Shown: piece after piece, positions 1 to 64,000 of the stretch
Layout of the letters: the number at the start of each line of letters is the position of its first letter
How positions within the stretch are numbered: the first letter of the stretch is position 1
Source of the DNA: Ascidiella aspersa
Taxonomy: Eukaryota
Reading direction: 5' to 3'
Length of the DNA: 64,000 bases
Assembly: GCA_963924565.1 (NCBI GenBank)
Contig: OZ004614.1
Span: 9,796,001 to 9,860,000 of the forward strand
The notes under the pieces: generated by a model
Databases searched by the model: none
Seen by the model: only the letters and a program-made list of their open reading frames with translations
What the model was told of the DNA's origin: nothing
Program-made: the position numbers and the translations under genes

Positions 1-3000
1 TACAAGTAAAATCCTTGTTGAATTAAACTACAAATCCCATTATTCAAGCCATTATGCAAATATCGTTATGTGTTTATGCATCACGTAATTCTTTTAACTA
101 AAGGTTTTGCAAGTTGTATCTACATAAACGTTGTTTGTTCGCGCTTCGTGCCTTTAGACCACATTTCAGCTGCACATTTGCGTATGAGTTCGCTTTACAA
201 AACAATTTGCTTTTAAGATAAATTGCGTTGCAGCGTAACGTTTTGACGTAAGTTTGTGACGTCATCTCTACTAAATTTCATGGACTCTCCCAAACAAAAA
301 TCCTGGGGTCCGCATCTGGTCAAGACAACCTATATCACCGCTATAGGCAACATTTAGATTTCGAAGTCGACCTGATTGATTCCCCTTAGCGCAAATCGAC
401 CTAACTGATTCCCCTTAGCGAGTCTGTGATGATGACGGTGCCCAATGCGACGCGAGTGTTTTGTTTAATCCTCGTGTTGTGTGTTGCGAGCAAGATGCAA
501 CTGACTTTCCTCGCAGTAAGGGAGGAGCGGTACTCAAGAGAGTTCAGCTTGCCCCCTTCCGGTTTAGGGTCGACGCCGGAATCACACACACCGCAATTGC
601 TGTCATGCCTCTATCAATCACTGGACGAGGTCATAGAACGTAAACACGTTTTCTGACTGCAAGTAACATCGCATCGAGTATGTTGTGTTTCGAGATTGAG
701 CCTTGAATGAGCCAGGGCTCGACTGCTTGCCTGCTTTGCATTACTTGTGTTGGTTTAATATTGGCTTCATGATATCGAAATTACGGATATCCGATATTCC
801 GCGTTTAATTCTGATACCCGAGTTGGGAAACTTCAGCAGTCGTATCACATGCGTTTCGAAGCTTACTTTTTCTCGATTGTTAACTTACAAAATTTGTAAA
901 AAAAATCACCCTCTAAGTTAGGAAACGATGTGTTGTTAACGGTGGTTTAAATACCTATAGATTATTGACTTATTAGCTATCACATAACAACCTACTTTTA
1001 ATGATTACATCAATGTCATATCGGACCTCCCAAATCAGAGCAAAAACACTAACTCTTTCAGCAGGATTAAATTTTACCTTAAAGACTTTAATTTACTTAA
1101 ACAGAAACAGGCCCACGCAATTACAATCCTATACGCAACGTGTCTTAATATTACATAACAATAAATAAGAAAATAAATGGAAAACATAAACTGGGGTGGA
1201 TACTTACTTTTAATACATTAAAGTTATTTAAATCGATTGTGTTAGAGTTAGACCAATGATCTTTGACCGGGCGTGTATTCCATTGAATGTAAAATTAATA
1301 AATTACTTGTGGAACACCTGGCTAGCTTTCACGGAAAGTGTTCCGCAGAACACCGTTTAAAAATCACTGAGCTATAGCGATACAATTGATATGTACGAAA
1401 TTATCGATATGGTTAATTAATCTTTCGAAGGAGCGTTGCAAACGTTTGTTGTGGAACACAGGCTCACTTAGGTTAATCTGTCAGCCAGGGAAATCGCACA
1501 ACGAGAAACTAATCATTATCCCGCAGCTGGGTGCAAATCGAAAAACGACAACAGCATAACATAGTCCACGGCAGGCGAATATCCGCTCTTATTCAGTAAT
1601 CAGTAAAAAGTATTTGGATCGAGCGGAATTAATGAATTGCAAAACACAGCGACGTGACAAATCTGTGTCACACAAGTCGCTTAGAACGATGGCCTGGGTA
1701 CGAAGCAAAAGCGAAATGTTAAATGATTGGCTTTATAATCACCGGCGGAAATGAATAAGCAGCTGGCAAGCTTACACACGTAAACCGACGAAAACAATAG
1801 TGGGTCGAGAGGAGCTTTTGTTTTGTTTACAGCGCAGTTTTGTGGTTGACCGTTGTTGGGCTTAATCACTTTCTCGCTAATTTTTCGCGTCTACGACTTC
1901 CGAGGCCTCATTTTACTGCGAACTGTTTTTCATTTATTTCGAAATTGCGCAAAACAACATTTGTTTTACTTTGTCAATTGTCGAACAACCATTTTGTGGG
2001 AATAAAAGGTTGCAGCTTAACAAAAATCTAAACGGGCCCGGGTAGGCAAAAATCTAGTTGTCGATAGCAATTCTCAGGTCTATCGTACACTAGACCGGTG
2101 GTTCTTTAATTTTCTAAGTTAAAGAGGATAATTGTGAGATGATGAAGCCGGATTTCAATTTTGAATCTTCGTTGAAATAAAACCAAAAGGTAATCCCATA
2201 ATGTCGTTTATCCATAAATTCCATGTTGCTATTCTTTAAGTGAGTGGTTTTAAATGTACAAACTTTAAGAAGTAACGATACTTGTTAGAAACCAGTGTGT
2301 TTCACCGAATGCCTGACGTTGCCCATGTAAAAGTAAATGTTTTGTGTTAAACTTGTCATGGTTAAATTTTGCAAAGGAAGCCTTTTAGTGTTCTTCTGGC
2401 GATGTAACGCGTTTTCTTACATTAATAACTATAATCTGGTACCGGAATAGAACTAATAGTTGTTCCCAATGTTGTAAAACAGTCTCAGTCGATTCATTTG
2501 AAAAAAACTCAAGCCCAAGTCACGTCCTTTGCAAAATAACAAGTAAAGTTGCAGTCGACGTCATTTGTTTCCCAATTCAAGTCATTATGAGAGCAAGTCA
2601 ATTTCAAGTCATGTCATTGACAAAAAGGAATCTGGTAAACTATTAAAATTGGTAAACTCGTCCGACTATAAAAACAATTTAACGAAAATATAACATAAAC
2701 GCAGTATACAGCAATAAAAGTGTTTAATGTGCAAAACTTTAGATAAATTTTAATGAAAAACACTTAATATAATTCCAAGTTATTTGACAAAATGACGTAA
2801 GTCCAAGTCAAGTCATTTTGGTCGAAGGACTTAAGTCAAGTCAAGTAACATGTAAACAGTGACTTAAGTGCATTTAAGCCAAGTTAATGACTTGAGTCAT
2901 TTCAACACTGGATGTTTCCTATAAACGCCGCAAACCGATGAGCACGTACAGTATACATTTGTTGTGCAACATTTTGCAGCCTTACGATTTCGACAGTTAA

Positions 3001-3324
3001 TCAAAATATTTTTTTATACTAAGCAAATGCTTCGGAAGCAACTTTACCAAATTACGAACACAAGTAGACGAATTTAATTCACACGGACTTTAGTTGTTTT
3101 TGTGCTTTCTAAAAGCATAAGCACTATGTTGAGGTTTAATCCTAGATGTCAAATCGCTGGCGTTGTTCATAAGTGCCCGATAAGCAAATTGTACCGCGTA
3201 AATGGTTTGTGGTGCAGCTCAAAGAGACCAACGGGTCCCAGATGTTATCGTGGACTAATCGCACTGAACGGTGCTCAGCTAAGTTAAGTCCAAGTGAAAC
3301 AATCAGCCTCCCTTGTGTATCCAG

Positions 3325-3565
3325 GTACGACCAGGACGACAGATCCCAAACTAGCATCATGACCTGGTGGGCTTTCCGCAAGGCGTTCATGGTAGCCTTC
3401 TTCCTCATTTTAAGCGGCAACGTGTCGGCCTTGATCCACGGAATCGCCGACAGCGCTTACTTTGTCGGCCGAAGTGGAGGCTCCAACGCCAAACTGAGAC
3501 TGAGGCTTCTCAGCACTTCAAGCAGCTCGTCTAGCCGCTGCGAGAGCCACGGGGAAGCCTTGGCG
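3325..3565 (+). CDS. GPCR exon: ECL1-TM3-long ICL2
   Basis: ccttgtgtatccag|G TAC GAC ... GCC TTG GCG|gtaagt. Confidence 0.75.
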
Positions 3566-6500
3566 GTAAGTGGGTGGAATTTTGATTGCCATAAGGCATA
3601 AGGTATCTCTTTTGAGCCGATGCCGGATGATGGTAAACCAGTAATGATAAACCTGGAACAAATACCATGTGGTATAGTATCGAAACTACACCGCCAAACG
3701 GGCCTTAACTATAAACATAAAAAATAGGTTGAAACGGGTATATATCACTAAAATGCAGGTCTTATTCTAAACATATTGGTATACCCAAGCATATGTTAAA
3801 AATCGACTGCTCTGAGAAGTAGCTCCAATCTAAAAACCTTTTATTTTTTTTATGGATTAGTTTTCCCGCCATTTTTTAATTACTTGCTTTTACACGTATA
3901 TAATGAATCGAATTTTGCACAGACTTTGTCGGGCCTTTTATAATTTTGAAAAACACAGTTAAAACATTAATACCAGTTAATTTTAAATATAAGGAATAAG
4001 CAAATCATTCCTATTCCGACTTTATCACATTTAAGCCCGGAATTCCATCCAATTAAAGCGATACTGGCCCTTTCCAGTATCGAAATTTGCTAAAGTCAGG
4101 TAGGCCTTGACTTTTACAATTTGACGATACTAGATCGTATAGTATCAAAGCTCGACAAAAAACTAGAGCCTTGATAATTGCAACTTTTATGATTTAGGTC
4201 ATAAAGTATATGGCAATTAAACGAATACTATAGGCAAAGTGGTAAATGGATCAAGGTCTAAAACTTGTGAATATGTCAGCGTCGTTTAATGCCAATATCA
4301 AGTCTGTTGCAACTCTTGTCTCAATTCAAGTCGATCCTTTAACATTGACCTATGAATTCGTTCAGCCGAACCGATGGCTACTGAATATTTTCTTACTGTT
4401 GTATACATATGTTTATGCAAAAAATAAGTAAACTTTCCACAACACATTGTTATACGTAAAATAATTACGTGAGGTCAACTAAGTACGGTGACTAAAGTGT
4501 CAGCAACGCCATATAGGCCTATAGCTTTGATCTTGCTGCTGGGCTTAAAACCACCGCCGAAAGGTTAAACATATGGAAATTGATCATGCGAGTCGCGTGA
4601 TTAGAGCTTAAAGCAAACAGCAAGTACACCATCCAACCGCTCTGTGAAATCGACACCCTTCCTTGATTAGGCATCGGGTTGCCCGTATGCATCACGGCCA
4701 AGGCTGTGTTTTTTCGCAAACCATCAGGCTTGCTGTGGTTTGGAAAAACAACGAAAACCGTATCCTTGATTAACAATGTACAACGGCACGTGCAATGTTG
4801 CTGCTGCATCAGTGCTAAGGCGGCTAGTTTTTTGCTGGTTTGGAGAGAAGAACTACAAGTTCTTTACATGAATAAGGGCTTTGGTAATCGATAGCTGGGA
4901 TCAGCGCGCGGGAAATTGATCTCTTTTTTCCATCCATTCGACTGAAAATTTGTGTCTTTGAGTGAATCTATTTACGATCGCTATAGCGCTGAATCTTTAA
5001 CTGCAATTAAGAGACAATCTATTCTTCGAGTGACAAATGTAGGCATGTGGACAAGCAGCAGGTCTTGAACACAATATCGATTAGATAATATAACTGGCAA
5101 ATAGCTACGGGTACATTATACACCGACTTGCAATTTAGCTTGATAATAAGTAAATGGACATCATCTTGATTAGAAGTGTTTTCTATACGCACTTGTAACA
5201 CACTAAATGTTGATGATACAAGTGCGGATCGAAATTTCTTTATAAAGATGATGTCGATTTATGCAACTTTTTCGGCTATGGCATTAATTATCTAGCTACA
5301 ACTGGCAATATTATGATGTTAACTTATTGCCTTGTCCAGGCTAATATAATGCAATATTGTGTTAAGAGCATTATTACTAAAAAACAAGATAAGTTATAGC
5401 GCGAACTACAGTATGCGGTAAACAAATCACAGCTGAAGTCTGCATGGTCATGTTCAATACATTTATGAAACTTCAGATGAAAAAGAGGAGGGCCTACGTC
5501 ATCATTTCGATTACGTGGATCTTGCCGTTCATCTACAGTTTGCCGGCTGCCTTCGGATGGAACTGCATCAAGCATTGCGACTGTATGCCGGGTTACTACG
5601 GAGGGTACCGGTGCATTTCAAGTTAGTAGCGCTCATGGCCTTTTTGTGAACCCATCTTTGCATCCTTTAGATTTCCATTGTGACTTCACATAAGTGCAGT
5701 TATTTAGTTTAGCCGCACGTGAAGAACTTAAGGTTTGTCGGCAATTGAATGACTTTAAACAGGGGTAGCCAACGATTTGTCTAGTTTTTTTTCACGCCCA
5801 ATTGAGATGCGTTTCGATACGCCATATTAACTTTTATTCTGTTTTAGAATATCATTAATTAATTTAAAACGCAGTATCAGCTATTTAAGTTACTATACTC
5901 CCGTTGCACTTTTAACGAGTCTGCTCTATTTTTTTCCCTATGCTATATCTGGGGATAGCGTGCCAAATATAATAGTGTTTTTGGTAAGATTCTTTCTTTT
6001 TAACTTTTTTACAAAAAACGTCTCCTGCCGCAGGAACAGACGCGGCTCTCTGCTCCCGAGTCTGGAGTCCAATGAACAACGTCCACCTCCTTCTGGCGGC
6101 CATTATCTGGTTCGTAGAGCTCATCATAATCGGGGTGAACCTCTTCTACGCCTTGCACAAGTACTACCGCACCTCGGTGCGACCCGCGCCCCATTCGACC
6201 GGCGAACGGGGGCTGGGTAAGTCCCAGGGAAAGTCCCCGACTTTATAGGCCTTAATGTACGTTGATAAGTTGGTAGGCGCGCTAAGAGCAACAACTCTAC
6301 CAATTTATGATAGGGTTAAGTAAGTTAGCGCTTGTTCCCCTCAGAGTTGGTCAAGGGTTAGCCCAATGGTTTATTTAATTTGTAATAATAATGATTTCTA
6401 AGCATAAGGTTTTTCCAGGATTTATTTAAATGTTAGCCTAATGGTTGCACATTGATTAGCCACTTGGATAGGTTCTAGGGTTATTTAAAGAGTTATCCAA

Positions 6501-9500
6501 ATCATTGTCGTTTGGCTATCCTTACGATTAGGTAGAGAAATAGCACTTCCAGGCTTTACATCAACTCTTATTCAACAGTTATTTAAGAATCGTAGCCTAC
6601 TGGAGTATCCAAGGATTAGATCTAGGTCAACCAATGTTTATCTAAATATTTTGCGCCTGGGCTAGTTCAGCAATCTTAAGTCATCGACAGCCAATTATTT
6701 TAAGTATATCTTCTGGCAAACCTAAAATTTTCAAGAAAGTGTTTTACAATTTCCAAGATACAATTTTAAGAAAACTGTTCTACGTTTAGAAATTGAAGTG
6801 AATAACGCGATTACCCAAAATGCTTTCAAACAAACAATTATATACAAGTCGATCAATTGATCGAAATAGATTAAGCTAAAGTCACTCGTTTAACTGACTT
6901 CATTCGAGTAAAGTCACTGGTCCAAATGACTCGAGTCAGTTTAGGCATTTTGCCAAGGAGATCAAGGACAAGTAAAGTGAAAGTTTAATTTAGATACATT
7001 TAACGTACAACTGTTCAGGATAGCCGTGGTTTTATACTTTCATAGCACTTTTTTCTGTTTGGGCAGACGAGTCTACGGTATCAGCTCAAACTGCCCCTCC
7101 ACCGACCACAATTCACAAACGCTCCATCGACAAGGCACCAGCAACCACGACAAAGGTAACCCTCGTCCTTAGGCATTTCGAACTCATTTCCAATTTGCCA
7201 GAGGCCAACACTTGGTTGAGTATTGCATGGGTTGTATTCGTTGCCACACTTTAAACAATATTGAGCGCGTCTATCTCTATAAGATCTTGCGAATACGGAC
7301 CAGGATTTTTGCTACGAAGCAGAACGAAAATTTTATCTTAGATGGTAACCTTAAGTAACTTGCTCTGCCCGGTCGATCTCGTGCGCAAATGTGTAATTGC
7401 AATTGTAATTGATGTATCCATGGAGATTAAGGACTGCAATGGCGTCAGGGAATTTTATTTGCCTTTATGTGATTAAACATAACAAAATTTATTACTTTAA
7501 AGGGGTCGTGGTGCACTGGATACACAGAAAGTCTCAAGTTCCCAGATACAATAGCCATTAATTCGAGATGACTGTCATAATCTTAGAGGAGAACATTGAC
7601 CCAAGCCTTCTGGCAGCATAGACCACTATTTAGTAAATATTTTACAGATAGTTTAGGTTTGCAAAAATTATTTTCAAATAGGAAGATGACTCGATGCTAT
7701 ATAAACGGATCAATCCCGGTGTATAATCCATCGTGCTCGGAAAGAAATGTCCACCGGGAAACGCGTTTTAAATTTATACTAGCTGTCTTTAGGTCAATTT
7801 ACGTTGATTGGGATTACGTTGCATGACTCATCTCGGCAATTATTATTGGGTGTCAAACAAATGTTGAGGGACTCGGGACTTGGGCGTTTTGCGGGAATCG
7901 GGACTCGAGTATGACCAATCTGCCGTAATTTTGTGCAATATCTTGCACTTTTTATTTTAAGCCAAGAGGTGCAATGCCAACAATTTCAGTTAGGCCTACG
8001 TTTCTCTTTGATTGCATTCGCGCAAGAGAACCCCAACGTAAACGTGACTGTCGGCATACAATTTTTACAAATTTTACTACAGGTAGTAAAAAAGGGAAAG
8101 AATTGTTCAAGAGAAGACCTAACAAAATTGCGAATATGCGGGATTAGGTGGGCAAAAACTGTTAGTTCTAATAAACATGACGCAATGCGCGAACAAACAA
8201 TATGTTCATATTGCTCGATATAATTATTATAATTGTCTAATCTTATAAAAACTGACCTTTCAAGAGGATATAAATTCACACTATACACAACACGATTTAG
8301 TTACATGAGGCCTTTTGGGCAAAAATTACTTTGCGGGGGGGTGCACTGGATGATTTCATTAGATTTTAGAAGGGCGGCGTAGTTTTTAATCAGATATCAG
8401 TTTTAACAACTACAAACTAAGTCTTGTGAGAGGGATACAGGATCCTGCTCAGAACAAATGCGTAACTTTAACAGGTTGTCTAAGGCGATTTGTGTCTTGT
8501 TTATGCAGACTGCACCTAACCTATCACTCGCGTCATGATTTCCTTCGTTTGGTTCCACGGTTATTTTACATACAAGAAACCGAAGAAAGCAACGTAATTG
8601 ACATTCCCTTAAACAATAGTTTAACATTTACGCCAGATTAATATAATTCTCACTAAAATTGTAGAAGGTTTTGCCAAGTCTATGGCGTAGATAGGTTCAA
8701 AAGGTGCGAAATATAGCTATATTTAGCGGATCAACATTTCCTTACTTTAACCTTTTTGAATTGAAAAATATTTCATTAGTTTGCTCTAATTGGGCATTAA
8801 AAAACTATTTTATTATTGGATGGCAAATATGTTGATACTTTAGACTTTTTATAGCTGTTATTTCCAGGTAAGAATAAAGCCCCGATATCACAAATGTTCA
8901 AATTTCGTTTGACAAAATTGTCTAATTCCGCTCATTTTCGCAGCCTTGCTTTTAGATAACGAAATTCAAAAGATAAAAAGCCAAACTACAATTATAAAAT
9001 GCAGGTAATATCAAAACCCATGCAGAAGTAGGTATCATTTTGAACGTTCGAATAACTCTTCATTCATATTCAACATGATTACTTATGTATGGGCTTTGAT
9101 AATCTTATTACGTCTTACTACAACCTCCAACAATTATTATGCTCCAAAATAAATAGCATTGTTTCATTTCAGGCGATGCTGACCAGACCGATGCACCCGA
9201 CCGTGAAGTTGCTAATCCTCATTTCGGTCGCCTACGTCATGGCCACGGTTCCGGTAATGGTGTGCGTGGTCACCGATTTTGTTGGCGCCACCAGCCTGGG
9301 GGCCACATTGGTCAGCGACATGGTCATGACGGCCGTGTCCAGTCTGGTAGTACTCTACTGCTTCGCCTGTCCAGTTATTTTGATCGCCTACATGCCCGGA
9401 CTCCGCAGCGCCATCGTGCGCTTATTGATGCCTTGCTCGTGCACCTCGACCAAGGTCACCGCCACTTTTATCCGCGGCGCCAGGGTCAGCGAGAGAAGGT

Positions 9501-9538
9501 CGAGCCAACGGAGGCAGGCCAGCCAGCAGAGCGCCTAG
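3325..9538 (+). CDS. Class A GPCR, EDG (S1P/LPA)/cannabinoid-like, 5'-partial; exons 3325-3565, 5477-5621, 6034-6216, 7067-7155, 9173-9538
   Basis: Five GC-richer exons with AG/GT ends join in frame (phases 2|0|1|1|0) for about 340 aa. TM3 WAFRKAFMVAFFLILSGNVSAL resembles LPA1 WLLRQG...ANLLA. TM4 ITWILPFIYSLPAAFGWNC carries the LPxxGWNC signature. Hydrophobic TM5-7 and helix 8 (PGLRSAIVRLLMPC) follow. TM1-2 exons were not found and probably lie upstream of the window. Confidence 0.85.
5477..5621 (+). CDS. GPCR exon: TM4 and Cys-rich ECL2
   Basis: cttcag|ATG AAA AAG AGG ... TCA A|gttagt; encodes MKKRRAYVIISITWILPFIYSLPAAFGWNCIKHCDCMPGYYGGYRCIS. A weaker in-phase donor exists at 5592. Confidence 0.8.
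6034..6216 (+). CDS. GPCR exon: ECL2 end and TM5
   Basis: cctgccgcag|GA ACA ... CTG G|gtaagt; TDAALCSRVWSPMNNVHLLLAAIIWFVELIIIGVNLFYALHKYYRTS. This frame is not in the ORF track. Confidence 0.8.
7067..7155 (+). CDS. GPCR exon: ICL3 (Thr/Pro-rich)
   Basis: ttttctgtttgggcag|AC GAG ... ACA AAG|gtaac; bridges phase 1 to phase 0 exactly as the flanking exons require. Confidence 0.7.
9173..9538 (+). CDS. GPCR last exon: TM6, TM7, helix 8, C-tail
   Basis: tttcatttcag|GCG ATG CTG; two hydrophobic helices, then a Ser/Arg-rich tail and TAG. Confidence 0.85.
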   Translation, partial: AMLTRPMHPTVKLLILISVAYVMATVPVMVCVVTDFVGATSLGATLVSDMVMTAVSSLVVLYCFACPVILIAYMPGLRSAIVRLLMPCSCTSTKVTATFIRGARVSERRSSQRRQASQQSA

Positions 9539-10185
9539 TAAACTTCACAAAGCGACTGGGGCTACTCCCTAAATAAAAGTTTGCGATTTTTGGACACAAG
9601 TTTTCTGTACACTGGGATAACAAGTGTAAAATCCAGTGGTCCACGGCATTTTTTTTGCTACAGACAGGTCAAGATACGGAAATTGATCAGCGGCCGGCTG
9701 AGAAGCAAACTGTGTTTATAATTTTAGTTAAATATTTTGATTTAATCCAATTCAAACTTCGTTACAAAAAATACAGTTCCACAAAAAATAGTAAATTATA
9801 CATATTTAGCTCGAACTAATTTTTTTAACTTAAGGCAATAAAAATTTAAATAATTGAATATCGCTTGCCCAGATCTGTACCACGGATAATGCCCTTCATC
9901 TAGAAGTTGTGGACAATTGGTTTAAAAAAACACAATCTTTCATCGCTATCCTAAGATTCTTGATACAGATATTATACTGTTCTTCAATTAAAATGACGGT
10001 CGGTTAATGCCAATTTGGGCAATACCTTTCTATTAATGACAACCTATTGTGACCAGCTTTCTTTTAAGCTGCGCTATTAACTTTTATTACAATAGTTTAC
10101 ACCGAGTGTTCGACGGCAATGCAGGCAAGTAAATCTTTAAAAGCGTAGTAAAACATATGGTTTAGCCACAGAATGTCACCATTGT

Positions 10186-10628
10186 GATGTACTGCGGAGT
10201 CGGAGTCGGCACTCGAGGAGTCGGTTTGATTTGCGGGAGCCGGACTCGGGACTCGAGTAAGACCGCGTAAAACTACCCGAGTCCCGAGTCACGAGTCCGA
10301 CATGCGCATTCGCAGTATTAAATTTTTAAACCAATATGGCCGCCAACTGGAAATTGCAAAGGTTGAATATCATATGGTGAAATATTTCCAACCATGTATT
10401 GTGAGTAAATGAATTATATGACACCCCTATAAATGGATTGCTGAATCTCCATGTTATTTTAGTTACGTAAATTAGCGCAATACAGGCTGTAGAGTCAGGG
10501 TTGGACCCGGTACTCGACGAAATCGCACATGTGACCGGAGTCGGACTTAGGACTCGGGTTTTTTTTTTGTCCGGAGTCAGACTCGGAAGTCGGACTCGGG
10601 TTGTTTTTAACCGCCTCCGCAGCACTGA
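10186..10628. mobile_element. hAT-like MITE with GAGTC/GACTC subterminal arrays
   Basis: gtactgcggagtcgg ... ccgcctccgcagcactg; many ggagtc/gactcg motifs near both ends. Confidence 0.7.
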
Positions 10629-12758
10629 ACAGGAGTGTAACGAAATGGAAACTTGTAGATATCTGCAAATTTTTCCATACAACCAATTAAACAGAAGCGT
10701 ATGTCCCATACATAAATCAAATAATCCCCATAGCAACATTTGCTATGGGGATTATTGGTACTGTTTTTTTTTTTCTTTTTTTCTTTTATTTTTTTGGTTT
10801 TTTTTTATTTTTTTTTAGCAACATTTGTACTGGGTTTTAGTGCGCAAACAAAATATGACGACTAACGCGAGATTGATTGCGATAAACATTTTCTCTCCGG
10901 CCTAATTACTATGGTTGATACATCCTTTTATGTGGACAGCTTTAAGCACTGTATGTATACTTTACTTCATGAGTAAATGGCTCTTTATAAATACTGTTTG
11001 TGGCTGAAATGCGACACGTTTACAAAAAAGCTTATCCACCTTTGTCTTTTTGCTTAATATGGAGGCCTAATCTTTTGTATTTACCACAATTTGTTCTGCG
11101 CCATTCCAAGAGCCATGTTGTAGTATTTATTTTCCGTATAACTGCAACAAGAAGCCATAATGCTTCCAAAGCCATTTTCCGTGTGTAAAAAAAAATCTAT
11201 TGAACCAACCTCAACAATTTGTTTCATGTATGTATAGTTTTCCAGATCTTTACCCAAAATACAATATAGTTCAACGTATAAGAGTCTTACGTTCAAGGTT
11301 TTGTTAATTTTGCGCTACTTTTTTCGGTCTTTTAATAATGTCCGAAAACTCCGTCCTAAATATATCTTCATTGTGTCAGTATGAATGCAATTAACTGAAA
11401 TTCCACCTACGATACAAAACTCGTTTGAAATTAAGGGCAGGTCTCACTGTGTTACCTGTGCAGAGAGATTAGCGATGTCTTTAATCTTAAGTTTATAACG
11501 ATTCTTAAATCTCTTTCTACGGTCACCCTCTCTGTTCGACAATTTTTCGCAGTTTTCCCAATTTCACCATTATTACATTTTTCTGTGCCTATACGTTGCA
11601 GTGAAGTTCTTCTTGCGGAAGTTGCATGCTTTGTATATATATACTTTCTAAGCCGAGACCATTTCTGTCAACTCTTGGTTGGATACGAATAAAAGTCTGT
11701 ACTGTGGTTATCGGCTGTGATTTTTTTAAGGAATGTTTTAACTGGAAGACTCTGCTTTTATTCGTTCAGTTCGTAGGTTCCTAGCCCGACAAATTTCGAT
11801 GATAAACGTGTCAAAAATAGCATTATGACATTAACAAAGCCTAATACGCAGTAAGGTCCTCGAAAATAAGATCTTAATCTATCGCAATAATAAGTCACAA
11901 ATGCATCGGAGGAAGTCCTATAGATGGACAAAATATCGACTGTAGGGAAAGGATATGCGACGATCGGGGCCATTAGTCTGGCATCGGCCGTTTCGGTGTG
12001 AACGTTTGAGCGCTCCAGTTTAATAAAGTTGAAATTACAAGGGAGCTAGTGAAATGCAGTTTTAGTCCTTTTACAGGGCTAGGTCTTGTTATGATTAAGA
12101 CGTTATTTCTACTAAAAGTATTATTTCTATAGAATCTGCGTTGATGTTATTCAATTTCTGTGTTAAATCTTATATTCCTTTATGTAGTGTCACGCACAAA
12201 ATATTTTAAGCACGTTAAAAAAAAAACAACATATTACCACACTGGTATAATATTTACCAAAATACTCGGATTAACAAAACATACTGCGTAAATGCTTTAC
12301 CCAGTACCTCGATGCAGATTTCAATTCATTTTCTACTAGCTTATTATGATGAATTAATTCATTTTTGCGGATTTCTGAATTTGGAAGAATCAAAAGTAGG
12401 GTTGATCAGCCGTAATTATCCCAATTATTCGAGTGGGTTAGTTTTAACTCCAGACTAGATATGTCCAATAATATTATCAGAACAAATACCCGGTTCGGTA
12501 ATCGGCCTATTTGACCATACGTCATTTGGTATCGTTTTGGACAGCCATACTTTTTATCACAATTATTGCTTATCGATATTAGAGAAAAAGTTTAGTATCG
12601 AACATTCCTAGTCGTGGTCAAGTTCGTAATCCGGACTTTTCAGATCCTATCCTTTGTATGACAGTTCAGACACTATATAGTCTTTTGGAAAAACACCGCC
12701 AAGTTGAAACTGAATAAGTCAGACGCCAAAATGGCGCTATGTTTACAAACGTTTAGAC

Positions 12759-14339
12759 CAAAGGTTTTCAACCTATGTGCCATGGCCCCGTAGTGGGCCA
12801 TGACGCTGTTTTCAGTGGGCCACAGAGCTTTACATACAGCGATATCAAAAATCATGTCATTATGAACACATAAGAGTCCGACAAATAAATAGCAAGCACC
12901 TCGACCTAATGCTATGTTTGTGATCATTTATTTTTGCAATGTGTTAGATTTCTCGACACCTTACGTGTGGTACGGATGCCGGAAAGGTTGTCCAAACGTA
13001 ACAATCGCCTTGCTTACGTATTATTCATTGTTACGTTTATTGTTTGGTTTACGAGAAGTAATTTTGCTTGGTTTAGGACAGTGCTCCGCAACCGGTGTGT
13101 CGCGACGTTCCCGTGAGTGTGTTACTTGTGTTTCAGGGTACTTTTTAATCAGTCAAATTAACGCGAAAAATGCGGATCTCATCAAGGCAGATATTTGACC
13201 TTATGCGATATTCCAGGTGTAAATTTATAAACTTCAATAAAATTTGAAACTTTTTTTAAACCTATGTTACCTTCTATCGACATAAATCTAATACTGACTT
13301 AACCACGAGGAGTGTAAAAATACAACATTTTGTTTTCAAATTTTACAACAATTGTTTTCAAATTTTACACTAACGTGGAAAGGGAGATTAACCATGCGCT
13401 TAAAACCCATAAAGTATCACTGTAAATATATTATTGGCATTTTGTGATAGTATAATTAGGCTTGGGTTTTGTTTCGAAAAATATCTGAAGCTACAAAATG
13501 CTAAGCACCAGTGTCCGGTTTCATTTTTCAAACGCTATTTAAAGCCCTCTGTTTATCGTCAGCTATTGCAAGGGAATGCAATATTTAGAAATTTGACTGG
13601 CTTCAGAAAGTCTGTAACCGCAAAGTCAGAAAATAAAGGACGGTACTACGTAAAAGTTACGGCGCATTTCATTATAAACGGTTTTTTAGCTATGTTGGTG
13701 TGCCGCAATTAAAAAAGGTTTTAGGACAGTGTTTTGTAACGATAGGTTCGTTAAATTAAAAACAATTAATTGACGACAACGTAAAACTGCCTGGCTTGAC
13801 ATTGCCGGTAAGAACTTGTTTAATGCTTTGCAGCAAAGTTAAGAGTTGTGGTTAACCGGTGGCCATTTTAAACGTATCTAAGCAGAGTTATATTATATTC
13901 TCTGTGTAAGAACGTTGACGTAGTTTGGAATGATGTATATGTTGTACATATTGAATGTCGCGTAATTTTGCTATAGTACGCAATTATGGCTTATTTTTTT
14001 GGTGTGGTGATTTTTACTTGCAGCGTTTTAGCATCTGCGTCAATTGAACAGCCATTTGTTGCTTGGCTTGAAAAGATCATAGTTGGTGTGTATATATGTT
14101 ACTGTTGATTTTGCGTTGACGCCCCTTCGTTTTCCTGATAGAAAACCGCGCTACAGTAGAAGGCATGCGTCTTTCACTTACCTGTTTATATATTATTGAG
14201 CTAATCGCCTGGGTCTCAAGCCACGCCATTAAGTATGGTGCGACGTAACACATTTGAAATATTCTACAAGCGTTAATGGGCTAACGCCATTGTTTTACTA
14301 ATTTAGTGGGCCATGAGCAAAAAAGGTTAAAAACCCCTG
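12759..14339. mobile_element. Non-autonomous hAT element containing a nested hAT MITE (about 13079-13720)
   Basis: TIRs caaaggttttcaacc / ggttaaaaacccctg; TSD gtttagac/gtttaggc; gtgggcca subterminal motifs; inner element starts cagtgctccgcaacc after gtttagga and has a truncated right end. Confidence 0.75.
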
Positions 14340-16190
14340 GTTTAGGCGAATAATATTGTTATCAATGAGAAAGTCGAATCGAATCGAATCGAATCCAAAT
14401 TTGTATGAACTGTTTTAGCTTTCTTTTATAATAAAATACAGCATCAATAAAAAACAAGCATTTTTACCGCTAAAATATCAACTCCATTCAGATACCGACC
14501 TAACCCATATATACGTCTCTTCAAAATTATTGTGATATTTAGAAACTGTGGTTCCTAAATTGACCTACCTTAGCTAATTAAAGTAAAAATCCAAAAAATT
14601 TTAGAACGGTAGCTTGGTATTCCGCCAACCATTTAAAAAGGTCTGCTTAACGTTTACCAGAATCAATAACTTTTAACCAGGGAGTCTAACCAGAATAATG
14701 TGTTCGGAAACCGGTTTAACCATAACAATTTAAAAGTTCCAGTTCGAATACATCTATTTTCAAAACAGGTTTAGAAAAGGTTCCGTTTCGGATACAATCA
14801 GAGTTGCTAAATGCAGGCAATTTTATAATTGTCACTCTTATATTAAATTGAAGTTTCTCAGCGTATTAAAAATTAAGCTGTTAATTATCAAAATATCTTA
14901 AAATAAAGAGCAACGTTTCATTTAATGAATATTCATTTTTATTCATAAAATATCGAACACGGCATAACTCGATGTAATTTATTCGAGTTGTGACGTCCTG
15001 CTGGAGTGAACCGCATTTTTGACCGGCTAGGTAACCGTGAAGAACATATGAATGTATATTCGTTTAATTCCACGGTTCATATTCGATTACGCTTAGTGAA
15101 AAATGGCCGAAACGGATTTATAAACTTCCAATTGGCTTCGGCTCGACTTCTTGTTTAGTCTAGATTTAACTATTAATGTATATCTAGCTTGGAAAATTGA
15201 GACAAAAACCAAGCATAGAACGTAATACATCATTACGTTCGTTTATTGTGGGAAATCAAGATGTTTTTATTTTTCATATAAAATAAAATACGATTTTTTT
15301 TATATTACGTTGTATTTTTAAAATGGCGATAAACGCACACAGAATAAGTGGCAATATTTTAGCTTTATTACAAGTTGAAATCCAGCGTCCTGAGTCATTG
15401 TTTGACCACGAGAGAAAGAAAACGTCGTTCTGCAAAAAAAACTTCCGTATCTCATTATTTATTTTATCGGAGCTTGGAAACTACAACTTACCTCTACCCC
15501 CTGGAACAGTGTCAAACAATTTGGACTCGAAAATAATCAGTATTATTATAAAATCCTAAATTGCAATGAACCTATACCTACACTCTGTAAAAAAGATGAT
15601 TAAACCTGAATAGAAACAAAACATGTTATACCTGAAAAAACAGTGGTTAAGTTTCTGGGAACAAATGAACAATTTAACAATAAATTAAGCAAGTTCACGC
15701 GAACTGAATGTGTACTGACATTAGGCAACTAAAACTGCTAAGAAAACGCTTTCCTCCTCAATAATGCTAAAATACTCGCTGCAGGAGTTATATATATTGG
15801 ACTACGCTACATCTAACAACCAAACGGCTAACCGGAATTAATCCAAAACCAACAAGTTGTTTACCCGAAATAAAGCCTTCGTGAATAAGGCCAAAATCTC
15901 ACCCGATTAGTTTTGGTAACACTAATAACATTAATTTAAAATATCAATTATAACCACCTGTAGTCGGTTCCATGCGCACAAGTTGATAGTCTTGAATTCT
16001 TGATTGTTCATGCGATGTTCGAATCCTTTCATTCAGAGAAGACTGGGTCTTGAGAACATAAACCACAATAATTTGTTTTATTTAATATTGCGAAGATTGC
16101 TCTAAAGCCTCTTTTGTTTTACCTCTTTTCGTTTTTATGCGGTTTTCAATTTTAAGGTGTCGGTTTAACTTTAGGCTATAGCTCCTAGAT

Positions 16191-16715
16191 CAGGGTTTCT
16201 CAACCGTGGCCCTCGGCCCCCCTGGGGGGCCACGGAGTGGTGATTGGGGGCCACGGGCATAACTCTCAACCTAGGTCATGGTATTACAAAAGTTCTTCTG
16301 TTTATGTGGGGTAATTGAAAACGATATAATTTATTCGTTTTATCGCGGAAAATTTGGATTAACGCAGCTCATTGCTGTGGAGAAACAATCACTGTGCTGC
16401 AGCTTCAAATGCAGCCATATATGCGGCGTAGCGTTTTTTTTTTCAGCGACTAATTACTGGCCCATAACCTTCGCCTAATCATTAGGTGTCCGTCAAATGC
16501 AATTAGGCGAGCAACTAACGTGTAATGCCAGGTAGCCTACAGATATTTCCTTAAAGGGCGTTAAGTTGCAAAACAAGCATTCCATTGTAAAACGAGAAGT
16601 AAAACAAGTGAAAACACGTTAAATGCAATGCTAGGCATTTTTAAGAGCAGGGGGGCCACGAGAGTTAAGAGCATATTAAAGGGGGCCACGAAGCATAAAA
16701 GGTTGAGAACCACTG
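16191..16715. mobile_element. hAT/Charlie-type MITE with perfect 8-bp TSD
   Basis: TIRs cagggtttctcaacc / ggttgagaaccactg; TSD tcctagat on both sides; subterminal gggggccacg motifs. Confidence 0.9.
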
Positions 16716-16924
16716 TCCTAGATCATAGGCTATAATTAATTCGAATTGTTGCACTTAATTGTAACAAACAAATGGAATAAAACGCGTCTACGGTAAAATT
16801 AAAATATAGGACAAGTAATAGGTAAAACTTCTAAGTGTATTACAATGTTTAGCAGTGACAATATCAGTTGATGGCCAACCTGGATATGGTCGACCAGATA
16901 TTAGTGGCTTGAATCGAACCGTGT

Positions 16925-16940
16925 CCGTCAGGTGGCGCTA
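16925..16940 (+). promoter_or_regulatory. CTCF-like motif
   Basis: CCGTCAGGTGGCGCTA compared with consensus CCASYAGRKGGCRS. Confidence 0.4.
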
Positions 16941-17919
16941 GAGAAACGCAGAATTGCCGTCTTTCTATAAAATAGAATTACAATCGCCAGAAAATTATTA
17001 TACCGTGCGCGTCATTACAGAACAACATAACATACATTTGATTTCTTCTCTTTTTCTTTTTCTTGTATTTTTCTTTTTGCTTGTATTTTTCACTCTTCTT
17101 TTTCGTGTCTTGTACACTTGGCTTTCTTTGATTTGCTTGAGACTTCAAACACTGTGTCCTCCTAATACTTAACTCAGGCGCAAATGTTACCGTTTTACAC
17201 GCAAAGGCGAAACTAAACGCGACAAGCCGAAATGAGGACTAAGTATGGACCTAAAACCGATGTTAATTTACATTGATCGTTTAACATAGGGTTTAGAATA
17301 GACATGAACCAAAAATAAATACCAAATTTTAAACAAAGTTAATTGGCTGTAGGGCAGTTTTTACAATAGGGATAAATAATTTAATTTATTTTGCCAGCAG
17401 TTTGAGTGGCGTTTAAAAAAATAAAAAAAAATTAATAAACTTTAAATTCCAAATAAGGGGTATATTTAGTTTGTGAATTGTTGTTGGTCAACTTCGATTG
17501 AGGGATAAGTTAGATAAAATCAATACAAAGATGTTAACATTCAGCGGCGATAAGAAAATTTTTACAAAACGTTTAACGCCAAACACGTCCGTTACATTAG
17601 CCACGGGACTTTAAACCTTAGCTAAGTTCGAAAAACGCATGCGTGATACGTAAGTCCTACCCTAATACGTAATACCGTTTCGAACACGCGAAAGCGAATA
17701 AAAGCAACCGACCGAAATCGCGACGTATTCAGAATATGTCGCAGGCGAAAGAGCAACGTATCGAATAGGTATTTTTCGATATAGTACCGCACGAAAAAAA
17801 GGCGTTCAACGTGAAAAAGGCACGTTTCCCAGGCGATTTATACCTGCGCCGAAAAATATCAAACAAACAAAAATGCTTGCCCAAGTCCGACAATCGAAGT
17901 TGACCTGCGCTACAGCCAA

Positions 17920-19377
17920 TCAAATAATAAGTTTTATGTCACTTGGAATTTTTGACGAGGTGACCCGGTGCGTGAAAGGCCTTCGTGATGTAAGTGGATG
18001 ATGTGAAATGACGACGAAGAGCAGTTCAATCTGCGGCAAAAAAAATTAAAAGGCTTAGAAAAAATGCGTTGTAGTAAATGGCAATTTTTCCATTATCTAA
18101 ATTGCGAAGCTGTGTATATATTAAAACCCATTTACAAAAAAGCGTTGACAAAAATGACAATATATCCTTTACCGAAATTGCGAAGCAGTGTATAGATTAA
18201 AAACCATTTACAAAAAAAAAACGCTGTAGTAAAGGCAATATTTCCAGTATCTAAATTGCGAAGCTGTGCACAGATTAAAAAACATTTACGAAAAAACGTA
18301 GTAAATACTATTTCCATCTGTGTCTAAATTGCGAATCTGTGGTTAGATTAAAAACCAATAACAAAAAAAATTGTGGCAGTTTCTAAGTTACAAAGCAGTG
18401 AACATATCAAGAATCGTCGTAAATGTCCACGAAAATGAAATTATTTGGTGAATTGACTTGACTTTATCACTTCACTTATTAATTCTTTGACAAGTTTTAG
18501 TAAACCAGACTCACCAATGGCTCTGCGGCTATGATGGCGTGATGACTTGACGATGACGCCATTTCTTGCACAACCGAGGTGGGCGAGAATCCTCTGAAAA
18601 CAATAAGTTTTGTAAACAGCGCACGCTCGTGTTAATAACACGTAACAAATGTTTTAATCTCACACAAATATAACTGACGCCATTCTGGCGATTTGGGCAT
18701 TGTAAGCTATAAACTCGGAAGGAATCATGGGTGTCACAAAAATGTCCCTTGTTGTTGGGCATTAAACTCCCAATTTTCAAGGAACTTGGCAACCTAGGCG
18801 TAACTAAATGACACTGATAGAATCGTGTCACAAATGGATGCCTAAAAATCTTCCCCATGTATAAGTCGTGTATAACAGTTATTTATTGAAAAAAAAAAAC
18901 AGCTAAATATGGGATAGCCGAATTGACAAAACATATTGTCTAGCTGTGAAAATGCCAGACACGCGATTGTAACTGTTTACAAACAAGCCGTCGAATACCT
19001 TATTATTACCTACTCACTGGAAAATCCAACCAATGTTTGTCGCTCGACGGTGGCTCTCTTCCGCGCAGACTGCTCCTGGCAAACGAAATAAAATTTTAAA
19101 CCAAGTGTTAAGAGCCCATGAAAGGGTAAAAACCACCGATTTAAATTATGGTAAAACGCTCAAACTGCTCCTGCTATAATTGAGACATCCTTTGCATATC
19201 ATCTACATTCATTATTATAGCTGTGACAGCAAATTAGCAGTACACAAATACTATATTTCTATGAAATATATATGTTTTAATTACAGCAAGGGGTTTTAAG
19301 CAAAATTCCATCTTACCAGGAGCGTAGCTGGGACTTTGTTTATCTTTTCCATCTGCTTCTTCCGCAGTTAAGCGCCA
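17920..19377 (-). other. Cryptic four-exon unit (19377-19317, 19075-19018, 18593-18515, 18030-17920); orphan or transposon-borne gene, 5' end unknown
   Basis: GC-richer islands, each preceded by a pyrimidine tract plus CAG; the first three end in gtaag/gtgag; one spliced frame stays open for 102 codons. Confidence 0.45.
18061..18410. repeat. Minisatellite, about 76-bp unit x about 4.5
   Basis: Recurrent core ctaaattgcgaagc(t/a)gtg...gattaaaaaccatttac. Confidence 0.85.
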
Positions 19378-22300
19378 CTGAATCCTTAATAAAAACAAAA
19401 CACGTTCAGGAAAGTGGTTGTCGATATGTTCCCAAGTGATTTTTATAGTCCGTTATGCAATCATAACACGGAAAAAAGTAGGTTTATCGTTGACAAAAAT
19501 ATTAATTTCTGGTTTTAACTGCTATAGTGTTGAATTACCTCACTTTTATACTTATTAGCAAATCAAAATCGTAAGCGGAGTAATAACTTATTTTGTCCAA
19601 TATTGGGGATGCAGGTAAGTAAATAGGTTTTTACATACAAACCCAAAATCGACACCCTAAATAAGTTTGGAATCGTTGTATCTAAATCAGCAATCCAGCT
19701 AAAAAATATTTCAAAAAACAAAATTTTGCTGCTTTCTTATTAGTTCGCAAAACAATATAATGGAATTATTGTACTAAAATATTTGTCCTTTAAGAAAACT
19801 GAGCAACTAACACTGTTCTGCGCAACTGGCACTGGTCATTTTTTTCTTATTAGATAAAGCTTTTCATCTACTAACCCACTGTCATTCCAACTTTTCCCTA
19901 CTCACACACAACCTCCTCGTCGTTTAACTGTGGTTTATATTTGGTTTCAACTTTTTTTGCTTTAACTTTTTTTCGCCTTTTTCTTTTTGGTGAACTAGTT
20001 TACGTCAATTAGGCTGAAGGCTGTTCATATAGGGAATGGAGGGCAACCTGTAATCAATTAGTTACAGATTGTGATTTTGTAGAAATCGCTTGATTTAATG
20101 AAGCCCCCAGTCAGTGTAATAGCCAGAAGACTTGCCGTAGGGCGGGCTTTATTTTTCCTTTTGACAAGTGTTAGATTGGTTTCAGCCAGTTTGTACCGGT
20201 TCCTAAAAACTTGTTCTTTAAATTCGTAGGGTTAGTTAACAGGTTGTCAACGGCACCATCACCTTTCTAGGATGGTTTCGGCGAACCTTGGACTTACACT
20301 TATTGCAAATTGGTTATCCTTCATTGTCATAATTGGTGATATAACAAGAAATTGAAACTTCTACTAAATAATCTGGAACTCTGCTTCTTTCCTTTAAAAA
20401 AATTGTTTGCTTTTTTTTTAATTTTTATTTGCCATTATTGTTGATCAGTAAGATTTGCGAGGCGCCACTACAATCTGGTCTTACACATATTTCATGTTAG
20501 AATTTATTTGTTGAATAACTGGATTTAAGCGCCTTTTTTATAGATAGTATTGTGTTGGCATTCTACTTTACGAAGTCGCTCTTTGAGATAAAACAATTTA
20601 ATGTCTGGTAAATGGTATTTTTTTCATTATCCGCTCATTGTTGCTTAATGTTCAATTTGGAAATTGTTAAGTTAAACTTTTACACCAAGTTACGCGCTTG
20701 CTTTGATTGGAGGTATTTTGTTGAGTCAAAATCGGAACGATTGAAAGCATGATAAGCTGCGCGGCTCTTTTTGAAATACACACCCAATTCAATTGGTCCA
20801 ATCATCCAATTTCTTCTCTGTGGGTTAAACTGCTCAAATTCACTTAACTTGTTTGCACCGCTGCTATAGTTTTCAACAGCATTTCAATTGAAAACTCTTT
20901 TCACTATTTATCGAGCGTTTACCTTTCACATATTCGTTAAACTGTTAAATTTCATGGTTATATAAAGATGAAGTAACACGAAGACTGTCTTATCTCTTTC
21001 CGAGCCTTACGTTTAAAACAGTTTCATTTTAATGTGTTTTTAACCTAACATGTTGTATATTGAATTTGAGTGTTTTTGTTATAATATGAACACGAGTTTT
21101 GCAAAGTAAGTTCCACTTTATACCACAAATTTGATATTTGACATATAAATGACCAAGGAATAGATGTTGGTTAATCTTGGCAAAAAGGGCGTAATATTGA
21201 ATATTGAATGATTTGATTCTTATATTGCCACATACCTTATTCATTGTAACACTTATACCAAGGCTGTAGAAACTGTTTGTATGTAGCGTTTTACGCTCTC
21301 GCCCTAACAGTTAACACGGATTATTATCTTCTTAAAAACACGCAATATGTTTGGTGTTTCCCCAACGTTAAGAACAAAGTCAATATACGAATGTTCGCAG
21401 CCGATTAACCTAATAAATTCTAAATTAATAAAAAAAAAAATTCTAAAATAATGGTTCTAACAAACTAGCTAAATCTCATGATTGCCTATTAACCTCGAAT
21501 ATTGTTTTTTAAGTTAAAATAGGATTCGTCTTTGTTACCCTGGATACTTCAAATCCACGTGGATGTCTATTGTCACTGTAAACCTTGGTAAACTAAATTG
21601 ATGAAATAATAATAATATTTTTATTATATTTGTTAATTTTGGGATCTAAGCCTGCTCCAACATTGCTAGTTGTTGATCTATTTTCCAATAGAATTGTATT
21701 TGAATAAGAATCTTAGCAGAATGACGATGTCTTTTTTACAACCTTTGGTTTTGCTTGGTGAACTAAACGAAGGTCTTAAACAACACCAGTCAGTGCCGAT
21801 ATGATGCGTTGGTTTATTGAAACTGCATGAACAGCATGCGAAAAAAAAATGTCTGTGTCAATAAACCATTGGCGACAGGCACCACGTATTCGTGATAATA
21901 AAAGTAAATGTCACGCGAAAAAGTACGTTTTGCGAAATTGGGAATGCACTGCAATAAAACTAATTACGTTTTTTAAGTAGAGTCTCGGATTCAAAAAAGC
22001 GTTGTAAATATTCAAGCGATGTGTTACAAACATCATAAAATTGGAAATCGAACTCCGTTTAGGACTCTTTTAAGTTGGCCTATCCGGCAACATTGTGCTC
22101 AACAATAAGCTGAAACAGCATTCTCCTTCACACACACAAAAATCACAGTGCCTGAAAAGCGCGCAAAATAAAGAAAAATTAAACCAAACGAAAGAAAAAG
22201 AAAGAAAACAAAGAAAGAAAATCAGACAGCAACAGTATATTCAAAGAAAATCCTGCTCTGCTGGTCGAAAGAACGTTGTCCCGCGATTGTTGGCGCATTG

Positions 22301-22664
22301 CCAGGCGACTCAATCGAGACACGTCGCGCAGTTTGCCGCATAAAGCACCCAAACATATACAAGGGTAACTGCAAAGCGCAGAATGAAGGCAGAATGCAAA
22401 AAAGTACTTGGGTGGCGTGCACTGAAGAGCGGCAAGAAGTAAGTCCGAAAACGTCCACAATTCTGAACGCAGCCGTTTAGTTTTACCGGAAGCTTCTAGG
22501 CTGTTACTTTTCAGTATAGTGTTCAATACTTTACAGATATTCGTCAATTCCACAGAAGACTCAGAGCTGCTTTACGGCTTTCATTCGGCCGACATCTTTC
22601 AACGTAGAAGCGCAAATAGAACAACGCTATTTAAAATGCTTCGATTACGGAAGTCTCGTCTCCA

Positions 22665-23314
22665 TCACTCTTCCTCTTCCCACCATTCTTCCTCTTCCTC
22701 TCGTACCTCTTGCTGTGGCTCCTCCTGCCTCTGCGGAAGATCGAGTCGTGGAACCTCCTCGGTCGAAGCTGGAGTTTCTTCCTGGATTCGTGGCTGTTCC
22801 TCTTGGGGTGGTTCTTCCACTCGTGGAGGCTCTTCAACAACTGGCGACTCTTCCAATCGTGGAGATTCTTCTTCTATTGGCGACTCTTCTTCTATTGGCG
22901 ACTCTTCCTCTATTGGCGACTCTTCCTCTATTGGCGTCTCTTCCTCTATTGGCGTCTCTTCCTCTATTGGCGACTCTTCCTCTATGGGATACTCTTCCTC
23001 AATTAGTTGCGGCTCTTGTGTTGGCTCTTGTGTTACGACCTCTTGCTCTTGTTCCGGACTTTCTTCCTCTTCTTCGTGTCTAGGCTCCTCAAGATGTCCT
23101 TGCTCCGGGATCCTGTTCTCGGTTTCTCGGTGGACGGACATCTCGACGTTGAGGTCCGTTCTTAGGACATCCTTTTGTTCTGGAGTCGGACGGATGTACT
23201 CCGGCTCTTCTTCTTCAACTTCTTCGCGCTCGATTTGCTGCGAAGTCTCGTCAATGGCTGGGATCGGGAGCCGGATGTGCTTTTCCGTGGCTTCCTTGCC
23301 GTTGGCCGGTGTTT
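22665..23314 (-). CDS. Terminal exon: Glu/Pro-rich tail with (IEEESP)n repeats
   Basis: tcttttccag|AA ACA; long acidic ORF ending EEEEEWWEEEE*. Confidence 0.85.
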
Positions 23315-26300
23315 CTGGAAAAAGACAAAATTTGTTTATGTATTGAAATATTGACGCATAATGGTTGGAGGTTGTAGTAAGATGTAATAAAAACATCAAA
23401 GCCCATACAGAAGTAGGTACCTTTTTGGACGTTTTGAATAACTCTTTATTTAAATGCAAGTTGTTGGGCAAATGTTATTCATCCATCAACTTATCGCAAA
23501 TTATGCCGTCAGAGTTATTTAAAAGCATTAACTGAAATCCATGAAGTTTTCCTCGGGGGTAAAGTGAGGTAAAAGTATAAGAACCGCGCTGATTGGGTTG
23601 AAAAACGTTTGCGTGAATCTTCACTAGCCACACGTTATGGAATACAGTTCACTTAAATTACACATGGGCCACAACGCTTACATTCCACTGTTAGAACGAG
23701 CAACCCGCGTTGACTTAACTGTGTTTACAAGTGTTTTTGTAGGGCTGTCACATCGTTACAGCTCTCTTGTTTATCACCTGGTGTCCCAAGTCAAACAGAA
23801 ATAAAAAGTCCCGACCGCTTTAAGATAGGTTTCGATGCTTATCTGTTTGCGCGCCTACATTTCAAAATCGATAGGTTGAAAACAACAACAGCAGCAGCAG
23901 CACGAAATCGTCTAGAACGTGCCGAGTCAGTGGGATCGCAATTACGGCAAATGTGCAGATAACAGGGCAGGGCGGCACGAGACACGAGCTCTGACGGCAA
24001 TTTTAGCCCCGGCTCTGACGCGGTATGGTTCCAGCAGCCGGCACTAGTAGTAAACAAACACAGGGCAGTCGGGGCGAAAGATAACGACTGACTCGTGAGT
24101 AAGTCGTGTCGGTTTTGCCGACGAAGAACTTGCTCGGTTGTTTCCAGCGCTGCGGTTCATGATCGTCACGAGTCGACCCGCGCGTTTTTGAACCCCAGTG
24201 GTTTTTCGCTAAACTTGTAAACAGCACGTCGCAAAATGAAAGACGCACGTCGCCAAAGAGCAGTGAGCGGTTTGAAGTCTCGTGTTGACTGTTTACGCCT
24301 TTTGCATTGTTTGTATATTTATCTGTTTAAAGTGCGAGCTCGAGAACACTTTTGATGTCGATTTTTTTATGATTTTTTATTTTGAGGAAACTTGATCGTT
24401 TGTTTGAGGAGGTTGTCAAGGTTTAGACGTTGAATGTACAATGTTTGGTGTTTTACAGAAGAGTTTACCATATATTTTGTAAAGTTATGAATATTTTGGT
24501 GCCAAATTTAAGATGCTATCCCCTTGTCTCTTTAGATGGAAACTGAACCATTTATTTTGTAACGTTATAAATGTTTGATGTCATGCAATTTACGTCAGAC
24601 CCTTGTCCTTTGTCAAACAAACACCGCTTATTGTGGAGATTACGACTTAGTTTGGTAAATGTTACCCCTTGTCCTTTGTTATGCAACCTTACTGTTTACC
24701 GTCCAAGGTCACAAACTTCGCATCATCGCCATAAATAAAAGACACACACGTGATGCCGATTGTTGTGTCACGCGATTAAAGGCAGGAGCGTGGGTGCTAG
24801 CGAAAAACGTTCGACAGGTGTTGCAGTAATGAGACGAAAATAAACTCCTCCCCTCAAAGCGACAACCGTATAAGAGAGTTTTGCGCAACTGATACGGGCG
24901 CATGACGCACTCCATGCAAGGGGCGTGCGCAATTCGACGCGCTCCGAGAATTACAGGGCCGCCAAAGACGTCTAATAGCCGAAAACGGTCTGTAGTTGTT
25001 TCTGGCGGCGACGGTCGCCGAATTTTCGGAATATATCTCCGCGATATATGGCGCATCTTTATAAAAGTGAAACACATTGGCGGGAGGTTTTATTAATTCC
25101 TTGTTTCGATTGGTTTTATTTTTACGGGAATTGGTGATAAAACTTTTATTTTTATTTCTTTAGAGATGAAGATAACGCCCCAATTTGCCGCCTTTGTTTG
25201 TCATATAAACTTGGGAAGCCGTCTACCTAACTGTGTCCGTGGTAAGTAGTTTCTCCCTCGCTTGTGATCTCAGTTAACATGCAAAGACCACCAAGACGTG
25301 GCACGACTTTAAGCGTTTTAAGATCGACACAAACCAACCCGTTTGCTAGTTTTGGATTTGACGAAATGCCACAGTCTGCGGTGTGCGGCCCACGCCCGTG
25401 CAAGAGGGCCAAGCCTTTGCTGATCCTCTCGATAATGTTTTGCAAGTGCATTTCTCATCGTCTACAGCACGCCAGTGTGCACGGCTACTTAAAAAAATGC
25501 CAAGTGCTCGCTTGAAAACAAGTGCGTGTCTACCCTTAATTCTACCATGTCTTGAACATCATTGGGACGATTATGGCAATAGATGTTAAGTCGTTAATAG
25601 GTGTCACGCGAAGGGCGTAACCCAATGCAAAAGGATTTGGTGGCCAATTTATGCACTTGTTATGTTGTTGTTGCTGCTGCTGCTGTTGTTTAACATACAA
25701 GCGACATGCTAACTTTTGTGTTCGCGCTGCTTTGACTCTTGGCGGTCTACCCGACTGTTATTATCGCTGGTGGCAATGCCTTGTTGGCTTGATCACGAAA
25801 AAAGTTGTTGTTCCGTTGTCGGACGTGACTAGAATGTTTAGTTGTTATTACATTTTTAATTGATTTATCCCTTGCTAGAGTCATGGAAAATTACATAAAA
25901 ACGCATTAAAGGGATTCCTCAAAAGTCTATGTTCAGTCATTAAATCAAGCAACCAAATTGCAGGAGAATTTTCGACTTGAGAATTTTTAGCAATTTTACC
26001 AACACGTGAAACGCTATGGCAAAGACTTCCGCCAACTACAAACATAATGTAGCTAACCCTTATTGCGTGCTCCATTAAATTCAACTTACCTATGCGAACA
26101 ATAGGCGCTGATGCCTGGAACTGCTTGAAGCAAGTCAGTGCCTTGAAGCCGTAGCTGTCGATCCAGCAGGGGAGGTCTGTGTCGCAACTGCGCTGCGTGT
26201 CGCGTGCCGCTTTCGTGTCGAGCTTCAAGCAGCGCGATACGTTGGCCAGAAAGTTATCGACTTCTGCAACGGAGAAAAGAAAAACCTTTATCAAATTCAA

Positions 26301-29300
26301 TCACAAAAGAGCAAGAGAACTAAGGATATTTACAACATTTCTTCTAAAAACTGTAATAGTCAGAAAACTCTTACTAGTTAAAGATTTATATTCTTTAGAC
26401 TTTGCTGTCTTGGTCAAAGTCAGAAACTTATTAATGACTAACTTAATATTTGCTCCCATTTGAAGTAATTGTCGTCATTTACGTGTAAGGGGTTGAAGAC
26501 TTAATCAAAATACGACTAAAAATACATTAGACTATTTTGACTTACGTTGATCCGCCTTGCAAGCCGCCAAACAGGTTCCGGTGGCCGAACCGACCAGCTC
26601 CATCCAGCAAAACGCGTTGGTGCTGCATCGCGAGTATCCCTGAGCAATGGTTCTCCACGGTTGGCGCGAGCATTCCCAAACGCACTCGAGAACAGTCCTG
26701 GCTCGTCGTCCGATCAGAAGAGATTCTGCAAACGAAAAGGCGATTATTATCACGGATTTTGACTAGTAAGATATGCTCTTTTTTTAAATGTAGTTTATTT
26801 GTGTTATGGGCTTTTTGTCGTTAACTTAGTGTTCATTGCACACCCTAAACACAAGAATAGTGTTGCTGGTTCTTAATTCCATAGGCCCGTAAAATGTAGT
26901 GGATTACTTCTAGTATGAATACAATTCTATGCTAAGCCTGAAGCAGCTTTGGTGAGTAGTCTTACTGAACTCCCCTTGAACTGCAGTTCTTGAATCATCG
27001 ACTCAGTTAGACAAAGAGAAGCATATTGTTTTACCTGGCTGGTAGCATCTGGGTCCGTCTTTGCTGGTGCTATCGAAGCAGCAACCTCGCGACTCGCACA
27101 CTTTGTCGGAGATTGAAGGCCAGCCACAGTCGACACGTTCCCTCGTGGTGGCCACGCAAGATCTCAAGGTCGACTTGTCATTGGTGCTGGCGAGAGAAAC
27201 CGGGAAAAAGGCGCTCCTCAGGTTGACCTGGTTGGATGGCGCGCGAGGAGCGAGAGAAGCGCCTGTGACGAAACAAGAGAATGTTTAGGTTTGACATTAT
27301 TTAACTATTAAGAGTGGTTTTATACTTCTACTAAAAACATATCACACCATGCTTTGTAAATCTATTGTCTATAACTATATTCGGTTTGCGAAATGCTGAT
27401 TGATATGTCGCCTTATCATCAACAACATGCCACACAGTTATTTGTACACCTATTTCACAATAAAAATAACTTTTGTTTGTTTAAATGTGTTTTTATTTTG
27501 TCGCTCTTTTGCCAATACAATGCCTTGAAAATCTAGTTTAAATTCAACAAATCATGTAAGCTACAGTAGCCCGATTGTATGGGAAGCACATGGGAATTTT
27601 GCTTTGTCATTGTTGTTTTGGTTTAAAAGAAACTGAAACACGAACTACACAGTGGATCATTGTTGATTCAAACCGTTGCACTGCAATCGCGCGGGCTTTG
27701 GACGTCTTAATACCTTTTAAAACGCTTTCGGTCGTGTAACTACAAGCCAAAAGCTTCTTTCACTTCGCACCATACTTCCTTTACACCGGGATGACATCTA
27801 CGTTATTATCGCGCTGCATTGTAAGCGGGAGATTAGGTTTAATGTGCAACACAGCTATTTTTAGTCTAGACGCAGCAGTCAAATCGGCACGCAATTAAAA
27901 CGTCTAGACCTGTCTCACAAATGGGAATGCTGTGCTTTAACGGATTTAAAGCCCCTTTTACTGCTCGTAAACAACACATGTATACGGTTATACGTGCACA
28001 CGTGGCTTTAACAGCTTCGCCCAGTAACTCTGTTTATGGAGCCATAAATCAGCGGGCAAAAATAAACCGCCTGATGAATGTGTTGATCATAAATTCCGCC
28101 ATCAGCAAATGGCCACGTACGGTAGAATTGCAATCGCAAGTCGAACAAAGTTCAACGGGGTATCGCAATTCCGAGATTTAAGCGTTGTTTTGTTTTGACA
28201 GTTTACTACAGCAGTTTAAAGGTGGACCGTCGACAACAATACAACACAAGTCGTATGGCACCTTTTATCAGGCCAGTGTATACCATAGTTCAAAAAGTGC
28301 CAGCTCAGCGTTACCAATTATTTATTTTGTCGTTTAACGCTGTGAATCAGTTCTTGGTCACTTTGGCATGGTAAGCTTTATCTACCCCGTTTCAATTTTT
28401 TTCTTCGTGCCATGGCCCACCCATTAACCAGTTCAAATAGCAACCTACCTTCCCTTAAAATCCAGAACAACTTGAACCAACGAAAAATACTATTTACAAC
28501 AAAAGTTATATTTAGGGGACACACAGCTCCATTAAGGAAACGGCACCTGGCCAAAACAACGACTTCAATGGGATTCGTCGTAACGGTAATTTAGCTCGGC
28601 GCGCCGCTTTTGATTGGCCAATTTCCCGCGCGATCGCACCGACTTGCTCAGGCCACGCGATTCCGGTGGGAGAAAGTTGGTCTGCCGATCGTTATGGCGA
28701 GATATTTTCGTTTCGAAATGAAGCGACCGGTATTTATTTTCTGATGTTGCTAAGAGCGAGATTATCGTTACCACTTCATAATTTTGTTTATCAGTTTTAA
28801 TCTAAAAAATGTTTCAGACCATAGGGAAGTCGTATATATTATCGGAGCTGATTTCAAAGTGGTAGTTTCAGTACTCTTCCAATTTCAGGGGTATCTATGC
28901 CGATCCGATGATATTTTGTTTATATCATACATTGTGCCAATAGGAAAATGCTTTCAAGCAGGTCACACTAAGTGCGTATGTTGCAAGCTTGCATCACCAA
29001 CCAATAACCATGTTTTAACTGCGACCAAGGGTTCGGCCGTCAGTCAAAACCAGCACGCACTGGTTGCGTCAAATTTTCGCATGCATTTCACCAGATCGTG
29101 CGGCTTGGGGGTCGCGACCCGAACGCTATAAACACATACACGACAAAAACATGCGGATAGGCCGTTCGTCGCCGTTCTTCGGCGCATTTGTTTTATCAAG
29201 TCAATCGCGTCCAGGCATGCAAAACCGGACGAGAAATACGTCATCAATTAGCGGGCAACTTTGACTTGTGGTTCTTAAAGTGTGGGTATTATCACTAAAG

Positions 29301-31090
29301 GGGTAAACTGATGTTTTTATATGGGGAATTGTAGCATAGAAGATATAGAAGATATCTTTGAGAACTGAAAAGCAGATAAGAAGTACTTAGCTTTAATTGA
29401 CATATGAAAATCAGTTGTTAGATAATTTATTATTCTTGTCTTAATTGATCAGTAATTGTTCATGACTTTATAATGAAGTCACGACTTTATAATCTAATCG
29501 AATTACATTGTGTTCTTCACAAGTGTGAAACGAACCACTTATCTAAAAGATAAAGTGCAAAAAAACAAAGCATGTTCAGACAGAATTGCGATGGCATGCT
29601 ACATCGAATTCGCAAAAGCACACAACACACACAGTTTCAAAGGAGACTCACTCTGCGCGCTTTCTTCAGTATTCGGTTTAAAGCAGCGGATTACGTTTGG
29701 TATCGTTTTGTCAAAGCAGCAGCCGCTCGCCAAGCAGCGCTTGCGTCCGAAATGGACTTTTGAGTTGCACATGACTCGGTTTTCCGGACGTATGCTTGTG
29801 CATTGGATACCTGCTGACAAATTATACAACCTTGAAGAGCTGTATTTTGACTCAGTTTTGGTGCACCCGAGATTGCAATGATAGTACAGTGTTCACGCTT
29901 TAAAATAAATGCCGTCGATTTGAAAGCAATTGTTTTTTAATTTAAGCAAGCCAGAGTTAAAGTGGAAATGTCAAGCTTGAATATACGTAATAAGATCACC
30001 GACAAAGCAGTTAAAGTTGCAGTCAACCTTTTTTCCTTTAACAACTATTGTTTACAGTCGTGCCATCACAATACACTGCTGACTCTGCTGGATTACGTAG
30101 CCAATAAACATTGGTGTAATGTACATTGGATCACGTATAGCTAATAAAGTTGGTCTAATCTTTTGTAACACGTGCGCTAACCCGATTGTAGCACTACCCT
30201 CCCAACAATCAACAGTTAATGTTTACAGTTTTAGCGCTGAGGAACTCTTATCCTATTTGGTTGATAGCCTTTTGTTATCAGTCGTTTAGGTTTTGACTTT
30301 CCCCGATAATTCCTGATCATTACAAGGCGTGCCTGAATGAACGGCGACTAAAACTACAGGAGAAAATACTGTTTTCGAGAAAAAATAATTCCCAAATCTG
30401 TAATTTCCAGGGAAAACTTGGATTACCTTTATTAAACGCCCACAGCTAGCCAGTGTAATAATAACGCTGAAACTATGCAACAACAATGAGCACTGTGACG
30501 TAACACTGCTCCAAGGTTGTCTGTGGAACACGTCCGATTGTTTGTCCACTTACATGTTTACCACTTGAGGATTTGAAAGCTGATCGGTTTATTGTTGTTC
30601 GATTACAGCGAAATTCAAGTGTGATTACGGGGAGAATATCCTTGGCCTAAACGACGCGACATTCCAGAGGAGAATGCCCTGGGCCATGTGTAAATTGGCA
30701 AATCGGCGAAAGATTTTCGTGCAAGTATAAAGGCCTCCGGTTTGGTGAGCGTCAAAAATACGATTTTGCTACTTGTCGCATGTGAACATTTTAACGTCAT
30801 TGTTTGTATTTAACAATCATAGACCGAAAAAAACGGACATTTTATTAAAATATATTTATGTTTAATGCCTCCAAATCATTTTAATATATGTTTATAATTG
30901 AAATTTCGCAATTTGCAAAAACTAAAATATGTTCTTTTACAATTGTTGAGCGTTCCGTTACCGAAATAAATTAATCTCGCAATTGAGCAGGAAATATAAA
31001 ACTGAGTTTGAACTTACCACTCAAGGTTGGGGCTCCCGAGCAAAAAGCAATGCAGATGCTGATGGCGAAATATAGAACGATAGAATTCAT
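22665..31090 (-). CDS. Secreted trefoil (P-type) domain protein, 487 aa; exons 31090-31018, 29810-29652, 27262-27035, 26725-26546, 26263-26090, 23314-22665
   Basis: Six exons with canonical splice sites and all introns phase 1 total 1464 nt, open from ATG to TGA. Signal peptide MNSIVLYFAISICIAFCSGA, two six-Cys trefoil motifs (RxxC...C..xGCCFD...C), two Cys-Trp repeats, acidic tail. Confidence 0.88.
22830..23003 (-). repeat. Coding 18-bp minisatellite, about 9-10 units (IEEE[S/T]P)
   Basis: Plus strand ctcttcctctattggcga repeated in tandem. Confidence 0.9.
26090..26263 (-). CDS. Cys/Trp module B exon
   Basis: ttctccgttgcag|AA GTC ... ATA G|gtaagt; 174 nt, phase 1-1. Confidence 0.85.
26546..26725 (-). 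CDS. Cys/Trp module A exon
   Basis: ttttcgtttgcag|AA TCT ... CAA C|gtaagt; 180 nt, phase 1-1. Confidence 0.85.
27035..27262 (-). CDS. Linker and trefoil domain 2 exon
   Basis: CVATTRERVDCGWPSISDKVCESRGCCFDSTSKDGPRCYQP; this frame is absent from the ORF track. Confidence 0.9.
29652..29810 (-). CDS. Trefoil domain 1 exon
   Basis: CTSIRPENRVMCNSKVHFGRKRCLASGCCFDKTIPNVIRCFKP; NAGNAG acceptor (cagcag), donor gtgagt. Confidence 0.9.
31018..31090 (-). CDS. Signal-peptide exon of trefoil protein
   Basis: ccaagATG AAT TCT ... TTG AGT G|gtaagt; hydrophobic core ending in small residues. Confidence 0.8.
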
Positions 31091-31489
31091 CTTGGAATGC
31101 AGTAGTTGACAGTTTGATTAAAATAATAATAATTCTGAATATGAAAAAAATATGCTTATTAAACATTTGCTTGCTATTTAAAATCCTTTTTATTGTAACT
31201 GTAAAGTATCGCGCACCAGGCACAGACAAACGTAAACGATTTATAAGCTCATGCAGTCCATATTGATTATTCTGCTAAGGAATTTCCGACAATACACGCT
31301 TAAAAGTAACGCAAAAAATAAAAAGTAACAATAAACAACTGCTGTCAATTGCAAATATACCGCGTCACCGTAATCGAAATTCAATAACCAACAGCACTGC
31401 GTAAACGTGGAAAACTACAATCCTGCAGCACAACAAATACTAGTCATAAGCCTTCAACTTAGTTAAGCCGCTCTCAAAGGCTCCGGGCG

Positions 31490-31525
31490 ACTGTGAGCAT
31501 TCGAAGCGGCGGAGCGCTATTTATA
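31490..31525 (-). promoter_or_regulatory. Putative TATA box and initiator of the trefoil gene
   Basis: Minus-strand TATAAATA at 31525-31518 in a GC-rich context; pyrimidine-A (tcAcag) 31 nt downstream at 31494. Confidence 0.55.
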
Positions 31526-34500
31526 CCTCCGCGCTGAACGATCCCAACAATCACGCCTTGTTACGTCACAATCCTACGCAGATCACGCCGCGTCGTTCGA
31601 AACACGCTAACGAGAGCAACCTTTCGCTGCAGGCTGGCGGGACGACTGGCTGGTTGGCCCGGTGTTTTTCGACGGGCGTCATTTAACAAAAGAACCCATC
31701 GCGACATAACATTATATACCGCTGCTGCTGCTTCTGCTGTTTCGTCTGCCAATTACTGCCCACGCTCGCTAGCGACTTGAATTTGACCGGCACATTTCCA
31801 AAGAGAGGCCAATTTACGGCCTCGTAATGGCGCGGACAATAACTTCAAGGGCCTGCTGAGCGCTTTTCACAATTGCTCGGCGGCGAAAAGGACTCCGTTG
31901 CACCCGAACAGGTAATTGGCGCCGGGACAAGGTGCTTTCCATGGCCAGGCTCGAGTAAATTACGGAACGCACAAGAGCGATTGACAAAGTTTTTGTAAAC
32001 ATTTCACTTGCGTCGGTGCTGCAAGAATTTCGCTAATCACCATCACTTTGCTCGAATCTTCTTGAAAGCTGTCGATTTACCGCGCATGACATAATTCCAC
32101 AAGGATTACGGGATGCATGGAAAGTTTCCCAAAATAGCAACAGGCAAATCGTCCGTAAGCCTTGTGTCGCAATCTTGCAAGGCACCCGACTCTTGCACCA
32201 TAGCTAGGCATGGCTCTTTGTTGGCAGCTAATATGCCCAGTCATATTTCGCAACTCTATAATTAGAACTTATGGCCTCTAACTTCATTGTTTCGATAGAA
32301 AACTTTTTTACAGTATATTTAGGCAGATCTCTGCGTCATATCCACGTTTCGCATTGCCGTACTGTATGCTTTTAGCACTTTTGCATAGTTTCGAACGCGA
32401 ATAGAGCAATGCCGTTATTTTAAACGGCGAATAATAATTCATTACACGGAATCAAAAGCAGGCGAAAAAATGCCGACCAGTGCTAAATTGGTTGGCAAAT
32501 GTGTTTGACTGACGCAAGAGAGGAATTCGTTAAAAGTGGCTCATAAAACTACACACCTAGACGCCACGCCGTTAAGACCAGGACGAAAGAGCGGCTGCAC
32601 CCACAACTAAAATAGGCCAGCGCCACATCAAACGTCGACCGGCCAGTTAGCGAGCCAAAGAGGCCTTGCCTACTTCGAAGTTTGCCATTAATCCGCTCGC
32701 TTCGTCGTATCCATCGGAGCTGTGATATTTTTCCGACAACCCGTTTTGACGCGGTTGAAGTGGATTTGTTTTGGCGATCTTGTTTTTGCTAACAGCGCTA
32801 AGGTGACTCGCGGTGATTGTTGGGTCCAACACTTCGTATCGTGTTGCGAAATCGATACCCGATTTTTAAGGGATCAGTACGACTGCCCGCTTTGCTACCG
32901 ACTGACATCATTATTGTGATAAAATGGGCAAAACAGATTAAAAAACCCTTTGAAAATGTTAATGTTTTTTTATTTGGTTTAACGTCAAAATGCTGGGTAC
33001 CTTCGATTTCTTATTAAATATTATTAGCTAAGGAAATGTTCTTTTTTAAAAAAAAAAAAAAAACTGCGTTGGTTAACAAACCATGGTTTAAAAATCACGT
33101 GTTCCCTTTGGAAACGATGTCACCATATATAGTGTTATATCTTCGAATATCGTTACAACCATTTGTCTCGAGTATAGAGTATCGGCTCCGATATTATCGG
33201 ACATATTTTTCGCGCGGTTATAATAGTGTTTTTTGTAAAGCGGGACCTGGAATTGTTTATCCAGTTTTTAATTGAGATTGTTTTTGCTTTTTTGTTGATA
33301 AGAAAAGTTGTTTTTAAACGACAAATGCTGACGATAGAAAACATCCACTGACGCTGTCTCATTCCAGCAAATTCGAAACAACGATGTGATATTTTCAAGA
33401 TTCTAAATGTGTAAGCTAACTCACAGTTATACAAAGACATAATGGTGTATCGTATTTTATACGCAAGAATACTAAATAAGAGCATTTTTCGACTATTCAA
33501 TAAGTGTTGTTGAGCAAGAAAATGTATAAAGGATGCGGGTTTTAGCGAATTAAGTGATATTCGATCTCACAAACGTTACGTAAGCCCTGTAAATTAAGGG
33601 GAAAGTTGTCCAGTGAAACCAGGAAATTACATTGACAACATCCTCGTGATATTAGTCACAAAAAAGAGGATTTTATTGCTCAATACATTTCGCGACTATG
33701 TATAGATTTGGTTGTTATATTTATCAATGCATCATGTTGGCAGATGTTTGATGCCGAAAATACGTTAAGCCTCGCGTTAATCTCAACAAAAAAGTATTTC
33801 GAGCGAAAACAAATTGCACGACAGCATATTAGCGCCGGGTAAATGTTTATTTTATCGAGAAAATATTATATTTACACCGCCCGGCTTATAAGGCCGTTAC
33901 AACAAAGCATCTGATCGCGTGTTTTGCCACACTGTCCAGTCATAATAGCCGAAATCCCCACTGTGGTGGTGCACTTTGGGCAAACACCCGATCGCCAACA
34001 TTCCGTTCCGACCGGCAATGGTTCAAACGAGCAAAAACCACGCATTGACGTCATTATGACGTAAAAATCACATTCCTAATGCGATAATAATTCGCCTTAC
34101 GTCGAAAAAAGCCGGGTCGACTATTACGCCTAAAAAGACAGTTAGTTTTTTTATTCAAATTGCGTTTCGAATAATCACGACGAAACCCGTTTTGCAATGA
34201 AATCAACCTTGGCGGTTATTGCCGGTCATTTCCTCGAACGCACTTTGGTCTTCGGCCTTGCTGAAATTAACAGGCTCGTAACACGTCTTGACCTTCGTTC
34301 GTTTCTTCAATTGTTTTGTGACGCGCAAAAAGAACATTTGTGACGCCGAATTTTGCGTAGTTTAGAATTCGGGAATAAAAAAAACGGAAAATTTACTGAG
34401 AGACTTCCGCATTTTTTATAGCTTTTTTAAAGCGGCGCGTATATCCCGAAAAATGACATTTTGGATTTAAGCGATTGCCTGTACACTGCGTGGCGTACAA

Positions 34501-35505
34501 GCTTTCGGTTTTTAAGCAAATTGTCAAAATAAAGGTCGATCTAAGTCCGACTCTGTGCCATACGTCAACTGCCAATCTTCCCGATCTTCGCGTGACGTCA
34601 TTCGTGACGTAAGTGTTCAGTTAAGACGGACACCTCGGTGTCGAATGTCGTGCCACCGGTGCCGCATCTCGACTTTTGCCGAAATCAAATCGCTTTAAAA
34701 GCTTTTGAAATAATCGGCTCGGTGAAAGTACATGATCGAATTAAAACGATTTTGCGATTAGATCTCGGATATGAGCGACATAGAATACTTGTTTTGGTTA
34801 TGCTGCAAAAAATATAACCGTGCTCTGCAATAGTAAGGCAATATATCACTGAAATGAAGTCTTGCTTAAAAGGTTATCTAAATTTTTTTTATATTTTACC
34901 TTTATGTTTTAACTTAATTGTTTTGTTCCATTCGATTTTCAAGTGTCAGTTTATGCAGCATATAGTGCAAATCGATGTAACATCTTAGTTTACTTAACAG
35001 TTAATTGACAGGCAATTTGATAACCGACACAAAATCTTGCAAATAGCAATATTCCTTATAAGCAATACTATTTCGACGAAAATAACAAAAAAGCTACGGG
35101 TATATTTTAACCAATTAACCTCGTGATTCCCGCCCGAAATAGACAAGCTCTTCCATTCGTTGTCGTAAATTGAGCTATTACGATTATATTATCGTTATTA
35201 CACTAATATGGAACGGTCGGCAAAACCTCATTCGCGGAATTTATCAAGAAGCGATCAAACCATTAAAGCGCCAAATTCGGCCGCGTCCATAAGGACAACG
35301 CAGCCGGTGCCAAGGCGCGCGATTTAAGTTGTTTAGGGAAACTCCTGTTTTAACAAGGCCCCGGGGCTCTGGCCTTGATTCAAGTATGGGCTACGCACTA
35401 AAACAAAAGGGGAAACGCAGTCAGGGCTAAAAAAACTTTGAAAAGATGTTTTTGATGCTATGCGCAAAATCGTGGTATGTACGAAATAACAAAACATATG
35501 ATGAT

Positions 35506-35680
35506 TATTTTGGAGCATATTGGTTGAAGGTTGTAGTAGGACGTAATAAAAATATCAAAGCCCATACAGAAGTAGGTATCATTTTGAACGTTGAAAAAGA
35601 GACGATGTTGAAAATTAATAAAGAGTTATTCGAAACGTTCAAAATGATACCTATACTCTGTATGGGCTTTGATATTTTTA
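35506..35680. repeat. Dispersed repeat with internal inverted repeat; other copies about 9008-9151 and 23349-23455
   Basis: Shared ggttgtagta.ga.gtaataa.aa.atcaaagcccatacagaagtaggta.c.tttt. Confidence 0.85.
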
Positions 35681-36305
35681 TATGGTAATTAAAAAATGCA
35701 ATAGCAGAAATAAAAATGGGGTGTTTAGCAGAAAATAAAAAATACAAACACGGCCAGCATAACAAGGTTAAAAAGTTTAATCACATAAAAAATGAAGTAA
35801 AAAAGTGACCGCCAACCACAAAATGTAAAGTGACAGCAAAAAATGACAGAAATGAACACTAACCCTCAAAAATCAGAAGATAAAAAAACGTGTCCAACAA
35901 AAAATAAAAAAATTGTCCAGTAAAAAACAAGAAAAAAAAGAAAACAAACCCGGATGACAAGCACAAAAAGGAAAAGAAAAAGGGTGTAATGGTCGTGCAG
36001 CAAACGCTACATGCGCGTGATATTTACATTTTGCCACGGCGCCAACGCATTTGCTGACATTCCGACGCTTTTTGGCTCGCTGCTATCCCCGGGCATAATC
36101 AGGACATTCTCTCCCGACCTACGTCATCATTACCTGCAGTGACGTCGGCTGTCTGCCACGTGACGCAGGTGCAAGCCGTAAGTCGCGTTGGATTAATTCG
36201 GCCGAAAATAGTGCATAATTTGCTCTGTTTACATAACAAAGTGTTACATGAGGCGCCCTAAAGCGTGTTAGGTTTGCGGTCTTCTTCTATACTTTTGCAT
36301 CAAAG

Positions 36306-36589
36306 CATGGTTTCTTAAACAGGGGTGCTCGTACCCATTGGGGTTGCGAGAACTTTTCCAAGGGGGTACGAGGATGCTGAATTAGACATAGAAAATGTAT
36401 TACTGTAATTTATTTATCTGCTCAGTTAAATGTAAATAACTCACATTTGGGTATTGTGTTGCTGCGTTATTCTGTTACTTGTATAAAAATAAAATTCACT
36501 ATGGTTTTGTTATTTAAGCAATGGGGGTGCAATAATTGGCTGGTATAGTTTAAAAGGAGTGCAATAAGGTAAAAAGTTAAGAAACACTG
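36306..36589. mobile_element. hAT MITE (older)
   Basis: catggtttcttaaac ... gttaagaaacactg; degenerate TSD catcaaag/ctttaaag. Confidence 0.65.
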
Positions 36590-36634
36590 CTTTAAAGGGT
36601 TAACATTTTAATTTCTGGTATCATTTTCTTGACA

Positions 36635-36701
36635 ATGATTTGTAATCGTTATATGATGATTTGTAATCGTTATATATCAAATGATTTGTAATCGTTATAT
36701 G
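36635..36701. repeat. Short tandem repeat, about 21-25 bp x3
   Basis: atgatttgtaatcgttatat repeated three times. Confidence 0.85.
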
Positions 36702-38724
36702 TATTCGCATTATGAACACAAACCTAATTCTACAGTTTGACTGTAACAATGGAATTTTCATTTAATATTTACCGCTCATCCCTATCGAGCTTATACAATA
36801 AATAGGTGATGTCCCGGTCGCTTGTTAAACAAACCGAATCCCATCAATCCCATAAAATATCTTACAACAAGGACCAATTTTAATTGTAAGATTTCGGTGT
36901 GAAAAAAGTGAGTTTTGCTTTGCCTATACATTTTTAAATATGCCTCTTGCAACTGTAAAACGCCGCGAGTCACGAGTCCGGCGCTTGACCCTCTAGCAGG
37001 GTCGCCTGCGTTGTACAAATCTACAGTGTAAATACACAAAGCACGGAAGCGAACTGCCGAAAATCGTCGCTCCTTTTCGAGCCCGACCTCGCCTCCGTGA
37101 CCGCGAATAAACTGCGCAAATGTGGCTTGTGTACTCGCTGTATACGGGCGCGGAAATATTTCGCGGTGCAGACGCAATGACGAGGCGTTTTAGTCTTCAC
37201 CTGATTAAACCTGCGGCTAATTTACCAATAAACGAACGCGCCCGGGCGGAGTTGGGAAAGTTGGGCAAAAATTCACACTCGGTTAATGACCTTTTTAGCA
37301 GCTGTGTGTCTTGTTTTGGCGACTAACAGTAACGAAAGCAGCCCCGCCCATGACACGCCTTCCCCGCCAACTTAGACTCGAAACTATTTAAACCAGTACA
37401 TGGTGACTTCGATCCCGACCGGCTAGAAATATACCAGTTGCGGTTTCTTTTTGGCTCAAGGGAAAAGGCGCGATGTTATTGTTAGGTTAGCGTTAAAAAG
37501 GAAGGGCCTAAGCATTTCTTTTTTTGTTTCTGCTTCGTGTTAGAATGTGAAACATCCAGGGCGAAACCGTATCTGAGGTCGCGTTACGAGAAACGAGATA
37601 TGGCCAAGGCAAAAATGTGACGTTTTTGATAGCAAAAGCCAATGTAAAACTGATATCGTTAAATCAGATTGCGCTGTCGACAAAATACTATGTTCTTCTT
37701 AAAATGTATTTTATGTCAATGTTAAAAGTTTGTCATAAAATGCTTGGAAAAAAATATTATATTTTTTTCAAATATTAAGTCATCAATCCAACAAATCTAT
37801 ATCACACAAAAGCACAATGCAATCATGAAAAATGAGGGCTATTTTATAACTAATTTGTCGCCCATAAAAAAACGGCTACCAGCCAACATTAAAATTAATA
37901 CGCTACATAACGTAATTTAAAACCTAATAGTTTACAAATCAAAATTAGCACACCCGTTATCACGCCCATGTTTATCCGCCTTCTATTTTTTCATTGCAAA
38001 AGCATACCCATTTTAGGTATTACGAATGTCTCCTTTGGACGCAAGTTCTAAAAACACGGGTAAAAAATTAGAAGTTCTCAAATTGAAAGGCACGTTCAGG
38101 GTAGTGTGACATAACGGTGTCACGCCGCAAACCTTCCCCTAAGCAATCCGTGAGTAAACGGACTAGCCTTTATTTAAATTGTTCCTTAAAAAACGCGCAC
38201 GACTGAAGACAACGTCTGGCAACCTTTAAAAAAAGAAGCGAAGTCGAAGGTGCACCTAATACAGCCCGACGCTGCGTGTAAAGTCAAAAGTAAAATCGGG
38301 TCAGTACTGCGCAGACCTGACCTTGGCAGACAAGTTGTTCACCTGAATAGTAACACCAAAGCACGACGTCGTGACACTGCGACCGTTACGTATCGTCTCA
38401 CTGGTCACGTAGGGGCCATTAGGTCAATTAACCTTGCCATCTAGATGTTCCCTTATAAGCCGCCCTCTCCCCAAATAGCTGACGGCCTATAACGAGACCG
38501 TATGGGAGAAAGTGCCCAATAAAAGGAACCGCCGATCCGAAATAGGGTTTCCGCGAAGGTGTTGGCTGTTTGGGACGAGGCGCGACATGAACGTCGTAAG
38601 TTTTTCTCACGATTCGGTGACATCGAAATGTTCGATGTGTGGATGACTACACGTGGCTTTTCGGCTTGCCTGTCACTTCTAAAATGTGTAGGCTAATCAG
38701 TACAATATGCTGTTGCTGCCAGGC

Positions 38725-38848
38725 ATTGTTTCAATTGTAAAATTGTTCAATATATTGCCCTGAAGAAGATTGCCCGAATAGGTGGTCGAAACGTTGGTAC
38801 TTTAAAAAAAATTTACCGGAAGAACAATTTGACAACTGTGTAATCAAT
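38725..38848 (+). mobile_element. Penelope-like pseudo-LTR remnant with minimal hammerhead ribozyme motif
   Basis: tgcc-CTGAAGA-a-gattgcc/cgaata/ggtggtc-GAAA-cg-tt-ggta; short inverted copy of the downstream sequence lies upstream. Confidence 0.65.
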
Positions 38849-39104
38849 AGCTTCGGAAATTATGTCCTGAATAACAAAAGTGGCCCATTTGGCAAATTAA
38901 GTACCGTAAACTTTTTAAGGATTTTTATTCAGGTAAAAATAACGATGAAATGGTCGCTTTTAACAGTTCAACCGTCTGTATGTGACGGCCCAAGTTCTAA
39001 AGTCGTACGAAACATCGACATAAAATTTCACATATCAACACAATATTTCAAATTTTAGAAGGAAGTAAAGATTTCGCATCTTCAAATTTTAACTTACAAG
39101 CAAG

Positions 39105-39170
39105 GTATGGAATCGAGCTCGCGACCTTGGGCATTGAGATACCACCGTTTATAAGCGGTCTGCTCATACG
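39105..39170 (-). mobile_element. Degenerate tRNA-derived (SINE head-like) sequence
   Basis: Minus strand agcagaccgcttataa...aaggtcgcgagctcgattcc resembles A and B boxes; no intact cloverleaf. Confidence 0.35.
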
Positions 39171-39363
39171 ACGTAACATTCATGTATTGCGCTCTGAGTT
39201 TTCTTGTTGATTAGAGGTGACTCATTTCATGCATTGTTTAGCACTTCGGAATTTTTCTTAACAGGGATAGATTTATAATTTTGCAAATAGCCAAGAAGCA
39301 AATTTTGCTGCGCAAAGGGATAGTGCTGATGAGCACAGTACAGAGGGAACACTGTTTATATTA

Positions 39364-39507
39364 CAGCAGTTCTCACCAGAAGTCTTACGATATATAACAC
39401 CATAGGTTGCGTGAGAAAACGTGGAATACCAAAATTTTAGTTAAAAAACGTTTGGCGTTTCATGACAAAAAATGGGTCTGGCAAGTCAAAAAGGCTGAGA
39501 ACAACTG
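39364..39507. mobile_element. Short hAT-like MITE
   Basis: cagcagttctca ... tgagaacaactg; TSD degenerate. Confidence 0.55.
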
Positions 39508-42500
39508 TCTTATTGCTTAGGCGCCAACGTTTGCTTATATTTTATATGTCTTCTTGACACACTAATATAGGCGGCCAGTTGCAACAGCAGCCCGCAATCT
39601 TGCCAATATTTGATTTTAACTGCGATATCGTTCGTTTTGAACTTCTTACAAACATTTTCACTCTTAAGAAGATTCAATTTTGGTTAGCGAATCAAGATAG
39701 GTGCTTCTTTCCCAAGGGGTTGGTACGGCTGTAAATAATGGCACTGTAATTGTAAAAATAAACAAGGTCTGTAAAAGGCAGACAGGACAGTTCGAAAAGT
39801 TACGTCGAAGGCACTATAGACATAAAATGTCATTCTTGATTTATAGAGGTCGTATATTTTGTAGTTACACCCTATGTAGGACTTTTATTTGACTTTAGGG
39901 TGTTTTATAGTCCGCTAAAGTTTTCAGCAACTGCAAACGTAACTTTATTTATTTTGGCATTAGAACCCTAAAGAGTTTGTGCTTTAATTAGTTTAAAATA
40001 ACATTAAAACATGTAACCAGTGGTTCGCATTTTTGGGAAGTATTTTACTGCGATTGTAAACTTTGATCAAAGATCTGCTTTTAGAAAATCAGGAATATTG
40101 AAACGGGTCATTTTTTGTTAAACTCTCCGCAGAAAAACTTTCCAATCCAGCAGGGGAAAATTGGATTCCGTAGTTTCAGAAATTTCACAGGGCCCTACAT
40201 AACACACAGTGGGTTATTTAAATAGCTTTTTCCTCTGCCAAAATTGTCTGAGAATTTGTATAGCTCGAGGCTTTCGCCATTTGTGTATCCGGAACAACAC
40301 ACGGAACTTCGGTATTCTGGGACTTTTAAGACCCGTAACCAGTATTAGTTGAACCTAAATTGGCGTACAGCAAAGGATGGCGACGTGCAAATTTGTCGGG
40401 CAATTTGCAAGTTAAAAAGGTAGTGTCGCAGATGGGTTTCCGAACATTCGTGCCCGAAAATCAGAGATTACACGTCTTAAAGCGAACTGGCGTCTTTGAG
40501 GTAAATGTTAAGGTGAACCGTGTTTGAGGTGAATCCTAAGGTGAAAAGTTTGCCGAGATCTGACACATACAACGAGTAAAGTATGAAAACTCATCTCTTT
40601 TCCAACTTGACCATTTTTCGATAAAACGGCGAATGAAAAAAACAAATTATAATGCAGCTAACAGCCATTCACTTTTGTTTATTGACATATTTCCTATTTT
40701 TAAAGCCGAATATCGCCCGGAAGTTCGCCCAAAAGATTACAGCGCGATAAAAGCGCAAAGTTGTCGGAAAACAATTATAAGTTTGCAAAAAAGGTAAAAA
40801 ATTTACCCTTCAACCCAGGAAATCGATTACCCTTAGCTCTCTCTCGCGATCTTACCGTTAATGTTTAGTACAAGTCACGAGTTGATTTGCAAATTTTCAA
40901 GGACTATACCGAACAAAAATAATGGTAACAATCCATGTGACCAGTGTTTTTTTTAAGGTGTTTTGGGAAAATTTTTCAAATTTCTTCAGCGGTTTCCCAA
41001 ATTTTGGACTTGCAACTTTTTGGTATTTAAATGAAACACTTGCGGTCTCTTAAAACTACTTAGCGGTCACCCAAACCAAACCTAAAAAAAAAACCTGCAT
41101 GTGACAATAGCGTTAGCGTTTTAAACTTCGCTCAGCTTGAAAAACAACGGCAGAAGTGGAACACGCCAGGTTGGAGGAAGCTGACTATACGAACTCAGTA
41201 AAATATCGTCACCTATATCACCGAGGTATTAAACAGTGCTGACCCTATATTTGGACAACCCTAAAGTTTAAAAACTAAATGATAAGCGTATATCAACTGC
41301 GATATTCAGTCATTTAATCCAAATCATATCACGATTTCAAGAAACTGCTTTTCAGGAGGCCACTTGAAATTTAAAAAACGCACAGCTTGACGTTTCGCTT
41401 TGCGATTTCTGTGTTAATCCGGAACTTTGCAGACGTAAGGTCAAACTGTTGCGCATTAGTCTTAATCCAGATCTCGAGAAGAATGCGTTTGCTCACGACA
41501 GTTCGAAAAAATGCGCACACGTCGCAAAAAAACCTGCAAAACTCGATTGAGTTTGGCAGACTTAGACATTACCTCACTTTTACAGGAAACAACAAGCAAT
41601 CGACATTCTTTCAAATATCAGATTGTGAACAATAACACACCTGTTTAAGTTCGCATATAACAAATCACATTTAGCCGAGATAGAAAGAGATGTCAAGCGT
41701 TAATTGTGGCCCTCGGTTTTGATTTACAAGCCACATAATGCTGTAATAGGGCAGCTATAAATAGTACGAAACGACGGTGGAAATTAACGACGGCAAAATG
41801 CGACAGCCGTTTCACGAAATTGCATGGTGAAACAGCTCCGCTACCTATATAAAAAAAATCCACCGAATTTGGGATTGTTCTGAAAGTGGGCACAAAATTC
41901 GGAAAACTTTTCACAGTGATTTCTCACACGTAAACTACAGATCACCCCTATACTACCATTTCCATTGTCTTCCAGCAATCATCATTAAGGTGATCGCTTA
42001 CATCATTTAATAAACTTCTTGCTTTTTCCTTTAAAAAGATAGTTCAGGTCAAATATAAGAGAAAAAAATTGGAATACAATTGCGATGGAAACTTCATGTC
42101 GTAAAGTGCATTCTCTTATATATTGAACCTAAACTATCGTTCGAAATGACAAAACTGAAAGTTTAACAAATAATTTAAATAATCAACTAACTGATGATGG
42201 CTGAAGTTCAAACCAAGTTTGTCAGCAAACTATGTGTGACGTATTTACTAAAAACTAACCTTTCCTTTACTTATGTTTCAGGAACCCTTGTTTTATTGGT
42301 AACAATTATGAAGATAATATAAAAGAAACATTATTTTAACTCGTTCAATCAATGTTTAGAACTTTAGAAGCCATAAGTCAATGTTTAACGCTTGATTGCG
42401 ACTTTTCGGCTGACACCATTAAACGTATTGCTATTTTTGTTTGCCACCTTAGCTTTTCGATTTGTTTCTTTGATACCGCAGCTATACTTTTGGGCACAAA

Positions 42501-45500
42501 GGGCACAAATGGCGCCAGCTAAATAACAGTTTCCCATACGGCTTTCCCAGAACGGGTCCAACTGCTCTCTCAAGAGATCTTTCGTCAAGAAAAGATCATC
42601 TAGCGTATTTTTTGCGGTAAACAGTCGCGCGCAAAGTCATCGACAAAAGCGCTTTGCGGGCCAGGACACGATTTAAAAGGCCAGGCGAATAGGCCACCGG
42701 CGCCGCGAGATTCCTGGCGAAATTGCGGCCTCCTAATCCGTGACGTCACGAACAGCGAACTCGCTCGACGTGCCTCAGCACACGCGATGTCGGATTCCGG
42801 GGTTCACCGCAGCACGGGTCCGTCTGTTGCCGATCCGCTGATGTTGTTATCACCTCTGGTGCTACGGCGTCAGCTTTAGCGGCCGACTCGAGAGGTTAAA
42901 TAAGGTGTCAAGTCCGGCTAATCGCCTGTCTGCAAACACGAGAAGTTTTGCTGTCGGGCTGTTTAGGCACGCGGTGTTACGGAATGCTGCTGGTGCGACT
43001 GCACGCCAGAGAGAAGAGATTGGACAGAGGAAAATAGCCTCGTCTTATTTAATTGCAGCTGTCGGGGATTGGACACGGATTGTCGACGAGCTCCGCGAAT
43101 TGCGAGGCGGATTTGCGACCGCAGTCAACACTCCCTGTCGAGCCTTCAATTTGGCCTTCGATCAAAACCAACGGCAGCCGGCCGGACTGTTTCTGCCCTT
43201 ATAAGGAGATCGTGATTGCCTGTCCATTTCGAGGCATATCGGCTCACTTACGAAGGCCTTTGCAATTAGTTAAATCGGCACCGAAGTAGAAATCAGTGGC
43301 GGGCAGAGGTTTGGCCAGGCCCGACGCCAACATTATAAACCTGTGGCAATTATATAACCTTATAAGAAGACTAGACGACCAACAAATAATTCTAGTTTCC
43401 CAACTCAGTGAATTACGGCAAAATGTGACTAATTCTAATATATATCGTGTTGCTTGTGCGATGTAAATTATATTTCTAATCTAATTCGGATTTTTACAAA
43501 AAATCTATTTTGTCTAATATAATATTTAGTCTCTCAGTCGAAACAACAGATTGGAAAAATATTCTTTGGTTGGAACACGAAACAACTTGATTTTTACAGT
43601 CTGATAAGTGTAGGCTATGTTAAAACGTATAAAAATCGTCACACAAATATTTACTATACACATTCTCATAAGAACAAACTGCGATTTAAATTAAATTAAT
43701 TGTGAATAAATATTATTGAATGTATTTTCTAGTTCAAATTCTTGAAGAACTCCATGTTTCTAATTCTAATCTAATTTGAGAAACCTAAAATCATCTAATT
43801 CTAATTGTAATCTAGTATAAAAAAATTCGAAATAAACTAATTGTCCAAGTCTGCTTATAAGTGGTTATATGCTCTAGAATAACTTGGGCATATGAATAAC
43901 GTTTTAAAAAGTATAAATGTATGACCTGCGGTTAAATAATTGTTAAAGCAGCCTACAATAACCGAATAATTGGCCCCCACGTGGCCAACAAAATTAGCAA
44001 CATGAAAAATGAATTTTACTTTTTCTTTTCAAGTTTTAAATATGTTATCTCATATACTCGCAAAAATAACCCCCCATTTTTTTCAATTTTAATTCCGGGG
44101 CAATCAATCACAAGTTAAAAACCACTGTTCTAAACTGTTGTTATCTTCAAAGTTACCTCGACTTTTTTCAGTATATTCGAGATAAGAGCAGATCTAATTG
44201 TTTGAGAATCATCAGGCAGATCCGAATACTCAGTTTTGATTTATTTTCTTAATACAGTATACTCGTTTATACTTGCCGACTAATCGTTTGTATTGTGGGT
44301 TGATTCCGTTAAGAGTTATACAAAGGACGGTAGCTTACGCATGTCCCTCCTCTATTCGTCAATTTCCAAAACGTTTTTTTGAAACCGTTTTTGTGGCAAA
44401 CTTTCAGTCAATTTTTGATGGACGATATAATTCGCTATTTAATCATTCTTGTTAATGAGCTAAAATCACTTGTGTGAAATATTTTCTGCCATGCGAACCC
44501 TGGAGGTCTTTCGGCTAACCGTATGAGTTGCTGTTTTGAGGCTATAAATACTGAGATCTAAGCTTTAAATTTAGTAGTTATAAAGGCGCGTAAAAAATGT
44601 AGGTTGTTAGGGTAGACTTAGGGTAAAGGAAGTCGAGAACCTATATAGGTTAATTAAATACACTTTGGGATTTTACCAGCCCATTATCAGTGTGGCATGA
44701 TGTTGAAAATGATGCACTGAAGTTGCAAGGCGTTTTGCTATATATTCAGATACATTAATTGCGGTTTAATCGAACATGGTGCGATGTAGTTTCCCGCAAT
44801 TTCCATTCGGCCAATAAAACTGTATAACGTGCCGTGAGTTAGATCCAAACATATCACGTAGTGGCTGATTGCTACCGAAATGTTGCGACGATCAGCGTTT
44901 CGTGCAAAGTTTACAACTTTTACGAGTTGGACAACCGCCGCTGCGACATTTCGACTGAAAGGACAGGCTAAAGGCACGAGACAAAAAAATGCAAAAAGGT
45001 ATATTGCGACATCTGTTGCAAGCATTTTTCATACGCGAGGAGAATACTTTATCCGACGTGCATCAAGGGCTACGGATTTATTGGATAACGGTTCAAGCAA
45101 AATCAAACAGTTTCTTTAACTAAAGGCCTTTTTTAAGTAATTTTTGTTCGGTGAAAATCTATGAGTTTTTATTTACAAATTCCTTATTTCAGATTGGTAA
45201 TATATACATTCGTCAGGAATTCTTATATACTATAACAAATACAGGTCGTTATATTGCTCTATAGATTGTTTTTACAAGTTTTCGTCGCAATTCTGCATAT
45301 AAAGATATTATTTTACATAAGCGTCTTCGTAGCAAGTTTGAAGAAAAAATATAGAAAAACTAAAAAAAAGATCCCTGCTGCAATTTGATGCCACTTAATC
45401 CTGACATTGTACAGGTTCCTTACGAAACAAAAACGAAATTTAGTTTTTTTTTAGTTCTTATTTGTAAATTAAATAGCATTGTAAATAAAGAAACTTAAAT

Positions 45501-48500
45501 ATTAAGATATTTTACCAAAAGGGCAATCGCGATTACGATAAATCTATTGATTTTAATTATACAATTTATTTAGATTTCATCTATAAAATGAGGTTTTCCA
45601 AAGAGTTATTTTTTCATAAATATTGGGTATTGTGAAAGGCGTTATAGGTTTACAATCATTTCTTGAAGGGAGAATTTTTCGAAAAACGTTATCTGCCAAC
45701 TAAATAATATTTGATGGGAAAAGAAACGGAAATAAAAAGAATATTAAATTAAACATTTTGAAAAACATAGAATTGCTAGGGTGGTTGTGTTTTGGCTGGT
45801 GAAATAATTTTTTTTTTCGACCGAGTTAAGCTTTAGTTTATAAATATTGACACTCCTTCGTATATATCTACAGTCTAGCAAACTATAGGAAGTTAAACAG
45901 CCCTTTTTCAACCAATGTTAATCACATCGCTGGCGAAAAACATGCTTTGAAAAATTCCAAGTATAACTATTGACATAAAACGTAATCCATCAGTTCTGAC
46001 AAAAATATTTGTTTTAAACCGAATAATGGCGTCTTGATACTAAAAACTACTTTACATGCAAATTTCTGTGTCTGAATTGAAGAAATGTTGTGTTGTTAGG
46101 TCACCCTTAATTTGAAAGGTTTCACACCCCAAATATGGGAAGGTTATTTATGAATAATATAAAAGCCGTTATCGGCGTCTGTCAACCTTTATTAGGCCCC
46201 GACCTAAAATGACCCCGAATAAGGCACAGACGAACCACGTACTACATCACGTAAGAAAGCGAACCCATATGAGATTGGAACTCGCATTGGATTGTTTTAC
46301 TTATATTACAGTAATGGTCGTTTATTCACGGGCTGATAACATATTTTGAATACCGTTTAAAATACAATATTTCCCATCAAACGATACCTTGCATTGACAA
46401 CGTTATTTTAAGCAGTTCGTAGGGTACAACTTATAGTTGGTGGGACTTTGCACGGTCAACCGTCTCTGTCGAGTAACAGAAAATATAAGAGTTCATGGGA
46501 TAAAATACTACAGCGTCCCCGCTAAATACTAGCCAAACAAGTCAGTACGGCAAATCGTATAGAGCTGTCAAAGGACGCTTAAATAAGATAGAGGAACAGT
46601 ATAAGATAGAGGAATCGATAGAGGAACAGTACAGACTTTACAGTGCAGTAAAAAAAATGTAGAATTTAACTGAAATGCTAATTTCAGTCGGCAAATAAGC
46701 GGTTTTGGTTGAATTTCGAATATGCTATTCTAGAGGAGATGAGGTTTAACTTGTTATGGGAAATGGTTTAATCCCGAACATGCCCTGGATTACATCCGCT
46801 TGCAGACAAACAAAAAGCAAGCGGAGCGCACGCATAACACAAAATCGTCAGCAGTCACGAACATGTCAAATTTTGGTAAAAACAATAGAACTGACAATAC
46901 TGCTGGCCCTTTTAGCCTGGTCCACCTTATAAAAATCCTTTTTTTCAACGGGGATTGTTGTTAATTTTTTGTAATCGTTTATAGGACCACTTTGAAAGCA
47001 CCATACCGGTATACTCACCTGGAAGTTTTAAAAATAATAACAAATAGGGTTATTAAAACGCCGAAACCACTTTTAAAGTGATTGTGTTCAAACTGACCAA
47101 AACCGGTAATACTATCCTTCGACATTGATTATAATAACTCGGCAATAATTGTTTCGAAAGGAAGTTATTCGACCTAATATTAATATAAATCTAGTCCCAA
47201 ACTAGCTATGTTGAAGATGGCACTGATTCTGGGGTACATTATGTAGATTTTCGGCAAGTAAACTTTTTACCATTTGTATTCGCCCGGGTTAGGCCATTTT
47301 CCTTTTATTTGGCTGAGCCGTAAAAGTGTAGGTACTTTTATTTAAAACATTGTACCCACTTTTTAAAATCGCGCTTTTAATCCAAGTTTGTGGATTTCGG
47401 AAACAAAATTTTAATTGAAATAAAACGAAAGTTATTTCATATTCGATAATAATGTACTCGACCAGCAATCGCGCAATATTTGTTGCTAGGCGAGCATGTT
47501 CAATTCCCCATCGTTAAAAGTACAATTACAGGTTACAGGTTTTTTTTTTAACTTTTCGAGAGTGCTCCATTATTTCACACTATATACTTTTTATACCGCC
47601 GGCCGGCATTTAGCCAAGCAAGCACTTAAAAACGAGACGCATTCAAAAAACGGTTGGCGCGCCAGTGTGAAATGCGTCTGTTACGTGAAGGAAGAATTTC
47701 CCCAGAAAATGATCCGAAAATGGCCACCTGAATTCGGGAATTCCCCACGAGGATCCAAAACGCACCGGTACGACTAGATGCCCTTCAAGAGACTGCTGGC
47801 ATCTTAATCCGCATCTGGAAAAGACCGTGAGTTACAGCCTACAGTTTACAGTGCCACAGACGCGACTAGATTCCGTGGTACGCCACAGTGTGTCCTCTTT
47901 TTCGGGATTTTTTTGACCGTAGTCAGCCGACATGTTAGCTCAAGAGGTTAAATACGGAGCGTAGGCGAGCTAATTGACTGTTCCTAATGCGCTCGTACCA
48001 AAATAATGTCATTGTTAAAGTGCCATCAAAATCGTCCGCGTGTAGAGAAAAAGCGTTGTAACAATTAGGTGTACGATGGCTGCAATTTTATGTGACCGCA
48101 ACGTGAAAAAGTTTCCGATTTCAGAGCTCTGCCGTTTCTATAAAATGTTTAGAACCACTGGACTTTGGCTAACAAATAGTTTGGTTTTGTTCCGAGCCAT
48201 TCCTTATCCAATATGCCCATTTGTTTTTCCAGACCCTTTATTTAATAAGGTTACAAAAACGGACCTTTAAAATAAAAACAGATAAACAAAGACAACGACA
48301 TGACCTCCATATCATTGTTTAGGTTGTGTTTTAGGTTGTTAAAATCACTTTAAACAAAATCAGTATTATGCTGTATTACCAGTAATGACACGGTTAAAGT
48401 TTTTTAAAAATAGCTTCGTTTGATTCAAATCAATGCTGGTATATGTGTTGGATTTTGATTCTAATTTTTGCTTTCGAACTTAACTTGTGACAGTTGAGTG

Positions 48501-49658
48501 TATAGCTATATGATAAAACGCAAAACGGAAACGCCCGTCGTCCAAGTTGCTTACACACGAGCAGAAAAAACTGCATAGTTTCTTCGCCGGAAGAGCCAAT
48601 TGACAGTTTTAATTGGAGTTGTCGCCTATTTAACGAAAACGACGGCGACCTGTCAGCATCTGCGACAGATTTACGTCCCACAAAGATGCCTGAGTCAATC
48701 AACGCTCCTCGACAAGCCCGTAATTTGCTTTTCGCCAAATTAACCGCCGGCCTGAAGTGTTCAAGCCTTTTGAGGAAACAACAAATTGCGAACCATTTTC
48801 GGGCATATTAGCGTCCGCAGCCAAGACAGTTAATCAATGATGTGAATAAACCCAGCTGCAGCTTAACGTTTACGAGGTTATGGTGCCTCATCATCTATTT
48901 AATAGATTTTGAATGAATGTATGTTTTGCCAACTTTCGAAATTGTTTGCCAACTTTCGAAATTGTTTGCCAAGTTTCAACATCCTGACATAATGAACCAT
49001 TTTTTTTGTCGATTAAAAGCTCGCATTTTCGAGAGTGCAATCATACAATTAAAGCCAGAGTTTTATCGGGTTATCTGAGTTTGCACGGAGGTTATGCGGT
49101 TTGATGAATCATTAAGCATGTACTGGCGCATCCCAATGCACTATGCACCCTCATAACGAGTCAATAAAATTCTTCCGCCACAAGCCAAGATCGATTGGGT
49201 TATATCACGCGAGCTCGCTGCGGTCAAAATGCCACGAGGGTTGTTGAATTTTGACAGGCGATCAGTGTGTTAAGTTCACAGCGTTGTTACAAGCTTTAAC
49301 GCTCTGTATCAATGTATATCGATCGAAAGGGCAAACGAAATGCCTTCGACGAGATGCAACTTGCCAGTGTCGCCTCGTACGTCCAGTATACATGATTTAA
49401 ACAATTTCAAAAGCAGATCTCAAATATTGTCTTTACTTTGACATTTTTGTCGATATTTTTATTAATTTTATTTAAATGAAGTCTTAACAGTTCGCCCTAT
49501 GAATCCATCGATCCAAAGGGTCCATGTTGGCCTTTAGAAGGGTTCCACAGGATTTTCGCAGCGATAAAGATCATGTTTTTAATAGAGATCCGTGTATTTT
49601 ATGGTCAATAATTCTAATTTATTAAAGCTATACTAATCATGTAATGGGTTTCTAAATA

Positions 49659-49829
49659 GGGTAGTCAGGTTGCAGTATATAAAGACACTTTGTAATGAAT
49701 TCTCGACAAGCTTTCGCACAACCGTGCTTGGCCCTGAATTTGTAGTTTAACCTGATGAGGTAAGGTTTTGCGAAAGCTTGTCAAGATTTCAATACAATGT
49801 GTCTTTATATAGTGCCACCTGATTATCCC
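49659..49829 (+). mobile_element. Penelope-like inverted pseudo-LTR pair with minimal hammerhead motif
   Basis: About 65-bp inverted arms; ttaac-CTGATGA-g-gtaa/ggtt/ttgc-GAAA-gc-tt-gtcaa. Confidence 0.7.
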
Positions 49830-51235
49830 ATTATCAAATTTAGTTTCCGTATATGCATTAATAAGATAAATATTGGGTTGAAACCCTATGTTGGCTTTAT
49901 GGTGTATACTGGCGTCCTTTATTAATTACGCCATTGGCCAGAAACAGGAGATCAGACGAACAATTGGGACCTGTTAACATTGGTCAGATAAAATTAGCAT
50001 TTACACCAAGTGATGTCACACGCTACTGCTACAATCAGTATGACTCAATACGCGTCCCAATATTTTTTGTGTTGGGTCAATACGTGCCACCTTTCTCATT
50101 AAAAGCATCGGCAGTCGATCACGGTTCTATGCCTATCAAAATCAAATCAAACCTCTGGTTTATTTTTCCAGAAATCAGTAGAAAATACAGTGCAATGCAG
50201 TCGCCATGGCACGTTCAGGGTTTGTCAATGGACCGATATCAATAAAATCAGATGTAGCAGACAGTTGGAATACCACATGCCCTCCTTATAAAGGACATTC
50301 CCGTTTTTTAAGCAAACAAATTGCTGTATTTTTGGGGCAGAACCTTAGCGGTGGGCGGTTATCTTTCGGTCGTGAGGCCTATTATCTCAAATGGACGTAA
50401 AAACTAGCATAGAAAGACAACCATCTTTCCAATACGTGACGTCTAAATAAATAAACTAGCGTTTTCGGAATTTTCGAGACTGCATGAATTTGGTGACTCA
50501 GAAATTTGAGTTCCAATAGAGTCGCGACCGAAATTCACGTTAAGTTAAAATATAACCAAATGCTCATTTAACAATATAGTATAACACGCATTACGAACTG
50601 ACAATCGGCGAGATATTGGCGACGATTTGATACTTTATGAGATTCCATTTAATTACATAACGTGTCCATTTGCGCGTTTTCAAATTTTAAACAGTGCGGT
50701 TCAAATCAAGGCGAAGTCATTTTGCCTGGCCTCTGGAATATATTTAACTCAATAAAATATTATTTCCAATCAAGTATCATTAACCTACTAAACAGTAATA
50801 ACGTTTCAATTGTTTGGTTATGGCAGTGGCACTCAACCTGTGGGAAAAGAGCTGGTTTCACAATTGTAAGGGTTAATTTTAACAATAAAATTATATATCT
50901 AAACGTTAAATAGCACAATGAAGTGTCAACCTTTAAATGTTTAAACATGTAATGTTAATCTGAATTCAAATTTGAGGCCACATTAATGTTGTTCTTTCTA
51001 AATGATTGAACGCCAAAACTTCATAAGTTTTGACCTGGTTATTTCAAACCCGTGAAAAACAAGTGTTCTTCGGGACATGGGTAGTCCAGCAGTGCGAGGA
51101 ATCAAGATCAGACATTTTATAGAGATGTTAATTTTTTATTTTGTTTTATTTATTCTGCCTATAACTTTATTTATATTTTTATTAATTGTGATTAAACTTA
51201 ACACTGCTTTCCTGGTTTCCTCAGATAAATTGAAG

Positions 51236-51266
<31 letters not shown>

Positions 51267-51982
51267 TAATATATTATGCATAACGTTTCTGACTTGACTA
51301 TAACATTGTCGGACTATACTCATGTCATTTAGCAGACGTTTAAGTCGACATTTGTCTCCAAAGGTCAAGGATATTTCGAACATCGCACATTAAGTGCAAC
51401 GTATACATTTTCATGTTAACCTGTTAAACAGGCTGTGCGCGTTTTCTCAGTAGTTGTTTAACGTAAGTATATTGTGTGGGAAATGATAACGTGGCCAACA
51501 ATGCTTGACAAGCATAATGGTTTCAAACATCAAACCAATCGAAACAAATAAAACACGGAGTAACGCCTCCAGCGCCTCGCCCCGTTCCATGGACGTACAT
51601 TTCGGGCCAAGGTATCGTCGGTGAGGATCACGACAAAAACGTGGCCGGGACTTGGCGTACCAGTCGTCTCCGCGACCCCGCTAGTACGAGCTGTTTGAAG
51701 CCGCGCCCGTTAAGCCGCAAATCAACGCCCTTCGGCCGATATCGGTGCGGTTTGTTGCCCGACATTCTTACGATCGAAGTCCGCCTTTGCTTAATGCGCG
51801 ATACATCTTGTATTTTGCCTTTTCGTGATGCCAAGTAGGAGTAGTATACACTCGGTTTATTTCACTGCGGATGTGATACTGGTTAAACTATTACGTTTCG
51901 GTCGTGGTTGACAATTAAGAAACGTATTTCGTATACATTGGAAGGTTTTTTTTTCGAAAAAAGTAAACATATATGGTAACTT

Positions 51983-52294
51983 GTTGCACTGAATATGTGA
52001 AAAATAGAAATCACCTTGACCCTTGCAAGATAAATGTCGACCTTAATTCCTGATCAGTAACAGCAAAATAATCTAGCAATTCAGGTCAGACACATTAACC
52101 AGATCTTAAAAGATATATATATATATTTCGCCAACTAAGGCATCGTCAGTAGATCTTAATTCGAATGACGATGCCTTAGTTGGCGAAATATATATAATGA
52201 CGATGCCTTAGTTGGCGAAATATATATATATCTTTTAAGATCTGGTTAATGTGTTTGACCTGAATTGCTAGCTTTGCTAGATTTTTTTTGCTGT
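51983..52294. mobile_element. Young Penelope-like inverted pseudo-LTR insertion with hammerhead motifs and 13-bp TSD
   Basis: About 90-bp near-perfect inverted arms; CTGACGA-t-gcc/ttagtt/ggc-GAAA (minus 52149-52126); direct repeat tatatggtaactt at 51970-51982 and 52295-52307. Confidence 0.75.
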
Positions 52295-55200
52295 TATATG
52301 GTAACTTAGATTAAACTTAAAACCAATTTAACATAACCGTAATGAAACTCACATTGATCTTCGATTACGCGAAGCAAATTTTAGCTTGATAACCTGAAAA
52401 TATTGCCTTCAGAGGTTATAATTTTATTTAATTACAGTAATAATGTCATTTTGTATCGGATCAGACGACGTTGCTTAACTATCGGGTATCGGATGAAAAT
52501 AAAATCGAAAATACTTTAAAGGAACTTAACTCGATCGGGTAACGAGTATAGAGCGATTTCTGGATGAGTATACCATAGGTCAGAGTACTGGTTATGTTCG
52601 TTTGCGGAAATGTGAGTTTTTAAATATAAGAAAAATGTTTTTAAACAGTTTAGTTTAATGCTTGATTATTTGACTGTGCGACACAACAACATTTCGGCTA
52701 CACTCATTTTGCTTTAGATATATAGCAATGTTTTCCGAGTATAGATCGATCGTTTTATGCCCGTCCGTATTTTGCAGATTTACTCTGATCGACAGAGAGT
52801 TCAAAAATAGCGATAGCCTACTCGCCTTTCGCAGGTCGCACCAACATACGTGTTAAGTTGGAACAGTTTTAGCTCGCGTGCAATGGAGGTGTGTTTCAAA
52901 GTTGGGCTGGGCAGCGATTAAAACTGATTGAGCCCGTTTCCGCAATAAAACGCCCAAAGCGAAAAGCCCACCATGAGCAGTAAAACAGCATTTATTGTTA
53001 AACACGTGCAGGCCATTTCCATCTGAGCTGGGTACACCAAAGGGTCGCGACCTCTCACAGTGATGCAAGCTTAATCGAGCACCGGGTGATTAATGGATTT
53101 TAACTGCATTGTGCAAATTGCATTTCGCCGCCTCCCCCTTACTCTTTTTTTGCACATCTTTCGCTTACTGTGTATGTAATATTTGGCATCGAAAGTCAAT
53201 TTAAACTTAGGGCGTGTAAATGAAACAACTCCACTTAAATGTTTCCCAAGAGCTAACCGTATAAAGTAAACATAGTTGTGTTTCATCTGCCATTCTTAAA
53301 AGAAGATAAGTACCGTCAACAAGAAAAATCCAAGCCCTATTCCTGTAAACCAGTGGTTTGCAGCTTTGTAAGGCTTTTCGGAAAAGTTTTGGACTCGCGG
53401 CGCTTCTAGAAATAGGAAATTTACTTATTTTCACGACATATTACACCAAAGCCAATTTATTAATTTGTTTGCACATTTGGAAAATATCACGATCAATTTC
53501 TCAATCCTTTCATAACTTGCATGCAAATGCTTTATTAAGTTACGGCGAGTGGCACTATCAATAGTTGACTGTATATGGCCAACCATTTAGACAGAAACGA
53601 ACTGTGAATTTACACAGACTAAATCCTGGTAAGCTAGTCCCTTTTACAGGCTTCGGAAAATAGCAAGGGCGTGGATCGCCGGTTTGACGTCAAAATTCCA
53701 ACTTTGTAGGCAAGTTTTCTTCCGGTCGTGTGATATCACCAATAAACCATCACACGCCCATCTTCGCTTAGAACCCTCGCATTTTCCGCATTCCATCTCC
53801 TTAATTGAACTGTCGTGTCGTGGGTTCGGGCGTTTATTAGCGGCGGCAAATGCCAGTTCCGTGCCGGGCCGTGATTTGCAGCTGTTGCGAAATTGTGCAA
53901 AGTTCGTGTTCAAATATTCGTGCAGTGATCGTAACACCCGGTGCTGTAGTTATGCGGCGGGTGCAGCGAACGATAACATACGAAATGTGAATGGTTTAAA
54001 TTTCCGACAAAAGTATAGTACTTTTTATTACGTGCCAGTATTTACCTCTTGTGCAAATCCAATTTACAGATAATGACTAATTTAATCAATTTGATTTGAG
54101 GAATTGGGCCTGGTTGGCTGTCTCCAGACGTGTAAGTTCTTGTAACATCATATGCGGTGTTAGCCAAGTAGGCCTAATTGATAAAAAAAACTATTAAATT
54201 TGCCAGCTATCGACTTCTATCACATTATATACTGTTACTGATACTTTAGATTAATTATTAAATGGTATTCAGTTGGTCTATGTTAGTGTTGGTGTCTCGT
54301 AGTTTGGTGCCGAGCGCTTTAAACAACGATTTTTTTTCTTGCATTGAAATAGAGACGCCGGTTTTTAGAAACTAATTATAGTTTTCGTTCTAAATCTTTT
54401 TGTGGTTTACTGTAACTCTTGTAAGTCCAGCCTGAGTGTGAAAATTATGATTCACCCATAATAAATAAATGTAAAAAAGCCGTTTTCCGTAAATATATTA
54501 AACGGCTAAACGACCAAGCAAGTTGTTTTCTCACATCAGCTCAAAACACGCGAACGCCCGCTAATCACATGTTGATTGCTGACGAGTCCAATTTTATCGC
54601 CTTTGGCATTTCGCACCAACACATTCGTTGGGTTAACACTGTGTGTGGGCTGACTTAGCTATACGGAGTAGTGTCTAGACTTGTGTAAAATATTAGACGC
54701 TACCTAATTTTACGATATTACTGTGATCATTAGTTGTTATTTTTCACATGCGTAGGGTTATCATTAGTTGTTATTTTTCACATGCGAAGGGCCTAAACTC
54801 TTTTTTTCATGTTATTAGGTTTCCGTGGACCAGGGACGGCAGTTTTTTAGAGATGACGACATAAAGGAAGTAGATTTAGGAAACCTGCTGTTTTCAGTCC
54901 AACAAATGTGAAACTTGAATTCGGTCTAAACACTGTAAAGGAGAAGGCGCCAAAACATTTTTTAACTAACTATTTTATTTAAAAAAAATTATTCAATTTT
55001 TCAAGTTAAACACCAATATATACATTGAGCTCTTTCATGGACACTCTAAAATCAGTAACCATTTGTGAGTACGTGGACCCTAGTTTAAGACCCAGCATAT
55101 AAACTATATGCATCAAAGTAGAAGTAAAAAATATTCTTGCAACGTAATAGATAAAATTTTATTTCTAAATAGGACCACACCATCCTGATTTGAATTTATA

Positions 55201-58016
55201 CAGAGAATGGAAAATCTGTCCGCAAATTGCTAAACAGTGCCCATCTGGCCGCGAAATAGTGATATATGTGAGGTGTAAGCGTTGTACACATACGCCAACC
55301 ACTCTATAGCGCCTCTGGAGGTTAAAAGTTTAAAACCCTTGGCTTATTCCTCGTTCAAAAAAACAGCAAGTTGTGACAGTATGGGCGACTGTGCATAAAG
55401 TTATATTCTTCTAAACGACGCTATGCATAAAACTATGGTAAAAGTTAGAATAGGTTTTACGTACAAGAACAAACCAAACAACAACAGGATTGTAAAACAC
55501 ACTAGATGCAAAACGATTTATGCAAATAAAAGTAATTCTATTTAAAATTGCCTCGCATTTGGAAACACGATAAATTTCCATAATGGCACCAATTTCTGCG
55601 TTTTTATAAATTAGTTTTTAGGTCACGACATGTACAAATAGAAACCGAATAGCTGAATTTACTGCATTTCCATAGACAATTAATCTCAAAAGTGGTTCGT
55701 TTGACATTTCGTCTTTATGTGCTTCAAATTGAATGTGATTTGTTGAGACAAAGACACGCAAAACACTTTTTACCCTCTATCACCAAACACAATAATAAAA
55801 TACATATCTACAAAAATATAAATAGAGGTTTGTCTGTTAAAAGCAATAACAGGTATTATCGTATCGGCGTCAACAACCGATACCAGGCCGTAGCTATAAT
55901 CGTGTGATAATTTTGTTGTATCGTTGCCAGTCTGATGCTTGAATACTTAGAGTTATGGATACTTATTCGATAATAAATTTGTTTAGAGGTTTTAACCACA
56001 TTTAAGTGATTCATCAAAACGTTTCCTTCTTAGAAAAACAAAAATACACAACAAAAAATATGTCGTCAATCTAGGACAAAAAAACTTTTCAAAAGTATTT
56101 TTTTAGTTTTTATCTTTTGATCACGATAACAAAATATTAGTAAATAAAAAACTGTTAGTCGCAAACAACACATATCGATATGGAAATAAACTATTAAAGC
56201 ATCATAATCGGACATTATACACGCTATGGAAGAACAAACTAACGTTATATAGAGTTCCTAATGACGATGCAACTTAAGAGCAACATTAGAATGAATGACG
56301 AAACACCACATTATAGTACGCGTTGGTTTTCCACAACGAAAACAAAGGAAAAAAGCGGTTCAACACAAGTTTGGATAATAAAAGTGCCTTTGGCGAATTA
56401 ATTATGCAAGAGTTAAATTGATGGAAAACGGATATGAAATTAACAACATGTTGTACGAAAAAACAAAAAACTTGCGCCAATATTTGGATGACATACGGAT
56501 TCGTACTATAAAGTTTTTACCGCGTTGCTAAAATAACCACCAGTGAAATGTGTTTGGCCGAGGGTTAATCAATATATTCGTGGGTTGATGATTTCCGAAT
56601 ATAAACGAACAACAATATCGTTAATAGATTTAATCAAAGTGACTCACGTAGTTAATTAAAGAACACAATAACAGGTTGATCGAATACAGTTTGTAATCAA
56701 CAGTGATTTTCAATAAAATACAACAATTAAATTAAAAGGACCTGACAAATAGTTTAGTTTTAATCTTTACGTGTTTTATAAAAACACTTTTTGGCCATTG
56801 TGGTTAATTTCGATCATATAGGTAAAATGATGGATAATTTTAGTTGGGCGACCACTTTGTTACATATTATAATAAAAAAATTTCCCAAATATTATAGTCA
56901 AATAAACTTTTTAGTCCTAAAAGCTTATTAAAGCGACCAAAGTACAATGTCGGCATTTAAAGGTTTGCAAAAAATAACAAATTAGAGGTTGGCGTTAGTA
57001 TTTCAAATACTGCGATTAATAATTACCATTAAACACCCTCTTCTGAAACACACCAAAACTGTTGCGATGCTTTTAGGATTAAATACCACCAATCGTGTTT
57101 TCAACGCTAGCGCGGCGAAATGCCAAACCGGTTTCAAAGTAAAACGCACTCTGCGGAAAACTGAAAAAAAAGCTGGCGCAGTAGCAAGATTGGCAAAGCG
57201 TTCCATTCATAAAAGTAGGAAGAGAATTTTCGGCTCTCTGCGCGTAAACGAACGAATTATTTTAAAGTTTGGCGCGATTTTTGAAAAGGTGTCTTAAACC
57301 TGCTATGTAGCATCTCACAATATACTTCTGCAACTGCAGCAGAATATCATCGGTTTTAAAATCTATAAGCCTAAAAACCACAAGCAGTTAATAAGTTGAT
57401 TTTTTGGGCCTTCTACTCAACTAGTAAAACTTACAGATACTTGCCACAATGATAGAGAAGCGGTATGGATTTATGTTTGTCTTTAAAGTGCAGACCAGGC
57501 AATCATTTTTGACATGAGAAAAAAATTGCCCCGAGAAAAAAGACGGGACAAAAAAAGGATCTGAAATACATATACGATTGAAGTGGTTCCAATTTCACTG
57601 AAAGTAGTAAATATCACTATGTTGACAAGCTGGAAAGATTAGGGAAAATTATGATTGCCTTACAGGTTTAGTTTCTTTTTTTAATGAAAACAAGGATTTA
57701 ATTGCTTAGCGTAACAGAACCGATCCGCGGGTAGTAATTTGCCTAGGTCTGGTCTAGGCACGGTGTCATGGAGTTTCGTCGCCCAAAATAGACCAATACT
57801 CAATTTTTGACGTATCTCGATGCCATTTTAAAAAATCATCGCTAAAAAAATACAAAGACGTATCTGCTACACACACAAGAAAACACAGCGCTACAGTGTC
57901 GGGCGATTTCATTCTTAAAACAAAAACAATCACGTTTTTTAGGCGAAGGGTCGCGGACCGTTGCAACTTTGCGGAGAGCGTTGCTTCCGCGCCAAAGCGG
58001 ACTCGGCCTTTTTCCG

Positions 58017-58154
58017 CTACGTGGACTGCACCTTGTTGATTTCCCAGCGCTGCGTGCTCTTGCTCGGATCGCAAGCCGACAGGAAAACGTTGTGCGTAAG
58101 CTCGCCGCGGTCCAGGCACTTGTTGGTCGGCGTGTGCACGAGCGTCTTGGTGTC
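58017..58154 (-). CDS. GALNT7: GALNT7 last coding exon
   Basis: tag|DTKTLVHTPTNKCLDRGELTHNVFLSACDPSKSTQRWEINKVQST*. Confidence 0.93.
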   Translation of the reverse strand, partial: DTKTLVHTPTNKCLDRGELTHNVFLSACDPSKSTQRWEINKVQST

Positions 58155-61100
58155 CTAGCGGGCGACAAATGAAAAAATAAGCGCCGTTAGACGTCGCACG
58201 AGAGCGGTTAGGTGAATCTTAAGACGGTGCGACATTGACATGGGCGAACTTGGCGCACCGAGACTTTTTGAGGGCAATATCTCCGTTGTGCTGCTAAATA
58301 AGTCCCTGAATAGGCTTTAGCAATCCAGCAAACATGCTTTTAGCGAAAAATATTAATATTCATGCCAATACAAGGAATGTATAAAATGTCAGCTTATTAG
58401 CGGCACAACTTTCGGAGATATTGCCCCAAAAAAATCTCCGCGCGCCAAGTTCGCCCAGGTATGATATTGCTGGGTAGAGATGCCGAAAATATCGGATCGG
58501 AGCCCGATGCCAAGTGTGGTAGTATCGGAACACGCCCGATACTAGGCTGGCATTAAGGCCGATACCAAATTAAAATATAATTATGGGTCATGATTGTGGG
58601 GTTTAACACAGTAAAACGTAAATTTATCAATAAATAGTCGGCAAAAAGTCTGGGTAACTTAACTTCTTAGATCTAAAGCAAAGTTTGGCCTAAAAACTGG
58701 AAAAAATAACCAAAGAGTTAAATTTTATATATTTTGTTTGTTTGAACATAATTAATAATGACGTCATTTGATATTGAATCGGATCGCGATAATTTTTGTC
58801 CACAATATCGGGTATCGGAGTAAAATGTAAAGTATCAGACATCTCTATAGGTAAAGTTGCGAGTTCCAATCTCACCAGGCTATTCTTTTGGACAAAGTAC
58901 CTTACCGCCAGTTGACGTCGGAGTGTAGGTGTCGGGTTTAACAACACTTTGCGGATTCGTTGCAAGATTTCTTACCGTCATTAGTGCAATGTAGTGCTTT
59001 ATACCTGTTTTTGGTCGGCATACGCAACTATATTTGATGATACATCAACCAAGTTCAGTAACTCGAAAAACTAGGAATGTCCGATAATAACATACGCGAT
59101 ACCAAGTGTTATTTTATTGCTAATCGTTCGATAGTCGGGTGGTATCGGCACAGATTGCAAACAAATTGGTCCATTAGAGTCATGTTTTGGGATCCAACGT
59201 ATAGTTCTGTATGTAAAAACGTAGGTTTCTGAGAAAATTGTACAATAAAGTCAAATTTTGGCGCAAGATACTGAAAACCATTACAATTGCACTTTGTACA
59301 TTTGATCAATTTTGTTTGCCTACAGCAGTGGTTCTCAACTGGGGTGCCGCGGCATGCTTGGGTGCCATTTTTAATGCTTAAGGGTCCAAAAGATATCTGA
59401 GACCTTTTAGAATCTAATTGTTGCTAACTTTTTTGTAAAGATTAGGGTAGAAAAAATCCAATTATAACTTCCTGCGTTGTGTAGAGCTAATGTGTTCTGC
59501 GCAAGTTCCGGTTATTGTTACATTAAGAGAATTACCTACGAAAAAATCTTGTAGAGCAGGGGTGCTGAAATCTATTTGTTATTTCTGAGGGGTGCCGCCA
59601 GCCATAAAAGGTTGAGAAACACTGGCCTATAGTTATGACGTCATTTAGTGTCAACTCGGATTGCGATACTTTTCGCACAAAACATCACGTACCAGACTCG
59701 GAAAAAAGACTATCAAGTTAAAACAACTTAAACAACGACGACTTACCAGCCTGTGATCCCATTCCCGGTTCGACTGGGTGTCGCAGTGCACCAAGGTAAT
59801 AGCGCCACGCTGGGTCGTCACACACTGGTCGTACTGCGCCAGCTGGTTGGCTTCACTCAGTCGGAAGAGCTGGTTGCCGCCCATTCGGTGACAGTAGCCG
59901 ATTTCTAGCGCCCCGTCGCCGTTCTTGTGTCCCATACTGTCCAGGCACTGTGGCTGCTTCGAATCGACCGTACGGACCTGTAGATAAAGGATTTGTGTAA
60001 AATTTAAGGGTGCCGGTTATAACGGTTCGAAGCCTATACTACACGCCAAGTGTATACTTGTCAGTGTGGTAAACAAGTCATTTTGAAATGACTTGTTTAC
60101 ACCCAGTCGAGTCATTTGTAAGTCCAAGTCAAGACATTTTATTAAAACAAGCCTAACGAACACTACATTTCAACCTAAGTCATTTGTGCAAAATACTCAA
60201 GTTAAATCAAGTCATTTGTTTAAAAGACTTAAGGTCAAGTCTAAGTCATTACAACACTGGTACCGCTACTTGTCCGATAGTAAATTAATCTATTTATTTT
60301 CAGCCTCGATTGCGATCAAACTTAAGCCTTAAGTAGTGCCATAGAGTCCTTAATTTCTCATTCGACGTTTTTGAGAAATATCCAAACAAAACAAAATAGT
60401 ATAAATGTTATGGTGAACACAGTATCAATCGTAAAATAAAAGTTTTACAAAGGCACTTTCGAAACACATAACTTAAGCCGAACATAAAATAAACCCAAGG
60501 ACTTTGGAAAAACCAAAAGGATTTTGTGCAAATTAATTAAAAATACAATCAAGGGTGTTTAAAGATTTAAAGATATTGTGGCAACCTTATAAAACACTGT
60601 CAGGTTCACCTTACATGGGTGTTAAATATAGGTGGTGATATTAAGGTGGTTATTTTGCTTTTCAAGATACTATATCGACGTTGACTCGGAAACATGCAAT
60701 AGAGTCGCGAACGTGCGGAGTACCACGTGACGTGACGTGACCTGACGTTGCTTGACGTCACCGGAAACGGTCACGTGACCAACTTTTCCGGCCAGTACGC
60801 GCACGTTTCGGACACGGGTTGGGAGCTGCTTAGTTATGGGAGTGTTTCCGTTTCACAAGTCACTGACCAGTTCAAACGGTCATTCCGGAAAATATCAAAC
60901 TCGCTTTTCTGTGTGATTTTTCCACATTGTATGAATTTTTTGAAGGCCTCTTTTAAAAGCTTCTGGATTTTTTACATCTTCAGTGAACATTGCCGAAAAC
61001 GGTAGCTTTTAACTTTTTAGTTTCGCAGGGCAAGTTTGGCTCCATAGTTGAGGTATACAAAAAACGCGCAGTTGTATGCTTTTATTTGGCTTTGATGTCA

Positions 61101-63763
61101 TCTATTCAAAGTTACGTCACCAGCCCACAATTTATATTCGAAAAATATGTTTCTGAAATAAAAAATTGCAAAAAAACTCTTGCCGCAAGCGACACGTGGT
61201 ATTTTGGTTTTGCATATGGCTTAAAAATAAAGAATTGCAACTAAACGTGGCAATTTTTCAGGAAGTTCTTCAAATTATTTAAAATTTTCTTATTACAAAC
61301 TTGACACCGTAATCACGAAGCAAATCTAACAATGTTTACTTTTCAACTGCTATTTCTGTTTTTCACTTGGAATGCACGGAAATTAGCTGAATATTTGTGG
61401 CGATTGCGAACAATTGAAGGTATATACATTTCTTTTTTAGGTAAATAAACCATTCATAACATATGTGAGTCTCAAGTAGTTCTAATTCCTTATCTTTTCA
61501 CGTTTTATATTGACACATTTTATAATTAGTTTCCTTCCAGACTCATACATTTTTCACATCACTTAGATTTGTAGTAAATCTTGGTAGATGAGAAGACAGT
61601 CAGGTTTGGGAAGGCATTCAAAATTGCCTCTAAACTTTCAAGCCCCCTTTGTGTCGCAGACAGCCCACTGTTTTACGTCTACCACGTCTACCTATTATTG
61701 TGTCTACTTGGTAGGGCCTTCACTTGCATATTATAAAACAAGAAAGTGGTAAAAATTCTTCACCTCTCCCCATTCTTTGTTCTTTGGAGGAAGCGGAAAT
61801 CTCTCGACAACGTCGTAGGCGATGTTCTCCATGAACCACTTGAAGCTCTTGCAATTGTGGTCCTGCCTGTACTTCACCTGTTGTGCAGTATGTATAAGTT
61901 AAAGATTATTTTCTACGCTTTTTATTATATCTGTTTATATTTTTATATAATTTCTATCGTTGGCCTTTGCTTTACAAGGCAAACTATGAAGTCAATATTA
62001 TGAAGTGAATGTAATGTTTATAAAATAAGTTTATTTTCACGCAGGGCATTTTAATGAAGAAACTCTATGTGTCCTTTTTTACAATAAAAAAAAAACATTT
62101 TTTAAATTCCTCATTGTGCAGAAACTTAGAAAATTAACACAAATTTAGCTGTTTCCAAATCAATTTCCGTTTCAATTAAGTGGGTGCTTTAACTACTACG
62201 AAACGAAGATAACTCGTATTCCAAAATTGCACATTATTCCCTGCCGACACTTGATCACGACTACAATGGGCCCATGGGCGCGTCGCGTATATTCAAGAAT
62301 CTTTTTTTTACAATCACAATTAAGAGAACGAATACACGGAGTATTGGATCACGTATACACACAACAATGGAAAAGCGAGCATCTAAAATGATAAGATCAT
62401 CAATCTGCAAGGTTTTTATACAACCATATCAAACAATCAACCCAACCCGTAATCATGTACAACACCCTTAAATTGATGGTAAAGAGGCGACGCGCTCAGT
62501 CGAGTCATGTTAGTGATACGGCGCTAAAAATAACCGACCGTATCTGCCTCGGCCAGAGCCAGGCATTTGACGTCATTGTGATTGTGAAGTGACGTAACAA
62601 ACTTGAAAAGAGGTCATCGAGAGTCGTTTGACAAAATAAAAGGAATGCTTGGGTGTCTTTGCTTCAAAAAGAAATTGCAGCGGTGGAAGACTTTTGTTTT
62701 TCACTTCACATTGTTTCACACTTCTTTAGTAATTTAGAGTTATTTGGCAGTTGTAAATACGTTGTATAACCATTTGATATCAAAATACGTGGTAGTTTGG
62801 AAAGTATCAGGTTTCTTTAATACGACATTTTTCATTCATTATTAGACGTACAATGCGCTGTAATTTGTTCACCTCTGTATTTAGATAACCCGGTATACAG
62901 GTTTCGAAAACAAGTTTATCGTCTTCAAGAAGTCAAAAAATAGGCATATTGATTTGGGCGAAACAAGTGTGTCTGGTCAATTATACATACCAACTAGATT
63001 AAAGTTACTGAGAAAATATTTTGGTATGATCCATTCAAATTTGTCATTTCGTAGTGAGGCCAGAGCCACAAAGCAGACGCCGCATTTCGACTCATAGGTG
63101 CTTTTCAAAAATATATAACTCTAGAAGTTCACATATATTTTTTTACTCCAAACTTGTATAATTGAAAAGAAGAATTTTAAATTCGAATAGAAAAAGTAAA
63201 ATTTTGGGGAACAATTATGTTTAGACCCAAATCGGATTAGTTTTTTATTTTAACGAAATTTTTCGCTTTTCGAATATACTAAACCTTGCGCAAGACGGCT
63301 TAGCAGGATTTACTAATAGAGCAAGGGTTCTTAAACTGGGGTCCACAGATCCCTTGAACTATTTTTAGGAGGTTAATGAAAGCCAAAGTGAAATATTAGT
63401 GTATATTGCGGAAGTAATCAATTATTCAAACAAAAGAGTTTCAATAAAAAAACGTTTTAAGTTTTAGCACTGAATGCATTTAGACTCCATTTTACTTAAA
63501 TCATCGGCATATTTCTGAAAGACTTTTGTATTGTGATGTGAATTTAATACGTCATTTTAGAAAATTTCTGTCTACCGTTGTCTACGCGAAGCAAAAAAAA
63601 ATAGGGGCCGCGGTAAAAAAAGTTTAAGAACCCCTGCAATAGATGAACAGAAACGCACCTGTGCAGAGATGTCGCCGAACGGCATGTTGATGGTTTCTGG
63701 CCGACTTGCGTAGAAGTACTCCTTGTATTCATCCCACCATACTTCAACCACGCGGATGTAGTT
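58017..63763 (-). CDS. GALNT7: Polypeptide N-acetylgalactosaminyltransferase 7-like, last four coding exons: 63763-63659, 61877-61764, 59977-59747, 58154-58017
   Basis: Phase-0 joins give NYIRVVEVWWDEYKEYFYASRPE...HNCKSFKWFMENIAYD...PLPPKN..WGE, then the ricin-B lectin domain CLDSMG...CHRMGGNQLFR...QYDQC...KCLDR...QRWE. These motifs match the vertebrate GALNT7 C-terminus as I recall it. The gene continues beyond the window end. Confidence 0.95.
58238..58460. mobile_element. MITE with about 70-bp TIRs in the last GALNT7 intron
   Basis: tgggcgaacttggcgc...gggcaatatctccg...ttgtgc.gcta.ataag is mirrored at the right end. Confidence 0.85.
58476..58846. mobile_element. MITE with TAGAGATG termini and ATCGG/CCGAT arrays
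   Basis: tagagatg ... catctcta (Ac-like terminus); repeated atcgg/ccgata motifs. Confidence 0.65.
59326..59624. mobile_element. hAT MITE in GALNT7 intron
   Basis: cagtggttctcaac ... gttgagaaacactg; TSD gcctacag/gcctatag. Confidence 0.88.
59747..59977 (-). CDS. GALNT7: GALNT7 exon (ricin-B lectin domain)
   Basis: cag|VRTVDSKQPQCLDSMGHKNG...CHRMGGNQLFR...REWDHRL|gtaagt. Confidence 0.93.
60062..60259. mobile_element. MITE with CAAGTC arrays (related copy about 2470-2910)
   Basis: cagtgtggtaa ... ttacaacactg termini with repeated caagtc(a); the copy near 2470-2910 ends tcaacactg. Confidence 0.65.
61764..61877 (-). CDS. GALNT7: GALNT7 exon (linker)
   Basis: cag|VKYRQDHNCKSFKWFMENIAYDVVERFPLPPKNKEWGE|gtgaag. 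Confidence 0.93.
63322..63636. mobile_element. hAT MITE in GALNT7 intron
   Basis: caagggttcttaaact ... agtttaagaacccctg; TSD taatagag/caatagat. Confidence 0.82.
63659..63763 (-). CDS. GALNT7: GALNT7 exon (catalytic domain end)
   Basis: tttcag|NYIRVVEVWWDEYKEYFYASRPETINMPFGDISAQ|gtgcgt. Confidence 0.93.
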
Positions 63764-64000
63764 CTGAAACAAAGTTAATTGGTTTGGGAAAAAGTTCGTC
63801 GGCTGTTTTAATGTGTTTGTCCAATGATATTGAATCTGGATGGATTACCTTCTGTCATAGCAATACTATAGTGGTAATTAATCGTCCAATAACATGGTTT
63901 CAACCGTAATCGTTTGATACCATAAAGTTGGAGTAATTCTTTGATATAATGGCAGCAATCCTAACTTTGGAAAGTTAAAATTAATACTTCGATTTCTGTC

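What the first reader, a model, noticed from the sequence alone, without database searches (positions are those of the whole stretch)
22665..31090. Modular secreted protein: 2x trefoil + RRAR site + 2x unknown Cys module + polyanionic tail
Seen: each module has its own phase 1-1 exon, the signature of exon shuffling, and an RRAR motif lies between the trefoil pair and the rest. Established: trefoil domains are glycan/mucin-binding modules, RxxR is the minimal furin site, and ascidian epidermal trefoil proteins (Epi-1 type) are known, though I cannot assign orthology. Inference: a tunic, mucus-net or adhesive matrix precursor that may be cut into a TFF2-like double trefoil and a cation-binding acidic part. 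This is the best candidate for an undescribed system in the window.
Basis: partly seen in the sequence, partly recalled or inferred. Interest (0 to 1): 0.7.

Follow-up and report, generated by a model that had tools for sequence, protein, structure and literature searches.

The report
Sea-squirt trefoil protein, uncatalogued helical domain
This is a real, spliced sea-squirt gene for a likely secreted protein that joins trefoil modules to two copies of a small domain missing from the family catalogues searched and repeated many times in worm and brachiopod proteins; it likely works uncut in mucus or tunic, but its function is untested.

Summary
The gene is real: six minus-strand exons, all introns phase 1, 487 aa, four junctions seen in public runs. 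Ciona, Clavelina and Styela have full-length orthologs with the same layout. RRAR is in 0 of 3 orthologs, an RxxR is expected by chance (p=0.87), and it lies in a predicted helix. The trefoils are 45 residues apart, not TFF2-like, and here both lack the Trp that human TFFs need for glycan binding. The best-supported junction skips trefoil 1 (434 aa). The very long acidic tail is a lineage expansion. The real find is the 'unknown Cys module': about 46 aa, C-x3-C-x14-C-x5-CW-x10-C-x3-C, predicted four-helix (pLDDT 91), with no Pfam, NCBIfam or PDB match and no clear fold match. It recurs as 7-13 tandem copies in proteins of Lineus, Owenia and Lingula, beyond what cysteine spacing explains. Best reading: an uncut secreted mucus/tunic protein whose helical modules likely bind lipid or microbial surfaces. 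The function is inferred, not shown.

The parts
31018..31090 (-). Exon 1: ATG and probable signal peptide (aa 1-24)
   Evidence: Kyte-Doolittle 1.9 over aa 4-22, the six best windows all N-terminal; donor used in junctions to e2 and e3. No SignalP available.
29652..29810 (-). Exon 2: trefoil 1 (C28-C67), degenerate; cassette exon, apparently mostly skipped
   Evidence: PF00088 E 2.9e-9; e1-e2 joint depth 21.4 against e1-e3 401.4 in run X3, 0 against 2 reads in X4; purine-rich acceptor; Met and Arg at the two lectin positions (row L025).
27035..27262 (-). Exon 3: linker and trefoil 2 (C113-C150); D122 = TFF3 Asp20, R149 at the TFF3 Trp47 position
   Evidence: PF00088 E 1.7e-12; alignment to TFF3; junctions; codon places.
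26697..26708 (-). RRAR (aa 160-163): not a conserved furin site
26546..26725 (-). Exon 4: module A, six Cys (C-x3-C-x14-C-x5-CW-x10-C-x3-C), predicted four-helix domain
   Evidence: AF2 pLDDT 91, helices 6-19, 23-33, 37-43, 46-58; homologs; shuffle control; junctions.
26090..26263 (-). Exon 5: module B, second copy of the domain, lacking the outer Cys pair (four Cys)
   Evidence: junction e4-e5.
22665..23314 (-). Exon 6 coding part: Glu/Pro-rich tail, 216 aa, stop at 22665-22667
   Evidence: link to exon 5 inferred from orthologs, junction not examined.
23115..23165 (-). Short conserved motif within the tail (11 of 17 residues identical to Ciona)
22813..23004 (-). 18-nt tandem repeat, 9-10 copies, coding hexapeptide Glu-rich units; lineage-specific tail expansion
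   Evidence: Tandem Repeats Finder; tail lengths.
31519..31526 (-). TATA-like box about 430 nt upstream of the ATG (candidate promoter)
   Evidence: Read from the sequence; not tested.

Best explanation
This single-copy ascidian gene is spliced and conserved in four genera, and it encodes a likely secreted protein that likely acts uncut in a mucus or tunic surface layer, its helical modules predicted to bind lipid or microbial surfaces. Shown: exon structure, four junctions, orthology, the two trefoils, and the homology of modules A and B to a repeat unit of spiralian proteins. Predicted: the module is a compact four-helix domain, with nested disulfides 1-6, 2-5, 3-4 inferred from the helix layout and from the joint loss of Cys1 and Cys6 in module B. 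Inferred steps: (1) the signal peptide sends it out of the cell; (2) trefoil 2 ancestrally tethers it to matrix glycans, a site intact in Clavelina and Styela and probably lost here; (3) the hydrophobic, often Lys-rich modules grip a hydrophobic or anionic surface in the manner of saposin-like proteins; (4) the disordered acidic tail is a variable hydrated spacer that may shield the cationic part or bind cations; (5) trefoil 1 is dispensable in this lineage.
For: Junctions at GT-AG sites in runs X3 and X4, absent from the evenly covered runs X1 and X2; exons 4 and 5 single-copy in the genome; 3 of 3 listed exonic differences synonymous (40 of 90 rows were shown). Orthologs with the same order of parts: Ciona XP_078494711.1, Clavelina XP_076822893.1, Styela XP_039265603.2, C. 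savignyi fragment H2ZCM1. The trefoil 2-to-module A linker is 17 residues in 4 of 4 proteins, with a conserved hydrophobic triplet and RxxR in only 1 of 4, which favours a structural link over a cut site. Modules A and B are as conserved as trefoil 2 among window, Ciona and Clavelina (44-58% non-Cys identity). AF2 pLDDT 91. Cys1 and Cys6 are lost together in all 5 tunicate module-B sequences counted and in the window's. About half the module columns are hydrophobic and several are Lys-rich. In Lineus, Owenia and Lingula the modules are on average cationic (+5.1, +3.9, +2.1) and the spacers anionic (-4.0, -3.8, -4.5), a multi-copy layout like that described for saposin-like precursors (PMC11896702, passages).
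Confidence: 0.42

Rival explanations
1. Structural matrix cross-linker or intracellular assembly factor (Epi-1-like role): the modules and trefoils are protein-protein interaction units that organise tunic or mucus components, with no lipid or microbe binding.
For: Modules near neutral here; lectin Trp lost in both trefoils; single-copy gene conserved across ascidians with synonymous variation only in the rows seen; Epi-1 precedent (10.1101/2024.09.30.615758, parts 1-3 of 4 read).
Against: The spiralian relatives are arrays of cationic amphipathic units with acidic spacers and no trefoil; no partner is known.
Confidence: 0.27
2. Precursor of membrane-active defence peptides: the modules are released by non-furin proteases and kill microbes, with the acidic tail or spacers as a neutralising pro-piece.
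For: [quoted passage not shown]
Against: No RxxR in any of 36 spacers examined and dibasic pairs in only 1 of 22 spacers of the three named spiralian proteins; tunicate modules A and B abut with no spacer; strong conservation and single copy are unlike fast-evolving defence peptides; low charge here.
Confidence: 0.18
3. One reading: furin cuts at RRAR and frees a TFF2-like divalent lectin and a cation-binding acidic half.
For: RRAR fits the minimal R-x-x-R rule and lies between trefoil 2 and module A; basic residues remain at this place in Ciona and Clavelina.
Against: RxxR in 0 of 3 orthologs and no R-x-K/R-R in any of the four proteins; chance probability 0.87; site in predicted helix 1; trefoil 1 apparently mostly skipped; lectin Trp absent; 45-aa linker and no closing Cys pair.
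Confidence: 0.07
4. Secreted signalling ligand or gamete-recognition protein, the helical module being a receptor-binding unit.
For: Small disulfide-stapled helical domains often act as ligands (general knowledge); single copy and conserved surface Trp residues in module A.
Against: Arrays of 7-13 copies in relatives and a long repetitive tail suit avidity or bulk roles; no expression data point to gonad or nerve.
Confidence: 0.06

Closest known systems
Ciona intestinalis LOC100178289 (XP_078494711.1; earlier XP_002128880.1 'integumentary mucin A.1-like'), Clavelina XP_076822893.1, Styela XP_039265603.2
   Same: Signal peptide, two trefoils, module A (6 Cys), module B (4 Cys), tail with the short conserved motif; orthologs by layout and sequence.
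   Different: Only automatic names, no paper found. Tails are 82-116 aa against 225; no RRAR; trefoil 2 keeps the lectin Trp in 3 of 3.
Uncharacterised tandem-repeat proteins of Lineus longissimus (XP_064627860.1), Owenia fusiformis (CAH1800560.1), Lingula anatina (XP_013408573.1, XP_013408580.1)
   Same: The same six-Cys module, 9, 7, 9 and 13 copies behind a hydrophobic N-terminus; homology beyond Cys spacing.
   Different: No trefoil and no acidic tail; modules more cationic and separated by acidic spacers; also uncharacterised.
Trefoil factors TFF1-3 (TFF2 double trefoil)
   Same: True P-type trefoil domains; trefoil 2 aligns to TFF3 at E 3e-10 and keeps Asp20.
   Different: Trp47 is Arg; 45-aa linker; no closing disulfide; embedded in a mosaic protein.
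Ciona Epi-1
   Same: Ascidian protein with signal peptide and trefoil domains.
   Different: Epi-1 is 80.8 kDa with a trefoil in exon 12; this gene has six coding exons and 55 kDa, and its Ciona ortholog is a 372-aa protein. No sequence comparison with Epi-1 was made.
Saposin-like proteins (prosaposin, NK-lysin, amoebapore)
   Same: Working likeness only: small helical bundle, six Cys in an inferred nested pattern, multi-copy precursors, amphipathic helices (saposin size and disulfide pattern recalled; multi-copy and membrane roles from PMC11896702).
   Different: About 46 aa against about 80 (recalled), C-x3-C ends, no Pfam SapB match, no saposin among the listed fold matches.

Membership tests
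Trefoil (P-type) domain proteins | PF00088 above gathering score with six Cys | tested here: met
   37.1 and 47.4 bits against 21; Cys positions.
TFF-type alpha-GlcNAc lectins | Asn/Asp before Cys2 (TFF3 Asp20) | tested here: met
   Trefoil 2 has D122; trefoil 1 has Met, so met for one of two.
TFF-type alpha-GlcNAc lectins | Trp before Cys6 (TFF3 Trp47, essential by mutagenesis, PMC7221086) | tested here: not met
   Arg in both trefoils; present in trefoil 2 of 3 of 3 orthologs.
TFF2-like double trefoil | Two closely linked trefoils closed by an extra disulfide | tested here: not met
   45-aa linker against about 11 in pig TFF2; no spare Cys flanking the pair in the mature chain; exon 2 apparently mostly skipped. 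The closing disulfide of TFF2 is recalled.
Furin-processed precursor | R-x-K/R-R consensus, or a conserved accessible R-x-x-R | tested here: not met
   No R-x-K/R-R; RxxR in 0 of 3 orthologs; chance level; in predicted helix.
Furin-processed precursor | Cleavage shown in vivo or in vitro | not testable with these tools
   Needs proteomics or an enzyme assay.
Epi-1 | About 81 kDa, at least 12 exons, trefoil in exon 12 | tested here: not met
   55 kDa, six coding exons.
Epi-1 | Sequence orthology to Ciona Epi-1 | not tested
   No Epi-1 sequence was held; the nearest Ciona protein found is LOC100178289.
Saposin-like proteins | Pfam SapB profile match | tested here: not met
   0 of 15 modules matched a saposin family at E up to 1.
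Saposin-like proteins | Saposin fold by structure comparison | tested here: inconclusive
Saposin-like proteins | Nested disulfides 1-6, 2-5, 3-4 (recalled) | tested here: inconclusive
   Joint loss of Cys1 and Cys6 in module B supports 1-6; the rest is inferred from helix layout; model coordinates were not inspected.
Saposin-like proteins | Lipid or membrane interaction | not testable with these tools
   Needs a binding assay.

The most novel reading that the evidence does not exclude
The Cys module is an undescribed, old bilaterian family of miniature saposin-like domains: 46 residues, four helices, three nested disulfides, binding or disrupting membranes. Ribbon worms, annelids and brachiopods make it as multi-copy secreted arrays, and tunicates shuffled two copies onto a trefoil glycan anchor to make a mucus-tethered lipid or microbe trap.
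Probability: 0.25. Interest if true: 0.7.

Novelty: new variant of a known kind. Interest (0 to 1): 0.48.

Why it matters
The protein is one of many ascidian trefoil mosaics (54 trefoil matches in this genome), which is ordinary. The module is the part worth having: a small, well-predicted, disulfide-stapled domain shared by tunicates and three spiralian phyla, with no family model and no clear structural match in the searches run. It can be defined as a new domain family at once and tested cheaply as a synthetic or recombinant 46-mer. If it binds membranes it is a new marine defence or mucus scaffold. The gene is single-copy with a Ciona ortholog, so a knockout is feasible. It also shows a trefoil exon apparently being lost by skipping while its sequence decays.

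Full report
Gene model. Reading the window and testing splice sites gives six coding exons on the minus strand: 31090-31018, 29810-29652, 27262-27035, 26725-26546, 26263-26090 and 23314-22665. The N-terminus is the most hydrophobic stretch; SignalP could not be run. Exons 2 and 3 each hold a Pfam trefoil above the cut-off; exons 4, 5 and 6 match nothing above cut-off. Exons 4 and 5 share the spacing C-x14-C-x5-CW-x10-C and are single-copy in the genome.

Transcript evidence. Four runs were laid on 25950-31350. Contigs of run X3 (library not on record) join e3-e4 and e4-e5 at depth 343.9, against about 12 in the introns; runs X1 and X2 cover the stretch evenly and show none of these joints. Exon 1 is joined to exon 3 at depth 401.4 in X3 and by 2 reads in X4, the only run on record as RNA (13 reads laid from about 6% of it). 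Exon 1 is joined to exon 2 at depth 21.4 in X3 and by no X4 read; e2-e3 was not seen. Contig depth is a poor measure of level, so the ratio is only indicative, but the 434-aa form without trefoil 1 is the better supported one. Exon 2 has a purine-rich acceptor, unlike the other four. The e5-e6 junction was not examined; it rests on the orthologs, whose tails follow module B and share a short motif with exon 6 (11 of 17 identical to Ciona). The three exonic differences among the 40 rows shown (of 90) are synonymous.

Orthologs. An exhaustive HMMER search with a profile of exons 4 and 5 gave 15 hits at E up to 0.001, of which 13 carry the module and 2 were dropped. Three are full-length proteins with the same order of parts: Ciona intestinalis LOC100178289, Clavelina lepadiformis XP_076822893.1 and Styela clava XP_039265603.2; a C. 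savignyi fragment is a fourth. The window is therefore ascidian by homology, and the gene is old within the group. Its names are automatic, and searches for the accessions found no paper (supplements not searched).

Furin: RRAR is only the minimal R-x-x-R; such a motif arises in 87% of shuffles; it is present in 0 of 3 orthologs, although Ciona and Clavelina keep basic residues there; and it forms the first turn of predicted helix 1. The trefoil 2-to-module A linker is 17 residues in 4 of 4 proteins, which looks structural. TFF2 likeness: the trefoils are 45 residues apart (24-47 in orthologs) against about 11 in pig TFF2. Glycan binding: in TFF3 only Asp20 and Trp47 touch the sugar and W47A is inactive (PMC7221086, passages). 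Trefoil 2 keeps the Asp but has Arg for the Trp; trefoil 1 has neither. Trefoil 2 of all three orthologs keeps the Trp, so the site is probably ancestral and lost here. Tail: 225 aa and 36% acidic here, against 112, 116 and 82 aa and 29, 31 and 17%; an 18-nt repeat of 9-10 copies accounts for part of the growth. Exon phase: the genome has at least 54 trefoil matches, and a rough splice-site caller gave phase 1-1 for 11 of 18 scorable exons among 30 loci, while mis-calling this gene's own exon 3. Phase 1-1 fits shuffling but is the norm here. Epi-1 is 80.8 kDa with a trefoil in exon 12 and was found in the cytosol (10.1101/2024.09.30.615758, parts 1-3 of 4), so this is another gene, and secretion cannot be taken for granted.

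How it likely works. About half the module columns are hydrophobic and several are Lys-rich; in the three named spiralian proteins modules are cationic and spacers anionic, with dibasic pairs in 1 of 22 spacers and no RxxR. This resembles saposin-like proteins, which come in several copies per precursor and act on membranes (PMC11896702, passages; their size and disulfide pattern are recalled). It is a working likeness, not membership: the domain is much shorter and matches no saposin profile. I therefore read the ascidian protein as an uncut secreted mosaic: a trefoil tether, two helical units that grip lipid or microbial surfaces, and a variable acidic spacer (0.42). Against this, the modules here are nearly neutral, the lectin Trp is gone, and the full-length Ciona model is poor. 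A purely structural or Epi-1-like role (0.27), a released defence peptide (0.18), the furin model (0.07) and a signalling role (0.06) remain.

Verdict. Observation confirmed; interpretation partly supported. The protein is a new variant of the trefoil mosaic proteins and has unstudied orthologs. Its value lies in an uncatalogued small disulfide-rich helical domain shared by tunicates and spiralians. Interest 0.48; 0.7 if the domain proves membrane-active.

Noticed in passing
window 59654-60016 (-): Exon with a ricin-type lectin domain (PF00652, E 4e-11); probably part of a polypeptide GalNAc-transferase-type gene (recalled layout, not tested).
   Followed up: partly
window 9056-9535 (+): Hydrophobic frame resembling the last helices of a 7TM receptor; weak Sre match below cut-off (E 0.0016).
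   Followed up: partly
window about 26389-26490: About 100-bp high-copy element in the intron between exons 4 and 5: depth 2,205 and 5,850 against 55-85 beside it in runs X1 and X2, many loose ends.
   Followed up: no
window about 9060-9140, 23360-23445, 35500-35600: A dispersed repeat: near-identical short translations recur at three places.
   Followed up: no
window 31091-31093, 31519-31526, 21813-21818: AG directly before the ATG and a TATA-like box about 430 nt upstream suggest a 5' UTR intron or a trans-splice acceptor; first AATAAA lies 846 nt after the stop.
   Followed up: no
window 28400-28449: 50-bp deletion allele in intron 2 in runs X2 and X3.
   Followed up: no
G000:C7:13500002-13538216: A prosaposin-like gene with 9 SapB_1 matches, more than the four of the vertebrate protein (vertebrate count).
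   Followed up: partly
G000, contigs C1-C9: At least 54 trefoil matches, many clustered; 7 of 18 scored keep both lectin residues.
   Followed up: partly
P0014 and P0011 (stored proteins): Both look like gene calls that read through a single-module exon, ending in Gly-Lys or Gly-Glu as a phase-1 donor would; a hint that the module is a 1-1 exon elsewhere too. DNA not obtained.
   Followed up: partly
L034-L037 (G000:C8:0.93-1.62 Mb): Four seemingly identical copies of one stretch (equal scores; two printed and identical), a repeat or segmental duplication.
   Followed up: no

What the first reader, a model, noticed from the sequence alone, without database searches (positions are those of the whole stretch)
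26090..26725. Unrecognised duplicated ~45-aa domain C-x14-C-x5-CW-x4-G-x4-TC
Seen: VLECVWECSRQPWRTIAQGYSRCSTNAFCWMELVGSATGTCLAAC and FLANVSRCLKLDTKAARDTQRSCDTDLPCWIDSYGFKALTCFKQF align without gaps. Copy A has an extra outer Cys pair that is absent as a pair in copy B. Inference: nested disulfides (1-6, 2-5, 3-4) on a small helical hairpin, reminiscent of saposin-like or vanabin-like topology but matching neither spacing. Possibly a new extracellular domain family.
Basis: partly seen in the sequence, partly recalled or inferred. Interest (0 to 1): 0.7.

Follow-up and report, generated by a model that had tools for sequence, protein, structure and literature searches.

The report
Unnamed six-cysteine four-helix secreted module
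Two spliced exons of a trefoil-containing gene, likely from a sea squirt, each encode a small cysteine-rich module that has no family name, recurs up to 13 times in proteins of a ribbon worm, a tube worm and a lamp shell, is predicted to fold into four short helices, and likely binds lipid or microbial surfaces outside the cell.

The parts
31018..31090 (-). Coding exon 1: ATG and predicted signal peptide, phase-1 donor
   Evidence: Only strong hydrophobic ATG...GTAAGT candidate near the gene; its last 30 nt are the loose ends at the T2 acceptor in 4 RNA reads and 1 contig
29652..29810 (-). Trefoil exon T1 (159 nt, phase 1-1), skipped in the transcripts seen
   Evidence: Pfam Trefoil 37.1 bits, cut-off 21; splice sites and frame; signal exon joins T2 directly; inclusion not tested
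27035..27262 (-). Trefoil exon T2 (228 nt, phase 1-1); TFF3 Asp20 position kept, Trp47 position is Arg
   Evidence: Pfam Trefoil 47.4 bits; alignment to TFF3; spliced contig
26546..26725 (-). Exon A (180 nt, phase 1-1): six-Cys copy of the module
   Evidence: Spliced contig joints; 58-61% identity to Ciona and Clavelina orthologs; AF2 pLDDT 92.7, four helices
26090..26263 (-). Exon B (174 nt, phase 1-1): four-Cys copy; C1 replaced by the Asn of an N-x-S/T sequon, C6 by Phe
   Evidence: Spliced contig joint; Cys pattern and sequons in orthologs; four helices predicted in the Clavelina ortholog
22665..23314 (-). Probable last exon: Glu/Pro-rich acidic tail (35% Glu, net charge -63) and stop codon
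   Evidence: In frame with B; 17-aa motif 65% identical to the Ciona ortholog's tail; composition; joint to B not tested by reads
31518..31525 (-). TATA-like element upstream of the signal exon (inferred promoter)
   Evidence: Sequence only

Best explanation
Exons A and B each encode one copy of an unnamed, about 48-residue cysteine-rich module in a trefoil-containing, likely secreted ascidian-type protein; the module is predicted to be a four-helix bundle, likely stapled by nested disulfides, and most likely binds lipid or microbial surfaces in mucus or tunic. Shown: exons, splicing T2-A-B, orthologs, family, lack of a named family. Predicted: four helices, disordered acidic tail. Inferred: secretion (signal peptide), disulfides 1-6, 2-5, 3-4, an N-glycan on B where the outer disulfide was lost, spread by shuffling of phase 1-1 exons, and the binding role. 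The role rests on the relatives: arrays of mostly cationic, amphipathic repeats with acidic spacers look like precursors of membrane-active units. In ascidians the pair would act uncut, tethered by the trefoil and extended by the tail. My odds: real family 0.95, nested pairing 0.8, surface or lipid binding 0.4.
For: Spliced contig with both joints at the predicted GT-AG sites; signal exon joined to T2. 4 of 4 exon variants synonymous; 4 of 582 exon versus 26 of 1045 intron bases differ in a second data set, p 0.011. Same architecture in Ciona, Clavelina, Styela. 78 copies in 20 sequences; 59 of 69 distinct copies have all six Cys, W/Y in 68, Gly in 62, D/N in 62. AF2 helices 6-19, 23-33, 37-43, 46-58 put C1/C2 and C5/C6 on the first and last helix and C3/C4 around one turn. 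Alternating hydrophobic and Lys-rich columns. Repeats +6 to +12 in 5 of 9 Lineus copies, up to +10 in Owenia, +4 to +15 in P0007; spacers -2 to -6 in Lineus, -3 to -7 in Lingula. Small four- and five-helix proteins with charged surfaces disrupt membranes (passages of PMC7424198; PMC6072434).
Against: No functional datum exists. The window's copies are near neutral (A +1, B +2); medians are +3.5 for ascidian A and 0 for B, and only 25 of 59 other copies reach +4. The A-B linker is 5-9 residues with no dibasic site, and spacers in the arrays mostly lack dibasic sites, so release of single units is not indicated. One degenerate repeat (last of P0009) keeps C1 and C5 by alignment, against nested pairing, and the six B copies are one inherited event. 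Both trefoils of this species lack the Trp that human TFFs need to bind sugar, so tethering to mucin is doubtful here, though T2 of the three named orthologs keeps it. The one recorded RNA run gave thin cover (depth 2-4 on T2 and A, none on B; 6% of the run read). [quoted passage not shown]
Confidence: 0.5

Rival explanations
1. The module is a rigid spacer or protein-binding scaffold of an extracellular matrix (tunic, mucus net, tube, shell), with no lipid or defence role.
Against: Strongly cationic repeats with acidic spacers in several relatives are not needed for a spacer; no partner is known.
Confidence: 0.33
2. It is a shortened true member of the saposin-like (SAPLIP) superfamily, and the arrays are prosaposin-like precursors.
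For: Six Cys, four predicted helices, inferred two disulfides between first and last helix (SapA description in passages of PMC10437998); tandem arrays in secreted precursors.
Against: About 48 residues against about 80 (recalled); Cys spacing differs (recalled); no saposin Pfam model at E up to 10 for 13 copies; no PDB sequence hit with the profile.
Confidence: 0.1
3. It is a distant relative of DUF4787 (PF16029), sharing a C-x5-C-x10/11-C-x3-C helical unit by descent.
For: 6 of the 15 sequences match DUF4787 positions 3-35 with the C3-C6 half, best E 0.00091, 19.8 bits.
Against: Below the 27-bit cut-off, covers half of each model, can arise from Cys spacing alone; the window's A and B do not match it; multi-repeat proteins do not sum up to a hit.
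Confidence: 0.06
4. Chance resemblance of two unrelated Cys-containing frames, or non-coding DNA.
For: A and B are only 21% identical.
Against: Spliced contig, synonymous-only variants, orthologs in three genera, shuffle controls.
Confidence: 0.01

Closest known systems
Ascidian orthologs: Ciona intestinalis LOC100178289 (older name 'integumentary mucin A.1-like'), Clavelina lepadiformis LOC143469179, Styela clava LOC120341196
   Same: Signal peptide, two trefoils, A (6 Cys), B (4 Cys), acidic tail; A 58-61% identical to Ciona and Clavelina, 29% to Styela.
   Different: Annotated only by the trefoils or as uncharacterized; here T1 is skipped in the transcripts seen, T2 lacks the sugar-binding Trp, and the tail is longer (214 aa).
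Saposin-like proteins (saposins, NK-lysin, amoebapores)
   Same: Small helical bundle, six Cys, three inter-helix disulfides inferred, arrays in secreted precursors.
   Different: Much shorter, other Cys spacing (recalled), no profile or PDB sequence match; fold search inconclusive.
DUF4787 (PF16029)
   Same: C-x5-C-x10/11-C-x3-C stretch.
   Different: Only half of each model; best 19.8 bits against cut-off 27; A and B do not hit.
Four-helix membrane-active proteins (aureocin A53, epidermicin NI01, acanthaporin)
   Same: About 50-60 residues, four helices, cationic and amphipathic like many family repeats.
   Different: The bacteriocins have no Cys; no PDB sequence hit; activity untested here.
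Trefoil factors TFF1-3 and ascidian Epi-1
   Same: Signal peptide plus P-type trefoil domains.
   Different: TFFs have no such module; Epi-1 has at least 12 exons against 6 coding exons here; no sequence comparison with Epi-1 was made.

Membership tests
Saposin-like proteins (SAPLIP) | 4 or 5 alpha-helices | tested here: met
   Predicted only: four helices, pLDDT 92.7; feature from PMC6072434 passages
Saposin-like proteins (SAPLIP) | Three inter-helix disulfides, nested 1-6, 2-5, 3-4 | tested here: inconclusive
   Models give no coordinates; co-loss of C1 and C6 in 6 B copies fits, 1 degenerate repeat does not
Saposin-like proteins (SAPLIP) | About 80 residues with saposin Cys spacing (recalled) and a match to the Pfam saposin models | tested here: not met
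   About 48 residues, spacing 3,14,5,11,3; 0 of 13 copies hit a saposin model at E up to 10
Saposin-like proteins (SAPLIP) | Structural superposition on solved saposin folds | tested here: inconclusive
Saposin-like proteins (SAPLIP) | Lipid binding or membrane disruption | not testable with these tools
   Needs liposome assays
Vanabin | Many (about 18, recalled) closely spaced Cys and a match to the vanabin model | tested here: not met
   6 and 4 Cys; no vanabin hit in Pfam or PDB sequence searches
DUF4787 (PF16029) | Score at or above 27 bits over the 63-position model | tested here: not met
   Best 19.8 bits, positions 3-34 only; A and B no hit
P-type trefoil domain (flanking exons T1, T2) | Pfam PF00088 above cut-off 21 | tested here: met
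   37.1 and 47.4 bits
Trefoil-factor lectins | Asp/Asn at TFF3 20 and Trp at TFF3 47 | tested here: not met
   T2 has Asp but Arg for Trp; T1 has neither; residues from PMC7221086 passages. T2 of Clavelina and Styela has Asp and Trp, Ciona Glu and Trp
Ascidian Epi-1 | Orthology by sequence | not tested
   No accession in the passages read; exon count differs (at least 12 against 6 coding)

The most novel reading that the evidence does not exclude
An undescribed, exon-shuffled, 48-residue disulfide-stapled four-helix module with no solved relative: a new scaffold of membrane-active defence or lipid-binding units, made as polyprotein arrays of cationic repeats with acidic spacers in nemerteans, annelids, brachiopods and probably microbial eukaryotes, and recruited in ascidians into a trefoil mucus or tunic protein where one copy traded its outer disulfide for an N-glycan.
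Probability: 0.25. Interest if true: 0.7.

Novelty: new variant of a known kind. Interest (0 to 1): 0.47.

Why it matters
It defines a nameable extracellular domain family that current Pfam misses, and shows that automatic names on its carriers (mucin-like, MAM/LDL-like, GAD, RalF_SCD, DUF5766) come from neighbours or summed weak repeats. The unit is short enough to make and test directly. If the cationic arrays prove membrane-active, this is a new small scaffold of invertebrate host defence; if not, it is a candidate building block of tunic or mucus, whose protein parts are poorly known.

Full report
Observation. The window is from a 308-Mb eukaryote genome. Both peptides read as stated on the minus strand. 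They are separate exons: A 26725-26546 (180 nt) and B 26263-26090 (174 nt), each with AG and GTAAGT ends and phase-1 introns on both sides. Cys spacings are 3,14,5,11,3 in A and 14,5,11 in B. The pair aligns without gaps over the core at 21% identity. A profile built from 41 non-ascidian repeats scores A 33.4 and B 31.5 bits; none of 1000 full and 1000 Cys-fixed shuffles of each reached this, and they are the only 2 of 1612 window ORFs below E 0.4. Those repeats were found with an A+B profile, so the test is not fully independent; a single canonical repeat searched against the whole genome also ranks B and A first of 3 matches (E 0.045, 0.16).

The gene. Upstream lie a signal-peptide exon (31090-31018) and two trefoil exons, T1 and T2 (Pfam 37.1 and 47.4 bits); downstream an acidic Glu/Pro-rich exon (23314-22665). 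All introns are phase 1. Signal-T2-A-B-tail is an open frame of 434 aa, 487 aa with T1. Four runs were laid on 25720-27450. A 583-nt contig of run X3, whose kind is not on record, lies on T2, A and B with both introns removed at the predicted sites. Loose ends at the T2 acceptor in 4 reads of the RNA run X4 and 1 contig of X3 are the end of the signal exon, so T1 is skipped in what was seen; 53 loose ends were not shown and T1 lay outside the stretch, so inclusion is untested. X4 cover was thin (depth 2-4 on T2 and A, none on B). The B-tail joint was outside the stretch; it rests on frame and on a 17-residue motif 65% identical to the Ciona ortholog's tail. All 4 exon variants are synonymous, and substitutions in X2 are 4 of 582 exon bases against 26 of 1045 intron bases (p 0.011; a high-copy repeat in the A-B intron was left out).

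The family. The A+B profile against 1.84 billion representatives gave 15 proteins at E up to 0.001; 13 carry the motif, 2 do not and were dropped. A 13-row domain profile gave 17 hits among 7995 candidates scored, 4 of them new. Three architectures appear. First, ascidian orthologs with signal, two trefoils, A, B and acidic tail: Ciona intestinalis LOC100178289, Clavelina LOC143469179, Styela LOC120341196, and a C. savignyi fragment; this makes the window's organism most likely an ascidian (inference). Second, arrays: Lineus longissimus 9 copies, Owenia fusiformis 7, Lingula anatina 9 and 13, an EukProt record 9, unnamed ENA records 4-6. Third, one C-terminal copy on an unrelated domain of about 250 residues in EukProt, ENA and JGI records; that these come from microbial eukaryotes is my inference. 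In 20 sequences (near-duplicates left out) there are 78 copies, 69 distinct: 59 have all six Cys, 6 lack C1 and C6 (all ascidian B), 3 have C1 shifted by one, 1 lacks C2 and C6; W or Y follows C4 in 68, the Gly is kept in 62, D or N in the C3-C4 loop in 62. The consensus is F-x-x-C-x3-C-L-x13-C-x2-[DN]-x2-C-[WY]-x4-G-x5-C-x3-C. In B the C1 position is the Asn of an N-x-S/T sequon in the window and in 5 other B copies; one Styela variant has Asp. A tree of 62 copies (7 Lingula P0005 copies left out, 48 columns) groups ascidian A copies and ascidian B copies each together but does not resolve A and B as sisters; each is 31-33% identical to its best non-ascidian copy. So both predate the split of these ascidian lineages, and a tandem duplication is plausible but not shown.

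Known families. No Pfam family passes a cut-off on a single copy. DUF4787 matches the C3-C6 half in 4 of 13 copies and 6 of 15 sequences, best 19.8 bits against 27; A and B do not hit it. NCBIfam and PDB sequence searches are blank. Saposin-like proteins share helix number and three inter-helix disulfides (passages of PMC6072434 and PMC10437998), but length and spacing differ (recalled) and no saposin model hits. It may work like a SAPLIP; it is not filed as one. Vanabin spacing is not met (features recalled). Epi-1, the studied ascidian trefoil protein, has at least 12 exons and was reported cytosolic (first quarter and passages of bioRxiv 10.1101/2024.09.30.615758); it is probably another gene, not compared by sequence. 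Human TFFs bind sugar through Asp20 and Trp47 (passages of PMC7221086); T2 here keeps the Asp but has Arg for Trp, while T2 of the named orthologs keeps Trp. Passages of PMC6410017, PMC5198042, PMC7424198 and PMC3036616 were read and describe nothing with this pattern; other papers were seen only as listings.

Mechanism. I commit to a secreted mucus or tunic protein whose helical modules bind lipid or microbial surfaces (0.4 for that step). The basis is indirect: amphipathic columns, and relatives in which cationic repeats alternate with acidic spacers, a layout known from precursors of membrane-active peptides (established knowledge). Against it, the window's copies are near neutral, only 25 of 59 non-ascidian copies reach +4, dibasic sites are mostly absent, and the local trefoils lack the sugar-binding Trp. 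The main rival is an inert spacer or protein-binding scaffold (0.33).

Verdict. A real, conserved, spliced, unnamed domain with a patchy range and three architectures, consistent with exon shuffling. Not found in print in the searches named, which miss most subscription papers and all supplements. It is a new variant of the small disulfide-stapled helical extracellular module, with no function shown. Interest 0.47.

Noticed in passing
window 29652-29810 (-): Trefoil exon T1 is intact and in phase but skipped in the reads and contig seen; it lacks both sugar-binding residues. A possible cassette exon or one being lost; orthologs are annotated with it.
   Followed up: partly
window 26388-26491: High-copy small repeat with strand-switching joints inside the A-B intron, MITE-like.
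   Followed up: no
P0035-P0038: A secreted domain of about 250 residues with an MG-x-H-Y-W motif and no Pfam or PDB hit carries one C-terminal copy of the module in EukProt, ENA and JGI records.
   Followed up: partly
window 58020-58154 and 59654-60016 (-): Exons with ricin-type beta-trefoil lectin domain matches (E 1e-4 and 4e-11); an ordinary lectin or glycosyltransferase gene is likely.
   Followed up: no
window 5393-5623 (+) and 9056-9535 (+): Weak 7-transmembrane receptor matches below cut-off; the second overlaps a dispersed repeat.
   Followed up: no
window 9007-9137, 23348-23459, 35507-35653: Dispersed repeat family with inverted ends; one copy lies just before the tail exon's acceptor.
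   Followed up: no
window 18060-18362; 52070-52274; 58238-58460; 49655-49832: Four tandem 76-nt units, and three long inverted-repeat elements.
   Followed up: no
window 29050-29250, 28500-28720, 23850-24250: G+C-rich islands inside the long introns, one with a CCAAT-like motif; possibly regulatory.
   Followed up: no
own genome G000: 43 trefoil-domain matches at E up to 0.001 among 84 candidates, while the new module was found only in this gene.
   Followed up: partly
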